IMG/VR virus record: IMGVR_UViG_3300025018_000372
Location: 1-32,952 of that record
DNA: 32,952 bases
Strand: one strand, 5' to 3'
Origin: a virus
Taxonomy: Duplodnaviria; Caudoviricetes
In this document: positions 1-32,952 of the stretch, in pieces
How positions within the stretch are numbered: position 1 is the first letter of the stretch
How the letters are laid out: the number at the start of each line of letters is the position of its first letter
Made by a program: the position numbers and the translations under genes
The notes under the pieces: generated by a model
Told to the model about the DNA's origin: nothing
Databases searched by the model: none
Seen by the model: only the letters and a program-made list of their open reading frames with translations

Positions 1-54
1 GGAGCATTGTAGCAACCGTTGAAGGTGTACCGTAAGGAGCGCTGGAGGAACTAC

Positions 55-101
55 TGTAACCGCCCGCGCATTTTGGCACTATGTCACGCTTGATTTGGCA
101 C
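55..101 (+). repeat. Phage terminus (tail end) with putative transposase-binding repeats
   Basis: TG at 55, then TTTGGCAC at 72-79 and 94-101 (22-bp spacing, like Mu R1/R2). Confidence 0.75.
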
Positions 102-355
102 CACCCCCAATGAAAATTCTGTATGGGTTTCTGCCTCAACGGCGGCATCGATCTGAGCTAGAAAAAACAAAGTCTTGACTGCGCCGCCGACGGCGCTTAA
201 TACTCCCTAGGTAAAGCTCTTTTAAAGCCTAGTTACGGAACCGCCGCAGGCTGGTTGCCATTGTCGGTTGTGGTGGCAATAGTGATGAACTTGCGCTCGA
301 TGATCGGCTGGCGGTTTTTGCCGAAACGCTCAAACACGCAGATATGATTTGCATG

Positions 356-583
356 TTATACGCTCACAATCTCAATCGTCGCGGCGGGGGTTTGGCTGAC
401 CATGGCGCCGTAACGGTAACTGATGCGCTGGCCGATGCGGGCAGACCCGGAAATGAGGATTTTGGCACCGCTGACGTCGTCGGTGATGATGAGCCCTCGC
501 AGGGTTGATTGGGTGACACGACCCGTTCGTAGGCGTTCGCCTCGACCGCTTCGCTGCTGTAGCAGGGTTTTTAGATTGGCCAT
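356..583 (-). CDS. Small basic tail-associated protein, last gene of the late operon
   Basis: 75 aa; ATG directly abuts the stop of the upstream tail gene. Confidence 0.65.
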   Translation of the reverse strand: MANLKTLLQQRSGRGERLRTGRVTQSTLRGLIITDDVSGAKILISGSARIGQRISYRYGAMVSQTPAATIEIVSV

Positions 584-2695
584 TTACAGGCTCCTCGGAA
601 TATCGACAGACAAGGCCATCCGAAGGGTTGGATGGGCTGCGCTGATACTAATGGCCGTGACTCGACCAAGCCCGGCAGGGATGGAAAGGATGTCGCCTGG
701 CAGTATTTCGCGCCCTGAGTCGGTGGTGAACCAGGTTGTCGTCAACTGGTAACGATCAAACCCTTGTCCGTTTTCGTCAAGATAATTCCGCGCCCAAAGT
801 TCAGCCGCCAGTGGGCTGGTGCAGAGTGGGTGCATCAGATGATCGGGAGACAAGGTGTCTGCGGCCCCTCGCCGGGCGTCGGTGAGCACGTCGGTCATGG
901 GTTCGCCGCTGGTGACAATGATCTGTATGGCTTGGCCGTAATATTGAGGAAAATCGACGCGAACTCTGCGAGAGCGCAGGCTATAACTGATGGTGGCCAG
1001 ACTGTATCCTGCGGTTGCCGTTGTGATTTCACCAGTTTCAATGTCGAGACTCATTAACCCCAAATCTGTTGCTGTCCCGTAATCGTAGGAATCGAGACTG
1101 ACGACCTGGCCACTGACCTGGGCCACACCCTCAATGATTTCTATTCTTTGTGTGTGGTTGGTGATGTACGCCCCCAGATCGGTGACACTGACCGTACCCA
1201 GATCACTGGTTGCGGTGGTAATGCTGGCGTCAGGGTCGCATTGCACAGCCAGGGTGACACTGCTTGGATCAGTAGTTTCATCGCGCTCAATTTCGCTGAT
1301 TGAGATATTAGCACTGTTGAGCTCATCAGGTGGCCTGCCGACAAAGACGCGGTTATACCCTGGGCGGATATTGTAGCTTTGCCCCAGGGTGGTGACAGTG
1401 CTTTCTGTCAGCACTGCGTCGGAGATATAATTTCCAACAGATTGTTTATGTCGGGGACGAATTATCAGGCGACCGTCGGCGCGACTGATCAGTACCGAGC
1501 CGCAGGCTTGCGCGACCTGATTGCAGATTTCAACCTCGGTCAGCTGCTCGGCTGTCCAGCGATCGACCGGCCAGTCTGGAATCGCTGTGGTATCGGCCTG
1601 GGCAGCAATGGCGCAACTGCTGCTGTCGATGTATGTTTGTGTTTTTGGCACAGAGCTGAGATTTGCGCTAATAGACCTGGCTTCGATGCTGTAGCGCGTT
1701 TGGGGGTATTGCTGTTGCAGGTCGCGACTGACAATTTGCATCCGCCAGATAATATTATGGATGGTGATGATGATTTCGCTGTCGGGCAGACAGAGATCAT
1801 AATCCGTGTCGCGTTGCAGGGTCGCGCGGCACAACCAGGCATAACTTTCTTCGTCAGCGCTTAAGGTCAGATCGAGCAGCTTGACCTGCTGACCAGCAAC
1901 CTGGGCGCTAACGATTCCGGGGATAGCCCCGGCGTAGGTGTAAAAATCAGGAACGGCGGTGGAAAGTGACACACGCGTTGGCGGTAGCGCATGCGACAAC
2001 TGCGGCGTCAGCGAGGAAACGTCTAAAACCAGAGTGGCTACCGGCAAGACCGGAGATGAATCTGGTGGTGGTGGCGGGGGGGATCCCGTGATCGGGTTGG
2101 CGAGGAGATCAGCCCTGGCGTTTGCATCCAGCACCCCATCCCACACTGCAATATTATCAAGGCTGTCAACCCAATCGAAATCAGGGTATCCAGCAAATCC
2201 GAGGCCGAAATTTACGCTGACTAAATCTTGAGGGTCAAAACTTGTCATGACCGGAGTCGTCATCCCGCCGATATAAACTTCGGCGGTATTGGTCTGGAAG
2301 CTGGTGTTATAGCTGACGTTTATGACTACCAGCAGGGCTGCGGTCAGGGCGAAAGTTGCCGATTGTGTCCCGTAATACCATTCTGTGGGTTTGTAATATT
2401 CGAGCACTCGCTCTTGCGCGCCAAATTGCAACCGTAATGGGCAAACATCGTCTGGGACACTTGGCGATGACCAGAAAGAAAGGGCAAAGTCACCCGCCGA
2501 CGGAATAGCCGCCAAGGGGACCGACAGTGCTGCACCACTGGCTGCAAACCCAAACGCATTTCCACCGCCGGGGACTCCGGGCTCACTGGTGACCTGTGCC
2601 AGGTTGGTGCCGGTGGCGTCAAATCCGTTTCCGCTGGCATCCGGCACGGTCGCTCCGACCGTTTCGCCGCTGTAGTATGCAATAAGCGTCGCCAC
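584..2695 (-). CDS. Tail tip protein: N-terminal LamG/concanavalin-like domain, Pro linker, C-terminal hub/Tal-like region
   Basis: GTG start at 2695 after an AAGGA RBS. LIAYY..DASGNG..GNAFGF..DFALSFW..WDGVL is a LamG-3-like pattern; PPPPPP linker; VAQACGSVLISRADGRLIIRPR is hub-like. Confidence 0.7.
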   Translation of the reverse strand: MATLIAYYSGETVGATVPDASGNGFDATGTNLAQVTSEPGVPGGGNAFGFAASGAALSVPLAAIPSAGDFALSFWSSPSVPDDVCPLRLQFGAQERVLEYYKPTEWYYGTQSATFALTAALLVVINVSYNTSFQTNTAEVYIGGMTTPVMTSFDPQDLVSVNFGLGFAGYPDFDWVDSLDNIAVWDGVLDANARADLLANPITGSPPPPPPDSSPVLPVATLVLDVSSLTPQLSHALPPTRVSLSTAVPDFYTYAGAIPGIVSAQVAGQQVKLLDLTLSADEESYAWLCRATLQRDTDYDLCLPDSEIIITIHNIIWRMQIVSRDLQQQYPQTRYSIEARSISANLSSVPKTQTYIDSSSCAIAAQADTTAIPDWPVDRWTAEQLTEVEICNQVAQACGSVLISRADGRLIIRPRHKQSVGNYISDAVLTESTVTTLGQSYNIRPGYNRVFVGRPPDELNSANISISEIERDETTDPSSVTLAVQCDPDASITTATSDLGTVSVTDLGAYITNHTQRIEIIEGVAQVSGQVVSLDSYDYGTATDLGLMSLDIETGEITTATAGYSLATISYSLRSRRVRVDFPQYYGQAIQIIVTSGEPMTDVLTDARRGAADTLSPDHLMHPLCTSPLAAELWARNYLDENGQGFDRYQLTTTWFTTDSGREILPGDILSIPAGLGRVTAISISAAHPTLRMALSVDIPRSL

Positions 2696-2708
2696 TGAGG
2701 ATTCCTTG

Positions 2709-3140
2709 CTAGAGATAGGTGCCGGTGACGAGACCGGCGGTGTTGACCACCAGGGTATAGTCTGTGCCCACAACGGCAATATCTGCCGGGGGGTTATTGA
2801 GCAGATAGCTGAGCAGGGGCGGGTTCAGCTTGGCGTCAAGCGTGCCACTGTAATAGATGATGGCACGCCGAAACGTTGCGGTTAACGACGGCCAAACAAT
2901 ATCATCAGCATCGGCGACAAAGCCGGTGGCGCTGCCGCTCAGAACTTCTCCGGTGATATCGGCACCGCCCGCAGTGTAACCGGTGCCGGAAATTTCATGG
3001 GCGCTGATACTGCTGAGCAGTTCATGCGTGGGGTCCATAGTGTACGCGCTTGACACCAACATGACCTTCAGCGGACCAACCATCGCGCCCAGGGCAACAA
3101 GTTTTGCGGTGTGGTTGTATTTTTCGACAGACACGGACAT
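2709..3140 (-). CDS. Conserved phage tail/virion protein
   Basis: 143 aa; LKVMLVSSAYT...EISGTGYTAGG...DADDIVW motif common in tail modules. Confidence 0.7.
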   Translation of the reverse strand: MSVSVEKYNHTAKLVALGAMVGPLKVMLVSSAYTMDPTHELLSSISAHEISGTGYTAGGADITGEVLSGSATGFVADADDIVWPSLTATFRRAIIYYSGTLDAKLNPPLLSYLLNNPPADIAVVGTDYTLVVNTAGLVTGTYL

Positions 3141-3776
3141 TTATGCACATCCTTTCTTGCTGCGGTGCAAATCGTCAAACATGGCTCTGACCTCGGCCAG
3201 GCTGGTGAGTTTGCGAAACGGTGTTCCGGGGGCCAGACGCACAAAATCGCGCGATGTGGCCAGGTCGTGCCGGAAGTAGGGGGTTAATTCCTGCGGATCG
3301 ATAGTGGCGGTGTGGGGCAGCGGCCCCCAGTCGACATCAACATCAAAGCTTTTGGGAGACTGGTCGAGATAATATTCCAGCATTTTTTTCACGCCTTTGG
3401 CCTGGGGTGGTGCGGCGAGAAAATACAGGGCACCGGTGGTCAGCATGAGGGTTTGCGACGCGCTGTAGCCTGCGACGAATTCCGGCAAGCGGTAAATTTG
3501 TGGGGTGACGTAAATATCGGCATCCAGATAAATGCCGCCGACCTCGTACAGGATCGCCAGGCGCAAAAGCGCGGCCTGCACCGAGGGAAGAGACGCGGTG
3601 CTGTGGTGGTGAATAGTGATATTATCGAAAGCCTCGCGGTAGCCGTAGCGGGACAAAAATCGCCGGGATGCTCGCTGGTTGTAGATGCGATGCTTGACAT
3701 TACGCAGGTGCGCCGCGTTGGCGGTGCGATAAATTCCATAATTTGGGTTGTCGTTGTGGTTAACCTGAAACATCAT
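3141..3776 (-). CDS. Glycosyltransferase, GT32/DXD sugar-binding (Och1-like) family
   Basis: LLRLAILYEVGGIYLDAD motif, then FLAAPP and WGP; start MMFQVN at 3776, 1 bp after the upstream stop. Confidence 0.75.
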   Translation of the reverse strand: MMFQVNHNDNPNYGIYRTANAAHLRNVKHRIYNQRASRRFLSRYGYREAFDNITIHHHSTASLPSVQAALLRLAILYEVGGIYLDADIYVTPQIYRLPEFVAGYSASQTLMLTTGALYFLAAPPQAKGVKKMLEYYLDQSPKSFDVDVDWGPLPHTATIDPQELTPYFRHDLATSRDFVRLAPGTPFRKLTSLAEVRAMFDDLHRSKKGCA

Positions 3777-3777
3777 A

Positions 3778-4545
3778 TCAATAATACCCCGACAACGGAG
3801 AAACGCGCAGATCTGTCCAGCCACCACCGCCCACGGTGGTGATGATGCCTGCGGCGGTTTCGAGCACGCCAAGGGGCGGGATATCAGGCAATTCTTCAGG
3901 GAGCTGCTCAACTTGCTGTTGGCCGCTGGTGACAATGATGCCGTCAAGGGTCAATGCCCAAAAAACTGAACCGCTGGCGGGTTTTAATAACCCGGTAGCA
4001 TCTGGTGTCAGCCAGGCATCGGCATAGTAGATACTGTCATAGTAGGAATATTCGGCACTCACAATGCCTGATACCCCGTAATTGTCGCCACGCATGGAGA
4101 TTTTTTGCCCATTAAAATCAAGGACTGATGGAGATGAGTGCTGCACACGCCCATCGTCAAACACCTGCACAATCTCCGTTAACTTTTCAATGTTTACCCA
4201 AGAGGCAGGTTTTCGCGACAGAGAAAATGGGCCCTTGCCGTTCATGGTAATAAAGTCTATCTGGGTGCCGCTGTTGGCCAGGGTGAACGCGTCTGTTGGC
4301 GGTCCACCTTGGTACACCGAAACGCTTAAAGGTGTCGACGGCCCATAGTCATCGGACAAAAAAACGGCAGAAAGGCCAAGGGCCCCTTCAAGGGTGTTGC
4401 CTAATACCACGGCAAAATAAACCTGGACCCAGGCCGGGGTTGTTTCCAGTTGCCCGGCGATTACCTGGACTGTGGCGTTGACGCGCCCGGCCCGCTCAAA
4501 GGGGCTGTCGCTGTCGGTGGTGATCACATGGGTGGCGATGGCCAT
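3778..4545 (-). CDS. Hypothetical tail protein
   Basis: 255 aa, beta-rich composition, tightly coupled to neighbours in the tail operon. Confidence 0.6.
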   Translation of the reverse strand: MAIATHVITTDSDSPFERAGRVNATVQVIAGQLETTPAWVQVYFAVVLGNTLEGALGLSAVFLSDDYGPSTPLSVSVYQGGPPTDAFTLANSGTQIDFITMNGKGPFSLSRKPASWVNIEKLTEIVQVFDDGRVQHSSPSVLDFNGQKISMRGDNYGVSGIVSAEYSYYDSIYYADAWLTPDATGLLKPASGSVFWALTLDGIIVTSGQQQVEQLPEELPDIPPLGVLETAAGIITTVGGGGWTDLRVSPLSGYY

Positions 4546-4547
4546 GG

Positions 4548-4928
4548 TTACGCCTCCATCAGAGGCATGGTGAGCAGTTCGACCAGGTCGGAGGCCTCGG
4601 GGGCTTCGTAGCTGATCAGGTCGCGGGCGTCAGGCGGCCCGGTCGGGAATACACTCAGGGTGCTGCTGTTGTTGAGGGTCAAGGTTAAGCCAACGGCGCT
4701 GGTGTAGTTCGACATCAGGTCACGCAGCGCGACCAGTTCGGTGCGGGTGATCCACACCGGGCCGCTCAAGGTTACGGGCCTGCCTCCGATAGCGGGGGCA
4801 GCATCGATAATCAGCGTGCCGTCCAGGGCGCGTTCGCTGGCGGTTTTGACGCTGATCCACTGGTGTTCGTCGCTCCAGGTCAGCCCGGCGGGCAGGGTGA
4901 CTGTTGTCGTTCCGTCGGATAACGTCAT
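4548..4928 (-). CDS. Distal tail (Dit-like) protein
   Basis: Follows the tape measure gene; LTWSDEHQW..ERALDGTLII...GRPVTL motif. Confidence 0.65.
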   Translation of the reverse strand: MTLSDGTTTVTLPAGLTWSDEHQWISVKTASERALDGTLIIDAAPAIGGRPVTLSGPVWITRTELVALRDLMSNYTSAVGLTLTLNNSSTLSVFPTGPPDARDLISYEAPEASDLVELLTMPLMEA

Positions 4929-7288
4929 ACAGTCACCATATTCAGGCGGCGCAATTCGGCCAATAGCTGTTGCCCGGCGTCGCCATCGGGCAGGGTGACG
5001 GAGGCTTCGGCACCACCGGCGCGCAGGTTAATAGTTCCCAGGCTTTGCACACTGGCGGCCCCTCCGCCGCTGGTCCCCATTTGCTGGTCGATATAGCGCT
5101 GGGTTGCGGCTGTGCGCTCGATGCGCTGACCGTTGGGCAGGGTGACCCATTCGCGCGAGGCTTCTTGCACGGCGACGGTTTGGCGGCGCAGCAGGTCGGT
5201 TGCGTGAGCGTTGAGGCTGTTAGAATAGGCATTACCCAGCTGGCCACTGGCGTTTAAGTAGTCGCGGTTGTTCTGGCGGTAGGTGTTGATGTCTTCCGGC
5301 GTTGACAGGTTATTGATTTCGGTGGTGATTCTGTCCCAGTTGGCATAAAACCCGTTGGCCAGGTCGTTGGCGTTATTGATTTGCTTGGCGGCCTCGGTTG
5401 CGGATCTGGCAATGCTGTCAAGCGCCGGGACGGCTGAATCGGCGCTTTTTTGGGCTGAGGTGCCAATGTTATCGAGGGCTGCGCCTGACTTTAGCGCGGC
5501 TTCTTTGACGCCCAGCTCGGCTTCGATTTTTTCTTGAGCGGCGCTGCGGTATTCTTCGCTGTCGACCCCGTAAATTTCTTTCGCCGTTTCCATGGTGGCC
5601 TGACGAATTTCGACAATCTGTCGGGCGTTTTCCAGTTCGAGCCGGGCGATCTGGTATTGATATTCGGCGTTGTCGATAATGCCAAGCTGCAGGTGTTCTT
5701 TCAGGGTAATCTGGCGCGCTTTCAGGCTGTTGCTGAGGGCGGTTTCTTCCTGGTCAAACCCGTAAATCGCATCTTGCCATAGCTCGTTGTTCAGGGCCTT
5801 GACGGCATCGGTGTAGGCTTTGCGTTTGACTTCGAGGTCTTTAAGGGCCTTTCCGCTGGCCTGTTCTTTTTCGGTTAGGGCGTCAGCGGCTGTGGCTGCG
5901 GCATAGTAGGCTTCGGCGGCTTTATCGACGGCGGCTTTCAAATTGTCGGCAGTGGGGGCTGTCAGCTTAAGCGCTTCGTTGAGCACGTCTTGTTTTTTGG
6001 CGGTCTCATCGGTGGCTGTTTGCAGGCTGGTTTGCGCGGTGGCCAGTTCGCCGGTGGTGGTGGCGGCGGTGCCAAGGGCCTGACTGCTGGCGGTAATTCC
6101 GGTGGCCGAGGCGGCGGCCTGCTCGCCCATGGTGCGGAAGCTGCTGCCAATGTTCCCGGCGGCAATTTCGAGCCGTTCGAGATCGGCGCGGAACTTATCG
6201 CCAGGAGTGCTGTCTTGCAGCACGGCCATGGCGCCTTTGAAATCGCCTTCAATGGCCAGGCTGATGGCGGCAAAGGTGGCGGCAGCGGTTTCACCGAGAA
6301 GTTTAATGGGCACCAGCACGGTTTGTGCACCTAACATCAACAGCTTCAGCCCTTCAACCATGCTATTGACGAAGTTGCGGAACCCTTCGCCTTCGCCACC
6401 GATGCCGCCGATGGTTTCCCCAAGCAGGCGAAATCCATCGAGCAAGCCTGGATCTTGAATAGCGGCAGATAGATCATCGAGCGCCCCGGTGAAGGCGCTG
6501 AGCAGCCCGCTGTTGGCGACAGCCAGCTTTAATTCCAGCAGGCTATTGTTGAGGCGGTTGATCGATGCTTGCGCGGTTTCGATTTTCCCGCTGTCCAGGT
6601 CGAAGGTTTCACGCAGCTTGGCTGCAAACTTTGGCAACAGGTCAATGCCGACTTCACCCTTTTGCAGCATGGAATCGAGCTCGGCGGTTGAGACCCCTGC
6701 GGCATCGGCAAAAGCCTTGAACGCGCCCGGCATGCGTTCACCGAGTTGACCGCGCAGCTCTTCGGCGCTGACTTTTCCTTTGCTCATCATTTGGCTGATA
6801 GCAAGGAGCGCGGCATCGGTGTCGGCGCTGGATTTTCCAAGCTTGGCCATTGATCCGGCAACGGCCTCAAAAATTTGTCTGGTTGCTTCGCCTTCAATGA
6901 TTGTGCCCTTGGCGGCGGCGGCCAGGTTGATGTATCCGTTGGTTGCCCCTTGTAGATCGAGCCCAAGTTTTTCGGAGACTTGACGCAAAAACTCCATTTC
7001 TTCGTTGGCGGCCTGTTGGCTTCCGGTGACGCTGACCAGGGCTTTTTCGTAGCTGTCCCATTCAATTGCGGCCTGGATGACTTCGCGCACCGCCAGCGCC
7101 CCGGCCAAGGGGCCGAGGGCATTGATCAGCAGGCTGCCCGCCTGTTTCACCGAGTCCAGGGTTGTGGCCAGCGTTTTGTTTGAGCCCCCAAACCCTTCGG
7201 CGGCTTTTTGGGCGCGGTGCAAACCATCTTCGGCGCCTTTGGTGTAGGCGCTGATGATGAGCTTTATTTCTTTTTCTTTATCGGCCAT
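4925..7288 (-). CDS. Tail tape measure protein
   Basis: 787 aa, Ala-rich and helical; QMMSKGKVSAEELRGQLGERMPGA tape-measure domain motif. Confidence 0.92.
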   Translation of the reverse strand: MADKEKEIKLIISAYTKGAEDGLHRAQKAAEGFGGSNKTLATTLDSVKQAGSLLINALGPLAGALAVREVIQAAIEWDSYEKALVSVTGSQQAANEEMEFLRQVSEKLGLDLQGATNGYINLAAAAKGTIIEGEATRQIFEAVAGSMAKLGKSSADTDAALLAISQMMSKGKVSAEELRGQLGERMPGAFKAFADAAGVSTAELDSMLQKGEVGIDLLPKFAAKLRETFDLDSGKIETAQASINRLNNSLLELKLAVANSGLLSAFTGALDDLSAAIQDPGLLDGFRLLGETIGGIGGEGEGFRNFVNSMVEGLKLLMLGAQTVLVPIKLLGETAAATFAAISLAIEGDFKGAMAVLQDSTPGDKFRADLERLEIAAGNIGSSFRTMGEQAAASATGITASSQALGTAATTTGELATAQTSLQTATDETAKKQDVLNEALKLTAPTADNLKAAVDKAAEAYYAAATAADALTEKEQASGKALKDLEVKRKAYTDAVKALNNELWQDAIYGFDQEETALSNSLKARQITLKEHLQLGIIDNAEYQYQIARLELENARQIVEIRQATMETAKEIYGVDSEEYRSAAQEKIEAELGVKEAALKSGAALDNIGTSAQKSADSAVPALDSIARSATEAAKQINNANDLANGFYANWDRITTEINNLSTPEDINTYRQNNRDYLNASGQLGNAYSNSLNAHATDLLRRQTVAVQEASREWVTLPNGQRIERTAATQRYIDQQMGTSGGGAASVQSLGTINLRAGGAEASVTLPDGDAGQQLLAELRRLNMVTV

Positions 7289-7451
7289 TGGTCACCTGTT
7301 TCAGGAAACTGTAACCCCACAACCATGGGGTTTGATATCCTCGCCGGACAAGTTCGGCGCAGAGTTCGTGAAGGCTTTCGGTTACGCTTTTTTGCTGTTG
7401 GTGACCCTGCGACTGAGGTCGCGATACTGCTGAACGGCTTTCAAAAAAAAA
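7278..7451 (-). CDS. -1 frameshift extension of the tail assembly chaperone
   Basis: Open -1 frame from the T9 run to the TMP start; LCAELVRRGY..PWLWGYSF. Confidence 0.6.
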   Translation of the reverse strand, partial: FFFESRSAVSRPQSQGHQQQKSVTESLHELCAELVRRGYQTPWLWGYSFLKQVTNGR

Positions 7452-7696
7452 GGGTTCACGTCCTCGACGGCCTGCCACAGCTCATGGAGCTGTGAGGGTG
7501 GTAGCGGTTCCAGGTCTGCGGCGAGCAGGCCGGTCGAGAGCAACACGGCCTGCGCGGGCAGCCGATCGGCAAAGGCCAGATCCAGCCAAAAAGTTTGCGG
7601 GCTGTTGGTGCCGATGACCTGCTTCAGCTCTTCAAGTGTCAGCTCTTTGCAGCACAGGTCGCTGCCCTGCCAGCTGATGATTTTTGATAGCTTCAT
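7382..7696 (-). CDS. Tail assembly chaperone
   Basis: 104 aa between tail tube and TMP; ...PPSQL..L...VEDVNPFF with a slippery T run. Confidence 0.78.
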   Translation of the reverse strand: MKLSKIISWQGSDLCCKELTLEELKQVIGTNSPQTFWLDLAFADRLPAQAVLLSTGLLAADLEPLPPSQLHELWQAVEDVNPFFLKAVQQYRDLSRRVTNSKKA

Positions 7697-7705
7697 GAGT
7701 CACCT

Positions 7706-8452
7706 TTATGCGTGATAAACAACGGTGAAGGGGCTGGTCGCGCCTTCTGGAATTTCACACAACCCTTCAAGTTCGAGGGGCAAGAAATCATCACTCAAAA
7801 AATCGACCGCGCTGGTCGGCTTGAGGCGGGCCGACAGCACAGTGACGGTGCAGTTTTTCCCGGTGACAAAGTTGGTGCCGTCCAAAACCAGTTTGGCGCG
7901 GATCGTCGGGCTGGTGCCGCCGGTGATGGTGTCGAAACTGGCGGCGGCGTAGTCGTAATCAATGTGCATCACGGCTGCATCGGCGATTGATCCGGTCGAC
8001 AGCACTTTGATCATGCCCAGCCGGGTGTTGAGCACGTAATCTGTGCCCTCCACATAAGTTGTGGTGTCAGTTGCGTCTTGCACAACCACATTGCTGACAC
8101 TGTATTTACCCAGCTCGACATAGCGGTCGGCAATGGCGGTGACGGCCTGGGCAACGGCACTCCCGGACGATTGAGTACCGGCGACAACGTCACCCAACAG
8201 GGCCAGGGCCATGTTTTCAGCATCGAGCTGGTTAATCGTCAATTTAATGGTGGTTTTACCTGGCAGCACGGCACTGGCGATAACCTGGCCGTAATTGCTG
8301 CGGCCCTTGCCGGTCTGTTCTTTCAGTTCCGATTCGGGGATGATTTCAAATTTGCTGGTGGCCCCGGCGATTTTCGCGCCCTGGGTGACGCCGGCGGAGG
8401 TGAGGCGGTCAATGTAAAGATCGCCCGATCCTAAAAAGCTTTCGGTTGCCAT
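7706..8452 (-). CDS. Major tail tube protein
   Basis: MATESFLGSGDLYIDR start after an AGGAG RBS; position after gp37; no sheath gene present. Confidence 0.8.
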   Translation of the reverse strand: MATESFLGSGDLYIDRLTSAGVTQGAKIAGATSKFEIIPESELKEQTGKGRSNYGQVIASAVLPGKTTIKLTINQLDAENMALALLGDVVAGTQSSGSAVAQAVTAIADRYVELGKYSVSNVVVQDATDTTTYVEGTDYVLNTRLGMIKVLSTGSIADAAVMHIDYDYAAASFDTITGGTSPTIRAKLVLDGTNFVTGKNCTVTVLSARLKPTSAVDFLSDDFLPLELEGLCEIPEGATSPFTVVYHA

Positions 8453-8460
8453 GGTGTTGA

Positions 8461-8491
8461 CTCCTGTGGTTGGGGCACGTTGCACTGTGCC
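8461..8491. repeat. Degenerate REP-like palindrome upstream of the tail tube RBS
   Basis: CTCCTGTGGTTGGGGCACG (19 bp) is identical to 11557-11575; GGCAC..GTGCC dyad. Confidence 0.65.
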
Positions 8492-8500
8492 AGAAATTTT

Positions 8501-8920
8501 TTAATTGCGTTTCAGCATCACCTGGTGGCCCAGCTGGTAATCTGCGCTCATGACGCACAGCCCCTGCGCGTACCCGATCATCTCTTCTTGCCCCACCTGC
8601 AACGCACCCACGCCACTGATGGTGGTATAATGCAGCGCGCCGCGGGTGGTTTCCATCAACTCATACGCCCCATAACGCCCACTGTCCGGACGCAGGCTTT
8701 TGTCAACGCCATACACGCGTATGGTCAACATGCGGGCATCGGCATTGCCGGTGCGCTGATTGGTCATGCCGACAACGTGCACCAACAGCGCGGGCAATTT
8801 CAGCGCCACGTTGACAAAGCTGTCGCTGCCGAATTCTCCGGCATAGCCCTTGATCGTGACCCCTGGGGCGGCGTCTTCGAGTAGGGACATCACCGCTTCT
8901 TCAATTTGTCGGTAGGTCAT
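8501..8920 (-). CDS. Mu gp37-like tail terminator/completion protein (DUF1834-like)
   Basis: 139 aa; IKGYAGEF..LPALLV..GAYELME; synteny. Confidence 0.75.
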   Translation of the reverse strand: MTYRQIEEAVMSLLEDAAPGVTIKGYAGEFGSDSFVNVALKLPALLVHVVGMTNQRTGNADARMLTIRVYGVDKSLRPDSGRYGAYELMETTRGALHYTTISGVGALQVGQEEMIGYAQGLCVMSADYQLGHQVMLKRN

Positions 8921-8923
8921 TTT

Positions 8924-9355
8924 CTAAAACCCTCCGCCCAGCTTGTCGCGGTTAAAAATGCGCTCTGGCCCGATGATTTCGGCGCTGTTGCCGGTGGTGC
9001 TGGCAGCAGGGGCCGGGTCGACCCCCAGAGACACTTTGCCGTCGCTGATTTTTTCAAGCAGGCGCGTGACGTTTTTGTGACTTTCGCGGATCGCCTCGGG
9101 GATCGTTCCTTGCGTACGTGCGTGCAGGTAATAAATCGCCAGGTCGGCGGACAACCCACTGACCACCGCCGGGGGGGTGGCAAACGGCACGCTGTAGCGG
9201 CTGCCGCACCAGGCATCGATTTCCTGATCGGCGCGGGCAATGGCGGCGGCGACTTTGGTGCTGTCGACAATTCCGCTGCCGCTGTCGTCGGTCAGGTCGA
9301 TGATGGTCTGCTCGGTGATGCGCGCTACCAACTGATCCTGGCTGCTGTAGGCCAT
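8924..9355 (-). CDS. Mu gp36-like head-tail adaptor (DUF1320)
   Basis: MAYSSQDQL..AIARADQEIDAW..RYSVP..DLAIYYL..LLEKISDGKVSLG. Confidence 0.85.
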   Translation of the reverse strand: MAYSSQDQLVARITEQTIIDLTDDSGSGIVDSTKVAAAIARADQEIDAWCGSRYSVPFATPPAVVSGLSADLAIYYLHARTQGTIPEAIRESHKNVTRLLEKISDGKVSLGVDPAPAASTTGNSAEIIGPERIFNRDKLGGGF

Positions 9356-9357
9356 GG

Positions 9358-9534
9358 TTAGTTGCCCTTACCTTTAGGTGTGTCCTTGTTTTCAACAACG
9401 GTCAGGGCCGGTTCGGCTTTCAGGATTTTCAGCTCAGTGGCGCTGAAGGCTTTATCGTCAAAGTGTCGCGGGGTGCGGCTGAAGGCGATGCCAACGCGGC
9501 GGAAGCCTTCGGTTTTGGCGGTGATGGTGATCAT
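9358..9534 (-). CDS. Mu gp35/HI1506-related small head protein (58 aa, not in ORF track)
   Basis: MITITAKTEGFRRVGIAFSRTPRHFDDKAFSATELKILKAEPALTV..; GFRR.G..F and LKAEP.L.V motifs; AGGAG RBS. Confidence 0.8.
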   Translation of the reverse strand: MITITAKTEGFRRVGIAFSRTPRHFDDKAFSATELKILKAEPALTVVENKDTPKGKGN

Positions 9535-9605
9535 AAATGGGCTCCTGTTGCTAAAAGTTGCCGGGGCTCATCGTTCCGCCCCGGCGGCAAAGGGCTTTGC
9601 TTTGG

Positions 9606-10508
9606 TTATGCGCCAGTCGATCCGTAGCACAGCTGCCAGAAGCCGTAACCTGCGGCGCCGCGGGCTTCGACCCCAAACTTAAACTCACCACGGTTGAACA
9701 CGTCGTCGCTGGCCATATCGGTTTGCTGGACAAACTGCGGGGCTTTGCGCTCCTGATAAATAAACGGCTTCACCGGCTTGGTGGTGTCGAGCAAGAACCA
9801 GGCGGTGGCGCTGGTCAGGCGAGCGTCAACAACCACTTCAAGCGTGCCCTTGAAAGGGTTGGCTTTGCCATCGTCGAGTCGGTCGTTGTTAACCAGGGCT
9901 TTGGCGACAAACTCAAGAGCAGGCGGAACCAGCAGTACGTTGGGCGTGATATTGAGCGGGCGGCCTTCGTCGTCCTTAAAACTGCGCATTGCGGTAATGC
10001 CTGCGCCAAGGCTGGCGATCGCCAGGGCCTGGGTGCTGGCCGAAAGCGCCGCCGTGCCCTTGTTGCTGACGCTGGCCCCGGCCACACTGTGATCTGTGTC
10101 GCAAAAATATTGGCCATCAAAGCATTCGTTGGTGAAGGCCCCGTTGACTTTTTCAAAAATCAGCTCGTCGGGGAACTGCTTTGCTGAAAAGGCCGCACCG
10201 GTCGCCTGCGGGGCGACAATGCCCAGGTTATCGTCTTCGATGTCGTTGCGCTTGACGGCAATGGTGGCTTCAAAGTCTTCGTTGGTGAGGACGTATTTCC
10301 CGGCCTTGAGCGCCTTGACGACTTTCTCGCCGACCCAGCGGCTCATTTTGGGAAAATTGTCGAGCCAGGCGTAATCGTTCTGGCTGCCGGTGCTGGTGAC
10401 TTTCATTGCGATTTTTTCCCAGACGCTTGGAGCCGCGTCGAAGGCTTTGGCAAACGTGGCCTTGACGTTGGTAAAAATTGCGCTGATGGTACTGGCGTTG
10501 ATAATCAT
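9606..10508 (-). CDS. Major capsid protein (Mu gpT-like)
   Basis: YAWL..FPKM..WVGE, DIEDDNLG, FDGQYFCDTDH, GYGFWQ motifs. Confidence 0.93.
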   Translation of the reverse strand: MIINASTISAIFTNVKATFAKAFDAAPSVWEKIAMKVTSTGSQNDYAWLDNFPKMSRWVGEKVVKALKAGKYVLTNEDFEATIAVKRNDIEDDNLGIVAPQATGAAFSAKQFPDELIFEKVNGAFTNECFDGQYFCDTDHSVAGASVSNKGTAALSASTQALAIASLGAGITAMRSFKDDEGRPLNITPNVLLVPPALEFVAKALVNNDRLDDGKANPFKGTLEVVVDARLTSATAWFLLDTTKPVKPFIYQERKAPQFVQQTDMASDDVFNRGEFKFGVEARGAAGYGFWQLCYGSTGA

Positions 10509-10543
10509 GGTTTTAAATCTCCGTTAATTAGTTGTTAATCAAT

Positions 10544-10571
10544 CCCTGTGGGAGCGGCTTTCAGCCGCGAT
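10544..10571. repeat. REP-like palindrome, family A
   Basis: CCCTGTGGGAGCGGCTTTCAGCCGCGAT, identical to 24756-24783; variant at 11032-11056. Confidence 0.8.
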
Positions 10572-10578
10572 TATCCCT

Positions 10579-10977
10579 TTAATCGATCAGCACCCAGACG
10601 CCGCTGGAACTGACGCCGTAACAGGTGCCGGCCACAATATCGTTGGTCGGGCCGCTGGCCAGGGCGACGGTGACTGCATCCTCGACATAGACGTACGAGC
10701 CGACGCTGGCCTGGGTGACGGCGGCGGTGGCGCTGTTAGCGAGCTGGTAGCACTCGCCGCGATGCACTTCACAGCTGAGGGCGCCATCGGCCCCGGCGGT
10801 ATTGTCGACGGTTTCCTGAGCAATGCCGACAACAATGGTGCTGGCGGTGTCGGCGGCGGGAATCAGGTAGCCACCGGCATTGACGGACACCATAGTCCCG
10901 GCTTCAATTTTGGTGCTTGCGGCAACGGCGAATTCAATCAGCTTGCCTTCTTTTCTGGGGGTATTGCGTTCTGCCAT
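10579..10977 (-). CDS. Head decoration/cement protein (DUF2190-like)
   Basis: 132 aa; VAASTKIEAG..VGIAQETVDNTAGADG..GVWV, directly before the capsid gene. Confidence 0.75.
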   Translation of the reverse strand: MAERNTPRKEGKLIEFAVAASTKIEAGTMVSVNAGGYLIPAADTASTIVVGIAQETVDNTAGADGALSCEVHRGECYQLANSATAAVTQASVGSYVYVEDAVTVALASGPTNDIVAGTCYGVSSSGVWVLID

Positions 10978-10994
10978 AGGGGTTTCTCCTTGGG

Positions 10995-11056
10995 GTGGGA
11001 CACGGCGCGCCGTGCCCTTACTTGGTTACTGTGTGGGAGCGGCCTTCAGCCGCAAT
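10995..11056. repeat. Two adjacent REP-like palindromes (families B and A)
   Basis: GTGGGACACGGCGCGCCGTGCCCTTAC (10995-11021) and TGTGGGAGCGGCCTTCAGCCGCAAT (11032-11056). Confidence 0.75.
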
Positions 11057-11059
11057 CAA

Positions 11060-12046
11060 TTACACCGCGTATTTTTTCAGGTCGTCGAGGCTGTTGCCGA
11101 ACATGGCGGCAATCTTTGCCTCTTCAGCGTTAAGGGCTTTGCCGCTGTCGGGCGGGGTTTTGCCGTCAAGTTTGGAGGGATCGGCCACCACGGGGGCCGC
11201 TGCGATGAACTTTTTAAATTCGGCCAGGCCGTTTTCCTGTCGGCACATGGCGGTGTAATACTCGCGCGTGGCCGGGGTGATTTTGCCCGCCTTGAGGGCG
11301 GCATCGATTTCGGCGGTGATCGCGGTGAGCAGCTGATCGGCTTCGATGTCGGTCAGTCTCTGCTCGGCGTTGGCGGCACGGGTCAGGGCGCTGTCGTAGT
11401 CGGCGCGCGGGACAAACTTTTCAAGGCTGGGGGTGTTGGCCCGGTTCAGGGCGGTGGACAGATCGCCCTGGAGTTTTTCCAGCGCGTTCAGGGCCAGCTC
11501 TTCGCTGGCGTCTTCGGCAAGGCCAAGTTTTTTGAGCAGGTTTTTCATAGGGTTATCTCCTGTGGTTGGGGCACGGCGCGCCGTGCCCGTACGTTGCTGT
11601 TCGTGATTCAGGGCGGATAGAAACAGGTTGGGCTTGTTGACCAGGGCCACGCTGCTGAGGCGGCGCACTCGTCCGGTGGCTTTTTCGTAATCGAACACCG
11701 GGCTGATATAGCGATATTCGCGATTTGTCACCGCTTGTTCGCCGCGCGGGGTAAAACTGATTTTTCCCCACAGGGCGCCGTCGCGGATTTCGTACGCGAC
11801 GAACCAGCCCGCCGCTGGGGCTTCGTCTCCCCTGGGGGCTTTTAGCTCTGTAGCGTGTTCGTAATCGAGGGGAATATCGGCCTCGCGCTGCATCAGGTCG
11901 TCAATGATGCTTTGCGGCTGGTCATTGACCCAGCGGCGACCATCGCGCCCGGTGATCTGCCCGGCGGGGATCAGTTCGATCCAGTCGGGGACAGCGGATC
12001 CATCGGATCCGGAGATTTCAAAATTCAGTGCATGGCGTAAAAACAT
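11060..12046 (-). CDS. Mu I/Z protease with nested scaffold (internal start MKNLLKK at 11548)
   Basis: WIELIPAG..GRDGR, DYEHAT, APAAGW, YRYISPVF, ALVNKPNL motifs; AGGAG before the internal ATG. Confidence 0.9.
   Translation of the reverse strand: MFLRHALNFEISGSDGSAVPDWIELIPAGQITGRDGRRWVNDQPQSIIDDLMQREADIPLDYEHATELKAPRGDEAPAAGWFVAYEIRDGALWGKISFTPRGEQAVTNREYRYISPVFDYEKATGRVRRLSSVALVNKPNLFLSALNHEQQRTGTARRAPTTGDNPMKNLLKKLGLAEDASEELALNALEKLQGDLSTALNRANTPSLEKFVPRADYDSALTRAANAEQRLTDIEADQLLTAITAEIDAALKAGKITPATREYYTAMCRQENGLAEFKKFIAAAPVVADPSKLDGKTPPDSGKALNAEEAKIAAMFGNSLDDLKKYAV
11557..11592. repeat. REP-like palindrome, family B, in frame inside the protease gene
   Basis: GGGCACGGCGCGCCGTGCCC perfect palindrome, encoding RTGTARRAPT. 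Confidence 0.75.
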
Positions 12047-12061
12047 GATGTGTCCTTTTGC

Positions 12062-12084
12062 GTAGGGGCGTATGGCATACGCCC
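12062..12084. repeat. GTAG-type REP-like palindrome upstream of the protease RBS
   Basis: GTAG GGGCGTATG G CATACGCCC. Confidence 0.65.
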
Positions 12085-12099
12085 GTTTTTCATGCCGGG

Positions 12100-12624
12100 T
12101 TAATCCACCGTTAAATGTTTCTGCAAAACATCCATGACCATTTGCTTATCGCGTTCAGCGAGCACCAGCCTGTTTCCCTGGTTAAGTGCCAGGTAGGGCC
12201 GGGCCGGGATGCGCACCTTGCGGCCGCGTCCGGCGTTGCCGCCAAACTGGTGGATCGCGGCATAGTCCACCCCGGTAACGCCGATGCGCACGCTGGTTTT
12301 ATCCGGCTGGTTATGGACCCGCTGCCTCAGCCGCCCGGATTCGAACAGAATTTTCTTGTTTTGCAGGTACCGCCGGCCGCGTTTAACCAGGCCGCGCTTG
12401 CCGAATCCTTTGTTACGGCCCAGCCCCAGCATCATGGTGGTGCTGGACAGCCGCGCCCAGGGGGTGCCGTCGGGGGCCTGCTCGCGGCTGAAGTTTTCGA
12501 GGACCCTGCGCTCATAGCGCAGACCGATTTCACGCATAGCGGGCAGCAAATCGCCGGTTTTGCGTTGCAACCGGGTGAGCAGTTCGCGGACGTCGTGATC
12601 ATCGACCCTGATAATGATGCTCAT
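12100..12624 (-). CDS. Virion morphogenesis protein (Mu gpG/gp31-like)
   Basis: PDGTPWARLS, YAAIHQFGG..IPARPYL motifs. Confidence 0.88.
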   Translation of the reverse strand: MSIIIRVDDHDVRELLTRLQRKTGDLLPAMREIGLRYERRVLENFSREQAPDGTPWARLSSTTMMLGLGRNKGFGKRGLVKRGRRYLQNKKILFESGRLRQRVHNQPDKTSVRIGVTGVDYAAIHQFGGNAGRGRKVRIPARPYLALNQGNRLVLAERDKQMVMDVLQKHLTVD

Positions 12625-13370
12625 GGCCGCACCTCGCGCCCGGTAATTGCTAAAATTTCTGCGGCCAGCTGCTGTGCCAGAACGGCAAATCCAGCGGCTG
12701 CCAGCCGGGTGAGTTTATCGGCCAGCACAGTGTCGGCTTTTTCCATGCCCGCCTGCCCGACGTTATACGCCCAGGCCTCGTCGACCGTGGCGGGATCGCC
12801 AGCCACAGAGGGGACGTCTGTCAGCTCGTTTTCATCGGCAATGACGGCGCGGCACTGGCAGCCCCAGCCGTTGGGCGGGTAGTGGGTTGACCAGAACGGG
12901 TCATCAATCGGGCGCACGGTGCCATCAAGGGCGACGTGCTCGGGGCGCGGGTTGAGCACGCCGTCGGCATGGACGTATTTGAGATATTTCGCCCCGCCTT
13001 CGACAAACTGCTGCCAGCGACCGGCCTGGTAGGCCGTATTGACGTTGATGTCGTAAATCAGGGCGCTGCGCCAGTTGCGACCGCCGTTGTAGGCCCAGCC
13101 GTGTTTTTGCACGATGCTGTCGAACTGCTGGCGGAATTCGGCCAAATCCAAATTCCCGGCAATCGCCTGGTCGACCGCGTTGCGCATATCGGCGAGCAGG
13201 TCGGCCTTCATGGCCCCGGCGGTCATAAACCCCTTGGCGTGCTCGGCCTGCCACAGGTCATTCCAGGCGGAGGTCGGCACGTTGAGTTTGCGGCGGAAAA
13301 AGGCCTCGGCTTCCGCGAATGGAAGGCCAAAAACGCTATTTGCTGCCTGGGTCTCAAATTGTGGGGTCAT
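12621..13370 (-). CDS. Minor head protein (Mu gpF/gp30)
   Basis: RPEHVALDG..DDPFWSTHYPPNGWGCQC motif. Confidence 0.9.
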   Translation of the reverse strand: MTPQFETQAANSVFGLPFAEAEAFFRRKLNVPTSAWNDLWQAEHAKGFMTAGAMKADLLADMRNAVDQAIAGNLDLAEFRQQFDSIVQKHGWAYNGGRNWRSALIYDINVNTAYQAGRWQQFVEGGAKYLKYVHADGVLNPRPEHVALDGTVRPIDDPFWSTHYPPNGWGCQCRAVIADENELTDVPSVAGDPATVDEAWAYNVGQAGMEKADTVLADKLTRLAAAGFAVLAQQLAAEILAITGREVRP

Positions 13371-13469
13371 GATATGTTCCCAAACCGTGTTTAAACCGTG
13401 TTTAAAATTGGCTGTACTTGACGATCTTTTTTTCTGGCGGCCTTGTATTGGGTCGCTATGGTAAACCGT
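13371..13469. promoter_or_regulatory. Candidate Mu strong-gyrase-site-like element
   Basis: 99-bp non-coding gap in the head operon containing tandem AAACCGTGTTT AAACCGTGTTT AAAA. Confidence 0.4.
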
Positions 13470-14987
13470 TTATTCGGGCGATTTTTGCGCCGCGTCTAGT
13501 CGCCCGGCCATAATCGCGCGGGTGGTGACCTGGGCGATTTCAGTGGCCATGGCGGTGCTATCCATTTCGGGGAACGCTTTTTCCATGTTGCGGGCCAGCT
13601 CTTCGAAGCTGCCGGACTGCACTGTGAGCCGGCGCAGATGATCAACCCAAGCGGTGACTTGCAGGGGATCGGCGGCAGACTGTTCGGTGTTGGTCGCGCG
13701 GTTGATCGCTATTGGTTCTGCGGCGACTGGCGCAGGGATGCCGAGTAAATCTTCCGGCTTGGCGTTTTCGTCCGGGTCAGGGTGGCCCATGCGATCACGG
13801 ATAACGCTTTGCTCGATGCGGTAGCCCAGAGGGACCAGCTTGGCCAGGGCTTCGGCTTCGGCGGCCATGTCGTACCGGTCGGCGGCACGCAGCTGCACAC
13901 AGGGGTAATCGTCCTGCGGGCCAAAGTTCAGGTCGACAAACGGTTTGACCAGGTCGCGCTTCAACGTGTCTTCGAGCTGTTCGGCGTCGTCGTCGCGGAT
14001 GTCGTCGCGCACCTCGCTTTGCAGTTGATCGTTGCCGAGCTTGCCGGGGCTGCCGCTGGCGCTGGCGGTCTGGCCTAAAATGCCTTTGCTGACCTGATCG
14101 TCAAAATAGTCTGCCAGTAGTTTGAAAAAGTCGGCGGCACCGCTTTTGTTGGCAGCTTCGACCAGTTCGATCTTCATGCTTTCCGGGAACATGGCGGCGG
14201 CATCGGTGCCCAGGTTGGCCAGAGCCATACGCAGCACGGCTTTCTCGGCATCGGTGGCGCTGCTGCCGTACTTGCCCAGCCGCAGCGGCATGCCGTAAAC
14301 CTCGGCGAAGGCGAGCCAGTCTTTAATCGAATACCCCTTGCACATGTAAGCCCAGGCCGAAAGCCGCGCCAGCCCGCCACGCAGGGGGATGCCGGATTTG
14401 ATGCGCGGCACGTGGCAGACAAATTTGAACGGCTCCAGGGGCAGGCCGTCGAGGCCGCCTGTTTCGTCTTTCAGGCGCAGCTCGCTGCGGCGCACGCGGG
14501 CGAAGGTAAAGAAGTGCGGGTCGCGCCACTGGTAGCCGCGGGGTTTCCACAGCGGGCCGCTGCGATCCCAGTCGATCTCGACCACGCTGTAGCCCTTGCC
14601 GAGACCATCGAGTAGATCCTTGATCAGCGACCGCACGTTGTAGCCCTTGAACAAACGGCGCACGGCGTCGGCGATATCGATATCGCGCTGCTGGTCGCTG
14701 ACCGCTTCGACACTGATGGGCAAACGGCCGACGGCGAGCTTACGTTTGGACAGCTCGGCGGCATAGTGCAGGTCGCGCTCTTCCATCTCTTCGGCCAGGG
14801 TCAGGTAGCTGTCGGCGTCGCCTTCGGCGGCGTTTTGCAGCAGGGTCGCCAGACGCACCGGGGTCAGGCCCGAGGCGACGGTATCTGTCCACAGGGTGCG
14901 AACCCCGGCCAGAGTGGGGGCGGCGTGCTCACGGGAGAGGGCCTGAGTACGGACCGGGCGGCCATAGGCATCTAAGAGTTGGGCCAT
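13470..14987 (-). CDS. Portal protein (Mu gp29, DUF935)
   Basis: LAEEMEERDLHY, KGYSVVEIDW, FAEVYGMPLRLGKY, SKGILGQT motifs. Confidence 0.93.
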   Translation of the reverse strand: MAQLLDAYGRPVRTQALSREHAAPTLAGVRTLWTDTVASGLTPVRLATLLQNAAEGDADSYLTLAEEMEERDLHYAAELSKRKLAVGRLPISVEAVSDQQRDIDIADAVRRLFKGYNVRSLIKDLLDGLGKGYSVVEIDWDRSGPLWKPRGYQWRDPHFFTFARVRRSELRLKDETGGLDGLPLEPFKFVCHVPRIKSGIPLRGGLARLSAWAYMCKGYSIKDWLAFAEVYGMPLRLGKYGSSATDAEKAVLRMALANLGTDAAAMFPESMKIELVEAANKSGAADFFKLLADYFDDQVSKGILGQTASASGSPGKLGNDQLQSEVRDDIRDDDAEQLEDTLKRDLVKPFVDLNFGPQDDYPCVQLRAADRYDMAAEAEALAKLVPLGYRIEQSVIRDRMGHPDPDENAKPEDLLGIPAPVAAEPIAINRATNTEQSAADPLQVTAWVDHLRRLTVQSGSFEELARNMEKAFPEMDSTAMATEIAQVTTRAIMAGRLDAAQKSPE

Positions 14988-16414
14988 TACCAGAGTCCTT
15001 TCATGCCGCCCAGGGCGGCGGTGGCTTTGACCGGGCGGGCGCTGTGGTTATCGGCGTGGCGGCCAACTGATTCATAGGCGTATTCAACAACCGGCAGCCG
15101 TGCCGCTTCGACCGCCAGAGCCAATGCCCAGAAGCGGTCGGCGTGGCCGTCGGGTGTGCGTTCAGCTGTGAAGCGGATGTTTCCCGAAGCCGTGGTCTGC
15201 TTGGTCAGGCTGCGCAGATCGGCACGGATCTGCTTGTCATACGGAATGCGCAGCAGGCGATCTTCCATCTTGCTGCGTACCGGGTAAGCCAAAGATTCTT
15301 TGACGCGACCGGTAAACGTAATGCACTCAACGCGATTTCCTCCGAACTTGTCCTGGGCATCGTCGCCCCAGCCAATACCGAGACCGGTATAATCCATACA
15401 GGTGCGCTCGGCTTTGGCCATAACCGGATACAGGATGGCCTCTTGTTCTGACTTGCGCATGTTTTGCAAGCAGACAACCTCGCGGGTGTAGAGCACATCG
15501 CCGAGCAGTTCGAGCAGCCAGAGCACGGTCAAGTCTTTCTTGCGGCCGATATCGACCCCGGCGAAGAGGCGCCCGCCTTCGTGGGTTTGCCAGTCGAGAC
15601 CTCGCCCGTATTCGGCGCTTGCGATGAGATCGTATTCTAAAAACGCCACGTCATCGTCGGCCGGCTGGCACATGAATTCTTGCAAAAACGATTCTTCGTC
15701 GGCGCAGCCCGACTTGACGAAATCGAAATAATCGGCCTCGGTCATGGCCTGACGTTCGTCGTTTTCAGACAGGCTCTGCTGCAGCTTGTACAGAAACCCT
15801 TGATCAAGGGCATCCTGAAGCGTGACACGGTGCAGGCTGATCTTCTTCGGGTTGTTTTGCTCGCGGGCTTCGCGCACCAGGTCGTTGAAAAAATTCTTGC
15901 TGCCCCGGTGAGTGCTGATGACCTCCATCGAACCGCCCCAGGTGATGCCCGGGTACGCGATAGACCAGAGTTTGCGCGGATCGGGATTCAGGGCGAACTC
16001 ATCGAGCACGCGGCCGCCACGCTTGCCCGCCTGGGCGTCGGGATTACTGCTCATACTGTGGATGCGCTTGCCGTTGGCAAATTGCAGCACGTAGGCCGAG
16101 AAGTTCTTGTCTTTATCGATGACGATTTCGCCCAGATCCTCGGCGGCGAGCTGAAGAATCTTTGCCCACATTTTGCAATCTTCGATAAACAGCCGCGCTT
16201 GAATATCATCTCGCGACGAAACCCACTGATCGTGCTTGTTACCCAACATGCCGGTGCGTTCATCGCAGGCCCAGGCGGTTGACCAGGACAAGCCAATCTG
16301 GCGCGCCTTTTCCATAAGCTTCAGGCGGCTCTTGTCCTTGATCCAGGCGCCCTGATAGGGAAGGAAAATGCCCCCAGGGTTGGCCGGAATGATTTTGGCG
16401 TTGCCTTTGGCCAT
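14987..16414 (-). CDS. Terminase large subunit (Mu gp28)
   Basis: EKARQIGLS Walker A-like, LDEFA Walker B, nuclease motifs GVDIGRKKD and HADRFWALALA. Confidence 0.93.
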   Translation of the reverse strand: MAKGNAKIIPANPGGIFLPYQGAWIKDKSRLKLMEKARQIGLSWSTAWACDERTGMLGNKHDQWVSSRDDIQARLFIEDCKMWAKILQLAAEDLGEIVIDKDKNFSAYVLQFANGKRIHSMSSNPDAQAGKRGGRVLDEFALNPDPRKLWSIAYPGITWGGSMEVISTHRGSKNFFNDLVREAREQNNPKKISLHRVTLQDALDQGFLYKLQQSLSENDERQAMTEADYFDFVKSGCADEESFLQEFMCQPADDDVAFLEYDLIASAEYGRGLDWQTHEGGRLFAGVDIGRKKDLTVLWLLELLGDVLYTREVVCLQNMRKSEQEAILYPVMAKAERTCMDYTGLGIGWGDDAQDKFGGNRVECITFTGRVKESLAYPVRSKMEDRLLRIPYDKQIRADLRSLTKQTTASGNIRFTAERTPDGHADRFWALALAVEAARLPVVEYAYESVGRHADNHSARPVKATAALGGMKGLW

Positions 16415-17004
16415 CAGATACCTAATGCCTCGTGGATCAGTGCGATGGTTTCGGGGGTGACCCCGGCCTGCCGTGCGGTTTTGTCAACGGTTGCTGCGGC
16501 ATCGGCCAGAACTTGTTTGCGAATTTCCTGATCTCGCTTGACATTGATACTCGCCCCCTGCTCCAGCCGCTGCACCGCCAGGGCCAGGGCTTTGACCTGG
16601 TCTATAGTGGCGGTCATGGTTTCGGGGTCGGAAATGTCGGCGTCTTGTAATTTCAAACTCAGGTCAAACGCCATGCTGCGCAGCATCTCGTTGATGAGCA
16701 GCCCCACCTGACCCTGCGGGGCCGCGCCGACTTTGCTGATAAACAGCTCGGCGACCTCGCGGCTTTGACGCAGCTTGGTGCCAACTTCGTCCATGCGCAG
16801 GGCGTAGCGGTTGACCGCACTTTTACTGAGACGTTCGGGCGCGTCGGCGGGCAGCTGCCCGGCGTGCTGCATATCGGCCAGCAGGGCGTTGATGCGGTCA
16901 ACGGCCTGTAGCTGCGTCACCCGGCGATCGTTGAGCAGCTCTTGCAGCTGCTGGCGGATGCTGTCGGGTAAAAGATCGATGCTCGATTGCTGGCGACCGC
17001 CCAT
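16414..17004 (-). CDS. Terminase small subunit (Mu gp27, DUF3486)
   Basis: SSIDLLP..LSKSAVNRY motif; synteny. Confidence 0.85.
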   Translation of the reverse strand: MGGRQQSSIDLLPDSIRQQLQELLNDRRVTQLQAVDRINALLADMQHAGQLPADAPERLSKSAVNRYALRMDEVGTKLRQSREVAELFISKVGAAPQGQVGLLINEMLRSMAFDLSLKLQDADISDPETMTATIDQVKALALAVQRLEQGASINVKRDQEIRKQVLADAAATVDKTARQAGVTPETIALIHEALGI

Positions 17005-17006
17005 AA

Positions 17007-17306
17007 TTACCCCCTGGGGCCGGGGCGTTTGACGCCGTCAACGCGGGCCGCGCCGGTGGCGACATCGGCCCCACGAGCGCAGAGGGTGGCGACCAGCACA
17101 GTCCCCACCGTTTCGAGAGTGACCAGGCCCTGCTCTTCTAACCAGCGCAGCTCGGTGCGCACGCGGTCGCGGCTGAGGTTGTGACCGTATTCAGCCAGGG
17201 CGGCGCGCAAAATCGAATCGTTCAGGGCGTAGCCGGTGCCCTCGTTGAGCAGGCGCAGCAGCACCAGGCGGATGTCGGCGGCGAGGAGTTGAATAAAGGC
17301 GGTCAT
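17007..17306 (-). CDS. Mu gp26-like winged-helix protein
   Basis: RLVLLRLL..SRDRVRTELRWLEEQGLV..RGADVATG..GVKRP. Confidence 0.8.
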   Translation of the reverse strand: MTAFIQLLAADIRLVLLRLLNEGTGYALNDSILRAALAEYGHNLSRDRVRTELRWLEEQGLVTLETVGTVLVATLCARGADVATGAARVDGVKRPGPRG

Positions 17307-17734
17307 TTTTTTGCGCGTCCTCCCTCGTTAATCAAAAATTCATTGATGAGTGCCAGGGTGTGATTCAGGCCGTCCAGCCTGCCCTCGACCGTGCCGAGTT
17401 TGCGGGTCAGACCGTTGATGTCGTGAGACAAAACCGCCATTTCCTGCCGGTTGGGCATGTTACGGATCTCGCCGCCGACGCGGCTTAATGACAGCTCAAG
17501 TTCGCCGGTGCGCAGCTGGTGCGCACGGCAATCGGCGGTGCGGGCATCCTCGGCGGCCTGGTGATCTTGCGTGGGCATGCACTTGGCGAACTGGCGTTCC
17601 AGCTCTAAAAAGCGTGCGGCGGTCACCTTGGCCCGGTTACTCCACCAGGTATAAATGCCCAGGGCGGCCAGCCCGAACGATTGCAGCACGGCAAACCAGA
17701 ACTGCCAGGCTTGATAATTGGTGGGTTCGGTCAT
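17303..17734 (-). CDS. DUF2730-like membrane/coiled-coil protein (Mu gp25-like)
   Basis: N-terminal TM helix, C-terminal coiled coil; synteny. Confidence 0.7.
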   Translation of the reverse strand: MTEPTNYQAWQFWFAVLQSFGLAALGIYTWWSNRAKVTAARFLELERQFAKCMPTQDHQAAEDARTADCRAHQLRTGELELSLSRVGGEIRNMPNRQEMAVLSHDINGLTRKLGTVEGRLDGLNHTLALINEFLINEGGRAKK

Positions 17735-17952
17735 GCTGTCCTCTCGAAACGTCGTTGACAGTCGATGCAGCGCAGCGCGGCTGGGTTGACCCGCAAGCGG
17801 GCCGGGGCGATGGGGCTATCGCAGTCGATACAGATCCCTGATTCGGGCGTATGGTCATACGCCCCCACCCCGCATTTGCGATAATGAGCGTCCATGGCCT
17901 GCTGCTGATACAGCTCGTTGTGGTACTGCGCCCGGTCAATCTCATCAGCCAT
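17731..17952 (-). CDS. TraR/DksA C4 zinc-finger protein
   Basis: MADEIDRAQ..CIDCDSPIAPARL..P..RCIDCQ. Confidence 0.88.
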   Translation of the reverse strand: MADEIDRAQYHNELYQQQAMDAHYRKCGVGAYDHTPESGICIDCDSPIAPARLRVNPAALRCIDCQRRFERTA

Positions 17953-17954
17953 GG

Positions 17955-18248
17955 TTAGCTCTTGTCCGCCTTGACTTTTTGCACGGCGGCCTCGATGGCG
18001 GCGTTGATCATGGAGATCGTGACCCCGGCCCCGATTTCGATGCCGCGCTGACGCAGCTGGCTGATAATCAACTGCTGTGCCTGGGCGCGTTTCTCGTCGT
18101 CACTGCCGCCGGTTGCATTCAGGGCCACCGCCTGCACCGCCGCGGTGGCCGATGCGGCCAGGATCGGGCCGATTTCGGAGAGGAACATCCCTAGAAACGG
18201 TTTTAAAAAACCGCCAATACTCGAAAAAATCAGTTTAAGCCAGGTCAT
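17955..18248 (-). CDS. Putative holin (LL-H-like)
   Basis: 97 aa, hydrophobic/amphipathic N-terminus; EKR..A..INAAIEAAV motif; lysis cassette position. Confidence 0.55.
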   Translation of the reverse strand: MTWLKLIFSSIGGFLKPFLGMFLSEIGPILAASATAAVQAVALNATGGSDDEKRAQAQQLIISQLRQRGIEIGAGVTISMINAAIEAAVQKVKADKS

Positions 18249-18257
18249 ACAGTCTCC

Positions 18258-18725
18258 TTACCTCGACGTGAAAAGGCGCTTTATCCAGCTCAGCAGCAGG
18301 CTGTCCCAGTTCAAATACCAGGTGCGCGAGATGAGCAATGCGGTGGTGTATTTGTGGTCGATGGGGTTTTTCCCGTTCCAGAACCAGGGGCCGCCAAAGT
18401 GCCGAACCGCCGCGAAATACACCATCACCCGGCGGCGGCGCAGCCAGCGCAGCCACCAGGGGCCACCGGCGGCACTGACCAGCCGCAGCAGGTTATTGCG
18501 AAAGACATCGTCGGCCTCGTTTTTGTCGGCCACAGTTTCACCGGCCACGTACATCCAGTCATGGATGTCGCACGCAGGCGTGATTTTCAGTCCCCAGATG
18601 GTGTCTGGCACCATATCGTTGAGCCAGCCGCCGGGGCCACACCCGTTGGACACCTGAGCGCGCACGTCGGCGCTGGCGGACACATAGGCGGGCGGGGCGT
18701 AGAGATCGACATTAACGGTTTTCAT
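18258..18725 (-). CDS. Phospholipase A2-like / DUF1353-like protein
   Basis: NGCGP..ACDIHDWMY..ADDVF pattern (C-x2-HD-x2-Y) and YFAAVRHFG. Confidence 0.6.
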   Translation of the reverse strand: MKTVNVDLYAPPAYVSASADVRAQVSNGCGPGGWLNDMVPDTIWGLKITPACDIHDWMYVAGETVADKNEADDVFRNNLLRLVSAAGGPWWLRWLRRRRVMVYFAAVRHFGGPWFWNGKNPIDHKYTTALLISRTWYLNWDSLLLSWIKRLFTSR

Positions 18726-19287
18726 TGTGGGCAAAACCCTTTAGACCGTCGCACAGGGCGGTGGCGATCAGGTCTTGAATGTCCTGGTTTTGTAACCAGA
18801 TGCGCTCGGCGGGGTTGGATAAAAACCCCATTTCCACCAGCACCGCCGGGCAGGCGGTGTTTTTCAGTACGTAGAAATTCGATTCCTTGTCCAGGTCGCC
18901 ATCACAGGCGTCTGTGCGTAACCGGCTGGCCGGGAAGACGTCGCGCAGGGCCATACAGATCATGTCGGCGGCAACATCGGCCTGGGTTTCGCCTGGGCTG
19001 GTGAACACTTCCAGCCCGCGCACGCCGGGGCTTGAAAAGCTGTTGCAGTGCAGGCTGATAAACAGATCGGCGTTTGTGAGGCGCTCAATTTGGCAGCGGT
19101 CGGCCAGGGCAACGCCATAGTCTGCGTGGCGGGTCAGGCGGGCGGCCATGCCTGCGGCTTCGACGGCACCGTACAATCGCCGGGCAACGTGCAGATTAAT
19201 ATCGCACTCGCGCACGCCGTCGTGAACTGCGCCGGGGTCAGCACCGCCGTGGCCTGGATCAATAAGGATGCGAGTTTTTTTGTTCAT
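18712..19287 (-). CDS. Endolysin, N-acetylmuramoyl-L-alanine amidase (Amidase_3)
   Basis: IDPGHGGADPGA, E at RECD, FISLHCN, AVLVEMGFLSN; start MNKKTRIL after GGGAG. Confidence 0.92.
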   Translation of the reverse strand: MNKKTRILIDPGHGGADPGAVHDGVRECDINLHVARRLYGAVEAAGMAARLTRHADYGVALADRCQIERLTNADLFISLHCNSFSSPGVRGLEVFTSPGETQADVAADMICMALRDVFPASRLRTDACDGDLDKESNFYVLKNTACPAVLVEMGFLSNPAERIWLQNQDIQDLIATALCDGLKGFAHNENR

Positions 19288-19346
19288 GGCAGCTCCCTGA
19301 GGGTTGGAATAAACTACCAATGTAGAGCGGCGAGGGAAGTTGAACA

Positions 19347-19364
19347 GCGTCATTTATTTGACGC
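19347..19364. promoter_or_regulatory. Dyad between divergent lysis and + strand operons; candidate Mor/C activator site
   Basis: GCGTCA-TTTATT-TGACGC perfect inverted repeat near the middle of the 128-bp divergent gap. Confidence 0.4.
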
Positions 19365-19415
19365 CTTGCGCGCGGGGTATTTTAGCGGCGTGGGGGGCAC
19401 ATTTCAGGAGGCACC

Positions 19416-19742
19416 ATGGAGCAGTTGGCGGATTTTTACCGCGGAGCGACAAAACGCTGGCGCATAGAGTTTAGCGAGAACATCGCCGGGTCGGCGATTT
19501 ACTTCAGAATGGCGCGGTCGCTGTCGCAGTTGGCCCCCGACATTGAAGTGGCGGCGACCCTGGACACGCCGGATGTCGAGGGCGCGGTGTTTGGGGCAAC
19601 GCTGGAAATCAGCGCCGAGCTGTCGCTGTCGGCCCCTGCGGGTGATTATTATGCCGAGCATCAATGGGTGACCGCCAGCGGCGACTCGCTGCCGTTTTTG
19701 AACCAGAAAATAGCTCTGAAACTGGGCGTGCCACGGGCATAA
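19416..19742 (+). CDS. Stand-alone BppU-N/Ig-like adaptor domain protein
   Basis: AGGAGG RBS; FYRGAT..W.I.F...AGDYY.E.QW..SG pattern resembles fibre-attachment N-domains. Confidence 0.5.
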   Translation: MEQLADFYRGATKRWRIEFSENIAGSAIYFRMARSLSQLAPDIEVAATLDTPDVEGAVFGATLEISAELSLSAPAGDYYAEHQWVTASGDSLPFLNQKIALKLGVPRA

Positions 19743-19743
19743 C

Positions 19744-20340
19744 ATGGAGACAATCCGCGTTAGCTCCAGCGCCGTCACCCTGACACCGCAGCTCCCTGCG
19801 CCGCAAATTGTGCGGCCTGAACTGGTGAGCGAAACCCTCGCTCTGGGTCTGGTGCAACAAAACCTGCGCCTGACGCTGTGCCCGCACAGTGACGGGCCGT
19901 TTCTGTTGCCTGCGCCAGTTCAACCGCAGCTGGTGGTGCCCGTGGTGCAAGAAACGCTGGCGGTGGAGGTTCCGGCGGTGCTAAGTTCCCCGCCGGCGGA
20001 GGTTTTTGCCCCTGCCCCGTTGCCGATTGTAGACCAAGGTGTGACGCGGGGCCGGGCGCTGTTAGACCTGTCGCTGGGCCAGGCGTTCCGCATTAACTGC
20101 CGCTATACCCAGATTATGCAAAACCTCAGCATTGGCACGATCAACTGGCCCACGGGTTTTGTCGAGGTGTTCGTGCTGCTGGAAGCAGTGTCGAGCGTCG
20201 GGTTGCTGGTGGCCTGGGACGACGGAGCGGCTGCACCGCCCTGGCGTGGGTTAACTACGGAATATCGGCTGACCAGCTGGGATGGGGGCGCGCGCGTGGA
20301 TATTGCGCGGGTGGGTGACTACCCGGCGCTGAAACCATGA
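19744..20340 (+). CDS. Fibre-like protein: Pro/Val-rich stalk plus C-terminal fibre-tip-like domain
   Basis: 198 aa; LDLSLGQAF..NWPTG..VLL..W.DGAAAP..YRLTSWDGG. Confidence 0.5.
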   Translation: METIRVSSSAVTLTPQLPAPQIVRPELVSETLALGLVQQNLRLTLCPHSDGPFLLPAPVQPQLVVPVVQETLAVEVPAVLSSPPAEVFAPAPLPIVDQGVTRGRALLDLSLGQAFRINCRYTQIMQNLSIGTINWPTGFVEVFVLLEAVSSVGLLVAWDDGAAAPPWRGLTTEYRLTSWDGGARVDIARVGDYPALKP

Positions 20341-20711
20341 TGAGGCTGATCGAGAATCCGCCGCGCCGCACGCGGCTGTTTGGCCTGCCGTTTGTGGTGA
20401 TTTCGGCGGTTGCGGGGCGTGATATGGTCATTGATATGGCCAGCGCCCAGGGGGTTGCCCTGGATTGTGCCGGGTTGTCGGGCCACGTTATTTTGCGTTT
20501 TTATTTTGACTGGCTGCCCGCCGGGCGGGTGCGGGTGCCGGTGCTGCTGTTTAATGTGCAAAACTATGGCATCACCGCCTGGACGTTTACCGCCGGTGGC
20601 TGGGTGGGGATTGGCCCGGCGCGGTTGGGCAGCAGTGCCTACGAGCTGCGCACCTGGGATCAAGGAGATACGCTGTGCACCCATGCACCCGCCGTGCATT
20701 TTGGCCCTTGA
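20337..20711 (+). CDS. Paralog of the C-terminal domain of the preceding gene
   Basis: ATGA overlap; IDMASAQ..WLPAG..VLL..W..YELRTWDQG aligns by eye with the previous protein. Confidence 0.5.
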   Translation: MMRLIENPPRRTRLFGLPFVVISAVAGRDMVIDMASAQGVALDCAGLSGHVILRFYFDWLPAGRVRVPVLLFNVQNYGITAWTFTAGGWVGIGPARLGSSAYELRTWDQGDTLCTHAPAVHFGP

Positions 20712-20938
20712 TGCTGGGGCTTATGGCGGGCTGTGCGGCACCGGTTGATCTGCCGCGCCGGGTGATGATGCCGCCGGTGGTGGTGCTGGAGGTGCCGGGT
20801 GCCGGGGCGTTTTTCCCCGCGGCGGGCGGCTGCCCGGCGCTGATCGTGGTGCGTGATTTGCGCGACGCGGAGGTCGTTAAACACGAGTCCGGGCACGCGC
20901 TGTATAACGCAGCGGGGCTGCCGCAACCCTACCCCTGA
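20675..20938 (+). CDS. Small lipoprotein with HExxH motif
   Basis: GTG start 7 nt after AAGGAG; TRRAF..LMAG|C lipobox; VKHESGHALY. Confidence 0.55.
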   Translation: MHPCTRRAFWPLMLGLMAGCAAPVDLPRRVMMPPVVVLEVPGAGAFFPAAGGCPALIVVRDLRDAEVVKHESGHALYNAAGLPQPYP

Positions 20939-20951
20939 GCAAAGAGGACAC

Positions 20952-21695
20952 ATGGACAGTTTCACAGTCACCCTGGGCGAGCGGGTACTGACGGTTGCAG
21001 ACAAAATCCTCACCGGCCCGGTTGGGCCTGCGGGGCCTGCGGGGCCTGCGGGGCCTGCGGGGCCTGCGGGGCCTGCGGGGCCTGCGGGGCAGGACGGCAT
21101 TGTTATGTTCGAGGGGCTGGCCCCCGTGCCGCTTCCTGGCGATCTCTATCAGCCCTTGCGCTGTGCCTTTGCCCTGCCCGACCTGAGCGCTGCGCCGGAG
21201 GTGGCAATCAGTGTCCCCTGTACGGAGTTGCCGACGTCGCCGGGGGGCGGGTTTTACCTGTTCCCCGAGCAGGGCAATTTGTTTTTGAGCGAGATTCCCG
21301 AGATTGCGGCGGGCCTTGATTTTAGTGGGCTGTTTTTGCGGCTGTCCCTGACCCATGGGGCGCTGCAACCCGACGGCCAGTGGCTGATTACGACGGCGAG
21401 CGCGCACGGGTTGGCCAGTGATTCAGGTTCGGGGCGCCTGGTGGGAGTCGATGCCGACGGGCTGCTGCTGGATGTGCCCTGTACGCGGGTATCGGCGACC
21501 GAGCTGCTGGTACCGGGGGCCCTGGGGCCGGGGCTGTTTCCAGCCCCGGTGGTGCTGATGGCGGCGCTGACCTTGACCGCTGCTGATCTGTACGCAGGAG
21601 ATGCGGGATTGTTGGCGTTAAACTTTGGCCCGGAACCCCTGCGCGTGCGCCTGGCGGTGCGTGACCCGGCGGCGGTGCATGTAGTGGGGGTGTAG
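20952..21695 (+). CDS. Collagen-repeat fibre-like protein
   Basis: ATG after GAGGA; GPV(GPA)7GQDG followed by a ~200-aa domain. Confidence 0.65.
   Translation: MDSFTVTLGERVLTVADKILTGPVGPAGPAGPAGPAGPAGPAGPAGQDGIVMFEGLAPVPLPGDLYQPLRCAFALPDLSAAPEVAISVPCTELPTSPGGGFYLFPEQGNLFLSEIPEIAAGLDFSGLFLRLSLTHGALQPDGQWLITTASAHGLASDSGSGRLVGVDADGLLLDVPCTRVSATELLVPGALGPGLFPAPVVLMAALTLTAADLYAGDAGLLALNFGPEPLRVRLAVRDPAAVHVVGV
21024..21086 (+). repeat. Perfect 9-bp tandem repeat (GGGCCTGCG)x7
   Basis: Read directly; encodes (GPA)7. Confidence 0.95.
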
Positions 21696-21697
21696 GG

Positions 21698-22045
21698 CTA
21701 CCAGAGCGTGTCTTGGCGTTCGTCCATTTCGGCCTGGCGCACGCGCGCGATGATGTGATAGATGGCGCGCTCGGTGACCTGGAATTTTTTAGACAGCTGG
21801 CGATGGTTGTTGCCGTTGAACAGTCGGTAAATTTCACGATCGCGCTGACTGATCGCCAGGGCGTATCCGGTACTGATATAGACCTGCTCCCCCCCGAAGG
21901 TCTCGCGCACGCCCTCGGCGGCGTCCAGGCCGCTGCGTTCAGCCAATTCGGCGGGCAGTCCCTGGCGCGTGAGGGTATCGCGCACACTGTCGGCAATCGC
22001 GCGGAGCACCTGGACTCCGCGTTTTTCGTCGATTTTGTCACTCAT
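21698..22045 (-). CDS. mor: Mor/C family transcription activator
   Basis: FGGEQVYI..RDREIYRLFNGNNHRQLSKKFQVTERAIYHII. Confidence 0.9.
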   Translation of the reverse strand: MSDKIDEKRGVQVLRAIADSVRDTLTRQGLPAELAERSGLDAAEGVRETFGGEQVYISTGYALAISQRDREIYRLFNGNNHRQLSKKFQVTERAIYHIIARVRQAEMDERQDTLW

Positions 22046-22845
22046 TTGCGCAGCATCTCCTTGATTTTTTGCGCGGCAGCGATGCCGCGCTGGGTGTCTT
22101 CGGCGGTGCGAGCGGGTGCGTCAATTGTTTGCTGGTGCGGCCTGCCGGGCATGTGGGGTTTGAGCGCGGCGGGGGCGGGCCATTCTTTGAGATCGGTTTG
22201 TAACAAGCCTTTAAACGCGGTGTGCAGGCGGGGCCGGTCGATGGCTTCGATAATCAACTGATAGCTGCCGGCGATGGCGACCAGCCAGATGTCTGCGGTG
22301 AGAGTGATGGTATCGGCGGCCGGGGTGCCGGGGCGCGACAGGGCGACCAGGGCCTGTAAACCGGCGGCGATTTCCTGGCGCAGCCAGTTGGTTCCGGCCC
22401 ATTGGTGCAGGGCGGCCAGGGCCTGGGCACGCTTGCCGGTGGGCGCTGGCTGGGTTGTCTGTGTGACATATTCTGTCACGGCGGGAGCCGGGGTGGTGGT
22501 GTTCTCGACCACCCGTTTCAGATAGTTGTGATTGCTCAGCGGTTTGCCTGCGCCTTCCTGCCGCTTCTGGCGCATGGCGGCGGTGGTCTCTTCCAGCGCC
22601 GGGGCCAGCCGGGCCGGGTCAATGCCCAACGCCAGAACTTCAGTTGCCAGCTTCAGCGCCCGCTGGTGGCTCAGGTCACGCGATGCCGGGCGAAAACAGC
22701 CCAGATAACCAACCAGTGGCCGAAACAGCGGGCCGCTTTGCGCCAGCAGCACCAGCAGTTCGCGCCCGGCTTCGTCGGCAGTAAAGGCTTCGAGGCTGTT
22801 CGAGGCGTGGCAGACCGGGCAGCGCAGCTTCAAAGCTTCCTCCAT
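22042..22845 (-). CDS. Conserved Mu-like phage protein with N-terminal CxxC
   Basis: LRCPVCHA..YLGCFRP..PLSNHNYLKRV..WPAPA. Confidence 0.7.
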   Translation of the reverse strand: MEEALKLRCPVCHASNSLEAFTADEAGRELLVLLAQSGPLFRPLVGYLGCFRPASRDLSHQRALKLATEVLALGIDPARLAPALEETTAAMRQKRQEGAGKPLSNHNYLKRVVENTTTPAPAVTEYVTQTTQPAPTGKRAQALAALHQWAGTNWLRQEIAAGLQALVALSRPGTPAADTITLTADIWLVAIAGSYQLIIEAIDRPRLHTAFKGLLQTDLKEWPAPAALKPHMPGRPHQQTIDAPARTAEDTQRGIAAAQKIKEMLRK

Positions 22846-22994
22846 TTACACACCATCACTGGCCCGAGCATCAGCGACCATTCGAGCACGTCGTAGGGCG
22901 CAGTGCAGCGCTCAAAGCCCCAACATTTCCACCAGACACGCAACGGTCCGCCATAGCTGGCGGTGGTGCGGGTATATCGGAACCAGAGGCTCAT
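22830..22994 (-). CDS. Small Trp-rich hypothetical protein (54 aa)
   Basis: ATGA overlap with the gemA stop; fills the gap in the operon. Confidence 0.45.
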   Translation of the reverse strand: MSLWFRYTRTTASYGGPLRVWWKCWGFERCTAPYDVLEWSLMLGPVMVCKWRKL

Positions 22995-23434
22995 TTTTTC
23001 TGCTCCCCGCTCAAGTCCCACCCCTCGCGCTGGGCCTGGTAGCGCAGGGCGGCGATGATTTTATAGAGCTGATGGTCCGGCACCCAGGCGACCTTATCGA
23101 CTTTGCAGATGCGCTTGGCGATGGCGTCGCAGTAGTTCCAGCTTTTGCCGCCGACGGTCAGGAGCGCCTCGATCTTAAGCAGTTGCCCGCTGCGGTTGCC
23201 CTGGATATTGCGCGGGCGCTGGCCCTTTTTACGTGGCGCGCCGCCCTGTTTCCACACCCCGGCGATGGCGGCCTTACTTTCCAGATCGGCCAGCAGCTTG
23301 GCGGCTTCGACGGTGTTCATATCTTTACTGCTGCTCACGCCATATCCGGTCAGTACGGCGCGATAGTCATCATCGCTGAGGCCGAGGGCGCTTTTAACGG
23401 TATGGATCAATTTAATCTGCTTGGGGGTCGCCAT
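22991..23434 (-). CDS. gemA: GemA (Mu gp16, DUF1018)
   Basis: KLIHTVKSALGLSDDDYRAVL..SSKDM..KIEALL motif. Confidence 0.85.
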   Translation of the reverse strand: MATPKQIKLIHTVKSALGLSDDDYRAVLTGYGVSSSKDMNTVEAAKLLADLESKAAIAGVWKQGGAPRKKGQRPRNIQGNRSGQLLKIEALLTVGGKSWNYCDAIAKRICKVDKVAWVPDHQLYKIIAALRYQAQREGWDLSGEQKK

Positions 23435-23573
23435 TTTGATTAACATCCTTTGTTAACATTTTGTACGGGGTGCGTTCGCCGTATTCGGCCTTTTTGCCTT
23501 GGTTCCACTGGCTGACCGGGCGGAAAAACCCGCAGACCCGCGCCCAGACTTCGGTCTTTTCGGCGCATTTCAT
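23412..23573 (-). CDS. Stand-alone NrdD C-terminal (glycyl radical) domain peptide, 53 aa
   Basis: MKCAEKTEVWARVCGFFRPVSQWNQGKKAEYGER matches the class III RNR C-terminal RVxG(Y/F)xRP..WNxGK..E..R pattern; GGAGGA RBS. Confidence 0.75.
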   Translation of the reverse strand: MKCAEKTEVWARVCGFFRPVSQWNQGKKAEYGERTPYKMLTKDVNQNGDPQAD

Positions 23574-23785
23574 TGCGTTGAATCCTCCAGGCGATAAAAC
23601 CACTTGTCGCCCTGGCGGCGGCAGCGGATGTCGAACCCGCCGTGGCGCAGCTCGGCGATGCAGCTGTTGACGGCGCAGACGCGGGCGTAGGCGATAATAT
23701 CGAGGGTGGTGTACTCGCGGCCGTCGCTTAAAACGGCCAGCACGCGCCGCAGACGGTCGCTGTTTTCGATGGTGGCGGCGTTCAT
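23570..23785 (-). CDS. Small winged-HTH protein (71 aa)
   Basis: MNAATIENSDRLRRVLAVLSDGREYTTLDI..VNSCIAELRHGGFDI; GGAGG RBS. Confidence 0.7.
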   Translation of the reverse strand: MNAATIENSDRLRRVLAVLSDGREYTTLDIIAYARVCAVNSCIAELRHGGFDIRCRRQGDKWFYRLEDSTQ

Positions 23786-23886
23786 TTTTTGGTGTACCTC
23801 CGATACAAAAGGCCAATCGCGCAGGCGCAGAGATAGCCCAGGCCAAGGGCGCCCAGGCCGCGCAGGGTGAGTTCCAGGGTGGTCAT
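23782..23886 (-). CDS. 34-aa single-TM peptide
   Basis: MTTLELTLRGLGALGLGYLCACAIGLLYRRYTKK; ATGA overlaps at both ends. Confidence 0.5.
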   Translation of the reverse strand: MTTLELTLRGLGALGLGYLCACAIGLLYRRYTKK

Positions 23887-24062
23887 GGTTGGCCCTTTTC
23901 CATGGCGCAGCGGGGTTTTGCGGCCAGGTGAATGGTGATGCTGGGCAGCTTGGCGCACCCGGCAAGCCGGTCGCGACCGTTGTAGGCGGCGATGAGGCGG
24001 CTGCCGTCAAACCCGTAGCGGAAACTGCGCAGGTGCTGGCATTGTGACGTGCATTTTTTCAT
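23883..24062 (-). CDS. 59-aa Cys-containing hypothetical protein
   Basis: MKKCTSQCQHLRSF..CAK..C; ATGA overlaps at both ends. Confidence 0.5.
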   Translation of the reverse strand: MKKCTSQCQHLRSFRYGFDGSRLIAAYNGRDRLAGCAKLPSITIHLAAKPRCAMEKGQP

Positions 24063-24271
24063 CGTTTAACCCCCTTTTTACGCCGGTTTGAATAGACATA
24101 AATAGCGTCTTCGGTTTCGGCGGTGATGTGATCGCGGATGCGGGTGGCGGCGCTGGTGTTAATGTAGCCGCGCAGCAACAGGCGAGTGACGGCGGAAAAA
24201 TCTTCGGCGTAGTTTTGCGCCAGATCTGCGGGCACGACTTTGGCCAGGGCCTCAACAATCGCGGTGCTCAT
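24059..24271 (-). CDS. Hypothetical protein (70 aa)
   Basis: MSTAIVEAL..VTRLLLRGYI; ATGA-coupled. Confidence 0.55.
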   Translation of the reverse strand: MSTAIVEALAKVVPADLAQNYAEDFSAVTRLLLRGYINTSAATRIRDHITAETEDAIYVYSNRRKKGVKR

Positions 24272-24519
24272 GGGGTGATCCGGGGCACAACAAACCCGCC
24301 TGTGGTGATAATCGCTGGCCCGTCGCAGCGCTTGCATTTCAGGCTGTGGGGCAAGTCGGTATAGCCCTGATGCACCTCCATCCATTTCAGCCCGCAGCTG
24401 GGGTTCAGGCAGACGAAAAAGGTGTGATACTGGTTGGGCAGCTGTGGCCCTTCTTCTTCGGCGGCGGTGGGACAGGCCAGCGCGACGAGGAGGGCGAGGA
24501 CTATCAAGATTTTTTTCAT
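24268..24519 (-). CDS. Secreted/periplasmic protein with Cys pairs
   Basis: Signal peptide MKKILIVLALLVALACPTAA; CLNPSC and CKRC. Confidence 0.6.
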   Translation of the reverse strand: MKKILIVLALLVALACPTAAEEEGPQLPNQYHTFFVCLNPSCGLKWMEVHQGYTDLPHSLKCKRCDGPAIITTGGFVVPRITP

Positions 24520-24546
24520 AGGGTTTTCCCTTTTTTTTGAAAAATT

Positions 24547-24583
24547 CCCGCCGGGGCGAAAGGAGGAGGATCCCCCCGGCGGG
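24547..24583 (-). terminator. GC-rich hairpin, terminator-like, downstream of the ribozyme
   Basis: CCCGCCGGGG/CCCCGGCGGG stem followed by AATTTTT on the minus strand. Confidence 0.5.
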
Positions 24584-24600
24584 CATGTTTGCTGCTGACT

Positions 24601-24680
24601 GTTGGCTGCTCGTCAGGCTCCGGGCACCACCCCGGAACGATCGACCATTTTCCTGGTGCCAGGAAAACGATCGGTTTCGC
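24601..24680 (-). ncRNA. Hammerhead ribozyme, type II-like
   Basis: Minus strand: GC GAAAC CGAUCGUUUUCCUGG CA CCAGGAAAAUGGUCG AUC GUUCCGGG GUGGUG CCCGGAGC CUGACGA GC AGCCA. Both core boxes and stems I and III are present. Confidence 0.75.
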
Positions 24681-24854
24681 TCATTTTCGGTTGTCGTGAC
24701 GCTGCTCGGCCTGGGCGATGAAATAGCTGATCGCGTCAAAGTGTAGCGGTTCACACCCTGTGGGAGCGGCTTTCAGCCGCGATGCGGCGGATGGCCACTG
24801 GGGCGAGCAGGCGATGATGGCCCAGGCGACGATGACGGCGACCATGGTTTTCAT
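24681..24854 (-). CDS. 57-aa hypothetical protein with signal-like N-terminus, containing an in-frame REP-like copy
   Basis: MKTMVAVIVAWAIIACSPQW..; ATGA overlap with the Lar-like stop. Confidence 0.45.
   Translation of the reverse strand: MKTMVAVIVAWAIIACSPQWPSAASRLKAAPTGCEPLHFDAISYFIAQAEQRHDNRK
24756..24783. repeat. REP-like palindrome, family A
   Basis: 28-bp identity with 10544-10571. Confidence 0.8.
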
Positions 24855-25024
24855 GCCCGCTCATTCCACAGGTCGGCGGCGTCCTGGTGGTTGTCGGCGG
24901 ATGGGCCGGCCGCCCCGCATTCGCCGCAACAGAGCCAGAATCTAGCTGTTTTGGTGTCCTCTTCGTCGTTGCCCCACATTGGGTCACCATTGCCGCAGAA
25001 CGGGCAGGGGTCGATCTCCATCAT
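24851..25024 (-). CDS. Lar-family restriction alleviation protein (57 aa, not in ORF track)
   Basis: MMEIDPCPFCG...CGECGAAGP....AADLWNERA; PCPFCG/CxxCGAxGP/WNxR signature; GGAGG RBS. Confidence 0.8.
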   Translation of the reverse strand: MMEIDPCPFCGNGDPMWGNDEEDTKTARFWLCCGECGAAGPSADNHQDAADLWNERA

Positions 25025-25551
25025 CACGCCACCTCCTCCAGCTCGGTTTCAAACGGGGTGACAACAAAATCTTCCCCCTGGGTAATGCTGACCCCCTGGA
25101 TGGTCGCGGCAATTTCCGGCTCGGCCAGCATCGCCTCCTTGTTGATGTCTTCAGCGACCCTTAAAAAGCGCTGCAAGCCGAGCTTTTTACAGGCGTCAAT
25201 AATGGTATCTTTGCCGCGCAGGCCGACTTTCGGCGGGCGCATGCGCCAGTTGATCTTGCCGCTGGCCAGCAGGGCGAATTTGACCTTGCCCCCCTGGGTG
25301 AGCTGGTTGCGGTTGGCCTCGCACCAGATTTGCACGCCTTCGGACAGCTCTTTGATTTGCTGCCCCAGGGGCTGCGCCTGGTCTTCGTAGCGCTGCTTGA
25401 TGACGGCGATTTCGTCGTTCATGGCGGTGGAGATGCGGATGCGCTCGCGTTGCAAACGGCCGATTTCGGCAATCTGCTCGACCGTGGCATCGTGGCTTTG
25501 GGGCACGGCAATGGCGCGCGAGGTGGCTTTGATTTTGGTGTTTTTTTTCAT
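25024..25551 (-). CDS. gam: Gam host-nuclease inhibitor
   Basis: MNDEIAVIK..WCEANR..GKINWRMRPPKV..EDINKEAML..EDFVVTP. Confidence 0.9.
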   Translation of the reverse strand: MKKNTKIKATSRAIAVPQSHDATVEQIAEIGRLQRERIRISTAMNDEIAVIKQRYEDQAQPLGQQIKELSEGVQIWCEANRNQLTQGGKVKFALLASGKINWRMRPPKVGLRGKDTIIDACKKLGLQRFLRVAEDINKEAMLAEPEIAATIQGVSITQGEDFVVTPFETELEEVA

Positions 25552-25958
25552 GGGGCGACCTTTCTCTTTTGGTAGGTTTTCTTGTGGGGGTTGTCGATCC
25601 AGCCTTGGTCTGCGGCGGCGCTGATATAGGGTGGTGGCGTGGTCATGTCGGTGTTGAGCCATTTGTAGTGTCGGTCGGCGCATTTTTGGCACAGCTTGAA
25701 TTTGCTGTGACTGTAAACCCCTGCGCAGCCCTCACGGGTGCAGGGCTTTTTTGCGTAGTTTGTGCGCGGTGTGGGTGCGCTGCTTTCCGGCGCGGGGCGG
25801 TGCTGGCGCACGCGCGGGGCGGCGATGCTGCGCGGTTCGCTTTTCATCCAGCCGCAGCGGATACAGCTGATCTGGTCGAGGGCGACGCCCTGTGCGAGTT
25901 GACTGGTCTGGGCGTACAGGGCTCCGCGCCCGGCGCGGCATTTCGGGCACTGGGTCAT
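25548..25958 (-). CDS. Zinc-finger hypothetical protein
   Basis: CPKC, CIRCG, CTREGC, CQKC; ATGA-coupled. Confidence 0.6.
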   Translation of the reverse strand: MTQCPKCRAGRGALYAQTSQLAQGVALDQISCIRCGWMKSEPRSIAAPRVRQHRPAPESSAPTPRTNYAKKPCTREGCAGVYSHSKFKLCQKCADRHYKWLNTDMTTPPPYISAAADQGWIDNPHKKTYQKRKVAP

Positions 25959-26281
25959 GGTTTTTTCCCTCCGTGGCAGCTGGGACAGGTGCGGCGCAGG
26001 TCGGCGGTTTGGCCGCTGCTGGGGACGTGGGGCAGTTCCAGGCGGCGGCGGGCTTCGATGCAGTCGGCTAAATAGACCTCGCCCATGACGGGGCAATGAA
26101 CGGTGGTGCTGGCAAAGCTGGCTTCGATCAGTTCAAGGATGGTGTCGGGGTCTCCGGCGTATTTGCCGCTCATGACCTGCGACACGGCGCTGGCGCTGCG
26201 CCCGATGCGGCGGGCGACTTCGGCCTGGCCGACGTCATCGACGGCGCGTTTGGCGATGATCATGCGTTCGGTTTTGGTCAT
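25955..26281 (-). CDS. XRE-HTH protein with C-terminal Cys cluster
   Basis: GQAEVARRIGRSASAVSQVMSGKY..CPVMG..C..CPSC. Confidence 0.75.
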   Translation of the reverse strand: MTKTERMIIAKRAVDDVGQAEVARRIGRSASAVSQVMSGKYAGDPDTILELIEASFASTTVHCPVMGEVYLADCIEARRRLELPHVPSSGQTADLRRTCPSCHGGKKP

Positions 26282-26853
26282 GCGCTCACCTGCTCTTTCC
26301 AAACGATTTCGCCTAGGTTGGGGTCGTACACCTGCTTGGTGCGCTGGATCTGCGGCGGTTTTGGGCCGGTGCGCTTAATGAGGGTATAGGTGCCGTTGGC
26401 GTGTTTGCGCAGGTAGCCTGCGGCGGCGAGGGTCGCGCAGTAGATGCGGGCCTCGCCTGCGGCGACCGGGTGTTCTTCGGTGCTGGCAAAAACGGCGAGA
26501 TCGGCGCTGCTGAAGCTGCTGAAAATGCGCATGGTTTCCCACAGTTGTTCGCGTCCGCGCCCCTGGGTGACCTCGCTGCCGTCACGCCGCACGCGCGGGG
26601 CTTCGATGCCGCAATCGTTGACCAGGGTGTAAATTTTGGCGGGGTGCGGCACGCCGCTGCCGGTTTCCTGGTGGGCGCTGAGGATGCCCGCAGCGGTGAG
26701 GCCAATGAGATATTCGCCAGTTTGGCTGGTGGTGCAGCGGGTTTCAATGCGCAGCTCGCGGGCGGTGAAGGGCCGCCCGAAATTGCGGATGGCGGCCCAC
26801 AGGGCATCGCGGGTTTGCAGGCTGCTGATTTGGTCGGCGGGTTTGCGCGCCAT
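26278..26853 (-). CDS. Conserved Mu-like tandem wHTH protein downstream of MuB
   Basis: LWAAIR..EAPRVRRDG..EQLWETMR..YLR..TGPKPPQIQRTKQVYDPNLG. Confidence 0.75.
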   Translation of the reverse strand: MARKPADQISSLQTRDALWAAIRNFGRPFTARELRIETRCTTSQTGEYLIGLTAAGILSAHQETGSGVPHPAKIYTLVNDCGIEAPRVRRDGSEVTQGRGREQLWETMRIFSSFSSADLAVFASTEEHPVAAGEARIYCATLAAAGYLRKHANGTYTLIKRTGPKPPQIQRTKQVYDPNLGEIVWKEQVSA

Positions 26854-26854
26854 G

Positions 26855-27592
26855 TCACACCGCCTTTCGAGGGGCGGGGCTGTGGCCGGTGTACCAGCCG
26901 CGCTCGCCCCAGGTTTGCAGGCTGATGGTGCCCAGGGCAGCGGCTTCGTTGCGCGCCCGGTTGAGGTTGACAACGACGCGGCGGGTGTTGCCGCCGGTCT
27001 GTTTCATCAGTTCATCAAGCCAGTCTTGACCGACGGCCACGCCGGTGCAGTAGAGTTTTGCCAGCACACGCAGATCGTTGGCATCGGCGGGCTGGGCGGC
27101 GACGGGCTTTAAGATGCGGCTGTGAACGCGTTCCCAGCGCTCTAGTTTTTTCATCAGCAGCTCTTCGCCCGACAGCACCACGCACACGCGGCTTTTGTCC
27201 ATTAACCCCCTGACCATTTCCATGCAGCTGTTTTTCGCGAGGTGGTCGGCTTCATCTAATATGAGGGGGCGGCCTGACAGGCGCAGCTGCTCGACGGCCT
27301 GGTCGAACATTTCGGCGACGTTGTTGGCGGCGGGGATGCTCATTTCATAGAGGATGGCGCGCAGAAGGCTTTTGCGCGTCCAGTGGTCACAGCATTCGAC
27401 CCGATAGCCGCGCACCTTGGCGCGCACGTAGTTGCAGGCGGTGGTTTTTCCGTAACCTGCGTGTCCATGGAATGCTACGAACATTCCGCCATTTTCGCGG
27501 CAATAGCTGATGGCGCTGGAGACTTCGCCAAGCAGCAGCCCCACGTTGCTTAAAGGGGCGATGGTGTTGATGTTGTCGTGATTTTGTGTCAA
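26855..27592 (-). CDS. MuB-like AAA ATPase (transposition protein B)
   Basis: TTG start after AAGGAGG; Walker A GHAGYGKT, Walker B LILDEAD. Confidence 0.88.
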   Translation of the reverse strand: MTQNHDNINTIAPLSNVGLLLGEVSSAISYCRENGGMFVAFHGHAGYGKTTACNYVRAKVRGYRVECCDHWTRKSLLRAILYEMSIPAANNVAEMFDQAVEQLRLSGRPLILDEADHLAKNSCMEMVRGLMDKSRVCVVLSGEELLMKKLERWERVHSRILKPVAAQPADANDLRVLAKLYCTGVAVGQDWLDELMKQTGGNTRRVVVNLNRARNEAAALGTISLQTWGERGWYTGHSPAPRKAV

Positions 27593-27630
27593 GATGTCCT
27601 CCTTCTTCCTTTAGCGGTCTTCCCGCTGGC

Positions 27631-27661
27631 AAGGCCCCTGTCCACAGCAGGGGCTTTTTTT
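27631..27661 (+). terminator. Hairpin with T-tract on the + strand between MuA and MuB
   Basis: AAGGCCCCTG TCCACAG CAGGGGCTTTTTTT. Confidence 0.55.
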
Positions 27662-29735
27662 ATATGGCCTGATCGGCCTGATCAAAATCGGCATGAAAAT
27701 CCATCATTATTTTGCATTCTTCACTGCCGGTGTAACGGCTGATAAAGGCGCTTTCATCGGCGCTTAATGGGTGGCCGGTGTCGCGTTTTTCGCACAGGGC
27801 GACCCATACGCGATGGCGTTTGACAGGGTTATCGCCGGGGTCGAAGCTGGCGACGGGTTCGGCCATACTGGTGACGGCCAGGGCGCGAGCGGCTTCGATC
27901 TGCTGTGGGCTGGGGGCGATTTCGACCAGGCCGCGGCGTTCGGCTTCGACCTCTTCGAGCTGGTTTTCAAGCCGCTTGCGGCGCCCTTCGGCGCGTTTTT
28001 CTATGGCAACTTCGGTGGCCGATACGGCGAACATGCGGCTGCGGTTGCCGTCGAATTCGGCTTTGCAGATCAGTTTTTCGTTCAGTTCGCGCACGTAGAC
28101 GAACTGACCGTTTTGCGGTTCGTATTCAACGAAAACCTGTTCGCCGGCGTGGTGTTTGAGGTTGCTGTTGAAATAGGTGTTGCCGAACAGGCGCACTTCG
28201 CCGCGCCGGGTGGCGACTTGCACGCGTGGGCGGAACAGATCGTCGAGTTCGCCGGGGGTGCAGGTGTCGGGGCACCAGCCGCGCGCCAGAAAGCTGTCGT
28301 ACATTTCGTTGGGGGTCAGGTGGCGGCGTTTGCCGCTTTGGTCGGTGATTTTCGGCAAACTGCTGTGGGGGGTGTCGTTATAGTGGTCAACGGCCTGCTG
28401 GCACAGGTCGAGAAATTGCGGCCAGCTGGGCAGCAGCTTGCTTTTGCCGGTTTTGCGGATGTCGCTGAGCAGCAGGCGGCTGGTCTTGTGCTGCACGCTG
28501 CTGTCCATGCCGGTACCGGTGTAGGTTTGCAACCGTTTGGCGGCCCGCACCCACAGGGTGGATTGCATGCGCTCGACCAGGCCACGCGCCTGGCTGTTGC
28601 CGACGATGCCGGTTTTAAAGGTAATGCCCAGCCGCGCATAGCGCCCGAACGCCGGGTCGGCATTGACCTTGGCTTTATTGCCGCTGCCGGGATCGGTGTA
28701 AAAAATGGCCGGGATGCCGCCGCGTTCGTTGCCGGGAGATATCTGGATGGCATGCCGCAGGGCGTCGGCGACGGTTTGCGCGCTTTCGGCGAGACCGGCC
28801 GACCAGCCGATGACGCACCGGGTGGCGGCGTCGATCACGGCGCACACTTCGGGGTGAAAGGGCCTGCCGTGCACCGGGTGGGCGATTTGGGCCTTGAAGC
28901 TGTGGCCGTCGCACAGAGTGACTTCCAGGGGCACCAGGTCGCTGGTGTCGCGGCGGCGGCAGGGCAAAATGGCGCGCAGTTCCTTGTCGCTGCGGCGGCC
29001 GCGTTCGCGGTCGACTTTGCTCATTTTTCCGAGCAAGCGGCGAGCCTGGGCGGCGCTGGGCATGGCGATTTGTTCGGGCAGCAGCAACGCCAGCTCTTCC
29101 AGCGCCATGGGGACGCTGGGTTTCTGCGGCTTTTGATAGCATCCCAGGAAAAACGGAGCCCAGGCGGGGATTTCGGCTTTTTGCTTTTCGACCGGGGCCA
29201 GGGCGGTGGTGCCGATGGCGCGCAGCTCGCGCCAGCGAAACAGTGTACGGCGGCTGAGGGTGCGCTGACCGTTGTCGCAGCCAAAGCGGGCGTTGGCGAC
29301 GGGGATAAGGGCCTGAATATGGGGGGGCAGCAGTTCGTTTTTCGCCTGGGCAATGACCCGGTCAATGGCTTTGTTGAGGGTGCTTTTTCCGGCGAGCTGC
29401 TCGACCACCGCCAATATTTGCAACCGGGCGTCCATGGTGTCGCGCTGCCACTTTGCCAGGCTGGCGGGTGCGGGCAGTGAATCGGCCAGGGCCAGGGCGG
29501 TGGTTTTTTTGATTTCCGGCAGGCTGCACAGGGTTTCGGGCAGGGCCAGAATGGCGGCATCGAGCAGCGCGGTACGCGTTGCGGCCGGCAGGCTGGCGGG
29601 GTTGTATTCCAGGGCTTTGCTGCCGCTGCGCTTGCGTCCGGCCCAGTTTTCGCGCTTGGCGAGCAACTGGACACCGCGCTCGGTTGATGGCATACCCGGC
29701 AAGCCCGCCAGTTCTTTTGCTGTGGGCCAGTTCAT
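27660..29735 (-). CDS. MuA-like DDE transposase
   Basis: N-terminal Mu HTH (TAKELAGLPGMP), CDGH, YTDPGSG, GLVER catalytic motifs, YNDTPHSSL, Mu-transposase C-terminal region. Confidence 0.93.
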   Translation of the reverse strand: MNWPTAKELAGLPGMPSTERGVQLLAKRENWAGRKRSGSKALEYNPASLPAATRTALLDAAILALPETLCSLPEIKKTTALALADSLPAPASLAKWQRDTMDARLQILAVVEQLAGKSTLNKAIDRVIAQAKNELLPPHIQALIPVANARFGCDNGQRTLSRRTLFRWRELRAIGTTALAPVEKQKAEIPAWAPFFLGCYQKPQKPSVPMALEELALLLPEQIAMPSAAQARRLLGKMSKVDRERGRRSDKELRAILPCRRRDTSDLVPLEVTLCDGHSFKAQIAHPVHGRPFHPEVCAVIDAATRCVIGWSAGLAESAQTVADALRHAIQISPGNERGGIPAIFYTDPGSGNKAKVNADPAFGRYARLGITFKTGIVGNSQARGLVERMQSTLWVRAAKRLQTYTGTGMDSSVQHKTSRLLLSDIRKTGKSKLLPSWPQFLDLCQQAVDHYNDTPHSSLPKITDQSGKRRHLTPNEMYDSFLARGWCPDTCTPGELDDLFRPRVQVATRRGEVRLFGNTYFNSNLKHHAGEQVFVEYEPQNGQFVYVRELNEKLICKAEFDGNRSRMFAVSATEVAIEKRAEGRRKRLENQLEEVEAERRGLVEIAPSPQQIEAARALAVTSMAEPVASFDPGDNPVKRHRVWVALCEKRDTGHPLSADESAFISRYTGSEECKIMMDFHADFDQADQAI

Positions 29736-29890
29736 GGCGTGTCTCGCAATAAATGGAGGGCACACCCGCCCACGGCAAAGAATATCAGGCCCGCAATATT
29801 GACAACCGGAAACAGGGGGCCGTCGCTGCCGGTGAGCAGCAGGCCCAGAAGCACCAGGGACATGGCGAATGTGGTGATAAACAGTTTCAT
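29732..29890 (-). CDS. 52-aa two-TM membrane peptide
   Basis: MKLFITTFAMSLVLLGLLLTGSDGPLFPVVNIAGLIFFAVGG..; AGGAG RBS; ATGA overlaps. Confidence 0.6.
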   Translation of the reverse strand: MKLFITTFAMSLVLLGLLLTGSDGPLFPVVNIAGLIFFAVGGCALHLLRDTP

Positions 29891-30357
29891 GGCTGGGCTC
29901 CTAATTCTTTCAGAAACAGCTCGCGGCGGCGGCGCTCGCGGCTGATTTTTTGCTCGTCTTCGCGCAACCGCTGCACCTCGGCCCGCAGGGCGTCGGCACC
30001 TGGCAGGGTGTACACCCCGGCGGCTTCGGCCAGCACCCGCAGCGGTTCGGTGTTGCCGGTGGCGTGGCACAGGGCGGGCACAAATTCGGCGGGCAGGCGG
30101 TGGGGGTGGCTTTCGGCCACCCAGCCGTTGATCATGTGCACGCTGATATCGGCCCCGGTCAGCTGTGCCATCTCATCGGCCAGGGTTTCGCGGCTTTTGG
30201 GGGCCAACTTAATGGCCTGCTTGACGGCAGACATCAGCCGGGCCGAAACGCACAGGCTGCCGGGGGCCACGTCGACCCGCTCTTCGCGTTCGGCTTTCAG
30301 CAGGTCGAGCAGGCTGAGCTGCGCCGGATCGTCAAATTTTTTGTGTGTTTTTGTCAT
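29887..30357 (-). CDS. Phage regulatory protein (CII-like/conserved Mu-like)
   Basis: SRETLADEM..ISVHMINGWVAES..HRLPAEFVPALCHATG. Confidence 0.7.
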   Translation of the reverse strand: MTKTHKKFDDPAQLSLLDLLKAEREERVDVAPGSLCVSARLMSAVKQAIKLAPKSRETLADEMAQLTGADISVHMINGWVAESHPHRLPAEFVPALCHATGNTEPLRVLAEAAGVYTLPGADALRAEVQRLREDEQKISRERRRRELFLKELGAQP

Positions 30358-30384
30358 TGAACCCACCTTAAAATTCAAGTAGTG

Positions 30385-30582
30385 TTAGGCTGCCAAGCGA
30401 GGAAACAGCTTTGCGACCGGTTGGCCCAGACGGCGAGCAATTTCGGTGCTGACCCTGCGGCTTTTGCTGGCGCCAACAATGACGCCATGGACGGCTTGCA
30501 CGGAAACACCAAGATGGTTGGCAATTTCCACTTGTTTGATGCCGCGAGCGACCAGTAAAGATTTGATTTTTTGAGGACTCAT
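30385..30582 (-). CDS. Ner/Cro-like HTH regulator
   Basis: MSPQKIKSLLVARGIKQVEIANHLGVSVQAVHGVI.G...SRRV..IARRLG; AAGGA RBS; divergent from the repressor. Confidence 0.8.
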   Translation of the reverse strand: MSPQKIKSLLVARGIKQVEIANHLGVSVQAVHGVIVGASKSRRVSTEIARRLGQPVAKLFPRLAA

Positions 30583-30659
30583 AGTGGGTTGTCCTTTATC
30601 TAGGTGACTTTTTATTTTTTTTGTTTTCTGTGGTTTAGTTTTCAAGCTGTTATTGGGGG

Positions 30660-30689
30660 ACTATACGCGTATTAAATTACGTGAGTCAA
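30660..30689 (-). promoter_or_regulatory. Early lytic promoter (Pe-like)
   Basis: TTGACT-N18-TATAGT on the minus strand. Confidence 0.6.
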
Positions 30690-30701
30690 GTATTATTTTG
30701 T

Positions 30702-30834
30702 ATTTCGGATTCTAAAATTTTAATAATGGTGGCTTCTTTGCGTATTATTGTTGAAAATCGCGTATTTAAATCTATCCGAAACGTATTTTTTTATTTCGGA
30801 TTCATTTCGGATTCGACCGCATGCAATCCGAAAT
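30702..30834. promoter_or_regulatory. Operator-like repeats in the immunity region
   Basis: ATTTCGGATTC at 30702, 30793 and 30804; inverted ATCCGAAA at 30774 and 30826. Confidence 0.6.
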
Positions 30835-31291
30835 AAAAAAAGGCATTCCAAGTCGGTTAAAAATCCTTCGCAATAGCCTTGGGATAAACCAACATGAAAT
30901 GGCCGATAGGCTAGGGATCAGTCATGGTGCCTGGCAAAGCTACGAGATCGGGAGAAGTGCTCCAGGGTCTGGGGTTATTGAGGCTCTTTCTCTGGAAGGG
31001 TTTTCTGCTGACTGGGTTTTAATCGGTGAAGGCCCGATGCGGCGCGACCAGGGCGAGGGCGTGCATGCGGTCATTACGGGGGCCAGGGGGATAACCCAGG
31101 TGGGGGGGCATGGGAATCTGGTGACAGGGTCAACGGTGGGGGCCAGTGTGGTTGAGGAGGCACCAGGCACGTTTGTTTTAAGCCCGGATCTTGGCGAGTT
31201 ACTTGAATTGCTGTCGGCTTATGGAAGCCCTGCCATTGTGGCGGAGTTTAAACGTAAGTTATTAAAAATAAAAGAGATTACGGAGGGCTAA
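30821..31291 (+). CDS. Phage repressor (XRE HTH, no S24 peptidase domain)
   Basis: RLKILRNSLGINQHEMADRLGISHGAWQSYEIGRSAPG..SADWVLIGEGPM; divergent from ner. Confidence 0.85.
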   Translation: MQSEIKKGIPSRLKILRNSLGINQHEMADRLGISHGAWQSYEIGRSAPGSGVIEALSLEGFSADWVLIGEGPMRRDQGEGVHAVITGARGITQVGGHGNLVTGSTVGASVVEEAPGTFVLSPDLGELLELLSAYGSPAIVAEFKRKLLKIKEITEG

Positions 31292-31295
31292 ACCA

Positions 31296-31439
31296 ATGGA
31301 AAAAACAGGTGTTCAGGTGGATTGTGTGGCGACGGAGTGCCAGGGGGTTGTCCAGGTGGGGACGCGTCAGGCGCATATTGTGGTTAACGTGTCGGGGAGT
31401 TTTTTTAACGTTTTTGGTGGTGCTGTGCTGGTGCCTTGA
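31296..31439 (+). CDS. 47-aa peptide downstream of the repressor (not in ORF track)
   Basis: GGAGG RBS; MEKTGVQVDCVATECQGVVQVGTRQAHIVVNVSGSFFNVFGGAVLVP. Confidence 0.55.
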   Translation: MEKTGVQVDCVATECQGVVQVGTRQAHIVVNVSGSFFNVFGGAVLVP

Positions 31440-31479
31440 TCTGGCGATCCATTTTACAACGATGAGGTAAGGAGGGTTT

Positions 31480-32634
31480 ATGCAGGGTTTTACGGAGAAG
31501 GTTTTAAGGCATGCTGACCACGTAAAGGGGGTTGGTGTTCATTGCCAAACAGAAGAGACGACAAAGCAGGCGTTAATTTTGCCACTGCTTGATATTCTTG
31601 GTTTTTCTCCGTTTGATCCGACGCGAGTTAAGGCGGAGTACGGTGCGGATTTCCCTGGCGCGAAGGCTTCAGAGCGGGTTGATTATGCGTTGTTTTGTCA
31701 AAATCTGCCGGTGATGTTTATTGAGGCAAAGGCGTTCAGCGAAAAACTGACGAATCATTGCCCTCAGCTTGCGAGATATTTTAACGCAACGCCTGAGGTT
31801 GCGGTTGCTGCGATTACGAACGGGTGCGAATGGCGGTTTTTTACAGATTTAGATAATAAGAACATGATGGATCATTCTCCGTTTTTAACTATTAATTTCG
31901 CTGACTTGGATCGCTCATTAGTTAGTCGGCTTTCCTGTTTTCGCTATGACGAGTTCCAGCCTGGTGCGCTTCGTACATTGGCCGAAGAGACTGTTTACTT
32001 GACGGCCTTTACTGAGGCTATCAGCTCAAGCCTTCGAGAACCTGACGTTGATTTCGTGAGGTATGTTGCAGCAAGGGCCGGGATTCAACGGCAGTTAAAT
32101 GCAAAATTTATTGACTTAATAACCCCTATTGTCAAGGTGGCTGTCAGTAAAGCGGTGGGTGAAATGGTCGTGACTGGCTTGTCGATAAAAACCCAACAGG
32201 AGCCTGTTTCTGTCAAGAATGATCCTCTTGAAAATCCTGAGATTGATGATTATGCGGATGTCGTTGATCCGACAAACCCCCGAATTGTTACGACGTATGC
32301 TGAACGTAAAGTGTTCGATATTATTCAAAGTATATTAGGGGCAGATTCTGAAATTGTCGCAAAGGACACTGAAAGTTATTTTTCTATTTTATTCCAGGGA
32401 AAGGTAAACCGATGGTTAATGCGCTATCGTGAAGGGAAAAAGACAGCGACTGTCAGAATGTGCGTCTCGATGGATGATGCGCGGCGGGGTGAGGTGGAAA
32501 GGGCTGGCCTGGTTGTCGGCCCCGGGGATAATATCGAGATCCCAACGCCAGAGCATCTGTTGAGAATTTCAGGAATTATTTTTGATTCTTTTGCACACTG
32601 TAAAAACGATGAGAATTTCAAAAGGCCTATTTAA
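31480..32634 (+). CDS. HsdR_N-like PD-(D/E)xK restriction-endonuclease-like protein
   Basis: TEETTKQALILPLLDILGF, ERVDYAL, FIEAK, QLARYF, TNG.EWRFFTD; AAGGAGG RBS; AT-richer than the core genes. Confidence 0.8.
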   Translation: MQGFTEKVLRHADHVKGVGVHCQTEETTKQALILPLLDILGFSPFDPTRVKAEYGADFPGAKASERVDYALFCQNLPVMFIEAKAFSEKLTNHCPQLARYFNATPEVAVAAITNGCEWRFFTDLDNKNMMDHSPFLTINFADLDRSLVSRLSCFRYDEFQPGALRTLAEETVYLTAFTEAISSSLREPDVDFVRYVAARAGIQRQLNAKFIDLITPIVKVAVSKAVGEMVVTGLSIKTQQEPVSVKNDPLENPEIDDYADVVDPTNPRIVTTYAERKVFDIIQSILGADSEIVAKDTESYFSILFQGKVNRWLMRYREGKKTATVRMCVSMDDARRGEVERAGLVVGPGDNIEIPTPEHLLRISGIIFDSFAHCKNDENFKRPI

Positions 32635-32649
32635 TATGATTTATAGCTG

Positions 32650-32823
32650 GTGCCAAATATACCGTGAGATAGTGATTTTTTTGCTTTTTTTAGATCACGG
32701 TTGCTTTGGCACCACGTATCTTTTTAAACTAGCGTCAACCCCGCATTAAACCTGGCTTCCCCATCCTTTCCCGCTTGTTCCCATCCTTTCCCGGTTTAGT
32801 GCCAAACCAGGCGGTGGTTCATA
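32650..32823 (-). repeat. Phage terminus (repressor end) with putative transposase-binding repeats
   Basis: GTGCCAAA at 32650 and 32799, TTTGGCAC at 32705, direct repeat CCCATCCTTTCCCG at 32760 and 32780. Confidence 0.7.
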
Positions 32824-32952
32824 AACAGTCTAAAGATCTCGATGCTGCCGCCCTGGCTGATATTGGTGAAGAACTGGCGGATATCGTTATTTATGCTCTG
32901 TCCATGGCCAATTTTCTTAAGCTTGATCTGGCCCAAACCGTGCTGGCCAAAA
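32824..32952 (+). pseudogene. Host DNA: internal fragment of a MazG-like/dCTP pyrophosphatase gene interrupted by the phage end
   Basis: QSKDLDAAALADIGEELADIVIYALSMANFLKLDLAQTVLAK (EELAD motif). Confidence 0.7.

Follow-up and report, generated by a model that had tools for sequence, protein, structure and literature searches.

A five-gene fiber-type cassette diverging from the lysis operon of a Mu-like siphoprophage: a probable relocated tail-end module under predicted late control

Introduction

The G segment of Mu (Gin) and the C segment of P1 (Cin) hold invertible fiber genes with silent alternative 3′ ends, and Cor, like Llp, is a receptor-blocking lipoprotein. The T5-like phage DT57C has a small all-beta anchor, LtfC (p132), encoded beside more than one fiber gene (LtfA and LtfB), and its fibers start with short beta-strands that augment the sheets of the collar (PMC10713586). 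Other siphophages pair adaptors of the BppU_N family (PF10651) with collagen fibers. In Pseudomonas phage JBD26, a Mu-like siphophage, the late region carries Tab, a single 83-aa reverse-strand accessory gene that lies between the terminase genes and has its own lysogen promoter and an anti-gene (PMC10884400), and T5 encodes the small lipoprotein Llp beside its adsorption genes (10.1101/2022.06.28.497910, 10.64898/2026.03.26.714494). Late timing in Mu depends on C and Mor, which bind a dyad centered at −43.5 in promoters that have a −10 and no −35 (PMC2582627, PMC4287176); in the mom region, the divergent promoter momP2 is used without C and reduced by C (PMC4287176).

The cassette described here diverges from the lysis operon of a Mu-like siphoprophage. 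Its parts resemble known kinds, none of them passing a family threshold, and its layout is unusual. It resembles the Gin and Cin systems in placing reverse-oriented, fiber-related genes in a temperate phage, but it has neither an invertase nor flanking inverted repeats and is an entire operon for which a promoter of its own is predicted. With the BppU_N pairs it shares an adaptor followed by strand-GPx-collagen proteins (an arrangement also seen in locus L095), and clusters that look like its first protein, ORF1, carry BppU_N in 11% of their members; ORF1, however, falls below Pfam thresholds and stands alone at 108 aa rather than forming the N terminus of a baseplate protein. The LtfC system offers the likeness of a small all-beta anchor beside several genes whose products start with short strands, whereas the present cassette has no sequence-level family match, very short arms (198 and 247 aa) that lack a long helical stalk, a free paralog of the tip domain, a lipoprotein, a temperate Mu-like host, and a separate divergent operon (PMC10713586). 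Tab is likewise a reverse-strand gene of a Mu-like late region, but here there are five genes, whose predicted folds are structural, whose homologs lie at tail ends, and whose predicted promoter is of late type, and they do not lie between the terminase genes (PMC10884400). Neither this module nor a two-sided Mor/C site turned up in searches of the open-access literature (without supplements).

Results

The window, that is, the whole 32,952-nt stretch of DNA analyzed, is one virus record that appears to be a complete Mu-like siphoprophage with nearly all of its genes on the minus strand. A scan of 42 of its 240 listed ORFs identified transposase, B, Gam, GemA, Mor, and lysis genes, a Mu-type terminase, portal, protease, and capsid, and a non-contractile tail. 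Mu-type ends with repeated GTGCCAAA sites, read by eye, lie near positions 55 and 32827, the former resembling the end of the relative L081 (79%). A sequence-only reading of this DNA had pointed to five coupled plus-strand genes between mor and lysis, opposite in orientation to their surroundings and encoding, among others, an HExxH lipoprotein and a collagen (GPA)7 protein, and these observations are borne out (Table 1). Both flanking genes are on the minus strand; RBS-like motifs precede ORF1 (AGGAGG), ORF4 (AGGAG), and ORF5 (GAGGA), and ORF2 and ORF3, which have no such motif, have starts that abut or overlap the preceding stop. The same reading had seen no invertase, no flanking inverted repeats, and no fiber gene in the tail operon, and our results agree: no invertase occurs among the 42 of 240 ORFs scanned, no flanking inverted repeat is convincing, and no fiber family was matched in the tail operon in that scan (Pfam and PHROG). 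The last tail gene encodes a 731-aa protein whose N-terminal part is akin to LamG-type proteins of relatives.

Table 1. Genes and predicted regulatory elements of the cassette and its flanks (positions in the window)
Feature	Position	Strand	Description
Amidase_3 endolysin (flank)	18712-19287	-	Pfam E 4e-44; heads divergent late operon
Predicted -10, lysis/late operon	19311-19316	-	TAGTTT; 24 nt from box; box centre -42.5
Palindromic Mor/C-type box	19341-19352	both	TGAACAGCGTCA; predicted to serve two directions
Perfect dyad	19347-19364		GCGTCA-N6-TGACGC; overlaps box and + strand -35 region; sole exact match in window
Predicted -10, cassette	19378-19383	+	TATTTT; 25 nt from box; box centre -43.5
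ORF1	19416-19742	+	108 aa; predicted Ig-like fiber anchor/collar, LtfC/BppU_N-like
ORF2	19744-20340	+	198 aa; N-terminal strand repeats and C-terminal beta domain, phage-fiber type
ORF3	20337-20711	+	124 aa; stand-alone paralog of ORF2 C-domain
ORF4	20675-20938	+	87 aa; GTG start; lipobox LMAGC; HESGH; predicted lipoprotein, candidate mini-zincin
ORF5	20952-21695	+	247 aa; short N-terminal strand, collagen (GPA)7, 200-aa orphan region
Mor/C-family late activator (flank)	21698-22045	-	Convergent with ORF5; Pfam Mor E 2e-30; PHROG late transcriptional activator; likely activates box

The five plus-strand genes are real. The sequence-only reading had allowed that ordinary tail genes might have been moved here by misassembly; in run X5, a sample from 2025 that carries no flag as a possible source of the record, contigs match 16500-21053 and 21061-22124 with zero differences, and because they span both cassette junctions letter for letter, the cassette is not a misassembly. 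The interruption between the two contigs is the collagen repeat, no strand-changing joints were found in contig alignments of the cassette region, and ORF1 and ORF2 were each found on seven contigs from three sources. A more abundant related phage in runs X3 and X5 matches both flanks and not the cassette, which lies 2.4 kb away from the terminase genes; terS and terL abut (16414). The slot between mor and lysis is variable, with other genes or none in close relatives, and the module was seen there in none of 80 terL loci, many of which stop short of the slot.

An ORF2 profile run against 1.84 billion proteins gave nine matches, six of them credible outside relatives, from which the homologous loci were reached; among 391 phylum-level genomes, the same profile matched G001 only. 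ORF1 and ORF2 occur together in six other elements (L081, L085 to L088 counted once, L089, L097, L100, and L099), and ORF1 precedes a fiber-like gene in two more (L083 and L101), the distant ORF1 relatives in L090 and L095 being left out of this count. L089 is part of a record titled as a Deltaproteobacteria MAG, and four more loci came from 401 genomes of that class. At all eight homologous loci, the module is co-oriented with the upstream structural genes and sits at their distal end; the window is the sole case found of a reversed module. Since every relative found has the kit as a tail-end module, what the sequence-only reading had proposed as a candidate undescribed system is less a new system than a relocated one.

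Gene order around these copies varies (we assigned the labels fiber-like, hub, and holin-like by position and sequence, in most cases with no family match). L081, which shares its contig with L004, the closest relative of the phage (terL 87%, holin 79%), has ORF1, ORF2, and ORF3 (36, 32, and 36%), together with a small secreted gene, on the late strand at the extreme end of the genome, preceded by a 583-aa fiber-like gene and a DUF4376 gene. L085 to L088 represent one integrase-type element with the order tape measure, Dit, LamG-type, hub, two small membrane genes, ORF1-2-3, and a secreted gene, and L089 reads hub, small membrane gene, ORF1-2. In L097, a Mu-like prophage whose capsid is 67% identical, the order is hub, ORF1-2-4, dam; in L100 it is fiber-like, ORF1-2-4, dam; and in L099 it is fiber-like, ORF1-2, two secreted genes, dam. 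ORF1 thus directly follows the tail hub in L097, as it does in L083. L088, L089, and L097 have a LamG-type tail gene in common with the window phage and, from hub to module, no other fiber-sized gene. At least three unrelated kinds of tail precede the module, two or three of them having fiber-like genes of their own (L081, L099, and L100), which is awkward for a dedicated docking site at the tail tip. Small holin-like genes lie between tail and module in L081, L088, and L089, and small secreted genes follow the module in five of the six elements with ORF1 and ORF2. Upstream gaps are short (about 40 nt in L081 and 19 nt in L097), with no evident promoter of the module's own.

No credible match to ORF1 to ORF4 or their aligned families was found in Pfam, NCBIfam, or PDB sequences, and the fold links below are model to model. 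Single-protein scans of viral contigs with ORF1, ORF5, the protein P0022, and the ORF4 alignment gave no match, and tblastn searches of GenBank phages, with ORF1, ORF3, and the ORF5 remainder as queries, yielded E values of at least 0.6 or nothing.

Upstream of the cassette lies a palindromic box with a predicted −10 on either side, and the cassette is likely transcribed late from a two-way Mor/C-type promoter that it would have in common with the lysis operon. We defined the pattern by eye from L003, L004, and the window as TGA-N6-TCA followed by TA-N3-T 23 to 26 nt on, so that as evidence it is circular for these three sequences. In the 33-kb window it has two matches, both at this box (shuffled mean 0.21), and a two-sided box arose in 0 of 20,000 intergenic shuffles. 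At 52 held-out terL loci, 10 late-strand matches against 4 on the opposite strand occurred in 310 kb upstream of terL, and 3 and 0 in the 283 kb of downstream control; in one comparison of relatives the pattern matched 8 of 18 loci and so missed many. The 78 loci L003 to L080 contain 25 one-sided matches and a single two-sided one, in L019 (25 nt each way), which faces an M15-peptidase endolysin gene diverging from the late operon; this single natural control ties the two-sided form of the box to divergent late genes. A match in L037 precedes a GH108 endolysin.

The geometry is Mu-like on both sides, with a −10 and no properly spaced −35. This is the likeness to Plys, PI, PP, and Pmom of Mu and to Pm, which have a dyad near −43, a −10, and no proper −35; here, by comparison with those promoters, a single dyad is flanked on either side by a −10 at activator spacing, and each of the two directions leads into a gene (PMC2582627, PMC4287176). 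A consensus scan, which cannot show absence, found no plus-strand sigma-70 promoter upstream of the cassette; the −35-like TTGACG at 19358-19363 is just 14 nt from TATTTT. By the precedent of momP2, the plus side could be on without an activator (PMC4287176). An earlier candidate for the Mor site, the 18-bp dyad with TACATT, gave way to the 12-bp box once relatives were compared.

ORF1 is predicted to be an LtfC/BppU-like collar. Its ESM Atlas model (pLDDT 0.81) has viral proteins of 108 to 117 aa as look-alikes, with feature scores of 0.96 to unnamed viral clusters and 0.93 to clusters with BppU_N and LtfC (the latter in 31% of members). The TM scores to viral clusters, 0.76 to 0.81, are below the tool's bar for naming a family; the cluster in which 17% of members are LtfC scored 0.79. 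A single-sequence model is poor (pLDDT 46). The BppU-N-like adaptor of the sequence-only reading holds as far as predicted folds show. Homologs in the eight elements are 27 to 45% identical, and ORF1 lies in the tail region beside fiber genes at all eight loci, although not in the window itself. No match to PF23926 or PF10651 (LtfC/p132, BppU_N) rose above the cut-off for ORF1 or its homologs, and a word-index search with ORF1 returned itself alone.

ORF2 and ORF3 are predicted to carry a beta domain of fiber type. An alignment-based AF2 model of ORF2 reaches pLDDT 80 to 95 over most of residues 91 to 198 and stays under 50 for residues 1 to 81. Foldseek, which the sequence-only reading had named as a check, matched the ORF2 C-domain to phage-fiber folds in BFVD: there are 153 matches at E ≤ 0.001 (best, 4e-8), the named ones being mostly tail fiber, fiber, or collagen proteins, and those with fiber names superpose at an rmsd of 2.7 to 3.9 over about 110 to 118 columns of predicted models. 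The domain also ends the longer proteins P0027 and P0029 to P0033 (P0027, a more distant fiber-type relative, was left out of alignments A4 and A9, and the repetitive P0021 and P0025 were left out of the ORF2 alignment). In most N-terminal parts of ORF2 homologs, acidic/hydrophobic strand repeats recur about 9 to 10 residues apart, with one to six motif matches per N terminus against none or one per C-domain, and similar strands start the fiber-like genes after ORF1 in L083, L101, and L095. Of the Pro-rich stalk with a tip-like domain that had been claimed, the tip domain stands, and the trait conserved in the stalk is the strand repeats rather than the Pro-richness. ORF3 is, as proposed, a free paralog of the tip domain (BLASTP E 3e-4; hhalign profile-profile probability 97.7%, E 1.8e-12); its own Atlas model is poor (pLDDT 0.34, scores under 0.9). 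True ORF3 homologs follow ORF2 in L081 and L085 to L088, and a match in L051 (E 5e-3) was judged a chance one on reading the locus.

ORF4 is most likely an envelope lipoprotein, either a small zinc peptidase or a receptor blocker that would protect progeny at lysis. Homologs 49 to 51% identical directly follow ORF2 in L093 and L096, and HExGH is kept in all four sequences compared (HESGH, HEAGH, HEAGH, and HEVGH; a weak fifth match, L108, was left out), the HEVGH relative in L107 having a host-like context that does not look like phage. The protein ends 13 residues past the HExxH motif; a Cys (CPA) conserved in all three phage copies is a candidate third zinc ligand, and the best Pfam match for one homolog is a weak one to Peptidase_M50B (E 0.049). 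The small secreted genes after ORF3 in L081 and L088 were rejected as ORF4 homologs (E 0.28, no HExxH). ORF4 resembles T5 Llp as a small lipoprotein encoded beside adsorption genes but has no family match, a conserved HExGH, and predicted late rather than early expression (10.1101/2022.06.28.497910, 10.64898/2026.03.26.714494). Its lipobox and gene position are the sole features that fit a receptor blocker of the Llp/Cor type, and a role as an exclusion factor, suggested in the sequence-only reading, is possible.

ORF5 is likely a second arm. Its N terminus has a short strand similar to those of ORF2, its Pfam Collagen match (E 5.5e-5) is below the cut-off, and its PHROG fiber matches are confined to the collagen run. 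Outside that run, no homolog was found among viral contigs, GenBank phages, PDB sequences, or relatives; 401 genomes gave two weak matches to the remainder, both broken by stops. ORF5 was not found in relatives of the phage.

Codon usage bears on the age of the reversal. At four-fold sites, all minus-strand genes favor C and all plus-strand genes favor G. Matched for amino acids, the cassette has G at 259 of 378 third positions against 138.5 expected from minus-strand genes (z 14); each cassette ORF reaches z 5 to 8, the plus-strand repressor and hsdR genes z 10, and minus-strand genes, left out one at a time, z −2.3 to 2.5. The cassette has a four-fold GC of 0.80 to 0.88, as in resident genes. 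This strand-matched bias and resident-level GC argue that the reversal is old and not a fresh insertion, and the lower four-fold GC of the last large tail gene (0.64) hints at later replacement of the tail end.

Discussion

We favor, with a probability of roughly 0.6, the reading that the cassette is a late-expressed virion appendage module that moved out of the tail operon and carries an HExGH lipoprotein as a passenger. After induction, the phage Mor/C protein would bind the palindromic box and recruit RNA polymerase in either direction. ORF1 would ring the tail; the N-terminal strands of ORF2 and ORF5 would augment its sheets in the way that LtfA augments those of DT57C LtfC (PMC10713586); and the ORF2/ORF3 domain and the collagen-borne ORF5 domain would be displayed as short adhesion arms, with the free ORF3 domain as an extra tip or assembly aid. 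ORF4 would be a co-expressed envelope lipoprotein acting at lysis. One option of the sequence-only reading, a separately transcribed fiber or whisker kit, fits this picture; its exchangeable tips find no support, the variation between phages being in gene content only, with no invertase or repeat.

Late expression would also serve proteins placed off the tail tip, as a head or neck decoration or as a free adhesin or decoy complex released at lysis, and the promoter evidence applies equally to that arrangement. We consider it unlikely: the succession of unrelated tail types, and at times holin-like genes, ahead of the module suits it, as does a distant ORF1 relative among T4-like neck genes in L090 (by eye), but ORF1 directly after the tail hub in two loci does not, and LtfC-type look-alikes anchor tail fibers (PMC10713586). 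Somewhat less probable still is the other option of the sequence-only reading, a defense moron expressed in the lysogen, with structural mimics that poison assembly of superinfecting phages in the manner of Tab or with free tip domains and the lipoprotein masking the receptor. The reversed placement in an accessory slot, a feature shared with tab (PMC10884400), the variable content of that slot, the TTGACG element, the activator-independent divergent momP2 (PMC4287176), and the secreted genes that trail most copies of the module all lean toward it. The late Mor/C-type site in common with lysis argues against lysogen-expressed mimics, as do the poor spacing of TTGACG from the −10 and the missing plus-strand consensus, the homologs inside late operons with no evident promoter of their own, and the outcome of a PADLOC search, which gave no match; no anti-factor is evident.

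That the cassette is a recently inserted, possibly silent fragment of a foreign tail with no role here would explain why that slot lacks it in every relative examined and why the abundant related phage of X3 and X5 matches only the flanks. Five intact coupled frames, codon usage that fully fits strand and GC level, and a second −10 at activator spacing make this improbable. Least credible, to the point of being negligible, is an assembly artifact or one state of an invertible segment: the collagen repeat does interrupt all aligned contigs, but X5 bridges the junctions without strand-changing joints, ORF1 and ORF2 recur on contigs from three sources, neither invertase nor flanking repeats were found, and the strand bias fits long residence.

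The module and its homologs define a family of tail-end genes, so far unannotated, in temperate phages of deltaproteobacterial type, and if the favored reading holds, such a module can leave the tail operon yet stay wired to the late program. The two-sided Mor/C box, in the window and in L019, would be a simple way for transposable phages to time inverted late genes, and it offers a sequence rule by which divergent late genes can be told from morons expressed in the lysogen, an identity often presumed on the strength of reverse orientation alone. Should the proteins be merely short side fibers, they would be familiar biology, and the layout would be what is of interest. We speculate that leaving the tail operon allowed the module to persist while the tail region, whose last genes look like later acquisitions, was replaced.

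A bolder version, which we regard as doubtful, is that of a portable clip-on kit for unrelated tails, in which a collar would take strand-donating arms and free tips, the lipoprotein peptidase would strip or mask the receptor on the lysing cell, and the Mor/C site would be a two-way switch setting the ratio of kit to lysis, head, and tail products, with the reversed form perhaps an old reservoir of tail-end copies. Derivation of those copies from reversed donors was set aside as weak, the G bias being found also in unrelated fiber genes of L081 (z 6.7). The tail-end copies themselves give z values of 8.3, 4.5, 2.8, 4.8, 3.9, 1.0, and −0.3, five of the seven being G-rich against their neighbors.

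A second two-sided Mor/C-type box

The Mor/C-type box between the lysis genes and the cassette, a palindrome predicted to face both, appears to have a counterpart in L019. The early region of this transposable phage is reversed, and its M15-peptidase endolysin gene is divergent. There, the box TGAACGCGTTCA (within 7356-7900) is a perfect palindrome with a -10 hexamer on either side, each 25 nt away; it is a predicted promoter site for the endolysin gene and, judged by its sequence, a putative second two-sided site of this type. The window's box and the + strand -35 region are both overlapped by a perfect 18-bp dyad, a candidate site that a second regulator could occupy.

In the window, a terminator-like hairpin lies inside mor on the + strand, and a transcript of the cassette would be antisense to most of that gene. 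A search of the window for a - strand terminator 3' of mor found none, whereas relatives carry a hairpin and T-run immediately ahead of their box.

Features outside the cassette and in related loci
Feature	Location	Strand	Remarks
Last large tail gene	window 584-2779	-	N-terminal region LamG-related; hub-like region (phrog_6079)
DXD glycosyltransferase-like gene	window 3141-3776	-	PF04488, E 4e-7
158-aa gene, lysis cassette	window 18258-18734	-	weak DUF1353 and prokaryotic phospholipase A2 matches
18-bp dyad	window 19347-19364
Terminator-like hairpin	window 21999-22022	+	within 5' part of mor
HSDR_N-domain endonuclease-like gene	window 31480-32634	+	phrog_4225; low GC
Small secreted gene 3' of module	L081 10893-11141
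Small secreted gene 3' of module	L088 6304-6564
Small secreted gene 3' of module	L099 12531-13240
ORF4 relative, HEVGH lipoprotein	L107 1495-1785	-	neighbors: LysM gene, dprA-like gene

Genes adjoining the module and its relatives

The position 3' of the module is a swappable slot for envelope proteins: its occupants are small and secreted, yet belong to different families (CPVC-type, fibronectin-like by eye, and HExGH lipoprotein). For the ORF4 lipoprotein family, the relative in L107 points to a possible host origin, with no phage genes seen in 3.3 kb of sequence.

Other genes of the phage

Within the tail operon, the glycosyltransferase-like gene is flanked by two tail genes and possibly glycosylates the virion or host surface; a similar-looking gene lies close to the BppU-like/collagen pair of L095, the locus of a distant ORF1 relative. 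The N-terminal region of the last large tail gene is related to stand-alone LamG-type proteins in three loci with module homologs (L088, L089, and L097), and the four-fold GC of this gene is below that of the remaining phage. The 158-aa gene is kept at the same place in related phages L003, L004, and L008. Between the repressor and the phage end, the HSDR_N-domain gene is a candidate defense moron, for which a PADLOC search gave no match. Synonymous sites are strongly strand-asymmetric genome-wide (window 1-32952; G on +, C on -), offering a tool for dating inversions among Mu-like phages.
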